Source: an uncultured Gammaproteobacteria bacterium (lineage in GTDB: Bacteria; Patescibacteriota; Microgenomatia; Levybacterales; GWA1-39-11). From it: 64,000 nucleotides of DNA. The notes under the pieces are model-generated. The model saw nothing but the letters and a program-made list of their open reading frames with translations, had not been told where the DNA came from and did not search any database. Numbering within the stretch: position 1 is the stretch's first letter; every line of letters begins with the position of its first letter. Of the stretch, positions 1-64,000 are shown in pieces. The stretch spans positions 75,919 to 139,918 of the forward strand of contig CAZIAP010000003.1 of NCBI GenBank assembly GCA_964537315.1, read 5' to 3'. Made by a program: the position numbers and the translations under genes.

Positions 1-156
1 GGTAAGCGTAGGGGGGAGATTTCTGTAGATAAGGATAAAATAGATGATCGGACAGTTGTTGAAAAGATGGCAAAAGAAGAAGTATTTAAATATCTTAATT
101 CTCCTGTAAAAAAAGTCATATACGTACCTGGAAAGATTCTCAACTTTGTTATTTAA
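1..156 (+). CDS. 3' end of a CDS that starts upstream of the window (C-terminal 51 aa ...VEKMAKEEVFKYLNSPVKKVIYVPGKILNFVI*)
   Basis: Frame 1 is open from base 1 to TAA at 154-156. No motif recognised. Confidence 0.35.
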   Translation, partial: GKRRGEISVDKDKIDDRTVVEKMAKEEVFKYLNSPVKKVIYVPGKILNFVI

Positions 157-368
157 GTTTTTTCATAGCTTGTGTTACAGGCTTTCCAGGTATATTTTAG
201 ATCTTTCTATTTTGTGATATACTTCCACTCATTAATTCAATATCTTGATATTGTTTGAGATAGTTGAGTTCGTTCATTAAAATACAATGAGTAGCATGCT
301 GAAGCTCTTGTTCAGGGTTTGAGCGTGCTGCTCATGCGGGCAGGCATAAAATTAGAAAGGAAAAGAAT

Positions 369-1184
369 GTGATTGCGGACCTACTGCCTCGCTATTATGA
401 GGCATTTGGAAATGATGTCACTTATAACACTATTCACTCCTTTATCATTCAAGGACATGAAGTAGCTTGGATGGAAATGAGTGGGTATAATTACACTTTC
501 AGAAGCCTTCACTGTGAATGCTATTTCACAGAAGAAGTCGGCTGGAGAATTGACAACGGACGAATTAATCTTGAAGGCGAGAAGATATGTCTGTATAGAC
601 AGGCGATCATCCATCTGAGGCATCTCGAGCTTCGTCAAGAGTATCAGAAACGTTACCAATCAGACAGGATAGTAAGTCATTTACTTGGAAGTCTGAACCT
701 TAATACAGTTATTCTTGACTTAATGCAAAAAGTGAGAGATGGTGAGTTTATAGGAGAGGATGGAAGTGGAGCTGCTTTCTATGGAGGGTACTTTTACCTT
801 CAAACCGTAATGGCAATATCTGACATGCATCCAAAGCAGGTTTGGGAGGCTGCCAAACAGTTGGTTGAGGAGGGAAAGATCTCTCTTGAAGGATCAATTA
901 TCCAAGATTATCGCGAACCCCCTGCTCCTGAATGGACAGAAGAGTTCAGAATAGAAGAAGATGGTTGGGTAGGAATTGCACACTTACCGGCTCATTCAAA
1001 AATGACACAGGTGTGGAAGCTTGATGTAATGAGTGCAGATGGCTTAGAAGCCTCTGAGCCAAACTATGATTTACATCTTTCCCATCGTCCAGATTTTGGA
1101 CCTGATGTCGACGATGTCACAGAAGCTGAAATAAAACTTCAGCAACTAATTAGCCATGTGAAAATTGGCAACAAAGCACCGTAA
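369..1184 (+). CDS. hypothetical protein (271 aa)
   Basis: Long ORF with a GTG start and AAAGGAAAAG 5 nt upstream as RBS. No recognisable motif. Confidence 0.6.
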   Translation: MIADLLPRYYEAFGNDVTYNTIHSFIIQGHEVAWMEMSGYNYTFRSLHCECYFTEEVGWRIDNGRINLEGEKICLYRQAIIHLRHLELRQEYQKRYQSDRIVSHLLGSLNLNTVILDLMQKVRDGEFIGEDGSGAAFYGGYFYLQTVMAISDMHPKQVWEAAKQLVEEGKISLEGSIIQDYREPPAPEWTEEFRIEEDGWVGIAHLPAHSKMTQVWKLDVMSADGLEASEPNYDLHLSHRPDFGPDVDDVTEAEIKLQQLISHVKIGNKAP

Positions 1185-1336
1185 GGTAGCAAGGGAGACT
1201 AAGACACTCAGCTGCATATGCAGCCGAAAAGAGTAACTTAGGGTTTTTTCTTAAATACCCCAAGGTGCTTTTTTCGTGGAGATTTTCTCTCTTGCAGTAC
1301 TCTTTTTTTCCTGATACTCTGAATTTGAGAACAATT

Positions 1337-1912
1337 ATGGATGAGCAGACGACTGCTTTCCTTAAAAATTACGGCCTCATTATTCTCCTTGCTGTGGCAG
1401 GCATCGCTTTTTTTGGCTTCGGTATACTTCAACTTCAACAACCTGACACACCTGTTATAGTTGCCGATGATCAGGACTCAACTGAGTCTGGAGAAATAGT
1501 GATTGATGTTGGTGGAGCTGTCTTAGAGCCTGGTGTATATAGCCTACCTGCCTCCTCGCGGATAGCAGACGCACTCACTCGAGCTGGAGGAATAACCGAT
1601 GAAGCAGATACAGTGTATATTTCCAAGACAATAAATAGGGCACAGCCTCTTCAGGATGGCCAGAAAGTATATATTCCTCGAAAATCAGAAGTCGTTAGCT
1701 CTACCCAGTTAAAGCCGGAACAAACTTCCGGGCTGATTAATATCAATACGGCGAGTTCATCAGAGTTAGATACCCTTCCCGGTGTAGGGCCTGTAACCTC
1801 AGAAAAAATAATTACTAATAGGCCATATACAAAAGTAGAAGATCTAGTTGATAAAAAAGTCGTATCTGAGTCAGTTTTTGAAAAGCTGCGTGAACAGATA
1901 ACGGTATACTAA
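1337..1912 (+). CDS. comEA: competence protein ComEA (membrane-anchored helix-hairpin-helix DNA-binding protein)
   Basis: N-terminal TM segment (LIILLAVAGIAFFGFGI). C-terminal tandem HhH motif INTASSSELDTLPGVGPVTSEKII. Start taken at the internal ATG at 1337; the track ORF starts at 1265. Confidence 0.8.
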   Translation: MDEQTTAFLKNYGLIILLAVAGIAFFGFGILQLQQPDTPVIVADDQDSTESGEIVIDVGGAVLEPGVYSLPASSRIADALTRAGGITDEADTVYISKTINRAQPLQDGQKVYIPRKSEVVSSTQLKPEQTSGLININTASSSELDTLPGVGPVTSEKIITNRPYTKVEDLVDKKVVSESVFEKLREQITVY

Positions 1913-1913
1913 G

Positions 1914-3140
1914 ATGAAACAACTTCTTGCTGTTGGATTTTTTTTAGTCCTGATTTTAGGTATCAGATTATATCTCCACTCAGTTCATCCTGCTAAATAT
2001 CAGCCCAATACTCATGTTGAAATTACTGGAATTATCTGGAATGAGCCACAAAGATATGGTCAGATACAGAAGGTGAAAGTGGATGATGTAGTGTTCGTCT
2101 TGCCTGAATACCCAAGGTATGAGTATGGACAAAAACTTAGTTTATCAGGAATTTTAGAAGAAAATACTTTTACTAGCAAAAGTGGAGAAGAGGTCACAGA
2201 GTTAGTTGTTAATAATCCTGAGATTCGTAAGGTTTCTACACCAATCATAATTGGACAAGCTGCATGGATGAGATCTCGCATTATCACAGTATTAACACGA
2301 GTGCTGCCTGTGGATGAAGCCGCTCTTTTACTAGGTGTGACCCTTGGTGTGCGAACTGAGTTCAGCGATGAGTTGCTCGATACCTTTACTCAGACGGGCA
2401 TCTTGCATGTAGTCGCAGCCTCAGGAAGTAACGTGGCTATAGTTGCAGGAGTCATGCTTTTTAGCCTTGAGAGAGTAACAAAGCGTAAGATCTCGATCCT
2501 GAGTACAGGGGCTGCTATCCTATGGTATGCCTTACTTGCTGGATTTGATCCTGCAATTATTCGAGCAAGCTTAATGGCGGTTATTGCCTTGACAGCACAG
2601 TTACTTGGTCGTCAGCGTATCTCTTATTTTATTTTACTACTTACTATATGGATAATGGTCATGGTAAGTCCAGATATCTGGAAAAATGTAGGATTTTTAC
2701 TTTCTGTATCTGCAACAGGTGGAATTATTACGTTAAAACCTTACTTTGATCATTTGTTCAGACGAGCAGGGTTTATTAAAGATGATTTGGGTACAACAAT
2801 CGCCGCTCAGTGGGGAAGTCTTCCGATTCTCGTTGGGACTTTTGGAAACTTTGCTCCTTTGTCCTTAATAGTAAACCTAGCGGTCTTATGGGTTGTGCCA
2901 TTAATTATGATACTTGGTTTATTATCTTCATTTGGAGCAATCATCTACCCAAGCCTCGCAATGCCATTTGCTTATATGGCATATCCTTTTTTATTTTTCT
3001 TTCTAGCAGTAGTCAAGGCGTCGTCCTATTTTGTTGAATCAATTTCAATCATAAAATTATCGCCACTGATATCTATATCATACTATTTCATTTCTATATC
3101 AATTATTCTATATCTAAAGCTAAATCATGTCAAAAGTTAA
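1914..3140 (+). CDS. comEC: ComEC/Rec2 N-terminal part (DUF4131-like OB region plus polytopic competence domain)
   Basis: Competence-domain signature GILHVVAASGSNVAIVAGVMLF and many TM helices. The ORF ends 14 nt inside the next ORF. Confidence 0.8.
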   Translation: MKQLLAVGFFLVLILGIRLYLHSVHPAKYQPNTHVEITGIIWNEPQRYGQIQKVKVDDVVFVLPEYPRYEYGQKLSLSGILEENTFTSKSGEEVTELVVNNPEIRKVSTPIIIGQAAWMRSRIITVLTRVLPVDEAALLLGVTLGVRTEFSDELLDTFTQTGILHVVAASGSNVAIVAGVMLFSLERVTKRKISILSTGAAILWYALLAGFDPAIIRASLMAVIALTAQLLGRQRISYFILLLTIWIMVMVSPDIWKNVGFLLSVSATGGIITLKPYFDHLFRRAGFIKDDLGTTIAAQWGSLPILVGTFGNFAPLSLIVNLAVLWVVPLIMILGLLSSFGAIIYPSLAMPFAYMAYPFLFFFLAVVKASSYFVESISIIKLSPLISISYYFISISIILYLKLNHVKS

Positions 3141-4032
3141 GCTGTGTATAGTATTAGGGTTTTTGTTGTTATTAATCCTTGCCACGTCACAATTACAGAA
3201 AAGTTTTGATGGCAAGCTGCACGTAGTGATATGCGATGTTGGCCAAGGAGATGCTATTTTTATTAGAACACCAGCCGGAAAGGAAATGATCATTGATGGA
3301 GGACCTGATGAATCTGTTTTAAGCTGTTTAGATGAATATAGACCTTTCTGGGATCGATCGTTAGATGTGATGGTGCTCACTCATCCTCATTATGATCATT
3401 TCAGAGGACTAATTGATGTATTGGATCGGTATGCTGTTAGATTGATACTCCAGGAACCAATAGATAATACTTCTGAGGCATATAAAGTGTTTACTCAAGC
3501 AGCTGAGAATGAGAAGTCTAACCTAAAGACCTCCACAAAAGGAACAACTATTATATTTGCTGATGGAGTAGAATTAAAAGTACTCGGACCTGATCAGGCA
3601 TTTCTCAGTAAGGAGAACCCAAGAGGCATTATAGGCAATGATAATCCGCCGTCACTCATTATGCATCTTTCATATAACTCATTTGATTTGTTACTAACTG
3701 GTGACAGTGATGGTCAAGATCTAGAAAGGTTTGTGCCTGCAGGACTATCAATAGATGCGTTAGTACTTCCTCATCATGGATCTAAAAATGGATATACACC
3801 TGCTGCTTCTAAGTATATTATACCAATAATTGGTATAATTTCTGCGGGTAAAGATAATTCATATGGTCACCCTCATCAGTCAGTACTCACAGAGTTACAA
3901 AAACATAACTCAGTTGTGCTGCGCACAGATTTGCAAGGCAATATCCATTTAATTATAGATAAAAACGGCAATATTTTTATCTCACCGGAGTCTAAGAGTT
4001 ATTCACCTATTGCAATTTTTCAATCTCAGTGA
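3127..4032 (+). CDS. comEC: ComEC C-terminal metallo-beta-lactamase domain protein (separate ORF)
   Basis: MBL motifs HVVICDVGQGDAIFI, VLTHPHYDHFRGL and LPHHGS. Own N-terminal hydrophobic anchor (LCIVLGFLLLLILATS). Overlaps the upstream ORF by 14 nt in a different frame. Confidence 0.8.
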   Translation: MSKVKLCIVLGFLLLLILATSQLQKSFDGKLHVVICDVGQGDAIFIRTPAGKEMIIDGGPDESVLSCLDEYRPFWDRSLDVMVLTHPHYDHFRGLIDVLDRYAVRLILQEPIDNTSEAYKVFTQAAENEKSNLKTSTKGTTIIFADGVELKVLGPDQAFLSKENPRGIIGNDNPPSLIMHLSYNSFDLLLTGDSDGQDLERFVPAGLSIDALVLPHHGSKNGYTPAASKYIIPIIGIISAGKDNSYGHPHQSVLTELQKHNSVVLRTDLQGNIHLIIDKNGNIFISPESKSYSPIAIFQSQ

Positions 4033-4067
4033 TAGTCTAAAGTTAGTTATCAATAAAACTAACAGAT

Positions 4068-4430
4068 ATGAAAATTCTTATAGTAGATGATGAAGTAGAG
4101 CTTGCGCAAGTTTTTGACGCTGCTCTCCGTGGCGCTGGTTATGAAGTTAAAATAGCCACTAATGGTAAAAGCGCGCTAGATATGGCAAAAGCAGAGCAGT
4201 TTGATCTGATAATGCTAGATCAGATGATGCCTGACATGTCAGGAAATGAAGTATTAAAAGCCTTGAAGGCAGATCCTGCTACTGCTACTTTTAAAGTTGC
4301 AATGCTTACAAACTTTGGTCACGATGAGATGGTGAAAGAGGCTCTCTTTGCCGGTGCAGTAGATTATATTCTCAAATATCAGGTATCAGGCGATGACATT
4401 GTTACAAAAGTAAAAAGTCTTATTGGCTAG
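4068..4430 (+). CDS. response regulator, receiver domain only (CheY-like)
   Basis: MKILIVDDE...D...LIMLDQMMPDMSG...K receiver motifs. No output domain (120 aa). Confidence 0.8.
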   Translation: MKILIVDDEVELAQVFDAALRGAGYEVKIATNGKSALDMAKAEQFDLIMLDQMMPDMSGNEVLKALKADPATATFKVAMLTNFGHDEMVKEALFAGAVDYILKYQVSGDDIVTKVKSLIG

Positions 4431-4725
4431 CATGCTTCAAACATCACAAACTGATTATAAAAGTATCCTCTCCGAATTTTTACAGCATCAGATTACTATT
4501 TTTGGTCCACAAGCTGTGAGTAACAAGATATCAGACGTCAAGGGTTTAGTCTTTGACAAGGATGGAGTAGTGAAAGATATCTTGGGAGATCCGCATACGG
4601 TCTTGCAAGAGGTTGCAGCTAAACTTGAATCTCTCTCAGAGTATGCAGTAAAGACTTCATTTGATCGTATACTTGCTGCACACTCTGCTGAAAATCCTCC
4701 GCCAGTATCAAACGTCTCACTCTAG
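4423..4725 (+). CDS. hypothetical protein (100 aa) between response regulator and kinase
   Basis: ORF overlaps the stop of the receiver gene by 8 nt (translational coupling). No motif recognised. Confidence 0.5.
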   Translation: MASMLQTSQTDYKSILSEFLQHQITIFGPQAVSNKISDVKGLVFDKDGVVKDILGDPHTVLQEVAAKLESLSEYAVKTSFDRILAAHSAENPPPVSNVSL

Positions 4726-4783
4726 AACAGTCTGGATCAAAAACTTGACACACGTCAGGATTTAAGGTTGCATATAAGTAGGT

Positions 4784-6523
4784 ATGGAAATTACCATAAT
4801 CGTTTTAGGCTTACTATTCTTCTCAAGCATCATCCTCTCTGGTGTGGTTATTCATCTATTACGCCGTGATGATCAAAAGAAAGCAGAGTTGGGTCTTCAA
4901 AAAAGAGAAGCGACTCGTAAGTTTTACGAAGCCAAAGTACTACAGGAAATTTCAGAACAAATAGGATATTCCTTGACAGGGAAGTCGGTCGCAGAAACTA
5001 TCATACGTTCCTTTGAAAATTTGTATGGTGTCTCTTGTGTTACATATGTGCTGATCGAAAATCATTCGATAATTCAAAAATCAGTCTTAAAAGAAGCTAT
5101 TGGTCAAAAGTATGTCGACAAGATACATCAAGTATCACTTAACTCGCTGTATGCTTTGGAAGAACCAGTTAAAGGATATCATGTTGCTGTACAAGTTCAA
5201 CAGAGCAAAGAGATAAAAAGCTATATTGCTTTACATTTTGATCCACTTCCTCAGTCATACTTTACAGTACCTTTAGTTATAAATAATACTTGTGTAGGGG
5301 TAATTACTGTTTCTTCTCGACTGCGGGATGCATTTTCTAAAGAGGACATGGATATGGTATACAAAGTAGTTAAACAAGCAGTAAAAGCGACAGAGCGAAT
5401 GGAGAGTCTTATTCAGGCTGAAAACAGCAGAATGATTAACCTAGTTTCCAGTATTCCTACCCCTGCAATTTTATTTGTAAAAGAAGGCAATAGGCTTAAA
5501 ATATCTGCCGCAAACCCAATTGCGACAGAGATCCTCAAGCTCCCTGCAAATCCATCTATTGATGATATCGTATGGAGTGTTGAGGGGAACTTAGATCTGC
5601 ATAAGCTGATCGAAGAAGTATATGAAGGGGGTAAGAGCGTCTTTTTGAAAGAGGTAGCTTTGAAAAACCGTTACTACAAAGTTTATATCAATCCAGTGTA
5701 TACGATTACCCAGGACTCAGTTGTAGGGGCAACACTGTCCCTACTTGACGTAACGTTAGAAATGGAGTCAGAGAAGCTAAGGGAGAAGTTTACCAATATG
5801 GTAGTACACGAACTGAGAGCTCCAATGACCTCTATAAAGGGAGGTGCAGGACTGTTATTAAAGGGTACGTTGTCTAAAGAGGATACTGAAAAAATGCTTC
5901 ATATTATCTCTGATTCCTCAGAGCGTATGTTGACACAGATTAATGATCTCCTTGATGCTGCAAAACTTGAAGCTGGTAAATTTGCTATCGCACCTGCGCG
6001 GGCAAATATTAATGAAATAGTTCAGACAAAAGTGGATAGCTTTTCATACCTCGCGTCCACTAAGCAGATTACTCTTACATGTGAACTAGATAAGTCAATT
6101 GAAGAGTTTAATTTTGATAAGATGCGAATTGATCAGGTAATCACCAATTTGATATCAAACAGTCTGAAGTTCACTCAAACTAACGGTCACATTACGATCA
6201 AAACTGAGAATAAAAACAATGAAGTGGTAGTATCTGTAGTGGATGATGGAATGGGAGTTCCTGCAGGAAAACAAAATCTGTTATTTGTACCTTTCAGTCA
6301 GATGCAGAGCGCGTTTAGAAGAGATGGTTCAGGACTTGGATTATATATCTCAAGAGGAATTATAGAGTCACACGGAGGTAAAATTTGGATGAATTCCCAA
6401 GAAGGTAAAGGTACAACTGTAAGCTTTTCTATTCCTACAAACATAAAACCTGACTCAGAATCACTGACTCCACCGCACGTTCCTTCACAGCCCATTATGC
6501 CACGGGAAAAAGTAGTGAACTGA
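4784..6523 (+). CDS. sensor histidine kinase (one TM helix, sensor region, HisKA + HATPase_c)
   Basis: H-box HELRAPMTSIKGG. N/G boxes DDGMGVPAGK and GSGLGLYISRGIIESHGGKIWMNSQEGKGTTVSF. Confidence 0.85.
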   Translation: MEITIIVLGLLFFSSIILSGVVIHLLRRDDQKKAELGLQKREATRKFYEAKVLQEISEQIGYSLTGKSVAETIIRSFENLYGVSCVTYVLIENHSIIQKSVLKEAIGQKYVDKIHQVSLNSLYALEEPVKGYHVAVQVQQSKEIKSYIALHFDPLPQSYFTVPLVINNTCVGVITVSSRLRDAFSKEDMDMVYKVVKQAVKATERMESLIQAENSRMINLVSSIPTPAILFVKEGNRLKISAANPIATEILKLPANPSIDDIVWSVEGNLDLHKLIEEVYEGGKSVFLKEVALKNRYYKVYINPVYTITQDSVVGATLSLLDVTLEMESEKLREKFTNMVVHELRAPMTSIKGGAGLLLKGTLSKEDTEKMLHIISDSSERMLTQINDLLDAAKLEAGKFAIAPARANINEIVQTKVDSFSYLASTKQITLTCELDKSIEEFNFDKMRIDQVITNLISNSLKFTQTNGHITIKTENKNNEVVVSVVDDGMGVPAGKQNLLFVPFSQMQSAFRRDGSGLGLYISRGIIESHGGKIWMNSQEGKGTTVSFSIPTNIKPDSESLTPPHVPSQPIMPREKVVN

Positions 6524-6530
6524 TCTCTGT

Positions 6531-8051
6531 TTATTGTATAAATTTTTCAAGCAGTACCTGTTTGAGCTCTTGATTTAACCCATCATACCCAAGAGCCCAG
6601 ATCGCTACGCCTTGTAGACCTTTATTAAGTACAAAATCATATTTGAGTCCTAGTGACCGTGCGTTGTCAAAATGCGCCGTAAATTTACGGTCTGTATCGG
6701 GATCTTTATAAGAAAAGTAAGGGGTCTGACTAGTGCTGTTCCATTGTAGAGTGACATTTTTGCTCATATCTGATAGCTGGGCATAAGAGATCGCTTTCCC
6801 GGGCTCACCAGTGTCTGGCCAGGCATATCCGTAATAAGGTACAGCAAGTATTAGCTTATCAGCTGAAACTCTTTCAAGATAGCTTTGTATAAATCCTGCA
6901 ATTCCCATAGGCCCTTCAAGAGGTGCTACAGGCCCTGCAGAACCCTTTGGCGTATGAATATCGTATCCCATGATAATAAATGCGTCTAAGTGGTCTTCTA
7001 GAAGCGATATCTCAAAGAAATCATTACGTGCCCCTGCAGTTACGTAGGTATCGACAGTCAGTAGTGCATCCGGTACTTGTCTCTTAAGTTCCTCGTTAAG
7101 ATTCGCGATTAGACGAATAAACCCTTGTTTGGTTTTTTCTGGCGCTACACCGATATACTCAAAATCTATATTTATTCCATCGAGGGATTTACTTTGAACA
7201 AGCTGCACAGCATTTGAAATAAATCTTTCTTGAGCTTGGTCAGACGTGGTTACACTCTCTATATTTGTATTATCAAACGCTTTAATAGTAACTAACACCT
7301 TAATTTTACGCTTCTTGACCCGTGCGAGAAATGAGTTTAATTTTTTATCATTCCACATCTTCCAACCTAGGTCAGGATTTTCTCCTCGGCTTATCATAAT
7401 ATTTCCCTTCCCGTCTGTTTCAAGGCCGAACAAATTTATTGACGTAAGCCCTTGAATATCTATTTGCTCCTCTCGTTCAAGCATCCAATAAGGGAAAAAG
7501 CCAACAACTTCCTTAGTTGGCTCTCCAGCGTATTTCAGAGTAATATTTGTAGCAGGGAAGGAAAAAACAGTATCCGGATTAAGCGGAGTCTGATTAGCAT
7601 ATACCACGTCTGGAGCAAGGACATCAAAAGGCTGATTTATGCTTGCAACTTCAACTATCTGATCTGAAAGAGGTAAGGACTTGTCAGTGAATGATACTCT
7701 GTGAAGTGTAAGTAGACTACCTACTGAAAAGATCACAATTATTGACGCTACTGTAGCTGTTCTTTTGTTAATTTTTGCTTTTAACTTTTGCTTAATCGAA
7801 GGCTCTTCTGGTTGGATTTCTTGAGTTTTTGGAGTTGAAGGAGTGAACTGGATTAAATTATCACTTTCAATCTCGGACAGAGCTTGGTGGAACTCGTCTT
7901 CAGTCACACCGATTTCCCTAGCATAGTCAACTGCTTGTTCGAACGAACTAGAAGGGTGGGAAATAATCCACTCTTTTATAAGTCTTATGCGGACAGGGTT
8001 ATTCATATGATTAAACGCATAAACTATATGCTGTAATTTCAGTATGCACAA
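6531..8051 (-). CDS. membrane-anchored glycoside hydrolase family 18-like protein
   Basis: GH18 catalytic-type motif LDGINIDFEY (DxxNxDxE). Cytoplasmic N-terminus, one TM helix (VASIIVIFSVGSLLTL), then the extracellular domain. The true start may be an internal Met. Confidence 0.7.
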   Translation of the reverse strand: MCILKLQHIVYAFNHMNNPVRIRLIKEWIISHPSSSFEQAVDYAREIGVTEDEFHQALSEIESDNLIQFTPSTPKTQEIQPEEPSIKQKLKAKINKRTATVASIIVIFSVGSLLTLHRVSFTDKSLPLSDQIVEVASINQPFDVLAPDVVYANQTPLNPDTVFSFPATNITLKYAGEPTKEVVGFFPYWMLEREEQIDIQGLTSINLFGLETDGKGNIMISRGENPDLGWKMWNDKKLNSFLARVKKRKIKVLVTIKAFDNTNIESVTTSDQAQERFISNAVQLVQSKSLDGINIDFEYIGVAPEKTKQGFIRLIANLNEELKRQVPDALLTVDTYVTAGARNDFFEISLLEDHLDAFIIMGYDIHTPKGSAGPVAPLEGPMGIAGFIQSYLERVSADKLILAVPYYGYAWPDTGEPGKAISYAQLSDMSKNVTLQWNSTSQTPYFSYKDPDTDRKFTAHFDNARSLGLKYDFVLNKGLQGVAIWALGYDGLNQELKQVLLEKFIQ

Positions 8052-8126
8052 AATGAAATAAAAAAGTCAAAGCGCAAAAGGCATTAATATTAAATAAAAT
8101 ATTCTACTGATAAATCTTGAACAGGC

Positions 8127-9332
8127 TTATTTCAGGCTGACTTTATAGAGGTTATATGGGGCACCTGGGATATTTAAATTAGTTAGTATGACTAGGTTAG
8201 ATCCATCCGGCCACACTGTGACAAAGTCTTCTAGGAAGGGTCCTGCATAGACTGTTGTATTATTTTGTCCATCAAATTCCATAATATTTACCTTTCCCTC
8301 ATCTACATAAAACAGGTGTCGTGAACTAGGGTGCCAGGAGAACTTAGGTACGGCACTCGAAGTTGAGTCATCATTTTTTTCCCACAGTAAGTAATTTCTG
8401 TCTTCTTTTATGTCGTAGCTGTATATATTACCGTCTTTTATTTCCCGGACTTCAGGAGTAGAGTTAGTTCCTTTTAAGCGTGGTGAGATAATTATAGGAA
8501 GGGTTGCGCTTCCGCTTGCCGTATAAAGTATTCGATCGTTTTCAGGAGCAATCTGCGCGTTCTTGAAGTGCTGAGTGTAAAAAGGTCGAAGTTTGCTATG
8601 TAGGGTTCTGGCTTGGCGTTCTTGCTCAGCAATGCGCTCTTGTTCCCACTGAGCTTGAATCTGAAAAATGGTTTGTGTAACATCTTGAGGAGTTTCTGAA
8701 AAGGAACTTGTATTCATGATGTAGTAAGCATTACCAAACTCGCCTGAAACCGATGCGAGTAGTTGATCTCCATCAGGTGAGAAAGTAAGTGTGGCATTAG
8801 AGAAGTCAGCTATTGTGTTATCTGTAAGCTGGGTTGATAGTCCTCCGATAGGTAGAATAGGGCGTGAGCTCATATTCATTAGATATATTCCATTCCGTCG
8901 TGCAAGAGATCCGTTCACTACGTAAGATATAAGTGAGTTAGTCTCATCGGAGGCTGCGTTCAAAGCTCCTGTTGTAGTTAGAGGATCGAGTTTTGGCGTA
9001 CTAGGGAAAAGCAGAGCATTTGCCTGACTTACCTCACCCTGTTTGACATTGATCTTTTTGTGCCAAGAGAAGTATCCGTCTTTTTCAATTCTTATATCAT
9101 ACTCACCAGGTTGAAGGTTTATTGTATTATCAGTAGCTGTTGTAAGATGGTTATTCACATATACTCGCGCTCCGTCTGGTCTACTTGTGAATACAATTAC
9201 TCCAGTACCTTCAACAAAAGTTTTTCCGTCTTCACGTGTAAGGCGATATCCGGAGGCAAAAAAGATTGCTACAGTCGTAATAATAATGAGTAGTGAGATT
9301 AGAGCAACAGAGCCGATAACTACTTTACGCAT
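8127..9332 (-). CDS. membrane-anchored protein with PEGA-like domain and TolB-like beta-propeller repeats
   Basis: N-terminal TM helix. PEGA-like stretch RVYVNN...LQPGEYDIRIEKDGY. Repeated (F/W)SPDG(D/S) segments. Confidence 0.55.
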   Translation of the reverse strand: MRKVVIGSVALISLLIIITTVAIFFASGYRLTREDGKTFVEGTGVIVFTSRPDGARVYVNNHLTTATDNTINLQPGEYDIRIEKDGYFSWHKKINVKQGEVSQANALLFPSTPKLDPLTTTGALNAASDETNSLISYVVNGSLARRNGIYLMNMSSRPILPIGGLSTQLTDNTIADFSNATLTFSPDGDQLLASVSGEFGNAYYIMNTSSFSETPQDVTQTIFQIQAQWEQERIAEQERQARTLHSKLRPFYTQHFKNAQIAPENDRILYTASGSATLPIIISPRLKGTNSTPEVREIKDGNIYSYDIKEDRNYLLWEKNDDSTSSAVPKFSWHPSSRHLFYVDEGKVNIMEFDGQNNTTVYAGPFLEDFVTVWPDGSNLVILTNLNIPGAPYNLYKVSLK

Positions 9333-9459
9333 ATACCTTAATTATAGTTTGTTACTGCATTTAGTGCAATGTTTCTTCCTTGTCTTGCACAACATTTGCT
9401 CTGAGACTATAATATATGAAGAATCCCGTATAAATGATATATTTGAGTAATAGTTAGAT

Positions 9460-10467
9460 ATGTTTTCAAAAAGAATTGGAATTGATCTTGGTACAGCAAA
9501 TACGCTCGTATATGTAGCAGGTGAAGGTGTAATTTTAAATGAGCCTTCAGTTGTTGCAGTTAGAGCAGAAGACAATAAAGTCGTTGCGGTTGGACAAGAC
9601 GCCAAAGAAATGCTTGGACGTACACCCGGAAATATTGTAGCTACACGACCCCTTCGTGATGGGGTAATTGCTGACTACGCAATTACTCAGGCTATGCTAG
9701 GTTATTTTATTGACAAAGTAGCAGGCAGGTCGCGCTTCGTAAAGCCTGAAGTCATGGTGTGTATTCCGTCAGATATTACACAGGTAGAAAAAAGAGCTGT
9801 GCTTGATGCTACTATGGCTGCTGGAGCACGCGCTGTATATCTTATTGAAGAGCCTCTTGCTGCGGCAATTGGTGCAAAAGTACCCATAGCTCAGGCTGCA
9901 GGTCACATGATTTTGGATAGTGGAGGAGGAACTACAGATGTAGCAGTTATTTCACTAGGCGGAGTCGTAGTTCACACATCTGCACGGGTGGCAGGAAACA
10001 AACACGAAGAGTCAATATCGAATTATGCCCGTAAACGCTTCGGGTTGCTTATTGGCGAGCGTACGGCAGAAGAAATTAAGATAGAGATTGGAAATGCTTT
10101 ACCTGATCCTAAAAAACCGTTGAAAATGGAAGTAAGAGGCAGAGACAGTGTTACAGGGTTACCTCGCTCAATTGAGATGTCTGATATGGAGGTAGAGGAA
10201 GCACTTCAACCTGTCTTAAAGGCATTGGTTGGTGCAATCAAGGAAACATTTGAAAAAACTCCCCCTGAGCTTGCCTCAGATATCATTGATAAAGGGATCG
10301 TGCTAACAGGTGGAACGTCATTATTAAGAAACTTTGACAAATATGTTGCACGTGAAACAGGTGTCCCTGCATACGTAGCTGAGGACCCTCTTTACTGCGT
10401 CGTTCGCGGTACGGGAGTAGCTCTGGAAAATTTGGAGTTGTATAAGCGTTCAATTAGTAAAAGCTAG
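9460..10467 (+). CDS. mreB: rod shape-determining protein MreB
   Basis: MFSKRIGIDLGTANTLVYV... actin-fold phosphate motifs, conserved throughout. Confidence 0.95.
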   Translation: MFSKRIGIDLGTANTLVYVAGEGVILNEPSVVAVRAEDNKVVAVGQDAKEMLGRTPGNIVATRPLRDGVIADYAITQAMLGYFIDKVAGRSRFVKPEVMVCIPSDITQVEKRAVLDATMAAGARAVYLIEEPLAAAIGAKVPIAQAAGHMILDSGGGTTDVAVISLGGVVVHTSARVAGNKHEESISNYARKRFGLLIGERTAEEIKIEIGNALPDPKKPLKMEVRGRDSVTGLPRSIEMSDMEVEEALQPVLKALVGAIKETFEKTPPELASDIIDKGIVLTGGTSLLRNFDKYVARETGVPAYVAEDPLYCVVRGTGVALENLELYKRSISKS

Positions 10468-10578
10468 AGGATTATTTTATTAACTAATTTTACCGCTTGT
10501 GTAATGTTGAAACGGACAAGGTTTTTCACAACTTTCCACGAATTGTAAGAGGTGTCAGGTTTAAGAATAATCCTCTAG
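10464..10578. repeat. 13-bp perfect inverted repeat (CTAGAGGATTATT / AATAATCCTCTAG) enclosing 89 nt, immediately 3' of mreB
   Basis: Arms at 10464-10476 and 10566-10578 are exact reverse complements. The first arm includes the mreB stop codon. Confidence 0.6.
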
Positions 10579-10724
10579 CAAATAGGGGTAAAATTTTAAA
10601 TTTAAATTGATAAATTCGATATTAGGTTGATTTACCAATATAAATATCAGGGTAAATTAAGTATACATAATGCTTATATTTAAATTAGTATTACAATTAT
10701 AAAGCGCAAATAGTAATTAGCAAT

Positions 10725-11456
10725 ATGCTTAGTAACACAGAAATTCTAGGAGTAAATATAACTACTTCTTCAAAAGAAGAAGTTTTAGACTATATTATTA
10801 CAGGACTATCTAATAACTCTAAAAAAACTGTAATTGTTACCCCAAACCCTGAGCTTATCATGCTCTCCCAAAAGTCCAGCAAGTATAAAAACATACTAAA
10901 TCAGGCACAAGTTAGCCTCCCGGACGGAACAGGAGTAGTTTTAGCATCTAAGTTGCTTGATAAAGGAATACAAGTTAGGATTACGGGGGTAGATTTCATG
11001 AAAAGTATATGTGAAAATGTTTCAAAAGAGCTTGTAAACATAGGCCTTTTTGGAGCACAGCCAGGAGTAGCAGAGAAGGCAGCTGACTGCTTGCGTAAAA
11101 TGTACCCCGGAATTAAGATAGTTTATGCCTCTGATCTACCACCTTCTTCTCGTAACCACCTTCCTAAAATTCATATTCTATTTGTAGCTTTAGGTTCTCC
11201 AAAACAAGAACAGTGGATAAGTGATCATATTGATGAAATACCCGCTAAAGTAATTATGGGAGTAGGTGGTGCGTTTGACATGATAAGTGGAAAAGTGAGA
11301 AGAGCACCAGGCATTTTTCAAAGACTCGGACTCGAGTGGCTATGGAGACTAGTGATTCAACCATGGCGTCTGAAGAGACAGTTAAGATTATTAGGGTTTG
11401 TTTGGCTGGTTTGCAAAGAAAAATTTAGTCGGAGCAATCCTACAGGTATAAAATAA
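10725..11456 (+). CDS. WecB/TagA/CpsF family glycosyltransferase
   Basis: ILGVNI...VTPNPELIM...LPDGTGVV...GAFD family-typical motifs. Confidence 0.85.
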   Translation: MLSNTEILGVNITTSSKEEVLDYIITGLSNNSKKTVIVTPNPELIMLSQKSSKYKNILNQAQVSLPDGTGVVLASKLLDKGIQVRITGVDFMKSICENVSKELVNIGLFGAQPGVAEKAADCLRKMYPGIKIVYASDLPPSSRNHLPKIHILFVALGSPKQEQWISDHIDEIPAKVIMGVGGAFDMISGKVRRAPGIFQRLGLEWLWRLVIQPWRLKRQLRLLGFVWLVCKEKFSRSNPTGIK

Positions 11457-11617
11457 TAATTTTTCTCACTACAGTATTTCAGTTCATCTCTACGTACTTT
11501 CTATACTAGATATTACAATTAATCTTAATTAAATTGTTTTCTTACAAACTAGTGCTTGACAAGTATAGATGGACTTTGCTACGCTGGTATATAGTTAAGT
11601 CATACTTAATATCCTTT

Positions 11618-11830
11618 ATGTCTAATCAAAAAGTATCAATTGAAGACTTACCCGATCTTCTCACAGTTAGAGAAGTAGCTGACCTTCTCCGGGTTTCTCC
11701 TCTGACGATAAAGCGATGGGGCAAAAGAGGAAAACTTCCAGCTATTCGTATTAACTCTCGCGGTGATCGTCGATATAAAAAAGAAGCAGTTCTTTACCTC
11801 CTAGGTATCCAGCAGAAAAGCGATATCTAA
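11618..11830 (+). CDS. helix-turn-helix DNA-binding protein, excisionase/MerR-like family (about 70 aa)
   Basis: LLTVREVADLLRVSPLTIKRWGKRGKLPAIRINSRGDRRYKKEAV matches the excisionase-family HTH. The start is uncertain; the track ORF begins at a TTG at 11534. Confidence 0.6.
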   Translation: MSNQKVSIEDLPDLLTVREVADLLRVSPLTIKRWGKRGKLPAIRINSRGDRRYKKEAVLYLLGIQQKSDI

Positions 11831-11946
11831 AATTTCTGATTTCTCGTTAAAGTGTATTAATTTTGTCAGGATATTGACAAGCTATATCTTAATTTACATA
11901 TTAAACTTCTTGATTAGGTATTGTTTTATAAGAAGGGAGTAGCGCG

Positions 11947-12267
11947 GTGACGTGCGCTTTCATATCTCAAACGAGGAAAGAGGAGTTAAACCAGCTCCAA
12001 CTTTTTTTTGAGATCGACCCTGATCGAGAGTTTGCAACCTATGAAGTCGGATGTGTCACCATGTCGTGGTATCGATTTAGGACTGCCTATTTTATCAAGC
12101 TTAAAATAGAGCTAGGAGAAAAAACAGAGCACGAACTGGTTAATCCGTTATTATTGCGTCTTGTGAGGTATGATCCATACAGTGAGTTAGATGCAGTAGT
12201 TCCTGAAAGCGGAGCAATTTGCTTTGTAGCTGACTCACCTGGGCAGTATGGGTTTCGACTTCTTTAA
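11947..12267 (+). CDS. hypothetical protein (106 aa)
   Basis: ORF followed 11 nt downstream by a strong intrinsic terminator. Confidence 0.5.
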   Translation: MTCAFISQTRKEELNQLQLFFEIDPDREFATYEVGCVTMSWYRFRTAYFIKLKIELGEKTEHELVNPLLLRLVRYDPYSELDAVVPESGAICFVADSPGQYGFRLL

Positions 12268-12278
12268 GAACAATTATT

Positions 12279-12308
12279 CCCCTGCCAATAAAGGCAGGGG
12301 ATTTTTCT
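12279..12308 (+). terminator. Rho-independent terminator
   Basis: CCCCTGCC-AATAAA-GGCAGGGG hairpin followed by ATTTTTCT. Confidence 0.75.
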
Positions 12309-12386
12309 ATCAAGATTTGACTTAATTAATAATACTAATGTGCCTATAAGTAATAGTATGATTGGGTAAAAATAAACCCATAGCAA

Positions 12387-12415
12387 TTGAGATATACGAT
12401 CAAATTTGCTATAAT
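12387..12415 (+). promoter_or_regulatory. sigma70-type promoter (TTGAGA-17-TATAAT with TGc extended -10)
   Basis: TTGAGA at 12387-12392, 17-nt spacer, TATAAT at 12410-12415 preceded by TGC. Confidence 0.5.
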
Positions 12416-12510
12416 CCCAAGCATATCTATAATGCTAGCGTGCTTTTATTTTGAGCATGGTTGAGCGTTTAGGTACTTTAAAAAGCGGTAGCTCTGGGAA
12501 GGAGCAGTCG

Positions 12511-12954
12511 ATGCAGATCTTGGAATCACCCAAACCCGACACACTGCTTGCGTGGTTAATTCCCATTAGTATCGGATTAACAATGGTCGTACTGGCATTC
12601 ATTTTTGAATACCTGACTCCTCGATTGATTCCGGCATTAGCTAGTGCGAGGAAGGGAAAGACTGTGCTTGCTTTTTCAACCAGTCACGCCAATGGAGGAT
12701 CAGCTATTGAGACTCTTGCTTATGATCTGGTCAAGCGTCTTGTAAACCGTTATCCTCAGGATATTGTGAAAGTTCCGATAGGAGATGTTCTTACTCAGGG
12801 AGAATTGGGATTAATCTGTTCGAACAGGTTAGGTTTTGCGAGGGCAGTAGATCGGTATGCTTATGAAGTAGGCCGAAAAGCCTACTTTGAGGAAACTGGT
12901 TTAGGAACGACAGAGTCTATATATTGGATAAGGCTTGGTCTACCACTAGACTAA
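12511..12954 (+). CDS. hypothetical membrane protein
   Basis: Start placed at the ATG at 12511, preceded by GGAAGGAG RBS 7 nt upstream. The track ORF starts at 12451. One TM helix near the N-terminus. Confidence 0.6.
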   Translation: MQILESPKPDTLLAWLIPISIGLTMVVLAFIFEYLTPRLIPALASARKGKTVLAFSTSHANGGSAIETLAYDLVKRLVNRYPQDIVKVPIGDVLTQGELGLICSNRLGFARAVDRYAYEVGRKAYFEETGLGTTESIYWIRLGLPLD

Positions 12955-13181
12955 CCGCATATTTCATTTCCCGGTTGTCCAAAATGGAGAGCCGGGAAAA
13001 TATCTCATAACATCCATTATTCTTTTTTTAGTTATCTATACTTCAATCCAGCTAACAAAAATATAAGTCGCATTTTCTTCCAAAATCTCATAATCAATTT
13101 ATAAGATATGAGTTACCTTTTATTAATTAAGTAAACTTGAGTGGCAAATACTGCACAAGTCACGCACAGGTAGCAAATTAA

Positions 13182-13222
13182 AAAGTCAAAATTCAGAAGT
13201 CAAAACTACAAGTCAGAGATCA
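13182..13222. repeat. three tandem about 13-bp direct repeats AAGTCA(A/G)A..
   Basis: AAGTCAAAATTCAG / AAGTCAAAACTAC / AAGTCAGAGATCA, just 3' of uppP. Confidence 0.4.
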
Positions 13223-13238
13223 AAAATGAAATTACAAT

Positions 13239-14012
13239 TTATAGAAGGATGAAGAGAAAAAAGAGAATAGAAAGAACAATCCTATAGATACCGAATGGAA
13301 TAAATGTATTCGTCTGAATAAATTTAAGTAGCCATCGCATTGTCACTAATGCAACACCAAATGAGAGGACTACGCCTAGTCCTAAATGCATCAAATTTTG
13401 CTGTGTCAGTACGTGCGTTGATTGGAGCATGTCGTAACCGCTAGCTGCAATCATTGTAGGTATGGCAAGCATAAAAGAGAATTCTACTGCTGAGCGACGA
13501 TTTAGTCCAAGCAAAAGTCCTCCCATGATGGTAGCCGCAGCTCGTGATACTCCGGGGATAACTGATATGGACTGGAAGAGTCCTATGAAAAATGCTTCAC
13601 GTACAGTTATTGTTTTGAGTGTTAGCTTGGTGCCTTTTTCCTCACCGATCTTTTTTTCAAGTAGAATCAGAGCGATACCTCCGATAAATAACGCTGCCAC
13701 CGTTATATACTCATTACCTATTAGTATATTTTTTATGATGCTGTATCCGGCAAACCCCACAATTGCAGCAGGAACAAAAGCTACCACTAACTTATTCAGT
13801 AGGCCTCGATTTTGAATAATCATTTTACCGTACAAAAATACGGCAGCAAGTATGGCTCCAAGCTGTATTACTACTACAAATGTTTTTACGAAATCAGTTT
13901 GTTCAACGCCTAGAAGTTTAGTAGTTAATACTAAGTGTCCTGTAGACGAGATAGGCAAGAACTCGGTGACTCCTTCAACGATTGAAAGAATTATAACGTC
14001 TAATAAGTCCAT
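13239..14012 (-). CDS. uppP: undecaprenyl-diphosphatase UppP (BacA)
   Basis: MDLLDVIILSIVEGVTEFLPISSTGHL signature; polytopic membrane protein. Confidence 0.9.
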   Translation of the reverse strand: MDLLDVIILSIVEGVTEFLPISSTGHLVLTTKLLGVEQTDFVKTFVVVIQLGAILAAVFLYGKMIIQNRGLLNKLVVAFVPAAIVGFAGYSIIKNILIGNEYITVAALFIGGIALILLEKKIGEEKGTKLTLKTITVREAFFIGLFQSISVIPGVSRAAATIMGGLLLGLNRRSAVEFSFMLAIPTMIAASGYDMLQSTHVLTQQNLMHLGLGVVLSFGVALVTMRWLLKFIQTNTFIPFGIYRIVLSILFFLFILL

Positions 14013-14132
14013 GAGATTATTGTAGCAGAAAGCGTTAAATTGACCTAATTAACCTAAGTACTCTAATTGACCTAAATAAGCACAAATACGTAAATTTTGT
14101 TATTAGATAATTGGGATTTGTTTAGAAATTAG

Positions 14133-14148
14133 TCCGCCAGCTGGCGGA
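14133..14148. repeat. 16-bp perfect palindrome TCCGCCAGCTGGCGGA (copy 1 of 3)
   Basis: Exact reverse-complement symmetry. GC-rich island in AT-rich intergenic DNA. Confidence 0.7.
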
Positions 14149-14608
14149 TTAGGAATTAGAAATTTATAATGTAATAGCTCGGTAAGACCAACTAAATGAT
14201 TCATTAATTAACGTTGATACATATTTTGATATGGATGATGATTCTTGACAGAAATGACCTACAAGCCTATACTGGAGACGCTCTTAAGTGGTGTGAGGAG
14301 ACATGGTATGTTTTCCTCTACATATTTCTCTGAGCTTGGGGTATTTCTCGGTTTTTTCGGGAGAGACGAGATGATTTGTGTATCACCCCGTGGGGTAATG
14401 CCAGCATCTTCCCGATTAAAGTACAGGGGAATCTCCATGAATCTGACCCTCTTAGGAGCGGGATTTATTCATTACGTAAGCTGCCTTAACTAATATTAAA
14501 CCGCAAAAGCCGCAAGCTTCTCTCTTTTTATTGATTTTTGATACAATACAGTAATTCGCCGACCTTGCTCATTTATAAGCTAGGTAAGCGTGTAAATTAA
14601 AATTATGC

Positions 14609-14683
14609 GCCGATGTAACTCAGGGGTAGAGTAGCTCTTTCGTAAAGAGCAAGTCGTGGGTTCGAATCCCACCATCGGCTCCA
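14609..14683 (+). tRNA. tRNA-Thr(CGT): tRNA-Thr (anticodon CGT)
   Basis: Cloverleaf: acceptor GCCGATG/CATCGGC, anticodon arm GCTCT-TTCGTAA-AGAGC, T-arm GTGGG-TTCGAAT-CCCAC, 3' CCA encoded. Confidence 0.85.
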
Positions 14684-14703
14684 CTCGTAATAGTCCTATA
14701 ATA

Positions 14704-14732
14704 TAGATATTTTGCCTACTTTATGCTATAAT
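14704..14732 (+). promoter_or_regulatory. candidate promoter (TAGATA-17-TATAAT, TGc extended -10)
   Basis: Perfect -10 with TGC immediately upstream. Drives a transcript towards the small ORF at 14873. Confidence 0.45.
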
Positions 14733-14872
14733 TTATCCTATGTTTGAGCTGTAGTGAGCATTCAGATGCTTAAACCAGCTGAACACCGTTCATTGACTTA
14801 AAGCTAAGGAAGGAGTTACTGACTGTATCTGTGGTCTAGATCGTCCCTTGAAGTTCAGACTAGGAGAATTAC

Positions 14873-15052
14873 ATGTTGAAAAACTTCATTAGAGTGTTGG
14901 GAAACGTACTGGAAGTAGTTTTTTCCATTCTTTTCTTTATCATTGCGGTTATCGTGGGACTATTTATTTTCGTGATTGTTGATCCTCTCAAAGGTGGGAA
15001 GATCAGCTTTTGGTACGAGGAGAAAATATTCTACGGCAGCTCAGGTTATTAA
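14873..15052 (+). CDS. small membrane protein (59 aa), below the track ORF cutoff
   Basis: ATG preceded by AGGAGAATTAC RBS. Hydrophobic core. Followed immediately by a strong terminator. Confidence 0.5.
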   Translation: MLKNFIRVLGNVLEVVFSILFFIIAVIVGLFIFVIVDPLKGGKISFWYEEKIFYGSSGY

Positions 15053-15058
15053 TATACA

Positions 15059-15107
15059 CCCCGTCTTCAGTGGAAACCCCACTGGAGGCGGGGTTTTCTT
15101 TTTTACT
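15059..15107 (+). terminator. Rho-independent terminator (15-bp stem then TTTTCTTTTTTACT)
   Basis: CCCCGTCTTCAGTGG / CCACTGGAGGCGGGG pair with two G-U wobbles, followed by a T-run. Confidence 0.8.
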
Positions 15108-15913
15108 CATCTAATACTATAACAATATCGCTTTCCACGACGGTGTTAGCGCTTCATTCATTTCACAAACTTAAACTATTGTCATTTTCACACCTGTTCT
15201 ACTTTTTTTCGTAATTTGGTAAGGATTTTGATTGATTTGCAGAAACTCTTACATTTAGCATGATCAAGCTTAAATTAGCCTCAAAAATCGTCAAAATATA
15301 TGTATACAAAAATAGTACAAAATGGCATTTGACCCCTTGACAAGCCTAGTGGCATATGGTTAATTATCTATACGAGGCTAACTTTTCACAAAGTCCTCTA
15401 AAAGTACTTAACTAGAAATATGAAAAAACTAAACGTACTGTTCACAAATTTTCTAAAACGGCGTGTCGCAGACGTTTCAGGCTTTTTCCAGTTGTGGATC
15501 ATTGTTCCATAATTGATAAGAGCGGGAAATGTCAGGTTAGTATATCGCGTGGCAGGAATTACGATATACAAATTAATAACAAAACGCTTTTGAAATAGGA
15601 TATGGCTGTTTGGGGAGAAGTTCGGGCTCCCCAAGCGGCAATTTTCTCGCCAAGGTGAGAATATCCGGTGATAAATAATACCCGTTGCACCTTGTACCTA
15701 CCGCCGTGTAGGGGCCCTGCAGAGCAGGGCATGTAAAATAATCCTCCTCTGGAGGACTTCGCTTATCTAAAAACAAGATAAGCTTCTTCAGATATGTCCT
15801 GATTTTTTTCAGGATCCGCTAAATAATATAAAAAATGACGCATGGAATTTGCGGAGGTTTTTTGCTACAATCATGCAGCATAACCCTTCGCGTATTTGTG
15901 TTGCTGAAATCAA

Positions 15914-15985
15914 GCCGAGATAGCTCAGCGGTAGAGCAGCTGTTTTGTAAACAGCAGGCCCGGGGTTCGATACCCCGTCTCGGCT
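15914..15985 (+). tRNA. tRNA-Thr(TGT): tRNA-Thr (anticodon TGT)
   Basis: Acceptor GCCGAGA/TCTCGGC, anticodon arm GCTGT-TTTGTAA-ACAGC, T-arm CGGGG-TTCGATA-CCCCG. Preceded by a TGcTACAAT extended -10. Confidence 0.85.
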
Positions 15986-16045
15986 CCCAAAAAAACATAT
16001 TATTCCATTGAATAGACTTTTAATGTGTGATAGTATGACAGTGGA

Positions 16046-17095
16046 ATGGAAATTAGGACGGGAATAACATTTGATGATGTCCTGCTTGTTCCTCAAGAAA
16101 CCTCTCTTCGCTCAAGAAGCGAAGTAGACTTATCCACTCAACTCACCAAAAAAATAACACTCAAAACACCAATCATATCCGCGAATATGGATACGGTTAC
16201 CGAAAGCAGAATGGCTATTGCTATGGCTCAGTTAGGAGGTATAGGGTTTATTCATCGTTTTATGACTGTCACGAGTCAGGTAAAAGAGGTCATGAAAGTA
16301 AAAAAAGAAAATCTTCCTGTAGGAGCTGCTATCGGGGTTAAGGGAGATTACGTTGAACGCGCAGATGCGCTTCTTAATGCAGGCTGCGATGTTTTGGTAA
16401 TAGATATAGCGCATGGTCACAGCATTCAGTTAATAGAGGCATTATCGTTGCTTAAATCAAAGTTTAAGGACTCCCAGATTGTGGCAGGAAATATTGCGAC
16501 CGGAAAAGCTGCTGAAGACTTAATCTCTGCAGGAGCTGATTGTTTAAAGGTTGGTATCGGTCCGGGCGCTTTTTGTACTACACGAATAGTAACTGGCGCA
16601 GGTATGCCTCAGTTGACGGCAATCATGGATATTGCTGAAGTTTCGCGTAAACATAATATTCCAATTATTGCTGATGGTGGTATCAGATACAGTGGAGATA
16701 TTGTTAAAGCGTTGGCTGCGGGAGCTTCGACGGTAATGATGGGAAGCAGACTTGTAGGGTGCGAAGAGAGCCCGGCTCCTTTAATTGAAATAGAGGGAGT
16801 AATATATAAACACGGAAGAGGTATGGCTTCTACTGCTGCAAATCAAGCAAGGTCTGAAAAAGACGAGTCTATCTCTATCGATATTGAGAGCTACACTCCT
16901 GAGGGAGTAGAAGGTAGCGTTGCTTACATCGGTCCTGTCAAGCAGTTACTTGAAAAGTATCTAGGAGGAATAAAATCGGGGTTTTCTTATTGTGGTGCAA
17001 GAAACTTTGACGAGCTATGGAGTAGAGCCGAGTTTGTGCAGATTACCGCGAACGCTCTTGTGGAATCTCACCCTCATGATGTGCTCGTAAAATAA
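16046..17095 (+). CDS. IMP dehydrogenase/GMP reductase family enzyme without CBS domains (GuaC-like)
   Basis: [17 protein letters not shown] and catalytic-loop [17 protein letters not shown] motifs. 349 aa is typical of GMP reductase or CBS-less IMPDH. Confidence 0.8.
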
Positions 17096-17099
17096 TAAA

Positions 17100-17142
17100 G
17101 CGCCGCAGGTATACTACGGCGCGGTGTTGCACTATTTTTTAT
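17100..17142 (+). terminator. possible terminator after the IMPDH-family gene
   Basis: GCGCCGCAG-GTATA-CTACGGCGC hairpin; the T-run starts 12 nt downstream (weak). Confidence 0.4.
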
Positions 17143-17322
17143 CTGTGGCTTCTGATTCCTCAGCAATTTTTTCTGTCTCAGCTAGTAACTGATCCTGACT
17201 TTTTTCGTACTCTGGCATCTGCCAGTCCTTCTCGTTGAAAGGATCCTTCGGCTCGTGGTTTTTGAATGCCTCATCAAAAATTTCATTGAGCCTATTTGGC
17301 ATTTCTTTGTCCTTTCTGTAAT

Positions 17323-17703
17323 CTAATCACAATATAGATCACGCAATACATCTTTAGCTGCTACATAGCAACTAGACGAGACCAGGAGACGGTAGAAGTC
17401 CCATGTTTGGCGCAAAATTCTTTCACTTTCCTCTGATTCCTCAGCGATAACCTTAATCGTTTGCTTAATAATAGACTCACTTTCATTCAGGTTGTTGCGC
17501 GTTTTAGCGCTTATCCCTTTGAAGTCCTTAGAATAAAGTAGCAAAATGGCAGCCAATTCAAGTGTGGATATTGAACCTCCTACTTTTCTATATAGATAGT
17601 TACGAAAGTCTAGAGACATTCCCATTATGTTTGTTAGTTTTTTAGGAGTCTCATCTGTAATCACAACTTCTTCAAGATTAGTGATCATAGTTAGAAGATG
17701 CAT
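17323..17703 (-). CDS. hypothetical protein (126 aa)
   Basis: ORF only. Confidence 0.45.
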   Translation of the reverse strand: MHLLTMITNLEEVVITDETPKKLTNIMGMSLDFRNYLYRKVGGSISTLELAAILLLYSKDFKGISAKTRNNLNESESIIKQTIKVIAEESEESERILRQTWDFYRLLVSSSCYVAAKDVLRDLYCD

Positions 17704-18056
17704 TTGGTTTCCTTCCTACTAAGTCAAAGTGCAATGGGTGAATTATAGCAGATAAGTAAAATTTGTGGTTAATATACACAACTAAGCCTAGAGCAAATTA
17801 TAAAATCCTATAATAAAAACTTGTCCACATGCAATTCACAGTCCTGGAGTAAATACGTGAATTGAGGCTAAAATAGTACTATGAGATTTATTAAAGTGGG
17901 TTTCGTTGTAAAAAACATACATTTACTTCACTTTGAAGGCTAAATTTAGTAGAATACATAATTAGTATTTTTATCTAGTATTAATTGTCATGACAAAATT
18001 AATAGAAGATTTTCCTCTATTTACCCAATAACATATACTAGTAGGTACTGATCTTT

Positions 18057-18141
18057 GCCTGGATGGCGGAGTAGTCAATCGCACCAGACTGTAAATCTGG
18101 CACCCGTTTGGGTTACCTAGGTGCAAATCCTAGTCCAGGCA
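18057..18141 (+). tRNA. tRNA-Tyr(GTA): tRNA-Tyr (anticodon GTA), long variable arm
   Basis: Acceptor GCCTGGA/TCCAGGC, anticodon arm CCAGA-CTGTAAA-TCTGG, type-II variable arm. The T-loop reads TGCAAAT (non-canonical position 55). Confidence 0.75.
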
Positions 18142-18158
18142 CATTATTATGTTGTACT

Positions 18159-18230
18159 GCCCTGATGGCTCAGTGGTAGAGCGCGTTCTTGGTAAGAACG
18201 AGGTCGCGGGTCCGATTCCCGCTCGGGGCT
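18159..18230 (+). tRNA. tRNA-Thr(GGT): tRNA-Thr (anticodon GGT)
   Basis: Acceptor GCCCTGA/TCGGGGC (one G-U), anticodon arm CGTTC-TTGGTAA-GAACG. The T-loop reads TCCGATT (non-canonical position 55). Confidence 0.75.
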
Positions 18231-18369
18231 CATATATAACAAACAGCCATTAATGTTTGAATTCTGAAGCTGATTCAGATATAATACTGAAAGTGATTTT
18301 TCATTTTCAATATTCGATTATTCAAATAGAAAATTGTAAAAAAGAATATTCATTCGAAGAAAGGAAATT

Positions 18370-18546
18370 ATGGCAAAAAAAGGTGGAGCACGCATTACAG
18401 TAGGATTAGATTGCAGAGTTTGTAAACGACGCAACTATGTTACTACGCGAAATAAACTAAATACGAATGAAAAACTTGCTTTGTCCAAGTTCTGCAACCA
18501 GTGCAGAAAAATTACAGAACACAAGGAAGTAGAGAAGCTAAAGTAG
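18370..18546 (+). CDS. rpmG: 50S ribosomal protein L33 (58 aa, below the track ORF cutoff)
   Basis: Hand-translated MAKKGGARITVGLDCRVCKRRNYVTTRNKLNTNEKLALSKFCNQCRKITEHKEVEKLK* with the L33 Zn-ribbon CxxC...CxxC. AAGGAA RBS upstream. Confidence 0.85.
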   Translation: MAKKGGARITVGLDCRVCKRRNYVTTRNKLNTNEKLALSKFCNQCRKITEHKEVEKLK

Positions 18547-18552
18547 TTTCTA

Positions 18553-19275
18553 CTATGAGGAGTGTTCTAAGTTAACTGCATCAAAGTACGTTTTATAAAA
18601 TTCATAAGTATCTACAAGACCGTAATTAAACGACCCGCTTATAATCTCGTCCCTTCCTTCACTTATCTCTTTTGCTGTTACATATGCTAGACCAGGTTCA
18701 TTGATACATAAATTGTTTAACCTTCGGGAAGTTTCATCTTTAAATGCAAAGTTAAAAAATTTCGCAAGCAGGCGTGGATCAGATTTAAGGTTAGTGGTGT
18801 TTTCTAATCCAGTATAAACTTCTCCTTCTCGCATTTTTGTAACAAATTCTGGCATGACTTCATCATTTGAAGTAGCTACAGACAAGCTATCTTTCCATCC
18901 TTGCATAAACTGTGATTTGGTAAATCTCATTTGCTCAGGTGTTATTTCAGGTATATTATTTGATCCCATCTGTCCCATGATTATTCCTCTACCGAATACT
19001 GCACCTAATATATATCCACCTTTATCTAAATTTCCATACACGTTCTCTCTAATATTACTGAGTTCCTGGAGACTTTCCATTAGAGGAAACTCGAAATCAC
19101 TATAATAACGAAATTCGCTCCAGGGAGCATTTCTTGCAGGATTATCTAGTTCACGTTTAATAAATGGAATAATGTCATAATTATCACGCTTAATGGGAAA
19201 AGGAGAAAGAGTTTGTCTTTTTTCCTGAATAATATCTTGTTCAGATGGGGAGTATAGTTTTATTTCTGCACTCAT
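18553..19275 (-). CDS. hypothetical protein (240 aa)
   Basis: ORF only; non-repetitive cytoplasmic-looking sequence. Confidence 0.55.
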   Translation of the reverse strand: MSAEIKLYSPSEQDIIQEKRQTLSPFPIKRDNYDIIPFIKRELDNPARNAPWSEFRYYSDFEFPLMESLQELSNIRENVYGNLDKGGYILGAVFGRGIIMGQMGSNNIPEITPEQMRFTKSQFMQGWKDSLSVATSNDEVMPEFVTKMREGEVYTGLENTTNLKSDPRLLAKFFNFAFKDETSRRLNNLCINEPGLAYVTAKEISEGRDEIISGSFNYGLVDTYEFYKTYFDAVNLEHSS

Positions 19276-19353
19276 AATTAATTATATATCAACTAGCTTG
19301 TTTTACAATAGGCATAAGTTTTATCATTTACTCAATCCGTGATATTATGGTAG

Positions 19354-20592
19354 GTGCGCATGAAGCTTCCTTTTCTTGGACCAGTTAAGTCTTTTTTTAG
19401 TTCCCGGTTCACATCTCCTCAGCAAAAATTTGTTGTATTCGTGGGTATGCTGGCGTTATTAATACCTGTTTTATTAGTAACCGTTGCAGAAGTGAGCAAG
19501 CGGCAAGACCAACAATCAGGTGCAAACGTTTCTATTAGTTCGGCTACCAACTGTAGTGTAAGTGATACTGAGGTAAGTCTAAGTTCTCAGGAGCAAAGTA
19601 TGCTGCAACAAGTTAACCAATACCGCCAGCAGAATGGTCTAAGTCCCCTTAATCAACAGACAGACTTGAATAGAGCTGCTGCTTGGTTTAGCAAAGATTT
19701 ATATACACATGATGCACGTGGACATATAGATTCGTTAGGTCGTGATCCGGCAAAAAGGACTAGTGACTGTGGTTATGCTTATCCAAACAGTGTAGGAGAG
19801 AATACTGGGGGCTCAAATTCAGTAACAGGAATGCTTGACTGGTGGAAAGGTTCAGATGGGCATAACCAGCAATTGCTTAAACCTACCTATAAAACAATTG
19901 GTGTGGGAAATACAGGTGATCGTTGGGTACTCGTATTTAGCCTTCAGGATGGATCAACTTCTCCAACTTCTACAAAAGCACCAACTTCACCGACTAAGTC
20001 TCAACCTACTGCAACTCGTACTCCAACACGCCCTCCAGGAACAAGTATTACTCCAACTTCTCGTCCATCACAGCCCTCAGTATCTCCAACACCTATGGGA
20101 CCGACCCCGACAACTATACCTGTTGGGAGTACAACAGTGCTTAACATTTCAGTATCCGTAACAAAAATTGTATCTCCTGCTGCAATTCCTGTAACTGTAA
20201 GAATATTTAATACACAGAATCAGGAAGTTGCGTTAAAAAATACACATTTATATTACGCTCAAGGAAATATATTCCGAGGTCAGGTGGATGCAGGAGTAAG
20301 TCTACCTACGGGGTACTACACAATGAAAATTAAAGGAATAAACACACTTCAGAAAAATATTGAACCGTATATTCAGCACGTAGAGAATAAAAAAACACAC
20401 CAGATTCCGCTTTTGGTGCTAGTCCAGGGAGATTTAAATAATGATAACTTGCTATCTGCTGCAGATATTGAGTCTTTTTTCTCGTACTTAAGCAGTCAAA
20501 ACTCAGTTGCTGATCTTAATTATGATGGGATGGTTGATGTAAGAGACTACAGCATCCTGATCAGCAGTTTTGCTCAAGTTATCGGCGACTAG
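19354..20592 (+). CDS. secreted CAP/SCP (PR-1-like) domain protein with Pro/Thr/Ser-rich linker and dockerin-like Ca-binding repeats
   Basis: N-terminal TM/signal, CAP region QQVNQYRQQNGLSPL...GHNQQLL...IGVG, about 60-aa PT-rich linker, then DLNNDNLLSAADIESF...DLNYDGMVDVRDYSILI resembling the dockerin duplicated DxNxDGxxxxxD motif. Confidence 0.7.
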   Translation: MRMKLPFLGPVKSFFSSRFTSPQQKFVVFVGMLALLIPVLLVTVAEVSKRQDQQSGANVSISSATNCSVSDTEVSLSSQEQSMLQQVNQYRQQNGLSPLNQQTDLNRAAAWFSKDLYTHDARGHIDSLGRDPAKRTSDCGYAYPNSVGENTGGSNSVTGMLDWWKGSDGHNQQLLKPTYKTIGVGNTGDRWVLVFSLQDGSTSPTSTKAPTSPTKSQPTATRTPTRPPGTSITPTSRPSQPSVSPTPMGPTPTTIPVGSTTVLNISVSVTKIVSPAAIPVTVRIFNTQNQEVALKNTHLYYAQGNIFRGQVDAGVSLPTGYYTMKIKGINTLQKNIEPYIQHVENKKTHQIPLLVLVQGDLNNDNLLSAADIESFFSYLSSQNSVADLNYDGMVDVRDYSILISSFAQVIGD

Positions 20593-21235
20593 GTTTATAA
20601 AGAAGTGCCATTGAGAAAAATGCAATTGCAATTCCCAGAAGACTGCCTCCTATAACGTCTGTAGTCCAGTGTTCACCCAGCGATACACGAGAATATAGCA
20701 TTAAGCTTACAAGTATTGATATTCCAGCTGTCAGTGCAAATTTTAGGAACAGATGTAATCTTTTAGACTGCCAGATAAAGAAAATTAATAGTAGCCCTAG
20801 AAATATACTGCGCATTGAGTGTCCGGATGGGTAAGACGCGTCTGTATATACATGTAGCCCCGGAAAGTCCGAATACTGTGAGCGCAAAAACATATTAGGA
20901 GGACCAGGATGATTGAGAATAGTTTTTCCGATAAGTTCTATAACATGAGCAAATCCAAATATTCCAAACACAAATAATCCCCAGATTTTCCTTCTCCAAA
21001 TTAATAGTAGTACGAGAAAAATTAGAGTGTACTCAAATCTTCCTATCACACTTAATGCAGAGAAAAAAGCATCCAGTCTCAATGGAGTAATATTTTGAAG
21101 TCGATGGGTGGTGTCAAAATCAAGTGAAGTAAATATATTTTCTCGTACTAAAAGAGTGAAAAACAAAAAGAGAAGGAAAAAAAATGAACCTGAGAGCACA
21201 AAAAAGATATGTCGTTTAGTGATTTTAGACAGCAT
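20579..21235 (-). CDS. PAP2-family membrane phosphatase (phosphatidate or undecaprenyl-diphosphate phosphatase type)
   Basis: PAP2 motifs SYPSGHSMRS and SLGEHWTTDVIGG; several TM helices. Confidence 0.8.
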   Translation of the reverse strand: MLSKITKRHIFFVLSGSFFFLLFLFFTLLVRENIFTSLDFDTTHRLQNITPLRLDAFFSALSVIGRFEYTLIFLVLLLIWRRKIWGLFVFGIFGFAHVIELIGKTILNHPGPPNMFLRSQYSDFPGLHVYTDASYPSGHSMRSIFLGLLLIFFIWQSKRLHLFLKFALTAGISILVSLMLYSRVSLGEHWTTDVIGGSLLGIAIAFFSMALLYKPSRR

Positions 21236-21243
21236 GCTATTTA

Positions 21244-21594
21244 TTATACAGAAGAAGGAGTTGGATGTGGAGTTCTATTATGCGTAACGTGATTTATGAT
21301 CAAGCCTGCTGTAACAATAGTTGCTGCTCCTATTACCGTCATTACTTTGTGACTGTTGGCTGAATCAACTGCGAGTTTGACTACTTGTTTAAAAGATTCT
21401 GATGCTGTATGAGCAAGGTTATAAACTGTGTTCTCCCTCATGGCAGTCTCAGCTGGATAATAGTGTTCAGTCTCTGTTTCTATTACTTGATCTTGAATCC
21501 CATTGTGAAAAATAGAGTAGTCAATATAGGATGTTTCATTTCCTGATAAATGATTGTTACGCACAGAAGGATGAGCAAGTAGCTCAGTTTTCAT
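21244..21594 (-). CDS. hypothetical protein with C-terminal TM helix (tail-anchored)
   Basis: ORF with C-terminal VMTVIGAATIVTAGLIINHV. Confidence 0.45.
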   Translation of the reverse strand: MKTELLAHPSVRNNHLSGNETSYIDYSIFHNGIQDQVIETETEHYYPAETAMRENTVYNLAHTASESFKQVVKLAVDSANSHKVMTVIGAATIVTAGLIINHVTHNRTPHPTPSSV

Positions 21595-21670
21595 ATCCTG
21601 AGATTAGTGTATGATTTTCAATTACAAATTACAAGCAGTATTATTGGCTTTTTAAGTGCTAACTTTTCTG

Positions 21671-22321
21671 CTATAGATATCTTTTTATATATAATGTGCG
21701 GTGTTGATTACAGGAACCATGTGTTTGGATTGCTATTCTGTGATCTAAGGTCCCGTATCCCTTATTACGGTCCCAGCTATAATGGGGGTATTCATTTGCC
21801 AGTTCTGACATATAAGAGTCACGGGTTACTTTTGCGATAATAGATGCGGCAGCAATTGAAAGCGAGATGGAATCGCCTCTAATGATGTTCTTATAAGAAA
21901 TGTTTATTGACGTATCTTTGTATGGATCATGTGTCCCATCCAATAAGACAAAAACCTTTTGTTGAGGGATTTTTTCTCTCAATTCTTGAGTAACCTGGAG
22001 TATGGCAGAGTTAAGTGCATACATGATTCCATGATGATTTATAGTATCACAATCAGTGCTTGCAGTTGCATGGAGAAGGTTTTCGTTAAGCAATCTATTT
22101 TTTAGCAACTCCCGTTTTATCGGAGATAGTTTTTTTGAATCATTTATACCAAGCGCACAGAGTCTTGTTATCTCTTCCAGATCAGAGGTGGGAGTAAAAG
22201 CAACAGCAGAAACGTGTACTGGTCCTGCAAATGCACCTCGTCCTACTTCATCTATGCCTATTACGGTATATCCTTTATTCCATAAATCTATTTCTTCATT
22301 GAGGCTAGGAAGCATCTTCAT
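21671..22321 (-). CDS. rnhB: ribonuclease HII
   Basis: VIGIDEVGRGAFAGPVHVSAVAF active-site region. TGcTACAAT extended -10 upstream. Confidence 0.9.
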   Translation of the reverse strand: MKMLPSLNEEIDLWNKGYTVIGIDEVGRGAFAGPVHVSAVAFTPTSDLEEITRLCALGINDSKKLSPIKRELLKNRLLNENLLHATASTDCDTINHHGIMYALNSAILQVTQELREKIPQQKVFVLLDGTHDPYKDTSINISYKNIIRGDSISLSIAAASIIAKVTRDSYMSELANEYPHYSWDRNKGYGTLDHRIAIQTHGSCNQHRTLYIKRYL

Positions 22322-22390
22322 GCGTCTATTGTAGCAAAATAGTTAAGGGCGGACCTAAAGTGATCCGCCCGATTATTATTCGCCGTTTGG

Positions 22391-22618
22391 CTATTTGATA
22401 GGCAGGTTCACCTGCCGAATCTTCTCTGTCCTTATGCCTGGATTGAGGTACTCATCAGGAAGATCAATATAAGGAGAGCAGTACTGCTCCTGGTCTGGAG
22501 TAAGGTCCATCATCCTTGTGAGCTTTTTGCAAGTCTTGCAGAACCCAAAACGATCGATTTTCGTTCCCTGGCAATGAACGCAACTCATGCTTATTTTTCT
22601 CCCCTTCGAAGAAAACAC
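22391..22618 (-). CDS. small Cys-rich (Zn-ribbon-like) hypothetical protein
   Basis: CVHCQGTK...FCKTCKK pattern. Start uncertain. Confidence 0.35.
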   Translation of the reverse strand: MFSSKGRKISMSCVHCQGTKIDRFGFCKTCKKLTRMMDLTPDQEQYCSPYIDLPDEYLNPGIRTEKIRQVNLPIK

Positions 22619-22791
22619 GACTACACGAATTTGTTAAGTGCCTATAGGCATCATCCTTTCTGATAAACGGCAGAATAAAACTAGTAATGAGCAAATTAAT
22701 ACAAATTTACTTTCCTAGGCAAAAATAAGGAGTAAATTTGTATGTTTATGTATTTTATGAAATATATTCTAGGAATACAACTTTTCAAGGG

Positions 22792-23541
22792 TTACCTACA
22801 AAGTGAGTTACAAGCTATGCCGTCATTATTACCATCAAGATTTTTGCATCCACACTGGTTTAACTGGAATGTTGCTTCTGCGCACGTTGTAATGACTGAG
22901 CATGTTTTGCTGCAATCACATGTAAACGAAGAAGGGGAAGAAGGAGAGGATGAAGAAGATGTTTGACACGATCCCCACAGGCCAATATTTTTTTCTCTTG
23001 CTTGTTGCTCAAGTGTATCAAGTTGATCCTGGTATTTGATGTCAGGAGGATAAGCAGAGGAGTGAGCATAACCTTCACGAACGAGCATTTCATTTACCAT
23101 TTCTCCGCTTTGAAGATACACATATCGTAATAACCTGCCGTATCTATCCGTATCTGAAACATCTTTTTCCAAATATACTGTTTTTCCGGTCACTAGAATT
23201 TTATTATAATCGCTTGCCTCTTTCCCAAAGCACTGTACAGGTCGCCTGGGATCTACAGTTTCAGGTGTGTCTATACCTATATATCTGAGTGTTCTACCAT
23301 CTGTGAGTTTTATTGTGTCTCCATCTACGACTGAGGCTATGGACACTTCTTCAAGATTCTTTTCTCCCAGTACTGTTTGTGATAGGTCGTTATTAGCTTG
23401 AGTGGGTTTAGAGGAACTTGTAGGTGTAGGTAGGGCGTTCGTAAGTAATTCTGGATTTGTCTGTAGCTTATTATGGGTAAGAGTACTGATAGTGATCAGT
23501 AGGCTTGCAATAATCAGCAAAAAAGGTAGTTTTTTTATCAT
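22792..23541 (-). CDS. secreted thermonuclease (SNase-like) with C-terminal Cys-rich Excalibur-like Ca-binding domain
   Basis: Signal/TM at N-terminus. SNase motifs VVDGDTIKLTDGRTLRYIGIDTPE...RYGRLLRYVY...EMLVREGYA. Tail ...CGCKNLDGNNDGIACNSLC resembles the Excalibur DxDxDGxxCE motif. Confidence 0.8.
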   Translation of the reverse strand: MIKKLPFLLIIASLLITISTLTHNKLQTNPELLTNALPTPTSSSKPTQANNDLSQTVLGEKNLEEVSIASVVDGDTIKLTDGRTLRYIGIDTPETVDPRRPVQCFGKEASDYNKILVTGKTVYLEKDVSDTDRYGRLLRYVYLQSGEMVNEMLVREGYAHSSAYPPDIKYQDQLDTLEQQAREKNIGLWGSCQTSSSSSPSSPSSFTCDCSKTCSVITTCAEATFQLNQCGCKNLDGNNDGIACNSLCR

Positions 23542-23626
23542 ACCTTACCATAGCATAGGGAAGATGAATGTTGCAAAGTAGTTAAAAAGACAAGGCATAC
23601 AAAAAATTTAATGCAGTATGTAAGGA

Positions 23627-23646
23627 GGCGGGGGAATTCCCCCGCC
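23627..23646 (-). terminator. GC hairpin GGCGGGGG-AATT-CCCCCGCC, probable terminator of the minus-strand genes 23646..24371
   Basis: Perfect 8-bp GC stem. On the minus strand it is followed by an A/T-rich tract with TTTTTTG about 20 nt later. Confidence 0.45.
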
Positions 23647-23855
23647 TAACTATCTTCAGTTTTGACAATACTTAGTGTACCTGCCTCAAGCATTTGATCA
23701 AAAATGCCCTTAGAATAATCGGATTCCTTTTCGTAGTCGGACCACTTGATTAGAATGAACTTAGGATTAAGTTCGTTTGGAAGAATCCAGGTTACTTTTC
23801 CATAGCATTTAAAGATACGATCGTAAATAAGGGTGCCAATTGTATAATCATGCAC
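23646..23855 (-). CDS. hypothetical protein (69 aa)
   Basis: ORF only. Confidence 0.4.
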   Translation of the reverse strand: MHDYTIGTLIYDRIFKCYGKVTWILPNELNPKFILIKWSDYEKESDYSKGIFDQMLEAGTLSIVKTEDS

Positions 23856-23867
23856 TTAGATCTCCTT

Positions 23868-24371
23868 TTACTTTAAGCTATAACGGCGTATTCTCTCATC
23901 AATTTTTCTAGATAAAAATACTGCCCCTCCATAGGATAAAATCCAACAGAAAGAAAGAAGAATTCCCAATTTTAGTTCATCATCTTTTATTCCGATTAAT
24001 AGTATTGAGACCGCATAATAAACTCCAGACAAGATCAAAAAGAAGGTGATGAAGTTTCTCTGATTAGTCTTTATGCTAGGATTCCTTTGAATCTCCTTAC
24101 TAAAAATGAAGTACTGAATCAAAATTCCCAAATAGTCTGGAAGTTCTTCATCTGACAAATCTCTTTCCTTTAATGGTGGGCGGGTCTTTGTCAGAAAAAC
24201 ATTAACTATGGCGATACTCCCCTCTAAAATTAAGGCTAACAGTAAACCAAATATTAGTCCTAGGTACAAAATTAAGGTAACCTCGTCTGCTGAACCAAGA
24301 AGCCTGTGCAAAACAACAATTGCACAAATGATTACAGCGCTGAAAACAACTCTGTACAACCAATACTTCAC
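23868..24371 (-). CDS. hypothetical polytopic membrane protein (167 aa)
   Basis: Four predicted hydrophobic helices. Confidence 0.55.
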   Translation of the reverse strand: MKYWLYRVVFSAVIICAIVVLHRLLGSADEVTLILYLGLIFGLLLALILEGSIAIVNVFLTKTRPPLKERDLSDEELPDYLGILIQYFIFSKEIQRNPSIKTNQRNFITFFLILSGVYYAVSILLIGIKDDELKLGILLSFCWILSYGGAVFLSRKIDERIRRYSLK

Positions 24372-24932
24372 GATAGTTCCTTTCTACTAAAACGTATGCC
24401 TTGTCAATGTGCGGAACATACCTATTATCTGCACAGATGCAGAGCAGGCAATTAGAAGTGAATTATAGCATGAAAGTGGGTGAGAAGCACATTTACAAGC
24501 TAGGTCTCATGAGAATCGCAGAAGTAATTATCTGAATTACCATAATAAGCAAAAATATGAAAAGTTTAGGTGGTACAGTTCGAGCAATCATAGTTAAATT
24601 ATCAGTGTGAAATAAATCATCAGCTCCGCAAGCACAATACTTGCAAGCGTCAGTCCCTTAATTGGATTAATATGTAATTTTTTTAGTATTTTTACTATCA
24701 TGCAAGCTTAATAATACGCGTGAAAAGTAAAATAAAGTTAGTATTTTTTGTAAGAAAGATGAAACAGATTGCTGTGTCAGTCTAAAATGTTTTATCACGT
24801 GAAAATTTGCTGTCTTTATTTTAGATTTAATATCTAGAACAATTTAATTGCTTAGGTGTATAATACTTTAAATAGCTAAGTTTGGTGCCAGAGCGCCTCT
24901 GGTAACAGGTTAAGTAGTGATAGGAGGACACC

Positions 24933-25130
24933 GTGCAAACGTCTCTTAGTACAACGGTACCCACCATTTTCACGCTGATGCAGATGGGTTTCACTGAATC
25001 GGAGATTGATGGTTTACTCAAGCTTCGTAAGCATTATCCGTTTATAGAGTTTACGGATTCAGGCAAACAGTGGAATCGACTTAAGTTCGTTAAGTGGCGG
25101 TATACTAACGGCGATTTAGCTAGAAGATAG
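24933..25130 (+). CDS. small hypothetical protein (65 aa, GTG start)
   Basis: Strong AGGAGG RBS 7 nt upstream of GTG. Preceded by a 6-bp hairpin CCAGAG-CGC-CTCTGG. Confidence 0.45.
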   Translation: MQTSLSTTVPTIFTLMQMGFTESEIDGLLKLRKHYPFIEFTDSGKQWNRLKFVKWRYTNGDLARR

Positions 25131-25157
25131 GGAGAATTTCATCCTTATATTTAACTG

Positions 25158-25268
25158 GGAGAGAAAGGAAAGTCCTTAGGACAGTCTGAATACTACGTTT
25201 GTATTTGATGTACATGCGCACTGCATGACTACAGCAATCAAACGGAGAACTCAGATTCCTTTCTCTCC
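25158..25268. repeat. 13-bp perfect inverted repeat (GGAGAGAAAGGAA / TTCCTTTCTCTCC) enclosing 85 nt
   Basis: Arms at 25158-25170 and 25256-25268 are exact reverse complements, in convergent intergenic DNA. Confidence 0.6.
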
Positions 25269-25426
25269 TCACGCTTTAGGATAGAATTATAAACCCAAAC
25301 CAAGCAATTGCCAGTCCAATAGATAATATAGAGAGACTTATACCTATCACCCTCCAGTCTCTAGAAGAAATTCCCCAGAAATTTTTTTCGTTCATGTAAC
25401 CTATTATATAACGTATAGAGTAAGAG

Positions 25427-26197
25427 CTAGCCTTCGTCTATCTCAATTCGTATAACGTCGCCTTTGCGTGCGAATACCTTAATTTCTGATTCAGGATGTT
25501 GTTTTTTTTCCGATTCGTCAGTACTAGATTCTCCTCCTTTTGCGCCCGACATATACATGTTAGGTCTCAGATAATCCTCAACCTCTTTTCGCTCCTCTGA
25601 GTGTGTAATCTCAGGCTTTTCTTCATTTTCAGTTATAGAAGGTGATGGCTGGTCAATGACTTTAATATCAAATGCACCATAATCCTCAAAAATATGCTTT
25701 ACAAAAGACTCATCTTCACTTCGAGTGGGTACAGCAAGTAATATTGCACCTGTTTTTACTTGTTTTTCATAATGTTGGGCATCCTTTTTACTGAGACCCA
25801 GTGAGGTAAGTGCTCCGATGAGTCCACCTGCTATAGCACCGGTTGTGGCTCCTGCAAAGCTTGCTGCTGCAGCACCTGTAAGGCCGAGCGCAGTAGCAAT
25901 GGGACCTCCAATAAGAAATGCACCTATTCCTGGTATTGCAATAGCACCTACTAACCCGGCAATACCGCCTATGATAGCGCCTGTTGCTGCTCCTCCTGCT
26001 AAATCTTTACTTGTGTCTCCATCTTCTTCTCTTGCATTTTCATCTTTCATGATTATAGAAAAATCCTGAGCATTGAATTTCTCTGCTTTGAATTTGTCGA
26101 TTGCTTTTTCTACGTTTTCACGTGTATTAAATAAACCAATCAATGTTTTCACATATATCACCTCCCTGTGATTTTTTCCACAATATAGTAATGTCAT
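25427..26197 (-). CDS. membrane protein with glycine-zipper TM region (general-stress-protein-like N-domain)
   Basis: Long GxxxG-rich hydrophobic segment GGAATGAIIGGIAGLVGAIAIPGIGAFLIGGPIATALGL... Confidence 0.55.
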   Translation of the reverse strand: MTLLYCGKNHREVIYVKTLIGLFNTRENVEKAIDKFKAEKFNAQDFSIIMKDENAREEDGDTSKDLAGGAATGAIIGGIAGLVGAIAIPGIGAFLIGGPIATALGLTGAAAASFAGATTGAIAGGLIGALTSLGLSKKDAQHYEKQVKTGAILLAVPTRSEDESFVKHIFEDYGAFDIKVIDQPSPSITENEEKPEITHSEERKEVEDYLRPNMYMSGAKGGESSTDESEKKQHPESEIKVFARKGDVIRIEIDEG

Positions 26198-26246
26198 TAA
26201 CTCCTAACTAAAAGGTGGTAAGAGTTGCGTGAGAATAAGGGATCTA

Positions 26247-27293
26247 CTAGCGTTTGAATACGAAAGATCTTGCAGCTATAAGGCGATTGTATAAAATGGT
26301 GATTGCAAGGATAATAAAAATTGCTGTTACAGTATATATAGGAGCCAGATAGGTATTACGAATAGCATCAATAGTTTCTGAGTTAATCACCATTCTGAGG
26401 TAGTGAGTAAAGTATGTGAAGACAATTATATGCCATATAAAAAGCTCTAAAGATTTTTGACCTATGAATTCAAGTACTCTGTTACTCCCGATAATGTAAC
26501 TAATCATAAGTGTGGCACCTATTCCGCTAAGTGCTGACAGATAAAACAGGAAGAAATTGCTGTATCTGTTAAGGCGCATATCAATCTGATATCCGTACCA
26601 ATCAAAGTTTATTGACGCAAAGATAATGCTTATAGCTACTAATCCAAAGAAGGTTGGCCAAGCGATTTTTTTGACTGTCTCCATTATCTGCTTCTCATTT
26701 ATCTTCCATAAATAGCCGAAACCGAAAAACACTGTTGCAGTCATGGCAGTTTCTATTCCAAAAGGTAGTTTTATACCTGGATAAACTAATGAAAATATAT
26801 ATGCCACTACTGACAATACGGCTAGTGCAGGAAGAATATATTTTTGACGTAGAGAGATCTTGGTAAGTAACCAAAAGCTTATTTTAGTCACGAAAAGACA
26901 TGGTAAAAACCATAGAACGACATTGAAAAACAGACCATTACTGTTACCATAAATAACTCCAATAAAATGTTGGTACACGCTCTCTACCGCAGGCAATGAC
27001 GAACGGTTTGCAAGCCAAATAAGATAGCTTAAAAATGCAAATAATAAGTAGGGAATAATGATCGTTTTAAAATTTTTCCTGAGGAACGGTAAAAAATCTG
27101 AATTTTTTCTAGGTGAGAAAACTATGCCTGAAAGGAAGAAAAATAATGGCATATGAAATGCGTAGATCAGATGTCTATAGCTGTCACCAGATACTGCATG
27201 ACCGTAAAGAACGGCAATGATTCCGATACCTCTGGCAATATCTACCCATGAAACCCGCCTCGATTGCATCGAATCAGTATTCCATGAATGCAA
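26247..27293 (-). CDS. acyltransferase family 3 (OafA-like) membrane protein
   Basis: VDIARGIGIIAVLYGHA... start and about 10 TM helices typical of Acyl_transf_3. Confidence 0.8.
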   Translation of the reverse strand: MHSWNTDSMQSRRVSWVDIARGIGIIAVLYGHAVSGDSYRHLIYAFHMPLFFFLSGIVFSPRKNSDFLPFLRKNFKTIIIPYLLFAFLSYLIWLANRSSLPAVESVYQHFIGVIYGNSNGLFFNVVLWFLPCLFVTKISFWLLTKISLRQKYILPALAVLSVVAYIFSLVYPGIKLPFGIETAMTATVFFGFGYLWKINEKQIMETVKKIAWPTFFGLVAISIIFASINFDWYGYQIDMRLNRYSNFFLFYLSALSGIGATLMISYIIGSNRVLEFIGQKSLELFIWHIIVFTYFTHYLRMVINSETIDAIRNTYLAPIYTVTAIFIILAITILYNRLIAARSFVFKR

Positions 27294-27359
27294 AAAGATG
27301 TCAAGCGTATCTATTGGTTTTTTTATAGCGATGTGAGTATATTAATATAAGGAGCCATT

Positions 27360-28145
27360 GTGCAATCAGTCGAACTTCTACATTCTCATGAGTTCGTCCA
27401 TTTTTCTCCCTCAGGTGGAGAGAATAAAACTCGTCAAAAAGGAACTGTAGTGTTAATTGGGGGAAGAGCAAGAGAAGAATCTTTGGAAGCTGTCGTAAGG
27501 TATCTGCCTAATAATAAAACATTAACGATTGCGACTATTGCCTCAGAAGAACAAGAAGATGAAAATTATGCCTATTACAGTGATTTTTTCAATACGCGAG
27601 GTATACCTACAACGCATCTAGGTTCTAAAATGCTCGAAAGTATTTCTGATTTTGGTATCTCATCTGAAACGTCCGGTATATTTTATTCTGGTGGTAATCA
27701 AGAGCGTATTATGAAATTGATGAAGCAAGGCGATTATAAAAAGCTTCATGAGTTTTATAATAACGGTGGATTCATAGGTGGTACCTCAGCCGGAGCATCT
27801 GTAATGGGAGAAATTATGCCAGTAGGACAAAAGCATACTCAAGGTTTAAGAATTGTTCCATATATTATTGATCAGCACGTTCAAAGACTTGATAGACAAG
27901 GTAGGGCAGAGAGGTTAGTAGAACAATATCCTGATTTAGTGGGAGTAAAAATAGATGAGAATACAGCCTGGATATATAATAACGGTCAGATGAATGTAGA
28001 GGGAGAGGGATCAGTAAGTTTGATAATTGCTAGCAAGGAAGATAATACAATAAACTCTACTTTGTTAGAACATGTGGTTATGCGAGATGGAGAAAGTTAT
28101 GACCTATCTCAGTTCGAGAATCAAAAAGAATTTGGTTTCAAATAA
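27360..28145 (+). CDS. peptidase S51 family (cyanophycinase/dipeptidase E-like)
   Basis: GGNQERIM...GGTSAGASVMGE nucleophile-elbow region. Confidence 0.75.
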   Translation: MQSVELLHSHEFVHFSPSGGENKTRQKGTVVLIGGRAREESLEAVVRYLPNNKTLTIATIASEEQEDENYAYYSDFFNTRGIPTTHLGSKMLESISDFGISSETSGIFYSGGNQERIMKLMKQGDYKKLHEFYNNGGFIGGTSAGASVMGEIMPVGQKHTQGLRIVPYIIDQHVQRLDRQGRAERLVEQYPDLVGVKIDENTAWIYNNGQMNVEGEGSVSLIIASKEDNTINSTLLEHVVMRDGESYDLSQFENQKEFGFK

Positions 28146-28163
28146 TACGTTTATCCTAATGAA

Positions 28164-28880
28164 ATGATGAAGAGAAAGAAAGTAATAGTTATTTTTTTAA
28201 TAGTTATCTTGGTATTACTATTTGCGTGTTATAGCCTATTTCAAATAAGCAAATCACGAACATATCAATTTTTTGGTGAAATTGTTCATCGTGTAGATAC
28301 TGATGAAAAAGTAGTAGCGTTAACGTTTGATGATGGTCCTACAGAATACACAGCAGATGTTTTAAATACTCTTAAAGAAAAGGATGTTAAAGCCACATTT
28401 TTTGTCATGGGAAGAGATTTAGAAGACAATCTTCAGGTTGGTAAAGATATTGTTTCACAAGGTCATGAGTTGGGTAACCACACATATTCACATCAGAGAA
28501 TGTATTTAAAATCACCAGCCTTTATAGCAAGCGAGATTGAAAATACAAACAAGCTTATTAGAGATACTGGGTATAAAGAAGAGATACATTTCCGTCCACC
28601 GTACGGTAAAAAGTTGTTTGGACTTCCATGGTATTTGAGTAAAAACAATATCAAAACAATCATGTGGGACGTAGAGCCTGATTCATATGGAAACTCTGCA
28701 AATTTTATTGTTAATTACGCTATAGAAAACGTTAAACCAGGTTCAATCATCCTGCTTCACCCGTTTTGTAAATCGTGTAATGGACAAAGAGAAGCTATAA
28801 GCGAGATTATTGAAAGATTGCATACTGAAGGATATAAATTCGTAACAGTATCAGAACTCTTGACTTTGGAAGAGAAGTAG
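28164..28880 (+). CDS. polysaccharide deacetylase (NodB homology, CE4)
   Basis: VALTFDDGP and GHELGNHTYSH metal-binding motifs. N-terminal TM. Confidence 0.85.
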   Translation: MMKRKKVIVIFLIVILVLLFACYSLFQISKSRTYQFFGEIVHRVDTDEKVVALTFDDGPTEYTADVLNTLKEKDVKATFFVMGRDLEDNLQVGKDIVSQGHELGNHTYSHQRMYLKSPAFIASEIENTNKLIRDTGYKEEIHFRPPYGKKLFGLPWYLSKNNIKTIMWDVEPDSYGNSANFIVNYAIENVKPGSIILLHPFCKSCNGQREAISEIIERLHTEGYKFVTVSELLTLEEK

Positions 28881-28897
28881 AACGCAATTGTTTATTG

Positions 28898-28968
28898 CAG
28901 GGTCGCCGGGACTCGAACCCAGAAGAGGGGTTTTGGAGACCCCCATGATACCATTTCATCACGACCCT
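28898..28968 (-). tRNA. tRNA-Trp(CCA): tRNA-Trp (anticodon CCA)
   Basis: Reverse complement folds: acceptor AGGGTCG/CGACCCT, D-stem ATGA/TCAT, anticodon arm GGGGT-CTCCAAA-ACCCC, T-arm CTGGG-TTCGAGT-CCCGG. Confidence 0.8.
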
Positions 28969-28972
28969 TCGG

Positions 28973-28988
28973 TCCGCCAGCTGGCGGA
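28973..28988. repeat. 16-bp perfect palindrome TCCGCCAGCTGGCGGA (copy 2 of 3)
   Basis: Identical to the copy at 14133. Lies 4 nt from the 5' end of tRNA-Trp. Confidence 0.7.
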
Positions 28989-29047
28989 TTCAGAGTTGTA
29001 CCCTAAGTAGGTAAAGGTATTATAAGGAAATTACAGTTGGCTTGCAA

Positions 29048-29977
29048 TTAATCAGCAGCGGCAGAGTAGTGTTCGTTACGTCTTTTTTGAGGGTGAGAGT
29101 CAAAGTATGCTGGTGAATTATTCAACTCATTTACGATACTCATCGATGCGTACCAGATTTCATTTGAAGAAATTGGAACCCTGACTAACTCACATTTTTC
29201 ATTACTAAACGGCGTGTCATGCTCTGTAGTAGTTACTAAAATTGCTTTAAAAGCTCCTGAATCGTAGGCAAGCTTTGGAGGTAGTTCAGGTCGCATTGAG
29301 TGAATCGCATTTGCTACTTTTTCCTGGATATTGGGTGGCTGTCTTGTAAAGAGATCATAGACTACTTTTCCAGAAGTGTGAAGTTTAAGTTGCTTTCTTT
29401 TATCCTTATTCATAATTCTGTATGGCATTTCCATATCTCCTAGGTTCGTCCTTATTGTGTATTCGCAGCTTCCCACAATGTATGATTTATTTTTTACCGG
29501 TTGGAGTACTAAACCATCAGGAACAGTTCTAAATCGTTCTTTGATATTTTCTTGGATGCCAGTAATATTACTAAGTTGGCGCGTCTCTTGTGGGGTGAGT
29601 AGGATTGAGTTGTCTTGAATCCCTTCTGCTAAGTACCGATGAGCAACTTCTTCAAATATAAATCCAGATAGTGCATTTTCTAGCCCCATTCTGCTATTAT
29701 CTGGAATCTCAGAACGGTGTAGTTTTCGTTGTAACTTTACTAAGTTTTGCTGAAAAAATGTATCTTCAAAAACCGGTAGGAGCAAATCTCTCACCTGAAG
29801 ATCACGTGTACTGAGAAAATCGTATGTTTCAGGTAACGGAATACCTGGGTGTTCTTTTGTATATGATGGAATCGGAAATTCGTGATGGGGAGGTGTGACG
29901 CCAGTTTCTTCAGTCGCCAAAAAAGATATCTCAGGTGAACTTACTTGACCATGATATGCAGCAAACTCTTTAGCCAA
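29048..29977 (-). CDS. hypothetical protein (309 aa)
   Basis: ORF only. Confidence 0.55.
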   Translation of the reverse strand: MAKEFAAYHGQVSSPEISFLATEETGVTPPHHEFPIPSYTKEHPGIPLPETYDFLSTRDLQVRDLLLPVFEDTFFQQNLVKLQRKLHRSEIPDNSRMGLENALSGFIFEEVAHRYLAEGIQDNSILLTPQETRQLSNITGIQENIKERFRTVPDGLVLQPVKNKSYIVGSCEYTIRTNLGDMEMPYRIMNKDKRKQLKLHTSGKVVYDLFTRQPPNIQEKVANAIHSMRPELPPKLAYDSGAFKAILVTTTEHDTPFSNEKCELVRVPISSNEIWYASMSIVNELNNSPAYFDSHPQKRRNEHYSAAAD

Positions 29978-30199
29978 CTTAATTTATGTTACAAAAGTTT
30001 TGCGAAGCAATCAATTAGATCTTTTTAAGTAAAACTGTATCCAGGCTTTTTCTATATCCTGTGGTAAAATACGAAGGTATGTCCTCCTTCGCATACAGCT
30101 TCGGACGGGCAAACAGTAGCAATTATGAGTGAATCTAGAAAAAATAAAATGAAGGTTGGTTCTGCAAAGCAGAATTCTGTAAGTAGACAATAAAACTAT

Positions 30200-31057
30200 A
30201 TGAAAGTAGGAACAGTTGCATTAATCGGACGTCCAAATACGGGTAAAAGTACACTAGTAAATAATCTGGTGGGGCATAAAGTGGCAATAACTTCACCTAA
30301 ACCTCAGACAACGCAATTCCCGATTTACGCCGTATTTGAAGACCTTTCGGCAGGCTCAGGGCAAGGTTTGCAGATTATATTTGTAGATACTCCAGGGATT
30401 TTTGCCAAAACAAAAGATGCTAAATCAAAAGAAGTAAATCTGGAAGCTGAAAAAGTGTTGCACGAAGAGGTGGATGCGATACTTTACCTGGTAGATCACA
30501 CAAGACAAAGAGGGAGTGAAGAAAACAGAGTGCTTGGCGTGCTTCGAAAAATTAATGTGCCAAAGATACTTGTAGTTAATAAAACAGATTTAAAGGAACC
30601 AGATTATAGTGCACAGTACAAATTCATGGAAGAGGAGTTCGATACTGTGCTACACGTCTCAGCTTTAAAGGCACACAATCTGGGTTCGATTACGTCGGCA
30701 CTTTTTAAAGTGCTTCCAGAGGGTGAGCCAATTATTGATAAAGCTGATCTTGCAATTCCTGCGCTTAATCTTACATCTCAGATGCATATGGAGGAGTTAA
30801 TACGGGAAAAAGCATTTTTGACACTGCGAAAAGAAGTGCCTTATCACGTAAAAATAGCCGTAGACGAAATTTCTGAGAGAAAAAATAAGCTTATTTACGT
30901 AAAAGCACGTGTATTGACTGAAAACAGATATAAAAAAATGATCATAGGTTCAGGAGGGCAGACTATTAAAAAAATTGGCGCAATGACCAGAAAAGAGCTT
31001 GAAGTTTCGACAGGGAAAAAGTTTTATTTAGATTTAACAGTAGAGGTAGAGAAATAA
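30200..31057 (+). CDS. era: GTPase Era
   Basis: G1 GRPNTGKST and G2 T motifs plus C-terminal KH domain. Confidence 0.9.
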   Translation: MKVGTVALIGRPNTGKSTLVNNLVGHKVAITSPKPQTTQFPIYAVFEDLSAGSGQGLQIIFVDTPGIFAKTKDAKSKEVNLEAEKVLHEEVDAILYLVDHTRQRGSEENRVLGVLRKINVPKILVVNKTDLKEPDYSAQYKFMEEEFDTVLHVSALKAHNLGSITSALFKVLPEGEPIIDKADLAIPALNLTSQMHMEELIREKAFLTLRKEVPYHVKIAVDEISERKNKLIYVKARVLTENRYKKMIIGSGGQTIKKIGAMTRKELEVSTGKKFYLDLTVEVEK

Positions 31058-31059
31058 TT

Positions 31060-31509
31060 ATGAAGCTTGTTATTCAAAGAGTAAGTAGTGCAACTGTTAC
31101 TTCTGACCCCGCAAACGGTGAAAGACATCACGAAGAAATCAAAAAGGGTCTTTTTGTGCTGTTTGGGGCTGGCATCAATGATACTACCGAGCAGGCTCAA
31201 AAGCTGGCACAAAAGTTATTCAAAATACGTCTAATGGCTGATGAAAACGGGAAAATGAATAAATCAGTTCAGGATGTAAACGGAGAGTATTTAGTCGTTT
31301 CACAGTTTACTTTGTATGGCGATACAAGCGGCGGTAACAGACCAAGTTTTATTAACGCAATGCAGCCTGAAGAGGCAAAAAAGCTTTATGAATACTTCGT
31401 TGAAGAGTTAAGAAAACAAGGGGCTACAGTTAAAACAGGAAGTTTTGGAAACTATATGAATATTAAGGCTGAGCTTGACGGCCCTGTTACAATTTTGGTT
31501 GAAAGTTAA
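31060..31509 (+). CDS. dtd: D-aminoacyl-tRNA deacylase
   Basis: MKLVIQRV... and SQFTLYGD...GNRPSF motifs. Confidence 0.9.
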   Translation: MKLVIQRVSSATVTSDPANGERHHEEIKKGLFVLFGAGINDTTEQAQKLAQKLFKIRLMADENGKMNKSVQDVNGEYLVVSQFTLYGDTSGGNRPSFINAMQPEEAKKLYEYFVEELRKQGATVKTGSFGNYMNIKAELDGPVTILVES

Positions 31510-31617
31510 TATTTATGAGTAAATAGACTTAAATTTTCCCTTATTTTAGGCTTTAACCTTATAATACGCACTAGTTCCTTACCCTTATCTTACATATGCT
31601 GGGTATACTTCCAAGAT

Positions 31618-31857
31618 ATGACACTTGAAAATGTATTCTATACGTTGGCAATTATTTACATGGTGCTGGGTTTTATAGTCTCTCTTGTACTACTTTTTGC
31701 GGTAATATATATCAAGAAAAAGATTGACGATATTCATCAAAATATCGAAGTCCAAATTGAACGAATCAAAGAAAAGCCAGGTGATTTCGCCATGGATATA
31801 GGATCGGCAATTGCAGCTACAGCCATAAAACAAGTAAAGAAGAAATTTATCAGGTAG
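31618..31857 (+). CDS. small membrane protein (79 aa)
   Basis: ORF with one TM helix. Confidence 0.4.
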   Translation: MTLENVFYTLAIIYMVLGFIVSLVLLFAVIYIKKKIDDIHQNIEVQIERIKEKPGDFAMDIGSAIAATAIKQVKKKFIR

Positions 31858-31899
31858 TTTAAGATATAAAATTTTTATAATGTTGCGATCAGTTCACTT

Positions 31900-32937
31900 A
31901 TGAACTTGTTTTTTTACCTCAAGCAGTCTTTTTCTGAATTTTCAAATGACAGAGTGACTATGCTCGCGGCTGCTTTGTCGTATTACACTGTTTTTTCAAT
32001 TGGTCCACTATTGCTGATTGTAATTAGTATTTTGGGATTTTTCTTTGGCTCCACCGCTGTAGAAGGTGAAATAATTCGGCAAATTTCAGGATTATTAGGT
32101 ACAGAAGCTGCATTAACAATTGAGTCAATAATCGAAGGGACACAAAATACTTCAAGTGGAATTATCTCATTAATAATAGGAGTACTATTATTAGTACTCG
32201 GAGCGACAGGAGTATTCGGACAGTTAAAAACAGCTTTAAATCAGATTTGGCATATAGAGCCTAAACCAGGTAGAGGAGTAATAAATCTATTGCGAGAGCG
32301 TATTCTATCATTTGGAATGGTCGTTGTAATAGCATTTTTACTCGGAGTTTCTTTGGTTGCTTCTTCTGCTATTTCTATACTAGGTAACTATTTCACACAG
32401 ATTCTGCCTGCTCCTGCTTGGATGATTGAAGGGATAAATATTTTTATCTCTTTTTGGATAATACTTGTCTTATTTGCTCTTGTATATCGAGTACTTCCTG
32501 ATGTAAAGCCGAGTTGGAAATTAGTTTGGGGTGGTGCAACTGTTGCCTCACTTTTATTTACGATAGGCAGATCTATAATAGGTATATACATAGGCAATAG
32601 CGCAGTAGCTTCCACGTACGGAGCTGCATCTTCTTTAGTAATAATTTTGTTGTGGGTATACTATTCTTCATTAATACTTTTATTTGGAGCAGAGTATGTA
32701 AAGGTTTCAGCAGCAGAAAAAGGAATCGGAGTACCGGTAGAAGACTATGCTTATAAAACACGAGAGGTAAAAGTAGAAGACTCTCCAGAAAGTGAAGAGT
32801 TCTCAGAAATTGAGAGAGAAATTATTTCGATATTCGGAAACATCTTTAAAGCAATTGTTTTATCTATAGACAGTAGGTTTATTCATAAAAAAAAGTCGTT
32901 CTGGGAGAGGGTACAGGAAAAATTAAAAGAAGATTAA
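31900..32937 (+). CDS. YihY/BrkB family inner-membrane protein
   Basis: YYTVFSIGPLLLIVISILGFFFG start and six TM helices typical of the family. Confidence 0.8.
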   Translation: MNLFFYLKQSFSEFSNDRVTMLAAALSYYTVFSIGPLLLIVISILGFFFGSTAVEGEIIRQISGLLGTEAALTIESIIEGTQNTSSGIISLIIGVLLLVLGATGVFGQLKTALNQIWHIEPKPGRGVINLLRERILSFGMVVVIAFLLGVSLVASSAISILGNYFTQILPAPAWMIEGINIFISFWIILVLFALVYRVLPDVKPSWKLVWGGATVASLLFTIGRSIIGIYIGNSAVASTYGAASSLVIILLWVYYSSLILLFGAEYVKVSAAEKGIGVPVEDYAYKTREVKVEDSPESEEFSEIEREIISIFGNIFKAIVLSIDSRFIHKKKSFWERVQEKLKED

Positions 32938-32943
32938 TATATT

Positions 32944-33624
32944 CTATAAATTTTCTTTCTTACGTACTAAAAAGTATTCCTCTTTTGGAAAAGTATCGGC
33001 GCTCTTTAGAATATTTTGCATATCTTTCACTTGCGACTTATGTTCATGCATTGCCCGAACTTTAACGTCCCATACATCTGATATATCTACAATCAGATCA
33101 AATTCAGATCGGTCGTACCCAGGCGGGAAGTAAATAAAATAGTCTTTGCGAAGTTCTGCTCTCTCTTTTACGTTTCCGTAGTACATCAGCTTATCTACAA
33201 ATGGGAGATCTCGAACTACAAATGTAGTAATCATAGACATTGCAATGTGATCAATATGTCCTGACACACCATTTGGTTCAAATGTTATGACAATCTCAGG
33301 CTTTAGTTCTTTAAGTTTACTCTCAACTGCATCTGCGATGGCGTGGTATTGGTTATTATTGAGTGTGCCATCTTTAAATCCAAGAAAAAAGACATCTTTT
33401 ACACCAAGTATACGAGATGCGTTTTGTAATTCCTTTCGACGAATATCAGAAATAGAGTGGTCGTGATCGTCAGAATTATTTTCTCCAGCTTCTCCTCCAG
33501 TTGCACAGATAGTGTAGACAGTGTTTTTTTGAGAGAGTATATGAAGTGTGCCACCAGGCCCAAATGTTTCATCATCGGGATGGGCAAAGACCGCGACAAT
33601 TGTTTTTCCTGAAATGTTTTCCAT
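32944..33624 (-). CDS. PIG-L/LmbE family N-acetylglucosaminyl deacetylase
   Basis: VAVFAHPDDETFGPGGTL and HIDHIAMS metal-binding motifs. Confidence 0.8.
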   Translation of the reverse strand: MENISGKTIVAVFAHPDDETFGPGGTLHILSQKNTVYTICATGGEAGENNSDDHDHSISDIRRKELQNASRILGVKDVFFLGFKDGTLNNNQYHAIADAVESKLKELKPEIVITFEPNGVSGHIDHIAMSMITTFVVRDLPFVDKLMYYGNVKERAELRKDYFIYFPPGYDRSEFDLIVDISDVWDVKVRAMHEHKSQVKDMQNILKSADTFPKEEYFLVRKKENL

Positions 33625-33707
33625 CAGATTATTATACGCTTAGCACAGGCTCAAATCAAGGAAATACGGAGTGTTAGGCGAACTCTTACTAAGGACTAAG
33701 AAAATAA

Positions 33708-34490
33708 TTACTTTACAGCAATTTTAATGCCAGGAGACATGGTTGATTTCAGAACTGCTTGATTGATTTTAGATACTCCAACTGAGTTAAGTACAGTTTT
33801 TACATTTTCTTCAATTTTGCTATCTTCAAATGATACTTTACCTACTGCTAAATGGATGATAGGACTTTGCGCTTCGGTTTTGTAGCTAATTTGACCAGCT
33901 GACAATTTCTCGATTACTTCATCTGGATTTGGAGTAACGGTTCCATTTTTTGGGTTTGGCATGAGTCCTCGAGGACCAAGGATTCTAGCAACTTTTGCCA
34001 GCTTAGGCATCATTTCTGGTTTCGCCACTAGCACATCAAAGTTAATTTTTCCATTCTCAATTTCTTCGATTACTGCGTCATCAGCCACAACGATTTTGAG
34101 TTTCTTGCCAGTTCCGTGTGGTAGAGATAATTGTCCGCTTACACCTTTTTCAGTCACATTCAAATGAAGCTCTACTGTTTCATCGAAATTGCTCTTTTTT
34201 AGATTCTTAAGCAAGTTTACTGCATCTCCAAGGGGGTATTTTTTATTTTTTTCAATCTGCTTTTCATTTGACTGATGTCTTTTAGAATTTGAGTGACTTA
34301 CTGTCTGTTTTACGGTAACTGACTGTTTTTTAGAAGCTTCAACATCAGCAGACTGAGAAACTTCAGTAACCTGTTCTTTAGTTTTCTCAGCAACTTTGGC
34401 AGCTTTTTTAGCTTCATACTTTGCTTTCTTCTTAGCATCCTCTTGAAGCTCGCCTGATTCATCAAATGTTTTTACTCTAATTTTTCCCAT
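33708..34490 (-). CDS. rplA: 50S ribosomal protein L1 with about 65-aa Lys/Glu-rich N-terminal extension
   Basis: GQLSLPHGTGKKLKIVV and ILGPRGLMPNPKNGTVT L1 motifs. L1 homology begins near residue 85. The ORF starts 6 nt after the rplK stop. Confidence 0.85.
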   Translation of the reverse strand: MGKIRVKTFDESGELQEDAKKKAKYEAKKAAKVAEKTKEQVTEVSQSADVEASKKQSVTVKQTVSHSNSKRHQSNEKQIEKNKKYPLGDAVNLLKNLKKSNFDETVELHLNVTEKGVSGQLSLPHGTGKKLKIVVADDAVIEEIENGKINFDVLVAKPEMMPKLAKVARILGPRGLMPNPKNGTVTPNPDEVIEKLSAGQISYKTEAQSPIIHLAVGKVSFEDSKIEENVKTVLNSVGVSKINQAVLKSTMSPGIKIAVK

Positions 34491-34496
34491 AATACG

Positions 34497-34919
34497 TTAT
34501 TCTACTTGTATTCCCATTGATCGTGCTGTTCCTTCAACTATTTTTGAAGCTGCAGCAACATCATTGGTATTTAAATCATCCATTTTTTGTTTTGCTATTT
34601 CCTCAATTTGAGCAGAAGTGAGCTTGCCTGCAGACTCTCTCCCTGGTTTTTGTGAACCTGATTTAATCTTTAGTGCCATTTTGATAAGTTCAGACATCGG
34701 TGGTTTCTTAACGATGAAAGAGAACGTTCTATCTTCATAAACAGATATAACTACAGGTAGTAGAGTGCCTTTTTGATCCGCTGTCTTATCATTAAAAGCC
34801 TTAACAAAGTCCATGATAGGCAGACCGTGCTGTCCTAGAGCAGGTCCGACAGGAGGTGCAGGGTTTGCCTCTCCACCTTTAATTGCTAGTTTTATAAATG
34901 TTTTAACTTTTTTAGCCAT
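34497..34919 (-). CDS. rplK: 50S ribosomal protein L11
   Basis: MAKKV...[18 protein letters not shown] signature. Confidence 0.95.
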
Positions 34920-34967
34920 AGGTTAATAAATTTAAAATTAATATTCAAAAGTCAAATTAACTTTGAG

Positions 34968-35552
34968 TTAGATCTTGCTTACTTGCAAGAAATCTAATTC
35001 TACAGGTGTCTCACGTCCAAAAATTGATACAAGTACTTTGACTTTTCCTTTTGCTTCGTCAATAGATTCGATAGTTCCCAAGAAATCAGAAAACGGACCA
35101 TCAGTGATTTTAACTGCCTCACCGACTGTAAACGTAGCTTTGTAGGTAGGTTCTTTTTGCTCAACAAAGTTAATAATTGCTTTTACCTCATCTTCACGTA
35201 TAGGAGTTGGTTTGTTCTGCGCGCCTACAAACGAGGTTACACCTGGAGTAGTGCGGACCAAAATCCATGCTTCATCGTCGAGAACCATGTTCACTAGAAT
35301 ATATCCTGGAAAGATTTTTTCTTTGATAGTTTCTTTTTTTCCACTACGTACTTTTATGGTTTCTTTGGTTGGAACCAATACATCATTAATTCTTCCCTCA
35401 AAACCCATGGTTTCTACTCTTTGCATAAGAGTTTTTGCCACCTTATTTTCGTGACCGGAGTAAGTATGCACGATATACCACCGAGCTGTGGTGTCGGTAT
35501 ACATTTTTTCAATCTTTGTTTCGTTGTCTTGTGTTTTTACGTTGTCAGCCAT
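34968..35552 (-). CDS. nusG: transcription termination/antitermination factor NusG
   Basis: WYIVHTYSGHENKV NGN domain and C-terminal KOW. Confidence 0.9.
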   Translation of the reverse strand: MADNVKTQDNETKIEKMYTDTTARWYIVHTYSGHENKVAKTLMQRVETMGFEGRINDVLVPTKETIKVRSGKKETIKEKIFPGYILVNMVLDDEAWILVRTTPGVTSFVGAQNKPTPIREDEVKAIINFVEQKEPTYKATFTVGEAVKITDGPFSDFLGTIESIDEAKGKVKVLVSIFGRETPVELDFLQVSKI

Positions 35553-35560
35553 AATTTATC

Positions 35561-35737
35561 TCATCCTCCAATTAAGAATTCGAGTCCTTTTAGAAATACA
35601 AAATCAAGTGCCCCCAGATAAAGTCCTACGATAACGCTGATAATTATTACTAGTACGGTAAGTCTTATAACTTCTTCTCTTGATGGAAAAGTAACCTTTG
35701 TTAATTCGCCACTAACCTGCCGTAGGAAACCTATCAT
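35561..35737 (-). CDS. secE: preprotein translocase subunit SecE (58 aa, below the track ORF cutoff)
   Basis: Hand-translated MIGFLRQVSGELTKVTFPSREEVIRLTVLVIIISVIVGLYLGALDFVFLKGLEFLIGG*. Conserved position immediately upstream of nusG. Confidence 0.75.
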   Translation of the reverse strand: MIGFLRQVSGELTKVTFPSREEVIRLTVLVIIISVIVGLYLGALDFVFLKGLEFLIGG

Positions 35738-35821
35738 CAGGAGATTTTATCACAACCTGGGTTCGAATGTAAAGCAGAGAGGGTGTATTATTAAATAAAA
35801 TCCTAAAATAATCCTATATTA

Positions 35822-35850
35822 TTGCATAAATGTTGACTTTCAGATATAAT
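35822..35850 (+). promoter_or_regulatory. candidate promoter TTGCAT-17-TATAAT
   Basis: Consensus-like hexamers with ideal spacing, upstream of the ORF at 35952. Confidence 0.45.
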
Positions 35851-35951
35851 ACGCTCAAATGTATTAAGCTTGCAGTATCTTCGGGTTTCTTATGGAAATC
35901 GGAAGATGCTCGCAAGTTGCGCGCACGAAGGTTTAAGTAGAAGGAGCGGTA

Positions 35952-36248
35952 ATGCCTCTCACCAAGACTCGGTATCACGATGACTTTACTTCTTTTATTA
36001 AGGAAGTAAAGAGTAGGAAAGAGGAGGAAAATTTTTTCCTTTATGGACACTGCTCGGATCCTGACTGTCCGTTTGAGGAAGTAATTGGGTACCAGTATTT
36101 TCATCAAGTAGAGGATGCAGATGCTGAGTTAGAAGATCTCTTCAAAAGAGATCATTATCCTGATTGTAATGGAAAGTTAGTTACCGGTCAGGAACCATAC
36201 ACAAACGAGGAAATAGATACACGGATGAGAGCACGTTACTCAGCTTGA
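35952..36248 (+). CDS. hypothetical protein (98 aa)
   Basis: AAGGAG RBS, then ORF, then a strong terminator. Confidence 0.55.
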   Translation: MPLTKTRYHDDFTSFIKEVKSRKEEENFFLYGHCSDPDCPFEEVIGYQYFHQVEDADAELEDLFKRDHYPDCNGKLVTGQEPYTNEEIDTRMRARYSA

Positions 36249-36254
36249 CCTTAA

Positions 36255-36289
36255 CCCGCCCCGGTATATCCGAGGGCGGGACTTTTTTT
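36255..36289 (+). terminator. Rho-independent terminator
   Basis: CCCGCCC...GGGCGGG hairpin followed by ACTTTTTTTA. Confidence 0.8.
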
Positions 36290-36417
36290 ACCCTATATTA
36301 TTGTCAATAAGCGAAGCAAGAAGTATAATTACGGTTGCTATTCAGACAACTCAGGTATTTAGTGCCTGAAGTTGTTTGTTGCAATTTATAGGCGCACTAT
36401 CAGAAAGGCGATGAAAG

Positions 36418-36759
36418 ATGGATCGTCGGAAAATGTTGGCATCTACAACCGAACTGTCTGCGGGACAAAAAGAAATAATTGGAGTAGCAATTGGTTGTAA
36501 GCCTTTAACAGCAGACGAGTCCAAGTTGTTTGAAGAAGTAGTCAAAGAGTGGCATGAAGAGTTTGGGAGAGATTTTCCTCACTTGACTCTTCAATTGCGA
36601 ACTATCGATCACTTTCAGGTGATCTTTCTAGATGGGTATATTACCCAACATACTTTTTCGGTAATAGTCAATCGATTAGAAAGTAAGCTTAGAGGTAGAT
36701 TTCCTGAAAGAGTCTTATCTCTGATGACTGAACGAATCTTTGTTGAAGATTGGTATTGA
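36418..36759 (+). CDS. hypothetical protein (113 aa)
   Basis: ORF only. Confidence 0.5.
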   Translation: MDRRKMLASTTELSAGQKEIIGVAIGCKPLTADESKLFEEVVKEWHEEFGRDFPHLTLQLRTIDHFQVIFLDGYITQHTFSVIVNRLESKLRGRFPERVLSLMTERIFVEDWY

Positions 36760-36877
36760 TAGAGAGGAAACCAGATGGATTGTTTCCTGTTTATGAATCT
36801 CTTAAAAGTAGATTCAATCATACCTCTTAGAATGGAATAGCCCGGTGCGCTTTTGTTCTGTATTGCAGAACAATTAA

Positions 36878-36909
36878 CCCAGCTCTAAATAAAGAGCTGG
36901 GTTTTTTTA
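36878..36909 (+). terminator. Rho-independent terminator
   Basis: CCCAGCTCT-AAATAA-AGAGCTGGG followed by TTTTTTTA. Confidence 0.8.
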
Positions 36910-36961
36910 TAACTTAATGAAGTTATATAGATCACCAGAGATGAATTAGGTTTGATCGGGA

Positions 36962-36990
36962 TTGACAATTTAATTTTTCATGTTTACAAT
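36962..36990 (+). promoter_or_regulatory. sigma70-type promoter TTGACA-17-TACAAT for galU
   Basis: Perfect -35 and good -10 with a 17-nt spacer, 28 nt upstream of the galU ATG. AGGAG RBS follows. Confidence 0.55.
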
Positions 36991-37018
36991 CAAAATTACG
37001 CGATAAATTAGGAGATTT

Positions 37019-37903
37019 ATGCAGAAAAAAATCCGCAAAGCCGTTATTCCAGCCGCAGGGTTTGGTACAAGATTTCTTCCCCAGACAAAGGCAATGCCTA
37101 AAGAGATGCTTCCCATTGTAGACAAGCCAGTTATTCAGTATGTTGTAGAAGAAGCAGTTGATTCAGGTATAAAAGATATTGTGTTGGTGACCGGAGCCTT
37201 GAAGCGTGCGATAGAGGACCATTTTGACGTACCAAATCAAGATCTGATTAAAAATCTTAAAGATGGTGGAAAAGAGGAATTGCTTGAGCAAACTAAAAAA
37301 GTAGCAAATCTTGCTAACTTTATCTACGTGAGGCAAAAAGGTCCATATGGTAACGGGACTCCAGTTCTAGCAGCAGAACCTATCATTGAAGATGAACCTT
37401 TTGCAGTACTGTGGGGAGATGAGTTTATTTATGCAAAACCTCCTCGTCTTGCTCAGATGATGTCTGTGCATGAGGAACTTGGGGGAATGGTAATTTCAGG
37501 AATGGAAATAAAGAAAAAAGAAGATTTAAAGCGTTATGGAATCGGAGATTTAGAGCATGTAAAGGGAAACGTCTATAAAATAAAAAATATCGTTGAGAAA
37601 CCTGATCCTGATAGTGCTCCATCAAATATTATGACTGGAGGAGCGTATATATTTCCTCCTGAAATATTTCAAGCCCTCAAAGAGATTGAACCAGGTAAAG
37701 GGGGAGAGCTTTGGTTGGTAGATGCTATCAATCATCTTAAAGATAATGGTACCCCTCTTTATGCGGTTGTAATAGAAAATGGTAAATATTATGATACAGG
37801 GAACAAGCTGGAGTATATGAAAACAGTCGTCGATCTTGCGCTTGAACATCCGGATATCAACGGTGAGTTTAAAGAATATCTTAAGAGCTTAGATCTAAGT
37901 TAG
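37019..37903 (+). CDS. galU: UTP--glucose-1-phosphate uridylyltransferase
   Basis: KAVIPAAGFGTRFLPQTKAMPKEMLPIVDKP nucleotidyltransferase signature. Confidence 0.9.
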   Translation: MQKKIRKAVIPAAGFGTRFLPQTKAMPKEMLPIVDKPVIQYVVEEAVDSGIKDIVLVTGALKRAIEDHFDVPNQDLIKNLKDGGKEELLEQTKKVANLANFIYVRQKGPYGNGTPVLAAEPIIEDEPFAVLWGDEFIYAKPPRLAQMMSVHEELGGMVISGMEIKKKEDLKRYGIGDLEHVKGNVYKIKNIVEKPDPDSAPSNIMTGGAYIFPPEIFQALKEIEPGKGGELWLVDAINHLKDNGTPLYAVVIENGKYYDTGNKLEYMKTVVDLALEHPDINGEFKEYLKSLDLS

Positions 37904-37915
37904 TTATTGGTTCAT

Positions 37916-37931
37916 TCCGCCAGTTGGCGGA
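37916..37931. repeat. 16-bp palindrome variant TCCGCCAGTTGGCGGA (copy 3 of 3, one central mismatch)
   Basis: Differs from the other two copies only by C to T at the centre. Sits between galU and the cupin gene. Confidence 0.65.
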
Positions 37932-37948
37932 TCACGGTTCTTAGTGTT

Positions 37949-38338
37949 ATGAAAATAGTCCGCAGTTCAGAACTCCAATTTATTCCTTCCTCTCATGAAG
38001 ATCCGAATAAACCAAATGTAATAAAGAAAGTTCTGCTTGAAAAAACAGGTCTTCTCCCTGGACGTGTACAAATGGTTAACTGGGCACAGTTACAACCGAA
38101 TTCTACGTTTGAGGCTCATTATCACGAAGATATGACTGAGGTTTTCCTCATAATCGAGGGCGAAGTTACTATGAACATCGCAGGTGAGGAAGTAAGTGTT
38201 AAAAAAGGAGATGCAGTAGTAGTGGAGCCAAACGAGGTCCATACTATGACCAACCATACGGATCAACCGCTTGAGTATATAGTTTTTGGGGTTAGCCAAG
38301 AAAAAGACGGAAAAACAGTGTTAGTTACTAGTTCATAG
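37949..38338 (+). CDS. cupin domain protein
   Basis: HYHEDMTEVFLIIEGE...GDAVVVEPNEVH two-motif cupin pattern. Start moved to the ATG at 37949, downstream of the palindrome. Confidence 0.7.
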   Translation: MKIVRSSELQFIPSSHEDPNKPNVIKKVLLEKTGLLPGRVQMVNWAQLQPNSTFEAHYHEDMTEVFLIIEGEVTMNIAGEEVSVKKGDAVVVEPNEVHTMTNHTDQPLEYIVFGVSQEKDGKTVLVTSS

Positions 38339-38424
38339 CTTACACATATCTATTAGTAATCAATTTCTCCAATCTGTGATCGATTATTGTTATCATGTAT
38401 AATCTAGGTTAGAAATTAGAAGAT

Positions 38425-40173
38425 ATGAATATTCAATCACAAATAAGATCAGTATTGGAGGAGATTGTGAGCAGGCTTACAGATCAGGAAATAATTTTTT
38501 CGGTATCTGTGCCTGAGATCGCTGAGCATGGAGATTACTCTACAAATATAGCATTATTGCTTGCTAAACCTCTTGGAAAATCACCTCATGAAATAGCAGA
38601 GGTTATAAAACACCAATTAGAAACTGAGAATCAGAAATTAGGAATTATCGATAGAGTCGAGATTGCAGGTCCTGGCTTTGTGAATATATTTATTGCAACT
38701 GAAAAACTAATTGATACTTTAATCCAAGTTGAGCAACAAAAAGATACATTCGGATACAGTAATACACTTTCTGACATCAAAGTGATCACTGAATTTACTG
38801 ATCCGAACCCATTCAAGGAGTTTCATATCGGACACTTGTATAGCAATATTGTAGGCGAGTCTATTTCCCGGCTTACTGAATCACAGGGAGCTGAAGTCAG
38901 AAGAGTCTGTTATCAGGGAGATGTAGGACTGCATGTTGCAAAAGCTTTGTATGGAATCATGAATAATGAGTCACAAATTACGGATATTGAAGATAAATCG
39001 ATTGAAGAAAAAGCAAAGTATTTAGGACAAGCATATGCAAAGGGGGCAAATGCATACGAAGAAAGCGAGGAAGTCAAAAAAGAGATAATAAATCTGAATA
39101 AAAAAATTTTTGAAAAAGACCCACAAGTAGCTGATATTTATGAGAAAGGTAAGAGTTGGAGTCTTCAGTATTTTGAAACCATATATGAAAGGCTGGGAAC
39201 AAAGTTCGATAAATACTTTTTTGAGAGTGAGGTAGGAGAAGACGGACGTAAACTTGTATTAGGATATCTTGAGAAAGGAGTATTTGTAGAAAGTGATGGT
39301 GCAGTAATATTTCCTGGAGAAGAGTATGGTTTACATAACAGAGTATTTATCAACTCTTTAGGTCTTCCAACTTATGAAGCAAAAGAGTTAGGACTTGCGC
39401 CAGCAAAGTATGAATATTACCCATATGATCGGTCAATTGTAATTACAGGAAATGAAATAAATGAATATTTTAAAGTATTGTTAAAAGCACTTTCGCTTAT
39501 CAGACCTGAGCTAGCAGAAAAGACATTGCATATTGGGCATGGCATGGTGCGACTACCTGAGGGTAAGATGTCATCCAGAACCGGAAATGTACTTACTGGG
39601 GAATGGCTACTTGATGAAGCGAAGAAGAGGGTATTGAAAAAGATTGAAGAATCTGAAGATATTCGCAGCTCAAGGTTCACGGTTCAGAGTTCAGAAGGAG
39701 AAGAAGTGGCAGAAAAAGTTGGGTTGGGTGCTATTAAATATGCGCTGCTTAAAAACGGAATAGGGGGAGATATAGCATTTTCATTTGATGAATCTATTAA
39801 TTTTGAAGGAAACTCTGGTCCGTATTTGCAGTACACATATGTCAGGACACAGAGTGTACTGAGCAAGGCGAACCATTCGACTAAATTGGGTCAAGTAAGT
39901 CAAAAATCGAAACTAGAGATTGAGGAGGAGCTAATTTTGCGTCATCTTATTCATTTTCCTGAGATAGTGTCACATGCCGCTACAGTTTATTCTCCTAATC
40001 TAGTTGCCGAGTATTTATACCAACTAGCTCAAAAATTCAACCTTTTCTATGCGAAGCATAAAGTGATGGGAAGTGAAAATGAGGATTTCCGTCTTGCATT
40101 AACCAATTCTGTTGGACAAGTACTTAAAAATGGTCTTGCCTTGCTAGGCATACAGACAGTAGAAAAAATGTAA
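38425..40173 (+). CDS. argS: arginine--tRNA ligase
   Basis: N-terminal Arg_tRNA_synt_N-like region (GDYSTNIALLLAK), class-I HIGH region FHIGHLYSN, and C-terminal DALR-type anticodon-binding region. Confidence 0.9.
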   Translation: MNIQSQIRSVLEEIVSRLTDQEIIFSVSVPEIAEHGDYSTNIALLLAKPLGKSPHEIAEVIKHQLETENQKLGIIDRVEIAGPGFVNIFIATEKLIDTLIQVEQQKDTFGYSNTLSDIKVITEFTDPNPFKEFHIGHLYSNIVGESISRLTESQGAEVRRVCYQGDVGLHVAKALYGIMNNESQITDIEDKSIEEKAKYLGQAYAKGANAYEESEEVKKEIINLNKKIFEKDPQVADIYEKGKSWSLQYFETIYERLGTKFDKYFFESEVGEDGRKLVLGYLEKGVFVESDGAVIFPGEEYGLHNRVFINSLGLPTYEAKELGLAPAKYEYYPYDRSIVITGNEINEYFKVLLKALSLIRPELAEKTLHIGHGMVRLPEGKMSSRTGNVLTGEWLLDEAKKRVLKKIEESEDIRSSRFTVQSSEGEEVAEKVGLGAIKYALLKNGIGGDIAFSFDESINFEGNSGPYLQYTYVRTQSVLSKANHSTKLGQVSQKSKLEIEEELILRHLIHFPEIVSHAATVYSPNLVAEYLYQLAQKFNLFYAKHKVMGSENEDFRLALTNSVGQVLKNGLALLGIQTVEKM

Positions 40174-40234
40174 TTTTCTTACCTCTTTTTAATTGATTCA
40201 TATCCTGGGATATGATATTCTATTTTCCACGTTT

Positions 40235-41506
40235 ATGAAGTATCAATATACTGTTCTTCCCAATCAACTTCGTCTTATTACTATTCCTATTGAAGAAGTT
40301 CAAAGCGCCACCACTCTTGTGTTAGTTGGTGCGGGTAGTAGATACGAGAATAAAAAAAATAACGGTATTTCTCACTTTCTTGAACACATGGCGTTTAAAG
40401 GTACTGCTAAACGTCCTTCAGCGATTGAGATAGCATCCATTATTGATGGCATGGGTGCGGAAAGTAACGCATTTACAGGTAAAGAATATACTGGATACTA
40501 CATAAAGTCTGCTGCTGATAAAGTTGATGTTTCATTGGACTTATTATCCGACATGCTGACTAATCTTCAACTTGACCCTAAAGAAATTGAAAAAGAGCGT
40601 GGAGTAATAATTGAAGAAATAAATATGTATGAAGATACTCCTGCGCGTAAAATCGGAGACTTGATAGAAGAGCTATTATATGGAGATGTTCCGCTCGGGT
40701 GGGATATCGCAGGTACAAAAAAAGTAATTCGTAGTGTGCAGCGTGAGGACTTTTTAGATTACATGAAAAGCCTATATAGTACTGATAATATGGTACTGGT
40801 AGTTGCAGGAAAAATTGATCCTAAGGATATCGAGAAAAAAGCTGAAAAATATTTTGCAGGTTTAAATCAGTTTCCAATTGCTTCATTTGAAAAAGTAATT
40901 GAGAATCAGACTAAACCTGCTATTAAACTTCATCACAAAAAAACTGAACAAGCTCATTTTGCTTTGGCGGTCAGAGCTGCTGGATTGGCAAATGAAACGG
41001 ATAGGTACCCACTGGCAATTCTTGGCTCAATTCTAGGTGGCGGTATGTCTTCTCGATTGTTTTCTGAGGTACGTGAGAAGCGAGGACTTGCTTATTATGT
41101 TCGAGCGTATGCAGATAGGTATATTGATGTAGGATATTTTGCTGCTTTTGCAGGAGTGGACAAAACCCGAATTGATGAAGCTATTGAGGTAGTTAAAAAT
41201 GAGTTTTTAAAAGTTGCTAAAGACGGAGAAATAACCGATGAAGAAGTTACAAAAGCCAAAGAATATAATAAAGGACACTTTGTATTAGGCCTTGAGGACA
41301 CACAAAGTGTGGCAACATTTTTCGGTATGAACCAGATACTGGAGAAAGAGATTAAAACTCCAGAAGGAATGTTGGAAAAAATTGATGCAGTAACCCGAGA
41401 TGATGTACAAAGAGTTGCACAAAAATATCTGGATACGAAAGCATATAATCTGGCTATCATAGGTGATTTTCAAGATGAAGAGAGATTTGCTAAAATTATC
41501 AGGTAA
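40235..41506 (+). CDS. M16 family zinc peptidase (insulinase-like)
   Basis: HFLEHMAFKGT inverted zinc-binding motif HxxEH. An alternative start at 40193 is possible. Confidence 0.8.
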   Translation: MKYQYTVLPNQLRLITIPIEEVQSATTLVLVGAGSRYENKKNNGISHFLEHMAFKGTAKRPSAIEIASIIDGMGAESNAFTGKEYTGYYIKSAADKVDVSLDLLSDMLTNLQLDPKEIEKERGVIIEEINMYEDTPARKIGDLIEELLYGDVPLGWDIAGTKKVIRSVQREDFLDYMKSLYSTDNMVLVVAGKIDPKDIEKKAEKYFAGLNQFPIASFEKVIENQTKPAIKLHHKKTEQAHFALAVRAAGLANETDRYPLAILGSILGGGMSSRLFSEVREKRGLAYYVRAYADRYIDVGYFAAFAGVDKTRIDEAIEVVKNEFLKVAKDGEITDEEVTKAKEYNKGHFVLGLEDTQSVATFFGMNQILEKEIKTPEGMLEKIDAVTRDDVQRVAQKYLDTKAYNLAIIGDFQDEERFAKIIR

Positions 41507-43074
41507 TGACAAAAGAAGGATTATTTCCCCATCCTGCCTCATCTCCTACTACAGAACAAGAAATCCATACAGAAAATCAAGAACATGAAATTACCCATAA
41601 TTGCGGTATAGTCGGGTTTTATTATAACGAGCCTACGACAGTGGATCAGGCTATTTATTCGCTCTCAAAGCTGCAACATCGTGGGCAAGAAGGAAGTGGT
41701 GCGCTTGTTATCCCTCAAAACGAACAGCCGATATTTTGGGAAACAAAAGAACTACTCATAAATTCGCGGAAGAACGGTGAGTTCGGAAAGTTTCGGGATA
41801 ATGTCGCAAACAGCGCAAGAATAATAGTAGGTCATAACAGGTATTCGACATCAGGAAGTCTGAGTGCGGGTCAGCCATTTTACGATATTGATCTTATAAC
41901 TGCTCATAATGGTAACTTAGTAAATCCGAAAATGCTTGATGCATATACCCAGTCATCAGAATCAGACACACGTGTTCTTCATGACTCTATTCGTCAATCT
42001 GAAGGTGAATCTTTGGATGAAAAAATACAGGCAACACTTCCTCAAGTTGACGGTGCTTATAGTTTGGTATTAGCAGATCCACGAGAGAGGGCATTGTACG
42101 GTATTAGAGATCCATGGGGTATGAGACCCCTACATCTTGGTAGGTTACGTGATAATGCAGGGTATGTTATTGCTTCAGAGACTGTCGCCATAAAAGATAT
42201 CGTTGATGATCTATATGAAATTCAGCCAGGTGAAGGGATAAAGGTACAGAACGGTCATGTTGAAAGATTTTTTCAGGATCCAAGAGAAGTAACACAGAAA
42301 TCATGTGTATTCGAAGCAGTGTACTTTGCTCGCCCTGAAAGCAATCAATTCGGACTTAATGTTGGCGAATTTCGTCGTGCGTGTGGGGAAGAATTAGCAC
42401 ATATGGATTACCAGGAAGGAGTAGTACCAGATATTATAGTACCAATTAGAAATTCAGGCACCGTCGGTGCAGAGGGGTATTCGCAAGGAATGATAGATAA
42501 TAAAATTCAAGAGTTGGTAGACAAAGTGCGAAAAGACACCTCTTTAGATGTTCGAGAACAATCACAGAAAATCGCAGAGCTTGTCCTTGCTTCGGGGGTA
42601 AGCACAAACCAGTATGGGAGAGTGTTTATAGAACATGGAGATAGGGCTATAAAAGCAGATGAGAAATATACAGCCAATCCTGAGGTAGTTGGTGGAAAGT
42701 CTGTGATGTTAATAGATGACTCACTGGTGAGAGGAACTACCTCAAAAGTAATTACGCGCAAATTGCGTGAAGCAGGTGCAAAAAGTGTTATGTGGAGATT
42801 TGTATCACCAAAAGTGATTGACGCCTGCTATTGGGGTGTTGATTTTGCTGAAAAAGAGGATCTCATTGCAGTACATAAATCTGAAAATGAAATTGCAGAT
42901 GAAATAGGAGCGGATTCAGTGAGGTTTTTACCGCTAGATCGAATGAAAGACATCGCAGAACGACTGTCTGGCCACGATGGATATTGTACTCATTGCTTCT
43001 CTGGGGAGAAGCCGATGCAAGTGAATAGGGAACATATGATTATGAAGAGTGATATACGAGTGAAAGCTACTTAG
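41506..43074 (+). CDS. purF: amidophosphoribosyltransferase-like (Ntn glutamine amidotransferase class II plus PRTase, PurF-like) with N-terminal propeptide
   Basis: CGIVGF catalytic Cys after a 33-aa leader. VGHNRYSTSG. PRPP-binding VMLIDDSLVRGTTS. C-terminal CTHCF Fe-S type CxxC. Start overlaps the upstream stop (TAATG). Confidence 0.8.
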   Translation: MTKEGLFPHPASSPTTEQEIHTENQEHEITHNCGIVGFYYNEPTTVDQAIYSLSKLQHRGQEGSGALVIPQNEQPIFWETKELLINSRKNGEFGKFRDNVANSARIIVGHNRYSTSGSLSAGQPFYDIDLITAHNGNLVNPKMLDAYTQSSESDTRVLHDSIRQSEGESLDEKIQATLPQVDGAYSLVLADPRERALYGIRDPWGMRPLHLGRLRDNAGYVIASETVAIKDIVDDLYEIQPGEGIKVQNGHVERFFQDPREVTQKSCVFEAVYFARPESNQFGLNVGEFRRACGEELAHMDYQEGVVPDIIVPIRNSGTVGAEGYSQGMIDNKIQELVDKVRKDTSLDVREQSQKIAELVLASGVSTNQYGRVFIEHGDRAIKADEKYTANPEVVGGKSVMLIDDSLVRGTTSKVITRKLREAGAKSVMWRFVSPKVIDACYWGVDFAEKEDLIAVHKSENEIADEIGADSVRFLPLDRMKDIAERLSGHDGYCTHCFSGEKPMQVNREHMIMKSDIRVKAT

Positions 43075-43116
43075 TAGCTTCTTGACTTTAGAATTTTCAG
43101 ATCGTATCATATACAA

Positions 43117-43629
43117 ATGACGACAGAGCGAACACTTATCATTCTCAAGCCTGATGCATTACAGCGTGGTATCGCAGGTGAAATTATCACTCGGTTCGAA
43201 CGTGTAGGGCTCAAACTTATTGGAGCCAAAATGGTTGCCCCAGATAAAGAGCATTATCATCATCATTATGAAAATATTGGAAAAATGATCTCGCGACGTG
43301 GTCAAAAGGCATTTGATGTGACTGTCAATATGATGCAAACAGGACCTGTTTTGGCGATTGTACTTGAAGGAGTAGAAGCTGTATCCTTAGTTCGAAAAAT
43401 GGTTGGAACAACAGAGCCAAAAAGTGCTCCTCCCGGTACTATTCGTGGTGACTACTCCCACATGAGTTTTGTTTATGCTGATGATCAAGGTGTAGGTATA
43501 CCTAACTTAATACACGCATCAGGAGATCCTGAAGAAGCAATAGAGGAAATCAATCACTGGTTCAGTGAAAAAGAGTTATATGACTATACAGCTGCACACG
43601 AACACTTCACACAGTCAAAGAAAAAATAG
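43117..43629 (+). CDS. ndk: nucleoside diphosphate kinase
   Basis: TLIILKPDALQRGIAGEIITRFE...NLIHASG (active-site His) motifs. Confidence 0.9.
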   Translation: MTTERTLIILKPDALQRGIAGEIITRFERVGLKLIGAKMVAPDKEHYHHHYENIGKMISRRGQKAFDVTVNMMQTGPVLAIVLEGVEAVSLVRKMVGTTEPKSAPPGTIRGDYSHMSFVYADDQGVGIPNLIHASGDPEEAIEEINHWFSEKELYDYTAAHEHFTQSKKK

Positions 43630-43690
43630 TTTCCTCAAATTTTACTCTATCTCAACTTTTTGATATACTGCGCCCACTTCATAAATCTTG

Positions 43691-43712
43691 TTCAAAGATA
43701 AATATCTTTGAA
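43691..43712. promoter_or_regulatory. 22-bp perfect palindrome TTCAAAGATA-AA-TATCTTTGAA, candidate operator, with a third half-site ATCTTTGAA at 43730-43738
   Basis: Exact inverted repeat in AT-rich DNA, about 110 nt upstream of the ORF at 43819. No T-run follows, so it is not terminator-like. Confidence 0.4.
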
Positions 43713-43818
43713 TTTTAGGTTTTAAAGTGATCTTTGAAAAGTGAGAGAGGAGTAGCAGTGGACAAAGCACCGATCGATTGGGAATTCATTCTCTAAAAAA
43801 ATAGTTAACCGATTTATC

Positions 43819-44265
43819 ATGAGTGGAAGTGAGTGCGTGATGTCTGGATCGGATAAAGTTACTTATTTGAAACAGTTGAGAAGTGAAGCAGAATTTACAC
43901 GAAAAATGATTGATAATTGGTTAATTGAAAAGGAGTTGATTAATTTCTACACGTTTGGCAGTGACTCCAAACAGTACCACGAGCATGAAATAGATATGCA
44001 TAAGGTGTTAGTAGAAATAAAAAGTCGATATGATGACGTTTTTTCAAAGCTGCTGGAAAATACAAATCGAAGTCTCAACAGTCTAAACCTACCAGCAGGT
44101 TGCTTAAACCCTTTGCTTGCAGCCAATGTGGTAACAGTTGGTGATGTGTTTCGGGTAGGAAGAAAGAAACTGCTTGTGATTCGAAATTTTGGTCCGAAGA
44201 AGCTGGAAGTTCTGGAAAGGACATTACAGGAACACGGATATACAGTCCCTTGGTTAGATGAATAG
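43819..44265 (+). CDS. hypothetical protein with C-terminal RNA polymerase alpha-CTD-like helix-hairpin-helix domain
   Basis: LNLPAGCLNPLLAANVVTVGDVFRVGRKKLLVIRNFGPKKLEVLERTL resembles the alpha-CTD fold motif. Confidence 0.5.
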   Translation: MSGSECVMSGSDKVTYLKQLRSEAEFTRKMIDNWLIEKELINFYTFGSDSKQYHEHEIDMHKVLVEIKSRYDDVFSKLLENTNRSLNSLNLPAGCLNPLLAANVVTVGDVFRVGRKKLLVIRNFGPKKLEVLERTLQEHGYTVPWLDE

Positions 44266-44338
44266 TTTAATTCATACTTGGGTGAGTATTTTCTTTTCTA
44301 TTTCCTCTCTCACTCAAGTTTTTTAGCCCGCCATAGTT

Positions 44339-45007
44339 TTAACTAAGGAGGGTTTCTTCATTACACTTATTTTCAAATTCATCTAATGTTATTGCATCTT
44401 CGATAGAAAAATCAGCAACTTTTGTTCGTTGTAGTCCACTTAAGTAGCCACCTGTTTTAAGCATTTCTCCGATGTCTCTTGCGAGTGAGCGTATATATAC
44501 ACCGGGGCCTGTTGTGACTTTTAACTTTAATATGGGGTAGTGGTAGGATATGATTTCAATAGCGTAGATTTTAACCGGACGAGGTTTTAATTCAATGTTT
44601 TCACGGCGACGCATTCTGCGATGCGCAGGAACCCCAGAAATTTTAATCGAGCTGTATTTCGGAGGGGTTTGTAGTATGTCTCCTATGAGTGATTTAATAA
44701 CATTTTTTATAGACAATGTATCAGGAATTTGTTCATTCAAAACCTGTGTTTTTTCTCCTTCAGAATCATCTGTGGTGCTGTGAAAACCTAGGGTGATTTC
44801 AGCAGTATACTCCTTTTTTCCTTTCACAAACTGGTCTAACTGTTTTGTATACTCTCGGCCAATGGCTACAACTAACACACCAGTTGCTAACGGATCAAGT
44901 GTTCCGCCATGCCCAACACGCTTAATACCCGTTATGCGTCTTACTCGGTTTACTACATCGTGAGATGTCATTCCAGCAGGTTTGTGTATTGCAATTATTT
45001 TATTCAT
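44339..45007 (-). CDS. truB: tRNA pseudouridine(55) synthase
   Basis: Internal start MNKIIAIHKPAGMTSHDVV...GHGGTLDPLATGVL with catalytic Asp. The track ORF extends to 45139 from an upstream TTG-type start. Confidence 0.9.
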   Translation of the reverse strand: MNKIIAIHKPAGMTSHDVVNRVRRITGIKRVGHGGTLDPLATGVLVVAIGREYTKQLDQFVKGKKEYTAEITLGFHSTTDDSEGEKTQVLNEQIPDTLSIKNVIKSLIGDILQTPPKYSSIKISGVPAHRRMRRRENIELKPRPVKIYAIEIISYHYPILKLKVTTGPGVYIRSLARDIGEMLKTGGYLSGLQRTKVADFSIEDAITLDEFENKCNEETLLS

Positions 45008-45236
45008 ATTGATATTATATCGCATAAATTTGACAGAATATCCGATATGTGTTTTAAAATAAACTATGAGCGAGTCAGATTTTTCTCCTGAAGAATATAG
45101 ATATTCAGCAGAGCCGGAACGCCTTCCCTCTGATCCCACAGAAGCATCAAATCAGTATCTGGATATGATATTGGCAGAACCAGCAAGTGAATGGTATGCT
45201 TCCATGCTTCAGAAAACTAAGCGAAATCGTTAATCC

Positions 45237-45596
45237 ATGAAAGATGTCTTGATTGAAATTCTCACAATAATCGGTTACTCCGATGATAAGGAAGCATACG
45301 CCGACCAATTTGTTGAGCTAGTGCACCTCAAAACAATGCAGAATAGTCTCCTAACTCTACCTGAAGATAAACAAAAAGAGATTGAAAGATTGTTGGTTAA
45401 TGCGGATAGTCAAGAAGCGGTAGAAAAGATAATTAACGATAATTTTCATGTTGATCTTTACGCAACAATGCTCAAGGATATGTTTTCAGAGATGATAAAA
45501 AACTATATGGAAACCCTTTATCCAACCTTATCACAAACTCAAGTTGCAGAACTAGAAAAGTTATTAAAATTCAACTTTCCTCAGAAGAAAGAGTAA
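45237..45596 (+). CDS. hypothetical protein (119 aa)
   Basis: ORF only. Confidence 0.5.
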   Translation: MKDVLIEILTIIGYSDDKEAYADQFVELVHLKTMQNSLLTLPEDKQKEIERLLVNADSQEAVEKIINDNFHVDLYATMLKDMFSEMIKNYMETLYPTLSQTQVAELEKLLKFNFPQKKE

Positions 45597-45659
45597 GCTT
45601 TTACTTTTGCGGGTATAGAAAATGCCTGCACTGTGTTTTACAGCGCAGGCTGTAATAGA

Positions 45660-46136
45660 TTATCGGTGTTCATCGCTTACAAAGGAGAATTGATGCTTAG
45701 CTTGGACTTTTCGTCCGCTGATGCCTCCGGCAAACTTAGAATTTCTGTATCTCTTACGGATATCCGAAAATTCTTTACTGGCTTCACGCCCGAGTTTATA
45801 GTAGCGTCTTTTTTCCTGACGTACTTCAAGATCTCCTTCCTCATCAGGGATCACAGCCCATGCCTTTCGGACAGAAAGCTGTACTCCATTAATGGTCATC
45901 TTGACCGGATTTTGAGATGGGTCCCGTACTGTTATCCAGTCAGGAAGGTTATCCCAGGAATATTCACTGAAATCTTCCTTCGTCCAGCTCACAACAATCC
46001 GCGAGTCAAGTACAACCACCTGTTTGAAGTCAATCTGCTCACTCACAGACTTGATCCTCTTTCCCGATAAAAATCGTTGGCATCGGCAAGTTCCGATACC
46101 ACCCAAAATACTTTTCAATTTCAGATGGTATAGCAA
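45660..46136 (-). CDS. hypothetical protein (up to 158 aa; start uncertain)
   Basis: Chosen over the fully overlapping plus-strand ORF 45633..46070 because its sequence is less skewed and it is co-oriented with the tRNA/ABC-F genes. Confidence 0.4.
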   Translation of the reverse strand: MLYHLKLKSILGGIGTCRCQRFLSGKRIKSVSEQIDFKQVVVLDSRIVVSWTKEDFSEYSWDNLPDWITVRDPSQNPVKMTINGVQLSVRKAWAVIPDEEGDLEVRQEKRRYYKLGREASKEFSDIRKRYRNSKFAGGISGRKVQAKHQFSFVSDEHR

Positions 46137-46199
46137 CTATGTGGGATTGTATCAAATACTCAAAGAGAGGACAAGCAAAAGTGAGGTGATAATTGTATG

Positions 46200-46272
46200 T
46201 ACCGATGGAGAGAGTCGAACTCTCAGTCTTACCCTTAGGACGGGTCTGCTTTATCCATTAAGCTATAACAGC
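46200..46272 (-). tRNA. tRNA-Arg(CCT)-like gene with a weak acceptor stem (divergent copy or pseudogene)
   Basis: Reverse complement: D-arm GCTT-AATGGATA-AAGC, anticodon arm GACCC-GTCCTAA-GGGTA, T-arm GAGAG-TTCGACT-CTCTC. Only 5 of 7 acceptor pairs (GCTGTTA vs CATCGGT), two of them G-U. Confidence 0.5.
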
Positions 46273-46312
46273 TAGTATTTTCAGCTAATTGCAATTATTT
46301 GTTTCATGATTT

Positions 46313-47794
46313 TTATATTGCTGTGACAGTATCGATCAGCTCAGGAATCCAGAATTGAATTCTGTTTTCCGGAAGTAAAAGTGCTCGATTAGGTTGTAGC
46401 TCTTCTACAAACTCGGGGGTGTGGCTCACAAAAAGCATAGCGCCAGTATAGCTTTTTAAGGCATCTAAAATAATACGTTGTGAGAGTACATCAAGATAAG
46501 TTGTTGGTTCATCTAATATGAGCAAGTTAAAATTTTGTAGCATAAGCATTGCTATGGAAAGTCTTGTTTTTTCACCACCAGATAATGTGCCTACTTTTTG
46601 ATAAATGCGAGGTCCGGGAAAGTTGAACTTTGTCATAACAGGGCGGATTGCCTGCTCAGGGAGGTCTGAGACCTTCTGTACATTCTCGACAATAGTTTTA
46701 TCGAAATCAAAGGTTTCAAACTCTTGTGAATAGTATCCAATTTTTAGATTCTCATCACGTTTAACCTCTCCTGCATCGGGTGATAGTCTGCCCATAAGAA
46801 TTTTGATAAACGTGCTTTTTCCGGCACCGTTAGGCCCAATTAAAGCTATACGTTCTCCTCGGACAATCGAAAGAGAAATATCAGCAAGCACCATATCGTA
46901 GTCGTACATTTTAACAATGTTGGAAGCCTTGATCGGTATTTCTCCTACGGGGTGTGGGGTAGGTAAGATAATTTTTGTACGTTTAATTTCTTTTGGTAGT
47001 TCCGGAAGTGACTCTTTGAGATTTTCTATTCTCTTGCGTAACATTGTGCGTTGTCTGACGCCTTTTTTTGATTTATTGCGAGACATTTTTCGTAGACCTT
47101 CTTCCATGTGCTTAATGTGCTTTTGCTCATTGATGATTTTACGTTTTTCCAGCGCATCTTTTTCAGCCTTTAATGCAAGATATTTTGTGTAGTTTCCGGT
47201 GTATTCTTCAAGTTTATGCGTGATTGGATTGAGAGCGAGCACTTTGTTGATGCGAGCGTCTAGTAACGGGAGATCATGTGAAATTACAATCAATGTTTTC
47301 GGATATTGTCCGAGAAAGTCCATTACCCATCTTTTTCCTGCAGTATCAAGAAAGTTGGTTGGTTCATCAAGCATCAGAATATCCGGTTCTTCTAACAAAG
47401 CACGCAGTAGAGCAAGTTTAGTCTTTTCTCCACCACTGCAGCTCTTGGGAATTGTTTGCAGATCAATATCGGTCATTTCAAGTTCACGGATCATCTCCAT
47501 TAACTCAAAATCGCTTACTTTTTTATGAGGGTCTACAAACTCTCTAACGGATGTGCATTTTTCTAAAACTGGATCGTGTTTGATTTCCTGAGGGACATAT
47601 CCAATTGTTCCAGTTACTTCAATCTTTCCGGCTGATGGAGCATCGATTCCTTGGAGGAGCTTAAGTAATGTTGATTTACCTGCTCCGTTTGGTCCTACGA
47701 GACCAATCTTTCGCTTATTACCAACAGTAAAACTGATATCGTCAAAAACAGGACCAAAGCCATATGAATATGATAAATTTTTAACGTGAATCAT
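46313..47794 (-). CDS. ABC-F family ATPase (two ABC domains joined by a charged linker; EttA/Uup/ARE-type)
   Basis: Two Walker A motifs (GPNGAGKST twice), two LSGGE signatures, and an inter-domain linker rich in K/R/E. Start taken at the internal ATG (MIHVKNLSYSYG). Confidence 0.85.
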   Translation of the reverse strand: MIHVKNLSYSYGFGPVFDDISFTVGNKRKIGLVGPNGAGKSTLLKLLQGIDAPSAGKIEVTGTIGYVPQEIKHDPVLEKCTSVREFVDPHKKVSDFELMEMIRELEMTDIDLQTIPKSCSGGEKTKLALLRALLEEPDILMLDEPTNFLDTAGKRWVMDFLGQYPKTLIVISHDLPLLDARINKVLALNPITHKLEEYTGNYTKYLALKAEKDALEKRKIINEQKHIKHMEEGLRKMSRNKSKKGVRQRTMLRKRIENLKESLPELPKEIKRTKIILPTPHPVGEIPIKASNIVKMYDYDMVLADISLSIVRGERIALIGPNGAGKSTFIKILMGRLSPDAGEVKRDENLKIGYYSQEFETFDFDKTIVENVQKVSDLPEQAIRPVMTKFNFPGPRIYQKVGTLSGGEKTRLSIAMLMLQNFNLLILDEPTTYLDVLSQRIILDALKSYTGAMLFVSHTPEFVEELQPNRALLLPENRIQFWIPELIDTVTAI

Positions 47795-47846
47795 GAGGTT
47801 GATTATCTCGAATTTAGGCGTAAATTGCAAAAAACAAGCAAGTGGG

Positions 47847-47919
47847 TAGCCCCGAGAGGAGTCGAACCTCCAACCTTTCCCTTAGGACGGGACTGCTCTA
47901 TCCATTGAGCTACGGGGCC
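47847..47919 (-). tRNA. tRNA-Arg(CCT): tRNA-Arg (anticodon CCT)
   Basis: Reverse complement: acceptor GGCCCCG/CGGGGCT (G1-U72), D-arm GCTC-AATGGATA-GAGC, anticodon arm GTCCC-GTCCTAA-GGGAA, T-arm GGAGG-TTCGACT-CCTCT. Confidence 0.8.
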
Positions 47920-48029
47920 ATATCTAGCCACAAGTATAGCATGAATGTAGTTTATAGTTAATGGTTATTGGTATGTGTTATATAAGATTTAACCATGATC
48001 TATGAACTAAAAACTATCAACTAACATTG

Positions 48030-48058
48030 TTGACTTCCTGTGAAGGATAAATTATCAT
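48030..48058 (+). promoter_or_regulatory. candidate promoter TTGACT-17-TATCAT upstream of the DsbA-like gene
   Basis: Hexamers with 17-nt spacing. This implies the real start of the next gene is the ATG at 48067. Confidence 0.4.
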
Positions 48059-48066
48059 ATTTGAGT

Positions 48067-48837
48067 ATGGCTGCAAAACAAACAAAAAAAGAGCTTAAGG
48101 AACTTCGTAAGATGGAAAAAGAACAGCAGACAAGAAGATCTGCTCTTGATAACTCTCCCCGAACTTCAGAAGATATGATGAAATGGATCACCTTAGGTGT
48201 AGTTGCTGTTATCGTAGTGGGCTTATTCGGATTTATTATTTATAATGCTCAGCAGAGAAAGTCAGAGCAGCAACAGGTTGCTAATACTCGTGTAGAGATT
48301 TCAGATACTGGCTGGTCTAAAGGTGCTACAGAGTCAGCTGAAGTAACATTGGTTGAATTTGCTGACTTTCAATGTCCGGGTTGTAAAGCAAATGTTCCTC
48401 TTATAGAACAGGCTCTTGAGGAGTATGGCGATCAACTTCGCATGGTATACAAACATTTTCCTTTGACATCTATACATCAGAATGCAAAACCAGCAGCACT
48501 TGCGGCCGAAGCAGCAGGGCGTCAGGAGATGTTCTGGGAGATGCATGATGTGTTATTTGATCGTCAGGCTGAATGGTCAGTACTGGGTGTAGGAGAAGCC
48601 CGGAATAAGTTTAGCGAATATGCACAGGAATTGGGCTTGAATGTGCAACAGTTTACTGCCGATATAAATAATCCAGAGCTTGAGCAAACAGTAAATGATC
48701 AGATGAACGAAGGTACGCAACTTGGCGTTATGGGAACTCCTACATTTTTCGTAAATGGAAAAAGAGTAGAGTCAGGCAGTTATTCTTTTCTACAGAGCGC
48801 GATTGAAGCAGAGCTTCAAGATGTAAACCAGGAGTAA
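48067..48837 (+). CDS. membrane-anchored thioredoxin-fold thiol:disulfide oxidoreductase (DsbA/BdbD-like)
   Basis: One TM helix, then FADFQCPGCKA CxxC active site and a DsbA-like fold. Confidence 0.8.
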   Translation: MAAKQTKKELKELRKMEKEQQTRRSALDNSPRTSEDMMKWITLGVVAVIVVGLFGFIIYNAQQRKSEQQQVANTRVEISDTGWSKGATESAEVTLVEFADFQCPGCKANVPLIEQALEEYGDQLRMVYKHFPLTSIHQNAKPAALAAEAAGRQEMFWEMHDVLFDRQAEWSVLGVGEARNKFSEYAQELGLNVQQFTADINNPELEQTVNDQMNEGTQLGVMGTPTFFVNGKRVESGSYSFLQSAIEAELQDVNQE

Positions 48838-48854
48838 AGAAGTAAAACAAAGAC

Positions 48855-49298
48855 ATGAAGAAGAAGTCTTCTAGTAACCCTCTCATAGATTTCATCGCTA
48901 AAAATTATCTTTCTTTCGGGTTTTTAATAACTGCAGTTGCGTCAATTGGAAGCTTTTTCTTTTCTGAAGTATTGAAACTTCCACCTTGTGATCTTTGTTG
49001 GTATCAGCGCGCATTGATGTATTCATTGGCTATTCTTTTTGGTATCGCGTTGTGGAAGAATGACAAAACAGTAGTACAGTACGTATTGCCGATATCAGTA
49101 ATCGGATTTTTAATTGCCATTTATCACAATATTTTGCAGTGGAGTCCGACACCGTTGCCTTGCACCACGGGTAGTGCTGTGAGTTGCGCAACAAAGCAGA
49201 TTGAAATTATGGGCTTTGATGCAATTCCTGTAATGTCAGGATTGGCATTTTTGACTATAATTTTGCTTTGTCTTGTCTACAGAAAGTACAGTAAGTAG
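48855..49298 (+). CDS. disulfide bond formation protein B (DsbB/BdbC-like)
   Basis: Four TM helices with a CDLCWYQR first-loop Cys pair and a second Cys pair (CTTGSAVSC). Confidence 0.75.
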   Translation: MKKKSSSNPLIDFIAKNYLSFGFLITAVASIGSFFFSEVLKLPPCDLCWYQRALMYSLAILFGIALWKNDKTVVQYVLPISVIGFLIAIYHNILQWSPTPLPCTTGSAVSCATKQIEIMGFDAIPVMSGLAFLTIILLCLVYRKYSK

Positions 49299-49304
49299 TA
49301 AGAA

Positions 49305-50039
49305 TTACTGTTGAGGGCGGTTAGGAATAGTAGCCACGTTTACTTCTACAGGGGCAGGTTTCCAATATGCACCTTGTTCAAGAATCTGAATCGAGTCTCC
49401 AACTTCTTGTGCAGATATAAATCCTCCTCCATTTGGAGCCTCTGGGTTTGGTTCTCCTGTAACAAATCCTTCTGTTTGAGGACTAAAGTTAACATAAGCT
49501 ACAACTTTATCATCTCGTCCAAAAGTGTCATCTACTACTAGATTTATTCGTAGCCATCTATCTCCATCTCCGTTAGCACGTTCGACATCTTCTCCTTTTA
49601 CCAAGACAGGGTTAGTAATGTCTACCCATTCAGAACCCTGAAGGTCAACTCCATTAATGGACTTGATTTTATCCGTGGGTATAGTTTCTCCGACCACTCT
49701 TCGGTTATCAATAAGCCGATCAGTTGTAGTGGGACGTTTTCTGATGTTTAGCTTGTTTTTTTGTAGAGTCTTTTCATCTTGTAGCTCGCCTAAATACAAT
49801 GTTACATTTCCTAGAAATATTTCAGATACAGGAGGATGATCTTCTATGCTTTCTCGTGCTTCAGCGCTAGATATAGGAGTTGAATCAGTATCTATTCTTT
49901 TTGATACTTCTTGCGTTCCTTTAAAACCTAATGCTACAGCTGCTGCTCCACCTAATCCCTTTAAAAATGTACGGCGGCTAATTTGTTTAGATTCTTGTTT
50001 TGGTTTCTCTTGCGAGGGGCCTTCGCCAAATTCTGACAT
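49305..50039 (-). CDS. secreted hypothetical protein with twin-arginine (Tat) signal peptide
   Basis: SRRTFLKGLGGAAAVALGF matches the S/T-RRxFLK Tat motif. Start set at the ATG at 50039; the track ORF begins at a TTG at 50108. Confidence 0.55.
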   Translation of the reverse strand: MSEFGEGPSQEKPKQESKQISRRTFLKGLGGAAAVALGFKGTQEVSKRIDTDSTPISSAEARESIEDHPPVSEIFLGNVTLYLGELQDEKTLQKNKLNIRKRPTTTDRLIDNRRVVGETIPTDKIKSINGVDLQGSEWVDITNPVLVKGEDVERANGDGDRWLRINLVVDDTFGRDDKVVAYVNFSPQTEGFVTGEPNPEAPNGGGFISAQEVGDSIQILEQGAYWKPAPVEVNVATIPNRPQQ

Positions 50040-50115
50040 AAAGCTATTGTGTATTAATGAAACAAGAATGTCAAGAATATTTGTAGTAAGGATCGGAAAT
50101 CCGTACAATATAACT

Positions 50116-50850
50116 ATGCATCGTCGTGAAATTATTAGGTTTTTAGCGTTCAGAACGCTTGGAAATTTTTTTATTTTGCTTACTCTTTATGGATTTTTTG
50201 CCACATTTGGTCCTGCAGTATATTACGAGGCAGTCTTTAAAATATCCAAGTTTAGGGGAGTAGAGTATGCAGTTGCGGAAACGACGGGAACCCGCACATT
50301 CGCAGATGTATTGGAGGAAAACAGAGGGTCTGTTCACCACGTTTCAGACTCCAGCCAAGGTCTTGCTAGTTCTGTTCTGAACGGGAATAAAAATCAGTTT
50401 CTAATGCCGAAGGATAAGAGATTTTCTTTACTGATCCCTAAAATCGGTGCAAGTGAGAAAGTGCATGAAAATGTAGATCCTTCAGATCAAGTTGCCTATA
50501 GCTCTGTCTTGAGAAATGGTGTGGCACATGCACAAGGAACGTCGTTCCCAGGCTATGGTGGGAACACGTATATCTTCGCCCACAGTACGGACAACTTTTG
50601 GAATGTAGGCAGGTATAATGCAGTTTTTTATCTATTAAAAGAGCTACAGCCGGGCGATGACATTACAGTAATTTTCATGGACGAAAGATTTGATTATGTA
50701 GTAACAGAGACTAAAGTTGTTGATGCAGATAATCTAGATTATTTAAGAGCAGATATAGGTCAAGGGGAGGTTTTGACACTTCAAACCTGTTGGCCACCAG
50801 GTACGACGTGGAAAAGGCTTTTAGTTTTAGCAAAACCAAAAGAGTTATAA
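50116..50850 (+). CDS. sortase family transpeptidase
   Basis: N-terminal TM anchor, catalytic His region (YIFAHS) and TLQTCWP active-site Cys motif. Start set at the ATG at 50116 to avoid the antisense overlap with the upstream gene. Confidence 0.75.
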   Translation: MHRREIIRFLAFRTLGNFFILLTLYGFFATFGPAVYYEAVFKISKFRGVEYAVAETTGTRTFADVLEENRGSVHHVSDSSQGLASSVLNGNKNQFLMPKDKRFSLLIPKIGASEKVHENVDPSDQVAYSSVLRNGVAHAQGTSFPGYGGNTYIFAHSTDNFWNVGRYNAVFYLLKELQPGDDITVIFMDERFDYVVTETKVVDADNLDYLRADIGQGEVLTLQTCWPPGTTWKRLLVLAKPKEL

Positions 50851-50911
50851 ACTCGAGTTAACAAGTTATTTTACTCTTGACGAGGTAGGTAATTCTGTGT
50901 AAGCTGAATTT

Positions 50912-51646
50912 ATGGACTCAAAGAAATCATTTTCAACAGATAAAGCGCTTTCGTTTGGCTGGAATAGTGTTAAGAAAAATCCCATTATTATTCTATACTT
51001 TATGGTTGGAGTTGCTCTTCCGGCAATATCTAGCAGGATCCTATCGTTAGTCGCAGGCGATGATACAGTGATCAATCTTGCGATTCAAATCCTAGTACAA
51101 AGCTTATCTATAATATTTTCAATAGGATTAATTAGGGTAGCATTGAATGTGTACGATAACGTACCATTGAAAATTGAAAATCTGTATCAGGATTATAGAA
51201 GGGTTTTTGGATATTTTATAGCCAGTATGCTAGTTGGTTTGGGTGTTTTGGCAGTGTTTTTCCCATTTTTTATTATTCTTGGTATAGTTTTCTTCTCATT
51301 CCAGGATTATTTTTGGATTTTGATACTACCTGGATTACTTTCAGTTGTGGCAGCAGCCTATGTTGGTACGCGATGGAGCCTATGGTCATATGTTTTCCTT
51401 GATAAAGGAGTAGGTCCAATTGCTTCTGTGCAGGCGAGCTGGGAAATGACCAAAGGTAATGTGCTACGTCTGTTTCTCCTGTACATAGTACAGGGTCTAA
51501 TAATTATTTTGGGACTAATTGCATTGATTGTGGGTGTACTGGTTGCTATTCCCGTTGCATCACTCATGCTTGTATATGCTTATAAAATGCTTGATGGTAA
51601 AAAACCTGAGTCAGTATCTACACCACCTGCACCCGCAGTATCGTAG
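50912..51646 (+). CDS. polytopic membrane protein (244 aa), unknown function
   Basis: Six hydrophobic helices. Pro/Ala-rich C-terminal tail. Confidence 0.55.
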   Translation: MDSKKSFSTDKALSFGWNSVKKNPIIILYFMVGVALPAISSRILSLVAGDDTVINLAIQILVQSLSIIFSIGLIRVALNVYDNVPLKIENLYQDYRRVFGYFIASMLVGLGVLAVFFPFFIILGIVFFSFQDYFWILILPGLLSVVAAAYVGTRWSLWSYVFLDKGVGPIASVQASWEMTKGNVLRLFLLYIVQGLIIILGLIALIVGVLVAIPVASLMLVYAYKMLDGKKPESVSTPPAPAVS

Positions 51647-51794
51647 AGCACATAGGCTTTCTCATGTAATTGGAATTTTTGTGCCTATATTAAGATAAAA
51701 ATTTTTCTTGCTTTTACTTTTTTATTATTCATTTCATTTTCATCTTTGATTATTACCCGATAATATCTTCCAATCTCTTTGCGCAAGAGGAATC

Positions 51795-53243
51795 TTGGAC
51801 AAAGAGGAGGTGAGACAAGGGATGTTTAAAAAATATGCAGTCATAACTGTGATGTTTGTTGCAGGACTATTCGTAACAAACGGAGCATACGCAGATACAA
51901 CCGTAGATACAGGAGACGCTGACGCAGACATTAATGTAATAACTGAAGCCGGTATCAATAAGCTTGATCTGAGCGGGTTTAACTTTGGTAAAACAGATGT
52001 TGAAATCTCAGATAACGGCGCATTCTCGGATAATTTCGTTTTTGTTAACAACAATAACAATATAACGGTAAATCAAACAAATGATACTACCGTTAATAAT
52101 GATATTTCCGTAAATGCTAATACCGGAGGTAATACAGTATTTGGCAATAGACGAGGGGATGTAGATATTCGCACTGGTGATGCCACTGCTGATGTAAACG
52201 TAGAAACCAAAGCCGGGTATAACGAACTGAAGTTGGGTTGTGATAATTGTAACAACTCCACATCAGTAGAAGTATCCGACAATGGAAGGTTTTCTGATAA
52301 TCAAGTCAGGATCAATAATGACAATGATCTTGATATAAATCAAGACAATGATACTGATGTAGACAACGATGTTGATGTTAATCTCAACACCGGAGGAGTA
52401 TCTGTATTCGGAGGATTTGGTCATGGAGGCTATGATCGAGATTGGAAAGACTTTGACTACGACAAGGACAAGTACGATCGAGACTGGAAAGACTTTGATT
52501 ATGACAAAGACAAGTACAGTCGAGACTACAAAGATCATAGAAAATCTTATGACTATGATAAAAAATATGATCACTACCGAAAAGATTATGATCACAACAA
52601 AAGTAAAAAGTACTATTATGATGATAAAAAAGATAACCGATATTGGCCGTATAGGCTAAATAAATTTGACGGTTATGATCATCGGGACTATGACTTTGAC
52701 AAAAAATATGATCATGATCGAAAAGACGATCATAGAAAGTACAAAGACTCAGATGACAAACGCTACTATAAAAAGCGGGCATATGACTTTGATCATCATA
52801 GGTATGCAAAATATCATGATTATCCAAAATTTAGAAAAGATACAAAATACAAGCCGTATAGGTATAACTTCGTAAAGTATCACGATTTTGATAAGAAAGA
52901 TCATGATAAAAAAGATGATGACAAGTATAAAAAGTCAAGACACGACTTCACAAAATTTAGTGATAAGAACTACAAACCGTATAGGTTTGCAAAAAATTAC
53001 TATCACAAGAATGTGAAGAAGTATAGCAAGTACGACCATGATTGGGACAAATATCGTTTTACCAAAAATGATAAAAAGTCCAACTATTACACAAAGGACA
53101 AACACAAAAAGTACTACTACCCGGTACGTTTTGTGAAAAAATTTGATTATGGTCGAAAAGATAATTGCTATCAGTCATCGAGCTTTAAGCATGGGAACTT
53201 CCGATTTCCCGGACAGAGAGGGTATAGTGTTCTGCACATTTAA
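51795..53243 (+). CDS. secreted repeat protein: signal peptide, two about 95-aa Asp/Asn-rich modules, about 300-aa Tyr/Asp/Lys/His/Arg-rich tandem-repeat tail
   Basis: MFKKYAVITVMFVAGLFVTNGAYA signal. Duplicated TGDA(D/T)AD(I/V)NV...NTGG..VFG modules. Tail made of units like RDWKDFDYDKDKYD, with the DNA repeated at 52430-52520. Confidence 0.7.
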   Translation: MDKEEVRQGMFKKYAVITVMFVAGLFVTNGAYADTTVDTGDADADINVITEAGINKLDLSGFNFGKTDVEISDNGAFSDNFVFVNNNNNITVNQTNDTTVNNDISVNANTGGNTVFGNRRGDVDIRTGDATADVNVETKAGYNELKLGCDNCNNSTSVEVSDNGRFSDNQVRINNDNDLDINQDNDTDVDNDVDVNLNTGGVSVFGGFGHGGYDRDWKDFDYDKDKYDRDWKDFDYDKDKYSRDYKDHRKSYDYDKKYDHYRKDYDHNKSKKYYYDDKKDNRYWPYRLNKFDGYDHRDYDFDKKYDHDRKDDHRKYKDSDDKRYYKKRAYDFDHHRYAKYHDYPKFRKDTKYKPYRYNFVKYHDFDKKDHDKKDDDKYKKSRHDFTKFSDKNYKPYRFAKNYYHKNVKKYSKYDHDWDKYRFTKNDKKSNYYTKDKHKKYYYPVRFVKKFDYGRKDNCYQSSSFKHGNFRFPGQRGYSVLHI

Positions 53244-53275
53244 TTAGTCAGGGTGTAGAACATAATTTCTAGTTG

Positions 53276-53305
53276 AACCCCGCAGACGTGCGGGGTTCAT
53301 CATTT
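53276..53305 (+). terminator. probable terminator after the repeat-protein gene
   Basis: AACCCCGCA-GACG-TGCGGGGTT hairpin followed by CATCATTTTCTT (interrupted T-run). Confidence 0.5.
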
Positions 53306-53321
53306 TCTTACCTAAACCTTA

Positions 53322-53783
53322 GTGAAGATATATAGAATGGTTAGTATGAAAACAAGTGTGTTCTTTGGTGTCATGACAATACTTTTAACTCTACTTACCC
53401 CACTTAGCGAGGCCAGTGCAGAGTCAGTATCCACGAGCACTACCACTTCTAAATCTCACACTCGTGTGCAAATTACTACAAATGGGGAGACAAAAGTATT
53501 TGAGAGCAACGGAGAAAGTATTGATTATAAATCTGAAGACGGAAAGACCAGAGTAAGGATAAACTCAAATGGTCAGAATGTACAAAGTAACGCGCAAGAC
53601 ACATTTGATTCGGTCAAGCAAGAAGTGCAGGGAGTAGTAGAAGAAAACAAAAAAGAGCTTGAAAAAAAGGTGGAAGAACGTAAGCGAGAAACTCAGAATA
53701 AGGTAACTAACGAAGTTGAAAAACAAAGCATAGGGATTATTGAGGTAATTAAAAATTTCTTCGCAGGCTTATTCAATTTCTAA
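53322..53783 (+). CDS. secreted hypothetical protein with C-terminal charged coiled-coil
   Basis: Signal peptide VFFGVMTILLTLLTPLSEASA. Lys/Glu heptad-like tail. Confidence 0.55.
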   Translation: MKIYRMVSMKTSVFFGVMTILLTLLTPLSEASAESVSTSTTTSKSHTRVQITTNGETKVFESNGESIDYKSEDGKTRVRINSNGQNVQSNAQDTFDSVKQEVQGVVEENKKELEKKVEERKRETQNKVTNEVEKQSIGIIEVIKNFFAGLFNF

Positions 53784-53822
53784 CTTTGAAAACTTGTAAC
53801 TAACTCATGGTACAATAATTGC

Positions 53823-54590
53823 ATGCGCAAAAAACTTCTTATTGGACTTGCAATTAGCGTACTCATCTCACTTATATTAGTAGTCACTCGTAATACGTCA
53901 GCCTCATTATATTTTCAAGGAATTGTCCAGCAGTTGTTTCACTCACCTAAAGCCTCACTTTATCATTTTTCAGTCTCATCTGATCCAGAAAAAGAGTCTG
54001 ATCGTTTACGCGAAGAAAATGCGCAGTTAAGAGCAAAGCTTTCAGAAATGCAAAATCTAAAAAGAGATAATGATGCATTGAGGTCACAGTTTGAAGGAGA
54101 GTCAGTTGAGCTTAATTCGTTACTCCCAGCACAAGTTTTAGGTTTTCAAGGATCTATAACAAATCCTGAAGCTCTAATCATAGACAGAGGAGCAAATGAC
54201 AATGTCAGAAAAGGACAAGCAGTTGTGATTGGAAAAAATATAGTCGGTATTATTGATACGGTAAGTGAACGGTATAGTTCTATAGTAGTCGTAACTAGCG
54301 CATCTTTTTCTACAGTGGCAAAAACTTCAGAAAACTCAGTGTTAGGTGTAATTAGAGGCGCTGGGGACTTTTTACTGTTTAATCAAGTCGCAATCACCGA
54401 TACACTTGAAGAAGGAGATACGGTTCTTACCAGAGGAACTATATCAACATCAGGAACTGGTGTGCCTCCGGATTTAATAATAGGAAAGGTCGAAACTGTG
54501 CGAAAAGTTGAGTCAGAGCCATTTCAAAGTGCAAAGGTTGAAAGTTTGTTAGATATTTCCCGTCTCACTAGAGTTTTTGTTGTACGCTGA
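53823..54590 (+). CDS. mreC: rod shape-determining protein MreC
   Basis: N-terminal TM, coiled coil (LRAKLSEMQNLKRDNDALRSQ), then MreC beta-domain motifs (VVIGKNIVGIIDTV...). Confidence 0.85.
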   Translation: MRKKLLIGLAISVLISLILVVTRNTSASLYFQGIVQQLFHSPKASLYHFSVSSDPEKESDRLREENAQLRAKLSEMQNLKRDNDALRSQFEGESVELNSLLPAQVLGFQGSITNPEALIIDRGANDNVRKGQAVVIGKNIVGIIDTVSERYSSIVVVTSASFSTVAKTSENSVLGVIRGAGDFLLFNQVAITDTLEEGDTVLTRGTISTSGTGVPPDLIIGKVETVRKVESEPFQSAKVESLLDISRLTRVFVVR

Positions 54591-55032
54591 TAATATGCTT
54601 GTACCATTTTTCTTTTTTGTAATTCTAATATTGCTATTAGTAATTGAATCTACAATAATATCCTATCCATTTGTATTTATATTATTGTTTCTGATGTTTA
54701 TGAGATATCAAACAATCGGAACTTTGATAGTTGTTATGATAGTGGGAAGTATCTTAGATAGTCTAAGGGTTGTCTCGGTCGGAATCACTCCATTATTTTC
54801 CTTCACTTTGTTTTTCGTGCTGTTTCTTTATACTCGAAAGCTTGATCTGAGACAAACAATTTTGGTGATTACTGCCTGTTTTTTTGCTACGCTTGTCTAT
54901 AGCCACGTCACGCATTATCCGATTAATTTACTCTTGCATTTTGTTGTATTTTTCGCACTATTTGTGATAGCCTACATTGTACATCGCAAGAGAAGTAAAG
55001 AAAGCTCTCCATTTGTTCTATTTGGAAAATAA
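54577..55032 (+). CDS. mreD: rod shape-determining protein MreD (polytopic membrane protein)
   Basis: Highly hydrophobic 151-aa ORF overlapping the mreC stop and followed directly by mrdA. Assignment is by position. Confidence 0.6.
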   Translation: MLYADNMLVPFFFFVILILLLVIESTIISYPFVFILLFLMFMRYQTIGTLIVVMIVGSILDSLRVVSVGITPLFSFTLFFVLFLYTRKLDLRQTILVITACFFATLVYSHVTHYPINLLLHFVVFFALFVIAYIVHRKRSKESSPFVLFGK

Positions 55033-55036
55033 AGAT

Positions 55037-56836
55037 ATGCGTAAAAAAGTACGAATAGGTCCTGCATTTTCAGACTCAATCTCAACAGGTAAAGTACAGA
55101 GAAGAAAGGAGTCAAAAAGTATTTTGAGTCCTGAAGTCCTTTCATTACTTCCTCTTATATGTCTTGTACTAGTTTCAGGATTTTTTTTAGTACGACTCTT
55201 TTATCTGCAAGTCATACGAAGTGATTACTACCGAGCTTTGTCTGATGAAAATAGACTCAGAACATTAATAATTCCTGCGCCTCGCGGTATTTTGTTTGAT
55301 CGTAATGGGGAACCGCTTGTAAATAACACACCTGCGTTCAAGGTGCTTGATAATGAACAAAAAGTGCAGTTTCTTGGTCAAGAAGATGCCTTAGAGCGTA
55401 TTGCCAAGGGAGAAGAAATTATCAGTGATATTCAGAGAAAATATATTCATGGTGATGTTTTCGCACATGCATTGGGATATATCGGACAGATTTCAGAAGA
55501 TGAGATTGCACAGCACAAGTTTCAAGGATATGCATTAACTGATTTTGTCGGTAAGTTTGGGCTTGAGGCGCAATATGAGTCGGTTCTTCATGGGAAAAAT
55601 GGAAGAGAGCTTTATGAAGTTGATGCTGTGGGTGAGAAAGTGAGATTTTTGGGAAAAGATGCGCCTGTTGCAGGAAAAAATATACATACTACTTTGGATA
55701 TTGAATTGCAAAAGGCGGTACACGAAGCAATGAAGGAAGCATCTAAAGGTGCAGTTGTAGTATCAGACCCTCGTGATGGAGGAATACTGGCAATATATTC
55801 AAAGCCAAGTTTTGATCCCAACTTATTTACACATAACAAGGAGTATGAACCTGTTGGCGATTACAAAAGTGTAGAAGAAATACTTACTGATGGAGAGAAT
55901 CAGCCACTATTGAACCGTGCAATTGGGGGTGTGTATCCGCCTGGATCAACATATAAGTTGGTTAGTGCGATTGCAGCTCTTGAAACAGGAGCAATGAAGA
56001 GAGATACCATTGTCGAAGACACAGGTATTTTAAGAGTAGGTGCGTTTTCATTTGGAAATTGGTATTACTTGCAGCATGGAAGAAAAGATGGTGATGTAGA
56101 TGTAGTAAAGGCAATAGAGCGGTCAAATGATATTTATTTTTATAAAGCAGCAGAAGCAACGGGTATAAAAAGTCTTGCCGACTGGTCAAAAAAGTTTGGA
56201 CTTGGACAAAAACTATCTATTGATTTATCAGGAGAGCAAGCGGGAACAGTACCTGACGAGGCATGGAAACAAAAAGTAATTGGAGAACCGTGGTATCTGG
56301 GCGACAACTATAATACAGGAATCGGACAGGGATACTTACTAGCTACACCACTGCAGGTTAATATGTTTACAGTGCCTTTTGCCAACGGAGGGACGCTTTA
56401 TCAGCCTCATTTAGTAAAAGATCAAAAAAAAGAGATCAGGTCTGACTTTATGAAACAGGATCATATTGACGCAATTAGAGAGGGTATGCGGCGCAGCTGT
56501 CATCCTGATGGCGGAGTAGCTTTCCCATTTTTTGACTTTAAGGTAACCAACGAGATGCTGTCAATCGATGGTAGGAACTTTACTGAGGTGGCTGCAACCT
56601 CGCTGAGCGGGGCAAGCCAAAGCGCACAGATGACTAAAGTGACTGTAGGGTGTAAAACAGGTACATCCGAGTCAGGAGGAGGAAGGTTACCACATGCGTG
56701 GATTACCGTGATTGCACCATACTATGATCCTGAAGTAGTAGTAACAGTACTTGTCGAAACAGCGGGCGAAGGATCGGCAGTAGCAGCTCCTATCGCCAAA
56801 GAAATTTTAGAGGCGTATTTTGAGGGGAAGGATTAG
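55037..56836 (+). CDS. mrdA: penicillin-binding protein 2 (class B transpeptidase)
   Basis: STYK (SxxK), SND (SxN) and KTGTS (KTG) motifs, N-terminal TM and dimerisation domain. Start at the ATG at 55037 just after the mreD stop. Confidence 0.9.
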   Translation: MRKKVRIGPAFSDSISTGKVQRRKESKSILSPEVLSLLPLICLVLVSGFFLVRLFYLQVIRSDYYRALSDENRLRTLIIPAPRGILFDRNGEPLVNNTPAFKVLDNEQKVQFLGQEDALERIAKGEEIISDIQRKYIHGDVFAHALGYIGQISEDEIAQHKFQGYALTDFVGKFGLEAQYESVLHGKNGRELYEVDAVGEKVRFLGKDAPVAGKNIHTTLDIELQKAVHEAMKEASKGAVVVSDPRDGGILAIYSKPSFDPNLFTHNKEYEPVGDYKSVEEILTDGENQPLLNRAIGGVYPPGSTYKLVSAIAALETGAMKRDTIVEDTGILRVGAFSFGNWYYLQHGRKDGDVDVVKAIERSNDIYFYKAAEATGIKSLADWSKKFGLGQKLSIDLSGEQAGTVPDEAWKQKVIGEPWYLGDNYNTGIGQGYLLATPLQVNMFTVPFANGGTLYQPHLVKDQKKEIRSDFMKQDHIDAIREGMRRSCHPDGGVAFPFFDFKVTNEMLSIDGRNFTEVAATSLSGASQSAQMTKVTVGCKTGTSESGGGRLPHAWITVIAPYYDPEVVVTVLVETAGEGSAVAAPIAKEILEAYFEGKD

Positions 56837-58005
56837 TTTGTAAATGAAAATTCTGAGGTTGTAAGCGTAGAGACTATAGCATTAACTTTAGCATAATATA
56901 TACTTGCATTGTTACCAACGCTAATATTATATATATCTTGAGTATCTAGAATAAAAACTTCTAAAGAATCTCCTGATTGACTTCCACCATGTGTAACTGT
57001 ATAAATCGACTTACCATTTTTTTCTACCCGTTGAACATTGGGACCAAGGCCTTCATACAGTTTATATAGTGATGTTTCAGTAAAAATATTTAGTGGGATA
57101 TTCACAAATTTGGAGATTGACAAAGTTTCAGCAAAGTAAGGATCTACTTTGTAACCAACAGGATCGATAGTTTGTAAATGACCTAACTGAACCATGTATT
57201 CAGGATTAGCTTGAATAGGAAAAGGTGATTTTTTAATTACAGGATTTTTAGCTTCTTGAACAATCCAGTCTGGATCGTATTTAAAACTTATTTCGTATTC
57301 CTGGTTTGAGTATGATTTCCAGTTTGATACATCTATTTGTTGTTTTTCGAACGAAATTACTGGAGGGTTAAATAAATTAAAACTTAATAGTATTTTATTA
57401 AAAATTTCATCAGTAATATTGCCGCTTCCGGTTGGAGTAACATCAGCATGCCATACATGTAAATATGTTCCATAAAGTATTCTGGTAAATATATCTTTAG
57501 TGTTTTTTTCCCTAGAAGTAACACTTGTTTTCAGAGCTGTATATCCTCCTAATTCTGTATATGTAAACTCATGATCTTGGGATACTTGTAAATGGTGTAT
57601 GCCATAATCTTGAAGTGTCATATCTTCATCTGAATGTGTTTCAATAACTATGTAATCACCATCAGGTACTTGTTTTCGCAAGATTATTAAGTTTGTTTTT
57701 TCTTCTAATGAAAAATCAGATGGGTATTTAAACTCAAAACCAAATTCTTTATTCCTATACGTTTTCCAGTCTGCAGTAGGATCACCTACTGTAGTTGTTG
57801 TTTTCGACATTGCAGGTGTGGAAGAGGAGACTTTTCTCTCTTTGCCTAAATAAATAGCTACTGATGATACTAACGCGATGGTAAGTAGAGCAATGAACAA
57901 AACAAACGCAAGTTTAGGGATGTTATGGTGAGGTTCTGAAGTTTGAGTGGGCGCATTGAAGCTATCTAAATCTGTCGATGGTTTTATTTGATTATAATCT
58001 TCCAT
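56833..58005 (-). CDS. N-terminally anchored extracellular protein with internal tandem duplication
   Basis: Signal-anchor HHNIPKLAFVLFIALLTIAL. Two related modules begin DWKTYRNKEFGFEFKYP and NWKSYSNQEYEISFKYD. Confidence 0.6.
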   Translation of the reverse strand: MEDYNQIKPSTDLDSFNAPTQTSEPHHNIPKLAFVLFIALLTIALVSSVAIYLGKERKVSSSTPAMSKTTTTVGDPTADWKTYRNKEFGFEFKYPSDFSLEEKTNLIILRKQVPDGDYIVIETHSDEDMTLQDYGIHHLQVSQDHEFTYTELGGYTALKTSVTSREKNTKDIFTRILYGTYLHVWHADVTPTGSGNITDEIFNKILLSFNLFNPPVISFEKQQIDVSNWKSYSNQEYEISFKYDPDWIVQEAKNPVIKKSPFPIQANPEYMVQLGHLQTIDPVGYKVDPYFAETLSISKFVNIPLNIFTETSLYKLYEGLGPNVQRVEKNGKSIYTVTHGGSQSGDSLEVFILDTQDIYNISVGNNASIYYAKVNAIVSTLTTSEFSFTN

Positions 58006-58013
58006 AAAATCAA

Positions 58014-59792
58014 TTATTCACACTTGGTACTTCCTTCTGAGTTTTCACATTTCATGAGTATTTCTTTCTCTTTGTCTTTAACGATCTTCTGAATTTCAAA
58101 CTCAGAATATCCCCCATCACCCATTCCGCAATAAAAATAATACTCATCATTTCTAGATACTTGCATAACACTACATCCGGAGTAAATTTGTATTCCACCG
58201 TGGTTGATTGGGCCTATATGATAAGGGTCTGATTCAGTATCAGTAAATAGGAATAAATGAAGAACATAATGTTCTGATTCAAAATATGATCTCGTAACTA
58301 TTGCCCTACCGTCCTCAAGTTTACATGCTAGCGAATCTGGAGAAAACTGCTTATCTCTTTGTTCATGTAAATTGAGTCCAGAAGTATATTCAATCATAGC
58401 TATAATTTCATTGTCGGTAAATGAATGATTTCTATATGCACTTCCGTCTGAATACGTGGATGTGTACGAATATTCTGGAGGTTGAGTATCAGAAATTTTA
58501 ATATTCTGGCATGTTAATCCTACTAGACTAGAATTAAACTCATCAGTAAGTTCATGGGGAATATTTATGAATTCTTTATAGTCTGAAAGATCAAATAATC
58601 TTTTTTCAGGTTGTTGTGGGAAAGGAGAAGTATTTACAATTTCATAAGCAGATTTTGGTAATAGAGAATTTATTTTTACTTCCTCCTTTGTATCCACATT
58701 TAGAATAAAGAATTCATGAAATTGCTCATCCCTGGTATCTTTAATCATTACAATGTTTTTGGAATCGACCCACCATTTAGATCTATTAGTGGTAGATATT
58801 TGGGAAGTAGTTTTTGAGTTAGTGTCATAGATTGAAAGACCATTGAGCTCTAATGAAATATAATTACCATCAGGAGATATACGTGGCCAAGAGTTATCTC
58901 CCCAGTTTTTACTACTATATATTATTTCACTTTCACCAGTAGGAAAATCTGAATATCTAACATGAGAATATTCAAACCCTCCACTATTTCCAGTTTCTCC
59001 TGCGGCATACACCCATTTATTTCCGTCTATAGATATATCTAATTGATACCCAAATCCTAAACTATGTACGTCACTTAAAGGATCAAAATGCAAAGTGTTT
59101 TCTGAAACATTTTGGATATCAAAGAGATAATAGTTATTTTCTCTCTCATAAAAAATGCCTGTGGGGGTAAACTCGATAATCCTATTAATATCGGGCAGTT
59201 CCTGTGTTTTTCCACTTGTGATATCAAATGCGAAGTATTTGACTTTAGGAAAAAGGTAATCTTGATTATCAGGACCAAGGGGTAGTTCAACCGAATAAAT
59301 TAAGTATTTACTATTCTTTGACCACCCATTGATTTTATAGACTTTTTCGTTGGTGTCTATCCGTTTGGTTTTATTGCTCTCATGAGAAATTAAAAAAATT
59401 TCTTGTGACTTCTCATCAATAACCGCACTATAATACATATCAAAAGATGGAATTACACTATCTAGTCGAGAGGCTCGAACTTCTTGAATTTCAGATTGAT
59501 TCATCTTTTTTTTAGTATAATTATATATGTAGATTTTCCCATTCTTGTTGTTTACGAGTGGTATGCCTATGTTCGTAGAAGAGAAGTCATCCCAGATAGT
59601 TTTTTGGGGTAGGGTTATCGCTTTCTTTTCTGACAATTGAAAGTAGGCAAATATTATAGAAGCCAAAAGAAGAAGTAGAATGAATAAAATAAATACAAAT
59701 TTAGGGATGTTATTGTGAGATTTTGGGATTTGAGGAGATGGATTAGGGACAGGATTCGGAGAAGATATTGGTGATTGTTGATCTTCTTCCAT
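58014..59792 (-). CDS. N-terminally anchored extracellular protein with TolB/PD40-like beta-propeller repeats
   Basis: Signal-anchor HNNIPKFVFILFILLLLLASIIF, paralogous to the downstream gene. Repeated WPRISPDGNYISLE-type blades. Confidence 0.6.
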   Translation of the reverse strand: MEEDQQSPISSPNPVPNPSPQIPKSHNNIPKFVFILFILLLLLASIIFAYFQLSEKKAITLPQKTIWDDFSSTNIGIPLVNNKNGKIYIYNYTKKKMNQSEIQEVRASRLDSVIPSFDMYYSAVIDEKSQEIFLISHESNKTKRIDTNEKVYKINGWSKNSKYLIYSVELPLGPDNQDYLFPKVKYFAFDITSGKTQELPDINRIIEFTPTGIFYERENNYYLFDIQNVSENTLHFDPLSDVHSLGFGYQLDISIDGNKWVYAAGETGNSGGFEYSHVRYSDFPTGESEIIYSSKNWGDNSWPRISPDGNYISLELNGLSIYDTNSKTTSQISTTNRSKWWVDSKNIVMIKDTRDEQFHEFFILNVDTKEEVKINSLLPKSAYEIVNTSPFPQQPEKRLFDLSDYKEFINIPHELTDEFNSSLVGLTCQNIKISDTQPPEYSYTSTYSDGSAYRNHSFTDNEIIAMIEYTSGLNLHEQRDKQFSPDSLACKLEDGRAIVTRSYFESEHYVLHLFLFTDTESDPYHIGPINHGGIQIYSGCSVMQVSRNDEYYFYCGMGDGGYSEFEIQKIVKDKEKEILMKCENSEGSTKCE

Positions 59793-59830
59793 ATATTAAT
59801 CTAATCAGATAGATTATCTTTGGTCAATTA

Positions 59831-60250
59831 CTATTCCCCTGGACACGCGGCGAACTCACAATTGGGTCCTTCTCGTCCGACAGATGTGCCGTCAGGACAT
59901 ATTTTCGCATCCATAGTACATACTACTTGCTCTTCATCAGTTGCTTCGTGGGGAGGAAACACTTGCTCTTCAGGAGGAGCTACTTCATCGTTTATGTTTT
60001 CTGTTTGACCAGGCGTAAGCGGAACATTGTTGCTTGAGTTGTCAACAGATAGGTATGCGAAAGAAGCTACAGATAGGAGTATAAGAATGCCGAAAATTAT
60101 TAAAGCTACCTTCAGTATACTGCTTTTTCTTTTAACACCTGAATGTTCAGTTAATAGCTTTTCTTCTTCTGGGGGTTGGATTAATTTTTCTTCAGGAGGA
60201 GCTTCAAGCAGTTTCTCTTCTTCGTTTAGGTCTTGGTTATTTTTATCCAT
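59831..60250 (-). CDS. N-terminally anchored small extracellular protein with Pro/Glu repeats and Cys-rich C-terminus
   Basis: TM ILKVALIIFGILILLSVASFAYL. PPEEKL repeats. Tail CTMDAKICPDGTSVGREGPNCEFAACPGE. Confidence 0.5.
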   Translation of the reverse strand: MDKNNQDLNEEEKLLEAPPEEKLIQPPEEEKLLTEHSGVKRKSSILKVALIIFGILILLSVASFAYLSVDNSSNNVPLTPGQTENINDEVAPPEEQVFPPHEATDEEQVVCTMDAKICPDGTSVGREGPNCEFAACPGE

Positions 60251-60326
60251 ACATATATAAAATCAAAGTATCAAAGGAAAGTCAATTTATATTATATCTT
60301 AGCTTATAAAGTGATAATCTATAAAT

Positions 60327-61421
60327 ATGTCCGAGTCTGAATACTATCTCAGATTTTCATACGCTCCAGGAATCGGCCCTAAACGTTTTCTATTACTTTT
60401 AAGTTATTTTAAGACCGCTGAAAAAGCTTGGAAAGGGACTGCGACCGAGTATAAAAGTATTGGCATAACAGGTAAAACTTATGAAGCATTTGATATATTC
60501 CGTCAACACTTTGATTACTCGAAAATTCAAAGTGCATTGAAAGTGAAAGGCATAAAATATATTTCCCAACATGATGAAATATACCCTAAAAGTCTTTTAA
60601 AGCTTTCGAATCCTCCTATTGGACTTTTTGCTAAAGGAGAGATAACTTTACTGAAAGAAGAGCTTATTGTTGCAGTTGTAGGTAGTAGAAAAATGACCTC
60701 ATATGGAAACCAAGTTTCACAATTATTTGTGGAAGAGCTGGTAAGAGCTGGAGCAGTAATTATTTCAGGGTTAGCAATGGGAATTGATGCGGCAGCGCAT
60801 AGTGCTGCACTTGAGAGCAATGGAAAGACGATTGCTGTACTAGGAAACGGAGTAAACGTGCCATACCCACAAGAGAACTTTTCGCTTTATGAAAAAATAT
60901 TAAGCTCAAATAACCTTATAATTTCCGAGTACCCTCCAGATATATCACCTACAAAAGGAAGTTTCCCGGCTCGCAACCGAATTATTGCGGCTTTGAGCCG
61001 TGCAGTTCTGATTCCTGAGGCTGTAAAAGACAGTGGATCATTAATCACTGCAACCAATGCAATTGAGCTGGGTATACCTATATTTGCAGTTCCCGGCCAG
61101 ATCACATCTCAGCAATCACAAGGAACATCGTACTTGATTCAGAATGGTGCAAAGTTAGTTATTGAACCCGAAGATATATTGAAGAGTTTTGATTTGTCTG
61201 GAAAGTCTACATCTAGAAGAAAATTGTTATTAGAGAAGCTGAGTATTTCACAAGATGCAAAGAAGGTGCTGGAATTATTACTTCAAGAACCGATGAGCGT
61301 GGATACATTGAGTAAAAAAAACATGATGGAAGTTACTGAGGTATCAAGGATTATAACGTTGCTTGAATTGCAAGGATATGTAAAGGATAGTGGTAATGGA
61401 AAATTCGTCGCAGATATATAG
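60327..61421 (+). CDS. dprA: DNA-processing protein DprA (Smf)
   Basis: Rossmann-like core VAVVGSRKMTSYG...ISGLAMGIDAAAH...AVLGNGV and a C-terminal winged-helix-like tail. Confidence 0.85.
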   Translation: MSESEYYLRFSYAPGIGPKRFLLLLSYFKTAEKAWKGTATEYKSIGITGKTYEAFDIFRQHFDYSKIQSALKVKGIKYISQHDEIYPKSLLKLSNPPIGLFAKGEITLLKEELIVAVVGSRKMTSYGNQVSQLFVEELVRAGAVIISGLAMGIDAAAHSAALESNGKTIAVLGNGVNVPYPQENFSLYEKILSSNNLIISEYPPDISPTKGSFPARNRIIAALSRAVLIPEAVKDSGSLITATNAIELGIPIFAVPGQITSQQSQGTSYLIQNGAKLVIEPEDILKSFDLSGKSTSRRKLLLEKLSISQDAKKVLELLLQEPMSVDTLSKKNMMEVTEVSRIITLLELQGYVKDSGNGKFVADI

Positions 61422-61572
61422 TAATATTAAAAAATTTACATAATCTCATAGTATAGAAAAGGCTACGCTAAATTGCTATAATTGACTTGTGCAAGGATGA
61501 AAACCTGATTTACTCAGGTATGTTTTGTCTTTTAGCGCACTTGAAAATTGACTGAATCTCAAGGAGGTTGCC

Positions 61573-61737
61573 ATGTTGGTAGTTATTATTTTTATGGCAG
61601 TGGCAATGTTTTTTGTACCTGTCCTTGTAGTGGCGTATCTTTTTGATCAAGGAAAGGGAGGAATTGCTTTTAGCGTTGCATTCGCGACACTTTTTCTAAA
61701 TATTCCACTTTGGGTTCTGATTGGACAACTTCAATAG
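61573..61737 (+). CDS. small membrane protein (54 aa, below the track ORF cutoff)
   Basis: AAGGAGG RBS 6 nt upstream of ATG. Two hydrophobic segments. Confidence 0.35.
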   Translation: MLVVIIFMAVAMFFVPVLVVAYLFDQGKGGIAFSVAFATLFLNIPLWVLIGQLQ

Positions 61738-61750
61738 CGAGGAGACTTAA

Positions 61751-61969
61751 ATGATTTGGTTATGGACTATTAGTGGCGCGTTGTTGTGTGGTCTATGCAT
61801 ATTCCTCAATGGAAGGATTAATACACATGCGTATAAGAACCCTGACCTTGATCACGTTCAAATACTTCGAACAAAGTATTCGCATCAGCGCCTATGCGCA
61901 GTATCTATGATAGGGTTTATGGTGTTCGCACTTGCAACTGTAACCCTCTTTTACTTTTTGATTAGCTAG
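61751..61969 (+). CDS. small membrane protein (72 aa)
   Basis: ORF starting 13 nt after the previous small ORF. Two hydrophobic segments. Confidence 0.35.
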   Translation: MIWLWTISGALLCGLCIFLNGRINTHAYKNPDLDHVQILRTKYSHQRLCAVSMIGFMVFALATVTLFYFLIS

Positions 61970-62053
61970 GTAACATGAATTATCTCAGAGACAGTAAAAT
62001 ATATCTTGTCAGTCAATAACTTGCTCCCTGTCTATACCTGATAGGGAGCATAA

Positions 62054-62773
62054 CTACACTGTCCCAATATGATCTGCACGAGGATTTGCTGGATCATATA
62101 GATTTACCTCAAATATAGGTAAATCTTTAGCAATTATTTGTAATGTTATACTTAACTGCATAGTGGCAATTCTTTGAAAGTCTTCGTACACAACGTTGTC
62201 CATATTTAACTCTTCAATCAGCTGTTTCATAAATAAATCATCACGTTTTTTATCGTATATAAAGTACATTTGACTATCATCTTTGGAGTTTAGTGTGTGT
62301 TCCTTATCATTTATTATTAGGAAGCCTGCTTCATCATGTGGTCCGTCTAAAGTTTCCACTTCAGTAGGGTTATCCGGATTATTTCTCAATTGCTTAACCG
62401 CTTCTTGTACATCTTGAGGACTAACTCCGTATCTTGAAGCATTTTCTTCGATTGCTGAATTCAGAACGTGACTACAACCTATTGAGAATGCGGCATTTGG
62501 ATCTTCGTTTTTGTCGGTATGCAAGTAAAAATTTCCACCTATCTTAATAATAGCCTTGTATATCGAGTCAACGCATTCTTGAACTGACATACCTAACTTC
62601 TGTTCATAGTTATATCCAAGCATAGCTATAACGTAACCTAAATCTGCGCCTGGACGGGCAATCATGCCACTAGAAGTCTCTTTGTTGTTATATCTTCCTG
62701 AAATACATCTTCTACCTGGTTTTGCGGGAATGAGGTTATCCTGAATGAAAGTATTAACAGCGGAGAAATCCAT
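62054..62773 (-). CDS. hypothetical protein (239 aa)
   Basis: ORF 26 nt downstream of the preceding minus-strand gene. No recognised motif. Confidence 0.55.
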   Translation of the reverse strand: MDFSAVNTFIQDNLIPAKPGRRCISGRYNNKETSSGMIARPGADLGYVIAMLGYNYEQKLGMSVQECVDSIYKAIIKIGGNFYLHTDKNEDPNAAFSIGCSHVLNSAIEENASRYGVSPQDVQEAVKQLRNNPDNPTEVETLDGPHDEAGFLIINDKEHTLNSKDDSQMYFIYDKKRDDLFMKQLIEELNMDNVVYEDFQRIATMQLSITLQIIAKDLPIFEVNLYDPANPRADHIGTV

Positions 62774-62799
62774 GTATATTATTATGAGAATATACCAGA

Positions 62800-64000
62800 T
62801 TAAATTGCAAGTTCTTTTGCTACATCACGGATCTCTCTTGTCTTACTATCGATCAAAACAGGGACTGGTACGAGTTTTCCTGTTTTGATCCAATTCATAA
62901 TATCTGGATCACTTTTTATTTCTCTGAATAGCACTCGTAATTGTCCACGCGCACGTTCTAAGATCTCAGGAGTAGCACCGTTTGAAATTGAGTTTGATAG
63001 GAAGATGATATATGGAGGCTCAGTTGCCTTAATCGATTCCATAAGTCCAGTTTGGATTTTAATATGATCTATTGCTTCTGGATAAGAGGAAACCATCGCT
63101 CCGAATACTTGGACTTCAGGATCAAATTCTCCTACGATTGCACCATCCATAGAAATTGATTGATATCCCTCTCCGTGATGAACAAAAGGGTGTGTGTGTT
63201 CGTGTGATTCTTGGCGTTCATAAACTCCCGAGGTTCGTTGGAAGGCGATATTTCGGGATAGGGTATAAAAAAGTGCATTTTTTTGTTCTTCTGTATAGTC
63301 TTGGAGATAAGTATTGCTGTATCTTTCAAAAGAATTTTTAAATGATTCATTATTCATTAGATACTCAGTCGTGCTCATTACTTTTGTTTCAAGTTCTATG
63401 ATTTTATCTACATTTGTAAACTCATCTTTCATTGATCCAGCCTCACCTGCGATCTCAGTGAGTTCAGAGTTGATGGTTTGGTCATCTACAATATTTCGGG
63501 TAATATCAGTTGTAAATAATTCATTATCTGTGCCATATCCTAGAAGAATCCCCATAGTATCTGTATCATAGACAGCACTCATCGCTACTTTCTTCAATGG
63601 TGTAACTTTATTTGCTTCAGCTGCCCGGTTGTAAAGATCTGTAAATGCTGTTGCACTTTTGTCATGTATTTCAAGGTTTGCTGCTATTAAATCACGGTTT
63701 GTAACCTCACCGTCTAAATACATTTTCTTCATTTTTCCACATCCATGATCAGGTAACTCTTTGAAATTGTCTTCGGAAAGACGTCTGTGCTCAGAAAGAC
63801 TGGTGTGTGAAACAAGTATTTGGAGCATTTGAGGATTTTCTTTTTCAGTTCTTTCGATTATGGCTTCAGTAAGACGAGAACTTTCTAGTTCCAGTGTACC
63901 ATCAAGAGGCGACTCCCTTAGTTCGATGATTCCAGCTGCTGTCTCCCAGGTATTACCTGTTAGACCTAATAGATGAATGTCAGGAATTCGTCCATCAATG
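62800..64000 (-). CDS. hypothetical protein, 5'-partial (at least 400 aa; N-terminus lies beyond the window edge)
   Basis: The reading frame upstream of the track start (63828) stays open to base 64000 (…IDGRIPDIHLLGLTGNTWETAAGIIELRES…QMLQILVSH…). Contains DHG and HEHTHPFVHHGEG His-rich stretches. Confidence 0.6.
   Translation of the reverse strand, partial: IDGRIPDIHLLGLTGNTWETAAGIIELRESPLDGTLELESSRLTEAIIERTEKENPQMLQILVSHTSLSEHRRLSEDNFKELPDHGCGKMKKMYLDGEVTNRDLIAANLEIHDKSATAFTDLYNRAAEANKVTPLKKVAMSAVYDTDTMGILLGYGTDNELFTTDITRNIVDDQTINSELTEIAGEAGSMKDEFTNVDKIIELETKVMSTTEYLMNNESFKNSFERYSNTYLQDYTEEQKNALFYTLSRNIAFQRTSGVYERQESHEHTHPFVHHGEGYQSISMDGAIVGEFDPEVQVFGAMVSSYPEAIDHIKIQTGLMESIKATEPPYIIFLSNSISNGATPEILERARGQLRVLFREIKSDPDIMNWIKTGKLVPVPVLIDSKTREIRDVAKELAI

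Follow-up and report, generated by a model that had tools for sequence, protein, structure and literature searches.

The variable slot between sortase and mreC

The window, by which we mean the whole 64-kb stretch of DNA that was analysed, comes from an uncultivated, ultra-small CPR bacterium of the Levybacteria. Among its genes is one, at 51822-53243, for a putatively secreted, tyrosine-rich protein. This gene occupies a hypervariable slot between a sortase gene and mreC, about 1 kb downstream of the sortase gene, whose start lies near 50116. The neighbouring genes that matter here are:

48040..49298, plus strand: backbone genes for a DsbA-like thioredoxin-fold protein (48040-48837) and DsbB (48855-49298)
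50116..50850, plus strand: sortase of 244 aa with an N-terminal TM segment; conserved backbone gene
50912..51646, plus strand: polytopic membrane protein, a variable-island gene; its DUF975 match is weak, at 22.9 bits against a cutoff of 34.8 bits
53322..53783, plus strand: p151, a small secreted coiled-coil protein that lies between mreC and the family gene here and in two related loci (L002, L003)

The genes dsbA, dsbB and the sortase gene, together with mreC, mreD and pbp2 beyond the slot, form a conserved housekeeping backbone. A preliminary description of this DNA had placed the tyrosine-rich protein gene at the end of a co-oriented run of DsbA-like, DsbB-like, sortase and membrane-protein genes, but a minus-strand ORF at 49305-50108, which carries a TAT signal, breaks that run.

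The tyrosine-rich protein gene is real. Its plus-strand ORF is open from 51795 to 53243 without interruption, as previously described. The start given there (482 aa), the TTG at 51795, is that of the mechanical ORF, but the ATG at 51822, 12 nt past a GGAGG, is the more likely one from the sequence, and the product then has 473 aa. The gene carries its own promoter- and terminator-like sites:

51737..51764, plus strand: promoter-like site TTTTCA-16-GATAAT, in the 175-bp gap past the DUF975-like gene; a consensus match only
51822..53243, plus strand: coding sequence, 473 aa and stop, with GGAGG at 51805-51809; the ORF of the ortholog in L002, a locus from another Levybacteria genome, has the same MFKKYAV
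51822..51893, plus strand: predicted signal peptide, aa 1-24, with n-region MFKK, hydrophobic core and the cleavage motif AYA before D, as read from the sequence
53274..53309, plus strand: strong intrinsic-terminator-like hairpin of 11 pairs (7 G-C), then a T-run; a consensus match only

The N-terminus, MFKKYAVITVMFVAGLFVTNGAYA followed by D with the modules directly after, agrees with the signal peptide recognised earlier. It is identical at 23 of 24 positions in the L002 ortholog, and relatives carry comparable AxA signal peptides.

Two acidic modules place the protein in an unnamed CPR family

The mature protein consists of two Asn/Asp-rich modules and a long tail:

51909..52145, plus strand: repeat unit 1 (aa 30-108), made up of a TGDA hairpin and the module core SDNGAFSDN...NQTND..V.N.I.V.ANTGGN; 59% identical to unit 2
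52173..52412, plus strand: repeat unit 2, aa 118-197, a TGDA hairpin, a Cys-containing linker and the module core
52239..52250, plus strand: CDNC, the vicinal Cys pair in the linker between the modules; the pair is conserved across the family
52425..53240, plus strand: tail of 272 aa, a giant insertion in a loop of the last module (K 21%, D 20%, Y 17%, R 8%, H 6%, F 6%, no Glu)

The duplication of the modules, noted before, is clear (47 of 80 positions identical between aa 30-108 and 118-197, E 1e-19), but their period is 88 aa and not about 95. They contain 15% Asp and 19% Asn, with a charge of -23 and a pI of 4.05. Modelled by AF2, the modules come out all-beta (pLDDT 67); the only structural neighbours of this model are beta-solenoids, including CsgA, FapC and RsaA, all of them weak and non-significant. 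Both Cys positions of the linker (GCDNC, aa 139-143) are nearly invariant in an alignment of 126 family sequences, and the pair probably forms a disulfide. Since the linkers hold conserved vicinal Cys pairs, of which CDNC is the one found here, a dependence on DsbA/DsbB is plausible.

A profile search of a protein library (E<=1e-3) assigns the protein to a family of 2,527 clusters at 50% identity, with 565 matches at E<=1e-10. In hmmsearch the window protein scores E 5.9e-80 with a profile that includes it (A1) and E 9.4e-47 with a broader profile of 126 sequences (A4). All family sources that name an organism are CPR, to which the family is apparently restricted. The protein, ten relatives and the 126-sequence profile found no match in Pfam, NCBIfam or PDB sequence searches, in keeping with the earlier remark that this is not a described family, and our literature search brought up no relevant account of a tyrosine-rich or sortase-linked surface family in CPR bacteria.

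The family module spans about 90 aa. Its signature is GNGAxSDN..V.Q.N.A.V.N.V..ANTGxN..NTGG.V.I.TGDA...V.V.N, Cys pairs lie in the linkers, and typical members are acidic four-module proteins (median net charge -39, pI 4.05 over 235 proteins). With such members, for example MBI4067644.1 from Candidatus Gottesmanbacteria (annotated 'hypothetical protein'), the window protein shares the signal peptide, the signature modules, the linker Cys pair and a remnant of the closing hairpin. It differs from them in having two full modules instead of the usual four, the first module being deleted, in a 272-aa basic insertion that replaces the short NTGxN-NTGG loop, and in a degenerate closing hairpin; the pI of the mature protein is 8.2, as against about 4 in canonical members. 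Repeat unit 1 aligns with the end of module 1 and with module 2 of the relative P0050, and its TGDA hairpin is, judging from this alignment, what remains of the lost first module. The tail is an outsized insertion in the last module, and the site at which it sits is a recurrent one, common to 12 of 13 Tyr-rich members (P0003, P0017, P0029, P0050, P0087, P0100 and P0109 among them).

The family is tied to sortases, but sortase cargo is not supported here

Canonical members lie beside two paralogs and a small sortase in four of the five loci checked, and three of these four have LPVTG or LPATG, a TM segment and a basic tail on one of the paralogs. The cluster contains a TM protein, a DUF2292 gene, the four-module protein, a TM paralog of about 750 aa, the LPxTG paralog and the small sortase, an arrangement that supports a genetic tie between the family as a whole and sortases. 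Because they are encoded with a membrane-anchored paralog, an LPxTG paralog (3 of 4 loci) and a dedicated small sortase, canonical members most likely build a cell-surface structure; the conserved cluster marks the family, for which neither Pfam nor NCBIfam has a model, as a good candidate for a major surface structure of CPR bacteria. Within the 64-kb window the three-paralog cluster is absent, and the tyrosine-rich protein is the sole family member.

It could be supposed that this protein is instead covalently anchored to the wall by the adjacent sortase and folded by the adjacent DsbA and DsbB, much as the preliminary description had it when it proposed a possible cargo of a dedicated envelope module. 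All three genes lie less than 4 kb upstream, the arrangement of sortase, DsbA and DsbB with a family gene recurs in L001, L002 and L064, the family is sortase-linked elsewhere, and the linker pair is conserved and CxxC-like. However, the C-terminus (...GQRGYSVLHI) is hydrophilic and has no LPXTG-like motif, hydrophobic segment or basic tail, and a relaxed LPXTG pattern combined with a hydropathy scan found no sorting signal in any ORF of the window. We collected 62 related loci with the sortase as the anchor, and in none of them does an LPXTG protein lie within 10 kb of this sortase type. The genes for DsbA, DsbB and the sortase belong to the backbone, whereas the slot is empty in L025, L031 and L063 and holds unrelated genes in about 15 other loci; a family member is found within 10 kb in only 4 of the 62, which amount to three distinct contigs. 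In view of the variable slot and of the sites resembling a promoter and a terminator that the gene has of its own, an operon with the sortase was rejected. The minus-strand gene also interrupts the run. Given the missing sorting signal, the variable island and these flanking sites, sortase cargo is not supported, and we consider it highly improbable.

In L002 and L064 a biofilm-matrix-like set precedes the gene. It comprises a SipW-type signal peptidase, a TasA/camelysin-like protein whose signal peptide is of the SipW type, an LTD (lamin-tail-domain) protein and, in L002, an RTX-repeat protein. This TasA/SipW island is absent from the window.

A basic, tyrosine-rich tail with four conserved motifs

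The six residues K, D, Y, R, F and H make up 79% of the 272-aa tail, against 27% in the long ORFs of the window, so the dominance of these residues reported earlier is amply borne out. The tail has a net charge of +26, a pI of 9.5 and a GRAVY of -2.26, and contains 17 His, 54 Asp, 80 Lys+Arg and 4% Ser. It is strongly hydrophilic and probably disordered: in an AF2 single-sequence model, uninformative for the full protein (pLDDT 38), it has a pLDDT below 50 and no predicted secondary structure. The tail alone, searched against 5.8 billion proteins, yielded 564 word-sharing candidates, none of them significant. Its principal features are:

52434..52534, plus strand: 42-bp unit of 14 codons (DRDWKDFDYDKDKY) in 2.4 in-frame copies, the one genuine tandem repeat at the DNA level; TRF, 86% matches
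52641..52658, plus strand: motif 1, YWPYRL, aa 274-279, within the conserved block DKKDNRYWPYRLNKFDGY; conserved in L002
52848..52865, plus strand: motif 2, YKPYRY, aa 343-348; conserved in L002
52971..52988, plus strand: motif 3, YKPYRF, aa 384-389; conserved in L002
53115..53132, plus strand: motif 4, YYPVRF, aa 432-437; conserved in L002, with a similar YYPV[KR]F in P0087 and P0100
53166..53168, plus strand: Cys449 (NCYQ), the third Cys, unpaired; the ortholog has PCYQ
53193..53240, plus strand: GNFRFPGQRGYSVLHI, a putative degenerate remnant of the family closing hairpin, as judged by eye against the C-terminal ends of P0003, P0029, P0050, P0100, P0113 and L002

The preliminary description saw here a tandem-repeat tail of 300 aa, with near-identical DNA repeats at 52430-52520. 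The latter correspond to the 42-bp array, but apart from one weak 15-bp x 2.5 match TRF found nothing else in the tail DNA; what stands of the description is the extreme composition, not the length or a longer tandem array. Outside the 42-bp array the tail shows a skewed composition in which four conserved Y-x-P-[YV]-R-[FYL] motifs are set. The motif counts of the window protein and of its L002 ortholog were each equalled in none of 20,000 shuffles. The consensus of the closing hairpin in the family is GGNTGG.V.I.TGDA...V.I.N...N[YF]L.[IL] and stop; P0050, P0003 and P0004 keep it intact, and in the window protein it is degenerate, over the last 16 aa.

An ortholog shows that the tail is under constraint

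The L002 ortholog has the same architecture, a near-identical composition and the four motifs at matching positions. It is 73% identical to the window protein over the modules and 51% over the tail. For this pair pN/pS values are 0.16/0.66 in the modules and 0.31/0.78 in the tail; in either part pN falls short of pS, and the gene is under constraint. A further relative, P0050, is encoded in the same slot by synteny; its alignment with the window protein runs through the modules and on into the tail (E 5e-40), and the closing hairpin of P0050 is intact.

These comparisons bear on the possibility that the tail is a largely neutral, slippage-driven low-complexity expansion in a permissive loop, or an artefact of assembly. 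In favour of expansion, the L002 ortholog carries its own in-frame duplication (102 bp x 2.0) at the same, proximal end of the tail, independent of the 42-bp array in the window. The tail also diverges faster than the modules, insert lengths among relatives range from about 60 to about 320 aa, and close orthologs are very rare: the exact protein, in three start variants, was absent from a large protein collection, and metagenome scans, queried with the ortholog alignment and with a back-translated DKKDNRYxPYRLN pattern that we checked to match both window and L002, returned no closer ortholog. Against neutrality, the pN of the tail is well below its pS, its composition is near constant between the orthologs, its four motifs, Cys449 and the LHI at the C-terminus hold their positions, and its 272 codons have stayed open. 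An artefact, which the preliminary description had named as the finding that would overturn it, is excluded because the independently assembled L002 ortholog shows the same architecture; all that could be affected is how many copies of the 42-bp unit there are. Taken as a whole, we judge the neutral or artefactual reading quite unlikely.

An accessory adhesive or matrix element as the favoured reading

Our tentative proposal, which we hold with a little less than even confidence, is that the protein is an accessory member of the CPR acidic all-beta repeat family, secreted but not anchored by sortase, whose basic tail serves as an adhesive or matrix element. A structural, matrix-like role is our best guess and retains the structural element suggested in the preliminary description. 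On this proposal the first module was lost and the loop that precedes the closing hairpin in the last module grew to 272 aa. The acidic modules would dock onto, or co-assemble with, the surface structure of the family, a partner that we assume to be present in the genome of the window. The tail would then act as a multivalent electrostatic and cation-pi/aromatic 'glue' that holds the protein on anionic surfaces, or bridges them, be they acidic family proteins, the cell's own wall or that of a host cell, and in-frame slippage at its proximal end might change its length between lineages. We infer this role for the tail solely from its composition and charge. Since the inserts of other Tyr-rich members are near neutral (net -3 to +8), electrostatic glue may be lineage-specific and Tyr enrichment general. 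The split of charge between acidic modules and basic tail leads to a directly testable binding hypothesis.

The composition of the tail has parallels elsewhere. CotC and CotU are tyrosine-rich outer-coat proteins with higher-mass forms, and dityrosine has been suggested as a coat cross-link (PMC7944565). CotG has positively charged, random-coil repeats (PMC4130616). Like these structural components of a surface layer, the window protein is dominated by Tyr and Lys, and the comparison with CotG-like proteins drawn earlier stands as far as composition goes; it does not extend to homology, of which none was detected, and the window protein differs further in being predicted to be Sec-secreted and fused to a beta-rich repeat domain. 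Cot proteins themselves are small, lack a signal peptide and are made in the mother cell.

A more specific reading is that the protein is an oxidatively cross-linked matrix or coat protein of the CotC/CotU or CotG kind, its tail the substrate for dityrosine or other covalent links that harden an extracellular layer. The share of Tyr, Lys and also Asp in the tail resembles that of CotC and CotU, and the conserved, unpaired Cys449 could add a disulfide link, although an intermolecular disulfide at this residue is speculation. Yet the search with the tail (564 candidates, none significant) showed no similarity in sequence to proteins outside the family, the Ser-rich phospho-repeats of CotG have no counterpart in a tail of so little Ser, and no CotH-type kinase, laccase, peroxidase or transglutaminase is found among the genes annotated at 31.9-35.6, 37-57 and 58-64 kb. 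Nor do the annotated neighbours in the window include CotE, CotH or other sporulation genes, and CPR bacteria are not known to sporulate. Cross-linking of this kind is, in our judgement, unlikely.

The protein might alternatively bind metal or mineral, with the Asp/His/Tyr clusters of the tail (YDH, DHD, DFD) and the Asn/Asp ladders of the modules chelating Ca2+, Zn2+ or Fe. YDH and DFD occur five times each in the tail where shuffles give about 0.6, His and Asp are numerous there, and the modules are rich in Asp and Asn. An RTX Ca-binding protein lies beside the ortholog, and the weak structural neighbours of the module model also include RTX repeats and Ca-dependent beta-helices. On the other hand, no known metal-binding motif or Pfam family was detected, including the GGxGxDxUx nonapeptide repeats of RTX proteins (HemolysinCabind); the 80 Lys and Arg of the tail would repel cations, and 6% His is modest beside true His-rich metal binders. 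We regard metal binding as very unlikely.

For the adhesive or matrix reading, mussel foot proteins and sticker-spacer polyampholytes offer a parallel, being extracellular, strongly hydrophilic and predicted to be disordered, with high Tyr and Lys/Arg. The likeness is one of composition only: the window protein gives no sign of DOPA modification, and its tail, given the high Asp, is a polyampholyte and not a polycation.

The family among known surface systems

The modules recall CsgA/CsgB and FapC in being secreted, imperfect repeats with conserved Asn, Gln and Gly at alternating sites and an all-beta model, and free and anchored paralogs side by side recall CsgA and its cell-bound nucleator CsgB. 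By this analogy free and anchored family proteins may co-assemble. No Pfam match to Curlin_rpt or Fap signatures was found for the window protein (E<=0.1) or ten relatives (E<=1). With Gram-positive LPXTG proteins the paralogs of the family cluster share LPVTG or LPATG, TM segment and basic tail beside a sortase, whereas the window protein has no sorting signal; pilin-type domains (Cna-B, FctA) were not detected. The TasA/SipW operon of Bacillus has its likeness in L002 and L064, where the family gene directly follows the cluster with the TasA/camelysin-like protein and the SipW-type signal peptidase. These neighbours of the orthologs match the Peptidase_M73 domain or SipW-type signal peptide (TIGR04088) models; the window protein does not, and a SipW-type signal peptide on it was rejected.

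A bolder extension would make the GNGAxSDN/TGDA proteins a CPR-specific surface fibre or sheath, beta-solenoid or functional-amyloid-like, nucleated on the LPxTG-anchored paralog by the dedicated small sortase, comparably to CsgB and CsgA, with Tyr-rich variants as adhesive or cross-linking tip or matrix subunits that stick the epibiont to its host or to its own matrix. This scheme is speculative and unlikely. Apart from type IV pili, CPR surface molecules are little known. The cultivated CPR/Patescibacteria, which are ultra-small, all live attached to host cells (PMC11623550). Against this background, the Tyr/Lys/Asp-rich insertion stands out as an unusual and evolutionarily dynamic elaboration of the family scaffold, and could be a natural adhesive or matrix element.

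Reading frames opposite the tail

The repeat region also contains the antisense ORFs that had been called spurious in the preliminary description, and alternative-frame ORFs as well. We rejected the antisense ORFs as real genes, as the NAN-codon bias of the tail explains them: A stands mid-codon in 69% of tail codons, so the opposite strand reads NTN and has few stops.

Gene structure and the composition of the tail

The open reading frame first described at 51795-53243 (+) is open throughout. We take the gene as 51822-53243 because GGAGG lies at 51805-51809, 12 nt ahead of the ATG at 51822, and because the sequence MFKKYAV is also present in the ORF of the ortholog at locus L002. By inspection, the first 24 residues resemble a Sec signal peptide, with AYA at the end and D next. 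The gene lies in the following setting.

Features around the target gene
coordinates not given, - strand: truB, ahead of the DsbA-like gene
48040-48837, + strand: DsbA-like gene
48855-49298, + strand: DsbB gene
49305-50108, - strand: ORF with a twin-arginine (TAT) signal, SRRTFLKGLGG (PF10518, 25.9 bits, cutoff 22.7)
about 50116-50850, + strand: sortase
50912-51646, + strand: membrane protein, weakly DUF975-like, between sortase and target
51737-51764, + strand: promoter-like site, consensus match only
51822-53243, + strand: target gene, 473 aa, start taken as ATG 51822
53274-53299, + strand: strong terminator-like hairpin, consensus match only
53322-53783, + strand: small secreted coiled-coil protein, then mreC, mreD and pbp2

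Residues 30-108 and 118-197 are 59% identical (47/80, E 1e-19), which bears out the two duplicated modules of the preliminary description, although their period is 88 aa and not a length of about 95 aa. The 272-aa tail that follows contains no Glu or Met; K (21.3%), D (19.9%), Y (16.9%), R (8.1%), F (6.2%) and H (6.2%) together make up 79% of it, against 27% across the window's long ORFs. The N-terminal part carries a net charge of -23 (pI 4.05) and the tail one of +26 (pI 9.48, GRAVY -2.26). To call this a tandem-repeat tail was an overstatement, since TRF finds one substantial array (42 bp x 2.4, 52434-52534, 86% matches, encoding DRDWKDFDYDKDKY) and a single weak one of 15 bp x 2.5. The antisense and alternative-frame ORFs over the tail do exist as ORFs, and codon bias accounts for them, in agreement with their earlier dismissal as spurious: 69% of tail codons are NAN, so that the antisense strand reads NTN, with only 4-5 stops per 816 nt in two antisense frames.

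Constraint on the tail

A genome scan anchored on the neighbouring sortase returned 62 loci, mostly from Candidatus Levybacteria/Levyibacteriota and Gottesmanbacteria, which assigns the window to the CPR group Microgenomates. Many of the MAG records (L002, L004-L006, L008, L010 and others) are titled 'uncultured Gammaproteobacteria bacterium' and show Levybacteria-type dsbA-dsbB-sortase-mreC synteny, with sortases 50-74% identical; these titles seem to be placeholders or taxonomic errors.

L002 is the nearest locus, with a sortase 74% identical to the window's; the metagenome collection scanned held no closer ortholog, and the exact window protein is absent from a large protein collection. The L002 ortholog has a signal peptide identical at 23 of 24 positions, two modules and a 319-aa tail also ending LHI*. 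Identity is 73% over the modules and 51% over the tail, with pN/pS of 0.156/0.658 and 0.31/0.78, respectively. The L002 tail matches the window's closely in composition (K 20.7%, D 19.1%, Y 14.1%, R 7.2%, H 6.3%), and each tail holds four Y-x-P-[YV]-[RKL]-[FYL] motifs at matching alignment positions (starting at aa 274, 343, 384 and 432 of the window protein), a number reached in 0 of 20,000 shuffles of either tail. DKKDNRYxPYRLNxFDGY, YHDFxKKDH, Cys449 and GNFR are further shared landmarks. The target is thus a real, constrained gene and, save perhaps for the copy number of the 42-bp unit, no artefact. Neutral expansion of the tail is quite unlikely, weakened as it is by pN below pS and by the conserved composition and motifs.

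The L002 ortholog carries its own in-frame duplication, likewise at the tail's proximal end (102 bp x 2.0, L002:18037-18237), and both periods, 42 and 102 bp, are multiples of three. These separate in-frame duplications mark the proximal end as a slippage hot-spot in both lineages. They are independent and recent, and the region is a candidate for length polymorphism.

An unnamed family of acidic repeat proteins

Searches of Pfam, NCBIfam and PDB sequences with the target gave no match. A homology search with its modules found five relatives, and a profile built from these reached 2,527 clusters at 50% identity (E<=1e-3), 562 of them at E<=1e-30; a second profile search returned 565 proteins at E<=1e-10. 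A typical member (about 415 aa) has a signal peptide and then four modules of about 90 aa, with the consensus ...SGNGAxSDNxVxVxxxNxTxVxQxNxAxVxNxVxxxANTGxNxAxxNTGGDVxIxTGDAxxxVxVxNxxNxNxAxVxxCxC... Ten members gave no Pfam match and a 126-sequence family profile no PDB sequence match, and we found no description of the family in Pfam, NCBIfam or the searchable literature. Its proteins are all named 'hypothetical protein', and the organisms, where named, are CPR (Gottesmanbacteria, Nomurabacteria). Canonical members are strongly acidic (median net charge -39, median pI 4.05; 235 proteins). P0004 (L001:10001-10630), an insert-less relative in the same syntenic slot as the target, is a charge-shifted version of this otherwise very acidic family, with Arg at many usual Asp/Asn module positions (e.g. 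RVDFRSDRNTNITQRND...NIRSNTGRN).

The tail as an insertion at a recurrent site

At least 15% Tyr in a 60-aa window is seen in 12 of the 267 family proteins collected; inserts in P0100, P0113 and P0150 are alike but less Tyr-dense. Visual inspection of 13 cases places the insert in 12 of them between the last module's NTGxN turn and the closing hairpin, GGNTGG.V.I.TGDA...V.I.N...N[YF]L.[IL]*. The window protein shares this junction (...NLNTGGVSVFGGFGHGGYD), and that of P0109 is close to it (...GFGGFGHSGHGDYG). We read the C-terminus of the window protein, GNFRFPGQRGYSVLHI*, as a probable degenerate remnant of the hairpin. Judged from these junctions, the tail is a loop insertion at a recurrent site in the last module. 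Of the 14 members that bear an insert, 6 share a recurrent aromatic-x-Pro-[VYIL] motif, at about 60 times the density in canonical ones.

P0050, another family protein, aligns with residues 28-291 of the window protein (E 5e-40), an alignment that covers both modules and extends into the tail as far as the first PYR motif; P0050 has one extra N-terminal module and an intact closing hairpin. From this alignment and the extra module, the TGDA at the mature N-terminus of the target is the leftover of a deleted first module.

Genomic context and the sortase association

Across the 62 loci, dsbA-dsbB-sortase ... mreC-mreD-pbp2 is a backbone that about 20 Levybacteria genomes have in common. What lies between sortase and mreC differs: nothing in L025, L031 and L063, DUF975-like and SipW-like genes in many loci. 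Family members within 10 kb are confined to the window, L001/L004, L002 and L003. In the closest relatives this slot holds a matrix-like island, and in L002 and L064 (the P0050 locus) the family gene is at or near its end.

Matrix-like island between sortase and mreC (L002:14349-17232; L003:4589-7522; L064:5295-7699)
Peptidase_M73/TasA-like protein with SipW-type signal peptide (TIGR04088, 31 bits, cutoff 19)
SipW-type (archaeal-type) signal peptidase (TIGR02228, 98-106 bits, cutoff 52)
lamin-tail-domain protein
RTX-repeat protein (L002 only)
small family member (133 aa in L064; 138-aa counterpart in L003)

The TasA/camelysin-like protein and SipW-type signal peptidase liken the island to Bacillus biofilm; the window lacks it.

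The target has no LPXTG-like sorting signal, and a relaxed scan found no LPXTG-like protein in the window or the 62 loci, so that the target is most improbable as cargo of the adjacent sortase. The association proposed earlier does not stand for this gene or this particular sortase, but it does for the family. Five canonical members with four modules were located on long contigs; four of these lie in one shared type of cluster.

Canonical cluster (L067:4991-11553; L069:4647-11374; L070:6254-12397; L071:5544-12634)
gene 1: TM protein, about 200-270 aa
gene 2: small protein, 74-89 aa (DUF2292 in L069 and L071; absent in L070)
gene 3: free four-module family protein
gene 4: family paralog, about 730-790 aa, ending INLAW-hydrophobic-basic (TM anchor)
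gene 5: family paralog, about 370-415 aa, with LPVTG/LPATG, TM segment and LRYHSGRSP end in 3 of 4 loci
gene 6: small sortase, 172-197 aa

The association holds at this level because the cluster contains both a small sortase and LPVTG/LPATG paralogs. It resembles a dedicated surface assembly, dependent on sortase and made from proteins of the unnamed family, and is of more interest than the target's tail.

Possible function

The target has a signal peptide by inspection, family membership, acidic modules and no covalent anchoring signal; both the composition and four motifs of its basic, Tyr-rich tail are conserved, and its relatives are located among matrix-protein genes. We tentatively propose, as a mechanism inferred throughout, that the modules would associate with the family's surface structure and that the tail may act as a multivalent electrostatic and aromatic adhesive toward anionic partners, possibly acidic proteins of the family, or wall polymers belonging to the bacterium itself or to its host. 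Oxidative cross-linking as in Cot proteins would fit the analogous composition (PMC7944565, PMC4130616), but is unlikely, since there is no homology, neither an oxidase nor a kinase lies nearby, and the setting is not one of sporulation; binding of metal or mineral is very unlikely. Repeat proteins that are secreted and carry a low-complexity adhesive or structural region are already known as a kind; what is unusual here is the variant with a Tyr/Lys/Asp polyampholyte insertion.

Other features of the region

The small secreted protein at 53322-53783 (+) has counterparts at L002:19070-19525 and L003:8270-8737, and in each of the three closest genomes it separates the family gene from mreC. A conserved TTNGETKVFESNGE..Y.S segment is present, together with a charged region resembling a coiled coil, and the C-terminus is hydrophobic; the protein's sole domain match is a weak one to T7_gp14. 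The TAT-signal ORF (49305-50108, -) sits between dsbB and the sortase, overlapping the sortase ORF's artificially long upstream extension; L001 has a VTT/DedA gene there instead. Two tRNA-Arg(CCT) genes, at 46199-46272 (-) and 47843-47920 (-), flank an ABC-F ATPase gene (46313-47830), and just upstream of this stretch ORFs on opposite strands overlap at 45633-46136. A gene for a PsbP_2-like secreted or membrane protein lies directly after pbp2 on the opposite strand in both the window (56833-58005, -) and L001 (L001:13715-14869, -).

Follow-up and report, generated by a model that had tools for sequence, protein, structure and literature searches.

What is encoded by two adjacent minus-strand genes at the very end of a 64,000-nucleotide stretch of DNA from an uncultured bacterium (the window, here and below), given that no curated model gives either of them a name? 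The initial annotation described a two-gene operon for a candidate enzyme pair with possible metal sites and without recognisable family; ordinary family models indeed leave the genes unnamed, and their sequences are in keeping with a putative pair of metal-site enzymes. The lack of a recognisable family holds at the level of sequence (Pfam, NCBIfam and phmmer against the PDB) but not at that of the fold: judging from confident AlphaFold models, the two genes appear to be very distant relatives of the carbonic anhydrases (CAs) CsoSCA and CDCA1, lying side by side in several uncultured CPR-like bacteria.

Layout of the locus

The features of the locus are as follows.

62800..64000, minus strand: 3' 1201 nt of the large gene (residues 93-491 and stop codon; the Cys92 codon has its third base at 64000)
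62774..62799, minus strand: intergenic spacer of 26 nt, read from the sequence
62054..62773, minus strand: small gene (239 aa), for a predicted ζ-class (CDCA1-like) CA-fold protein with the remodelled site of the "Ser variant"
62023..62049, minus strand: GC-rich hairpin of 7 bp (GCTCCCT / 13-nt loop / AGGGAGC), starting 5 nt past the small-gene stop
61573-61737 and 61751-61969, strand opposite to the operon: two tiny hydrophobic ORFs adjoining the operon

As first read, the minus-strand frame that ends with TAA at 62802-62800 is open through to base 64000 (399 codons), and the listed 342-aa ORF (62800-63828) is an internal-ATG artefact of a longer gene. Sequence beyond base 64000, whose retrieval had been advised, comes from a Logan contig (L001) that carries an identical small gene, extends past the window edge and contains the complete large gene (961-2436), the 491-aa product of which is identical to P0001; because this contig supplies the whole gene, its start can be placed about 275 nt past base 64000. 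A promoter-like TTGAAA-16-TATAAT element (11/12 matches) lies 22 nt upstream of the start codon. The 26-nt gap and the 239-aa gene that follows it are also as initially described, and the corresponding spacers in the loci of relatives measure 16, 20 and 84 nt. The hairpin behind the small gene was not called by the terminator scan and has no T-tract, so that it marks at most a possible transcript end. The two tiny ORFs, which had been counted as membrane peptides belonging to the picture, drop out of it: they have no counterpart in any related locus compared, and Pfam and NCBIfam scans of both returned only noise.

The large family comprises 155 cluster representatives among 1.84 billion proteins searched, and the small family at least 175 clusters. 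Because these families are sizeable and their motifs strongly conserved, both genes are real rather than chance ORFs.

The large protein and CsoSCA

The large protein finds nothing significant in Pfam, NCBIfam or, using phmmer, the PDB, and no CsoSCA model (Pfam PF08936 and related) matches the window fragment, P0001, P0008, P0013 or P0014 at E <= 1, or 20 further diverse relatives at E <= 0.01. Its AlphaFold2 model is confident, and the best structural match, by a wide margin, is CsoSCA, a true CA represented by PDB 8THM and 2FGY and by PF08936. As in CsoSCA, an N-terminal helical region is followed by a catalytic β-CA domain and a second, β-CA-like domain. A profile of 98 large-family sequences weakly matches five CsoSCA sequences in the PDB (8thm_A, E 0.033; 2fgy, 9g4t, 9skx and 9skr, E 0.3-0.8), and its alignment to 8thm_A equates CiDGR with CADGR and aHtsssdp.dhgCgam with YHFSSLDPqHEGCAAH. 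Conservation was assessed over 125 full-length, diverse relatives, one per 50%-identity cluster, in which C92, D94, R96, H157 and C179 are the best conserved residues (98-100%). The elements concerned are listed below.

63988..64000, minus strand: (C)IDGR, Cys92-x-Asp94-x-Arg96, the β-CA signature; C92, D94 and R96 each 98% in the 125 relatives; aligned to CADGR of 8thm_A
63805..63807, minus strand: His157 codon (AHTS), predicted second metal ligand; 100% in the 125 relatives; aligned to the His of LYHFSS in 8thm_A
63739..63750, minus strand: D176-H177-G178-C179, with Cys179 as predicted third metal ligand; C179 100% conserved; dhgCgam resembles HEGCAAH
63193-63204, minus strand: HEHT run, a variable insertion preceding the H362 motif
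63169..63192, minus strand: H362-P-F-V-H-H367-G-E369, start of the C-terminal pseudo-catalytic domain; H367 97%, E369 96%, H362 82%

By motif alignment, the Cys2His ligands and Asp-Arg dyad of a type I β-CA site are present in the large protein, with Cys92 as the predicted first metal ligand and Asp94/Arg96 as the putative catalytic dyad. In the AlphaFold2 model, His157 sits at the C-terminal end of strand 150-158 and C179 at the N-terminus of helix 180-187; from such secondary-structure positions and the motifs, the metal ligands of both proteins would be expected to cluster in space. Since the window edge cuts the Cys92 codon, the CxDxR motif was invisible at first reading, and attention had gone to other stretches, all of which exist: DHGCG (176-180) and HEHTHPFVHHGEG (358-370) in the large protein, and IGCSHV (98-103) in the small one. 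The idea that the DHG stretch contributes metal ligands is borne out for Cys179 of DHGCG, a predicted ligand invariant in the 125 relatives, but not for Asp176, which is not conserved; His177 is moderately conserved and also found in CsoSCA (HEGC). The HEHTH histidine run had been offered as a metal site, a proposal that does not survive: the run is poorly conserved and forms a low-confidence insertion (pLDDT < 50 for residues 356-360), only H362, H367 and E369 being conserved in this stretch. A functional role of the H362/H367/E369 motif may be supposed. Residues 260-491 contain neither a conserved Cys nor a CxDxR motif in the 125 relatives, the second metal site being lost as in CsoSCA, and an hhalign comparison of the catalytic with the C-terminal half of the family gave no internal repeat signal.

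CsoSCA (CsoS3) is the shell CA of α-carboxysomes, and "non-cso" orphan homologues of it are also known (PMC11086599). In contrast to CsoSCA, with which it shares about 10% identity, the large protein is encoded outside any cso operon with RuBisCO, CsoS2 and shell proteins, in CPR-like bacteria rather than autotrophs, and often next to a ζ-CA-like gene; moreover, its family has a conserved H367/E369 motif of its own, and in the clade of the window the His and Cys ligands are set further apart by an insertion of 12 residues. From canonical β-CAs and their COS/CS2 hydrolase offshoots (PF00484) the large protein is set apart by the absence of a Pfam match; unlike in canonical β-CAs, which are homodimers, its His and Cys are not arranged as H-x-x-C, and it is a fused asymmetric pseudo-dimer.

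The small protein and its remodelled putative active site

Searches of Pfam, NCBIfam and the PDB (the latter by phmmer) yielded nothing significant for the small protein either, and the window protein does not match the CDCA family PF18484. Eight of 46 relatives match this family below its cutoff (best 25.5 versus 29.2 bits), and the AlphaFold2 model, which is confident, contains the two-lobe fold of CDCA. The latter is exemplified by CDCA1, a ζ-class cadmium/zinc CA of the diatom Thalassiosira weissflogii (PDB 3BOB, 3BOH, 3UK8 and 7BEZ; Pfam PF18484). When the small-family profile is compared with 3bob_A, the C-V-D-G-R, His and G-C-G elements superpose, and the residues that align with the ligand motifs of 3bob_A (C23, H85 and C100) are invariant in the family.

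62693..62707, minus strand: C23-I24-S25-G26-R27, equivalent of CDCA1 C-V-D-G-R; KCvdGRY aligns to KCVDGRG of 3bob_A
62519..62521, minus strand: His85 codon (LHTD), predicted metal ligand; invariant in the family; aligned with the VHGD His of 3bob_A
62468..62476, minus strand: C100-S101-H102, with Cys100 as predicted metal ligand; ligCgH aligns to MLGCGF

Cys23, His85 and Cys100 are thus the predicted metal ligands, and the early suspicion that the Cys-His stretch IGCSHV is functional agrees with its holding Cys100. Taken one by one, the links of the two proteins to PDB sequences are weak (E 0.033 and 2.7); the small profiles A1 and A2 retrieved nothing relevant from the PDB, and only the broader profiles A3 and A4 reached CDCA1 and CsoSCA, weakly. 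The top PDB matches of profile A4, designed armadillo repeats, were discarded as spurious repeat matches. Between the large and small families, hhalign aligned only a 10-residue CxDGR stretch (probability 3.5%), and sequence homology was not detectable. The homology to a well-characterised enzyme family that had been named as grounds for refutation is remote, a structure and profile match to two rare CA classes, and does not concern a housekeeping enzyme.

Whereas CDCA1 consists of three tandem repeats, the small protein is a bacterial single-domain molecule; because its sequence lacks a hydrophobic N-terminal segment, it is judged to be cytoplasmic. The spacing between the His and the second Cys is 15 residues, compared to 10 in CDCA1, and the pocket Phe that follows C-G in the diatom enzyme is replaced by a His (His102) invariant throughout the small family. 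The window protein departs further from CDCA1 by having Ser in place of the catalytic Asp, Ser in place of Gly and Ile in place of Val. In the R3 repeat of CDCA1, Asp475, Gly536 and Val474 contact the metal-bound water and CO2, with Asp475 hydrogen bonding to this water, as does the backbone of the Gly that follows the second Cys, and the hydrophobic CO2 pocket is lined by Val474, Phe537, Phe603, Thr627 and Leu631 (PMC8217695). The counterparts of Asp475, Gly536 and Val474 in the window protein are Ser25, Ser101 and Ile24, and Arg27 is kept; Phe537 corresponds to His102, and Phe603, Thr627 and Leu631 fall outside the reliable alignment.

These substitutions are those of a subclade. Position 25 is Asp in 111 of 121 small-family relatives and Ser in nine, and the residue after the second Cys is Gly in all 111 Asp-type members and Ser or Arg in all nine Ser-type ones. 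The window protein belongs to this nine-cluster subclade, in which D25S and G101S/R occur together in 9/9 members and Val24 is changed to Ile, Phe or Thr, with every other family-invariant residue retained. To our knowledge, all characterised β and ζ CAs keep the catalytic Asp; devoid of it, the small protein may have little CA activity or none. Its metal site would still form, and catalysis or specificity would be altered.

Recurrent pairing and proposed function

Neighbourhood conservation, whose examination had been advised, shows genes of the two families next to each other in six or more divergent lineages (window/L001, L002-5, L010, a JGI contig, L016 and L020), and the paired loci show both gene orders and different genomic contexts. 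At L016 the order is reversed and the context different, and the partner passes the Pfam CDCA model (52.3 bits, cutoff 29.2). A metagenome scan with profile A1 recovered 23 loci, and a profile scan of genome contigs only one related genome. Not every large-family gene has such a partner: at about nine loci whose flanks are adequate, there is no ζ-like gene within 4 kb. An ORF pair of L012 (5104-6314) with CGDAR and HEGIGC motifs was considered as a third CA-like gene and dropped for lack of profile support. The recurrent adjacency suggests that two different CA folds are functionally coupled; since the families are neighbours across divergent lineages and in either order, we infer that they work together. 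Large-family genes are otherwise flanked by rplJ, dprA, PBP2, mreC and similar genes, with no RuBisCO, carboxysome shell or CsoS2 genes in the neighbourhoods or among the 20 window ORFs scanned. The literature searched on CsoSCA or ζ-CA in Patescibacteria/CPR, and on PF18484, describes neither the pairing nor the two families.

Taken together with the motifs, this arrangement probably reflects an operon for two cytoplasmic metalloenzymes of the carbonic-anhydrase kind, with Cys-His-Cys, zinc-type sites, whose function is most likely that of a cytoplasmic, metal-dependent hydration module for CO2/HCO3- (or COS/CS2). The large protein would consist of a helical N-terminus, a single catalytic β-CA domain (Cys92/His157/Cys179, Asp94-Arg96) and a second domain without metal site, and would bind one Zn2+ or other divalent metal per chain; CO2 would be attacked by a hydroxide on the metal and turned into bicarbonate, and the reaction would run in the opposite direction as well. 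The small protein would be a single-repeat relative of CDCA1 that retains all three metal ligands as well as the Arg, and the two proteins might cooperate either as a complex or in successive steps on small molecules. More speculatively, and with considerable doubt, the CsoSCA-like and ζ-CA-like proteins could make up a two-component module of CPR bacteria for inorganic carbon (or COS/CS2) that has so far gone unrecognised, as a heteromeric enzyme or a two-step pathway, in which the Ser-variant subunit has a new catalytic or regulatory role.

CsoSCA is known from α-carboxysomes and a few orphan homologues, the ζ class was described from marine diatoms, and both CA classes are regarded as niche. 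Here, deeply divergent candidate relatives of CsoSCA and ζ-CA make up sizeable families, labelled "hypothetical protein" and undetected by curated models, in uncultured bacteria whose genomes are small and in which carboxysome genes are absent from the vicinity; two gene families missed by current annotation pipelines can thus be given names. If the two-component reading were true, the "diatom-only" ζ and "carboxysome-only" CsoSCA classes would have deep and widespread roots in uncultured bacteria, from which the diatom enzyme might have come. The families bear on the question of where this cadmium enzyme arose in evolution and on the handling of CO2, bicarbonate or pH by episymbiotic bacteria; they may also offer new CA scaffolds for carbon-capture enzymology, and the Ser-variant subclade is a natural experiment on the role of the Asp in the β/ζ CA site. 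The presence of two CAs in one reduced genome was counted as a point against reading the genes as a CA pair.

The Ser-variant subclade raises an unlikely alternative, in which the Ser-variant protein is a non-catalytic partner of the large enzyme with a regulatory, scaffolding or metal- or bicarbonate-sensing role. Comparable CA-like proteins serve as scaffolds for an active CA to which they bind, and such a role would fit the loss of the Asp and the water-binding Gly in 9/9 subclade members that maintain the fold and the other invariant residues, as well as the position of Ser variants, which directly follow a large or large-like gene wherever context is visible (window, L002, L012 and L015). 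However, all three metal ligands are strictly conserved, as are Arg27 and His102, which speaks for a functional metal centre, and small proteins that have the Asp also occur next to large ones (L010, the JGI contig, L016 and L020), so that the pairing is independent of Asp loss.

A second alternative concerns the substrate. COS and CS2 hydrolases share the β-CA fold and have the same ligands, so that sequence does not decide the substrate; one or both proteins could release H2S (and CO2), possibly in a sequential conversion of CS2 to COS, CO2 and HCO3-. This is judged improbable, for the closest structural match of the large protein is a true CA, and sulfur-metabolism genes were not found in the neighbourhoods examined.

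Very remote is a vectorial, membrane-coupled CO2 uptake system akin to DabA/DabB, with the large protein as its CA-like subunit and the tiny ORFs as membrane partners. DabA is a β-CA-like protein with widely spaced His and Cys, and two small hydrophobic ORFs do adjoin the operon; but DabA is about twice as large as the large protein, which has no Pfam match to it (DUF2309), no DabB-type membrane subunit occurs in any neighbourhood examined, and the tiny ORFs lie on the opposite strand; that they have no counterpart in any related locus compared effectively refutes the idea. An unrelated novel enzyme pair, in which the DHG and His-rich stretches build an alkaline-phosphatase- or phosphomutase-like metal site, as the initial annotation had it, is scarcely credible: these stretches exist and include H177, H362, H367 and E369, conserved to varying degrees, but the conservation pattern of the large family and its alignment to CsoSCA contradict such a site.

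The gene pair and its families

The two minus-strand genes at the window edge encode a large protein resembling the carbonic anhydrase (CA) CsoSCA and a small protein resembling the zeta-class CA CDCA1.

62800-64000, minus strand: gene of the large protein, cut by the window edge
62054-62773, minus strand: gene of the small protein (239 aa)
62023-62049, minus strand: 7-bp GC-rich hairpin with a 13-nt loop, right behind the small-gene stop codon
61573-61737 and 61751-61969, plus strand: two tiny membrane ORFs (54 and 72 aa)

ORF lists and translations bear out the initial annotation of the pair: the frame ending at the stop codon 62802-62800 is open to base 64000, with 399 codons inside the window; the listed 342-aa ORF is just a start at an internal ATG; the 239-aa ORF (62773-62054) begins 26 nt downstream of the large gene; and the highlighted DHGCG, HEHTHPFVHHGEG and IGCSHV stretches are each present. 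The upstream completion that had been called for came from Logan contig L001, found by exact look-up of the small protein: the large protein has 491 aa in full (P0001), and its gene starts about 275 nt past base 64000, with a promoter-like site (TTGAAA-16-TATAAT) 22 nt upstream of the start. The edge happens to fall within the Cys92 codon, whose final nucleotide is base 64000, and splits the CIDGR motif (63997-64000). The earlier translation therefore started with IDGR and missed the most informative motif: Cys92, more diagnostic of the large protein than any other residue, lies just outside the translatable sequence. The hairpin behind the small gene has no T-tract and received no call from the terminator scan. 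The two membrane ORFs recur only in the identical contig L001, with no tblastn counterpart in loci L002-L014.

As first noted, neither protein falls into a family recognizable by sequence: Pfam, NCBIfam and phmmer searches against all PDB sequences gave noise for both, and 24 further large-family members likewise yielded only noise against curated families. Both proteins belong to real, conserved families, whose members, where named in sources, are called 'hypothetical protein'. For the large family, a word-indexed search recovered 14 clusters, and a search of 1.84 billion proteins found 155 representatives at 50% identity, 102 with E <= 1e-30; the small family comprises at least 175 clusters.

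Folds and predicted active sites

Structural matches of the large protein (match; description; score; length)
8thm_A; CsoSCA, Cyanobium carboxysome shell CA; 20.7; 348 (10% identity)
1ddz_B; tandem-duplicated Porphyridium beta-CA; 13.4; 287
~15 chains; single-domain beta-CAs, COS hydrolase, CS2 hydrolase, LCIB; 7.7-11.2; 103-155

These matches point to a large protein that, as modelled, consists of a helical region followed by two fused beta-CA-like domains, the architecture of CsoSCA. Across 125 full-length relatives, one for each cluster at 50% identity, conservation peaks at Cys92, Asp94 and Arg96 (98% each) and at His157 and Cys179 (100% each), a pattern that reads as the beta-CA signature of Cys-x-Asp-x-Arg followed by His and then Cys. 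His367 (97%) and Glu369 (96%) come next; the C-terminal half has no conserved Cys in these relatives, so that one metal site per pseudo-dimer is predicted, as in CsoSCA. In the His-rich stretch noted earlier, conservation is limited to H362, H367 and E369; the HEHTH run is a variable, low-confidence insertion.

A 98-sequence profile of the large family reaches CsoSCA in five separate PDB sequences (E 0.033 for 8thm_A), aligning 'iiiCiDGRi' with 'ITPCADGRL' and 'laHtsssdp.dhgCgam' with 'LYHFSSLDPqHEGCAAH' and thereby reproducing the unusual His-(~10 residues)-H-x-G-C spacing of CsoSCA. Most relatives share its short His-to-Cys spacing, whereas that of the window's clade is longer, a 12-residue insertion (about EHRRLSEDNFKE) lying between His157 and Cys179 (window 63742-63804, residues 158-178); the insertion is limited to this clade and two others (P0008, P0011).

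The small protein was modelled confidently (pLDDT 89.3, pTM 0.89), and the recommended Foldseek check retrieved six CDCA1 chains at probability 1.00 and no other matches. Pfam CDCA (PF18484) is touched below threshold by three distant family members and by 8 of 46 in a wider sample. A 46-sequence family profile aligns with 3bob_A ('KCvdGRY' with 'KCVDGRG', 'FymHtdh' with 'PSVHGDH', 'ligCgH' with 'MLGCGF') across the positions of the metal ligands (two Cys, one His) and of the Asp/Arg dyad known from CDCA1 (PMC4413181; PMC8217695). C-V-D-G-R and G-C-G-H are present in 111 of 121 small-family members; the window protein lies within a nine-cluster subclade that differs from these canonical members at three positions.

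Remodelled positions of the small protein (window; 111 canonical members; subclade; CDCA1-R3)
Ile24; Val; Ile, Phe or Thr; Val474
Ser25; Asp; Ser in 9/9; Asp475
Ser101; Gly; Ser or Arg in 9/9; Gly536

In CDCA1-R3, Val474 lines the CO2 pocket, and Asp475 and Gly536 hydrogen-bond the metal-bound water (PMC8217695). All other invariant residues are kept in the subclade (C23, R27, D44, H85, C100, H102, E148, Y173, D174, R177, D178 and Q206). With the same three-position pattern held throughout members only ~50-64% identical, the change looks like selected retuning rather than decay.

Recurrence of the pair and proposed activity

Gene-neighbourhood conservation, another proposed check, was found at several loci, including one in reversed order.

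Adjacent large- and small-family genes (locus; order; gap; remarks)
Window, L001; large then small; 26 nt
L002-L005; large then small; 84 nt; large ~82% identical; MAG GCA_964448725.1 and two Logan contigs
L010; large then small; 16 nt; large 60% identical, small with the Asp (Asp-type)
JGI contig; large then small; 20 nt; large 41% identical
L016; small then large; 67 nt; large 40% identical; near ribonucleotide reductase, GreA, LeuRS
L020; large then zeta-CA-like (C-G-F, as in the L016 partner); overlapping reading frames; from metagenome scan

The 249-aa partner in L016 passes the Pfam CDCA threshold (52.3 bits vs 29.2, E 7e-14) and matches CDCA1 PDB sequences by phmmer (E 3e-4). Since both families are rare and adjoin in either order and in different contexts, shared synteny alone is hard to accept as the cause. 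Not every locus shows the pair: about nine large-family loci with sufficient flanking sequence have no zeta-like gene within 4 kb, L006 has one 9 kb away, and small genes stand alone or tandemly duplicated at some loci (L013 and L011). Throughout the window's clade, rplJ and dprA flank the module; at this position L011 (7164-8717) carries a tandem pair of Asp-type small-family genes without a large gene. In L024/L025 (5980-6537), a possible truncated remnant lies ~600 nt downstream of the large-family gene: a 186-aa ORF that lacks metal ligands and corresponds to the zeta-like fold in its C-terminal lobe only.

In L012 and L015, a Ser-variant small gene directly follows a very divergent ~540-aa protein (CMDGR ... 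SHIGC), encoded at 6332-7966 in L012, split into 372-aa and 162-aa ORFs, and continuously at 26-1414 in L015. The H-x-x-C spacing of its CMDGR ... SHIGCAA motif resembles that of canonical beta-CAs, and the protein matches the large-family profile only weakly (hhalign probability 9%; E ~1e-9 in a search of a small database); it could be a third CA-like family.

On the two CA folds, their intact ligand motifs and their conserved linkage, which are established here, a mechanism can be proposed. The large protein would bind one divalent metal via Cys92, His157 and Cys179, and its Asp94-Arg96 dyad would orient the metal-bound hydroxide for CO2 hydration by the type I beta-CA mechanism, as given for CsoSCA (PMC11086599). 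The small protein would form a zeta-type metal site and, lacking the Asp, have altered activity or a different role. COS and CS2 hydrolases are among the structural matches, and hydrolysis of COS or CS2 is a rival to CO2 hydration; the small protein might alternatively be a non-catalytic partner. A DabA-like membrane-coupled system is essentially excluded. Both proteins are presumably cytoplasmic, as no hydrophobic N-terminal segment was seen in either sequence.

Orphan 'non-cso' CsoSCA homologues have already been described by Pulsford et al. (PMC11086599), and the zeta class from diatoms (PMC4413181, PMC8217695); we therefore judge the pair to comprise divergent forms of known kinds, not a categorically new system. 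Those orphans are members of Pfam PF08936, whereas the large family lies outside every CsoSCA model. No report of CsoSCA or the zeta class in CPR bacteria was found in the open-access literature, and bacterial sequences may already be listed under PF18484 in databases. What is new is that two CA subfamilies, both very divergent and one of them remodelled at its site, recur as a gene pair.

Host genomes and neighbouring genes

The window (~38% G+C, seven tRNAs) has a gene set typical of CPR-like bacteria with small genomes (ComEC, DprA, sortase, PBP2, MreC and numerous family-less ORFs), with no RuBisCO or carboxysome shell protein among the 20 ORFs scanned. Organisms named for homologues include Candidatus Levybacteria/Levyibacteriota and Saccharimonadales (Patescibacteria/CPR group). 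The only GTDB-representative genome found with the pair, GCA_964448725.1 (L002/L005, contig CAYVAJ010000008.1), bears the title 'uncultured Gammaproteobacteria bacterium'. The homologue names and the gene content (no rpoB behind rplJ-rplL, a 23S-rRNA-IVS protein, series of ~700-aa family-less proteins) point to Patescibacteria/CPR, and this title may be mistaken.

At distant large-family loci (L006, L007, L017, L018, L028 and L034), a gene for a VIT1/CCC1-type iron/manganese transporter (PF01988 in L006) lies directly upstream of the large-family gene, on the same strand and 4-37 nt away in five of these loci (215 nt in L034), with TGT, QueA and fmt nearby; this could reflect lineage synteny or a metal-handling link. 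On the far side of dprA, the window holds three consecutive, largely uncharacterised ORFs.

56833-59792, minus strand, and 59831-60250, minus strand: ORFs of 390 aa (PsbP_2-like N-terminus), 592 aa (no family) and 139 aa (no family)

The 139-aa ORF has repeated EE(E)KL stretches in its N-terminal half, followed by a hydrophobic segment.
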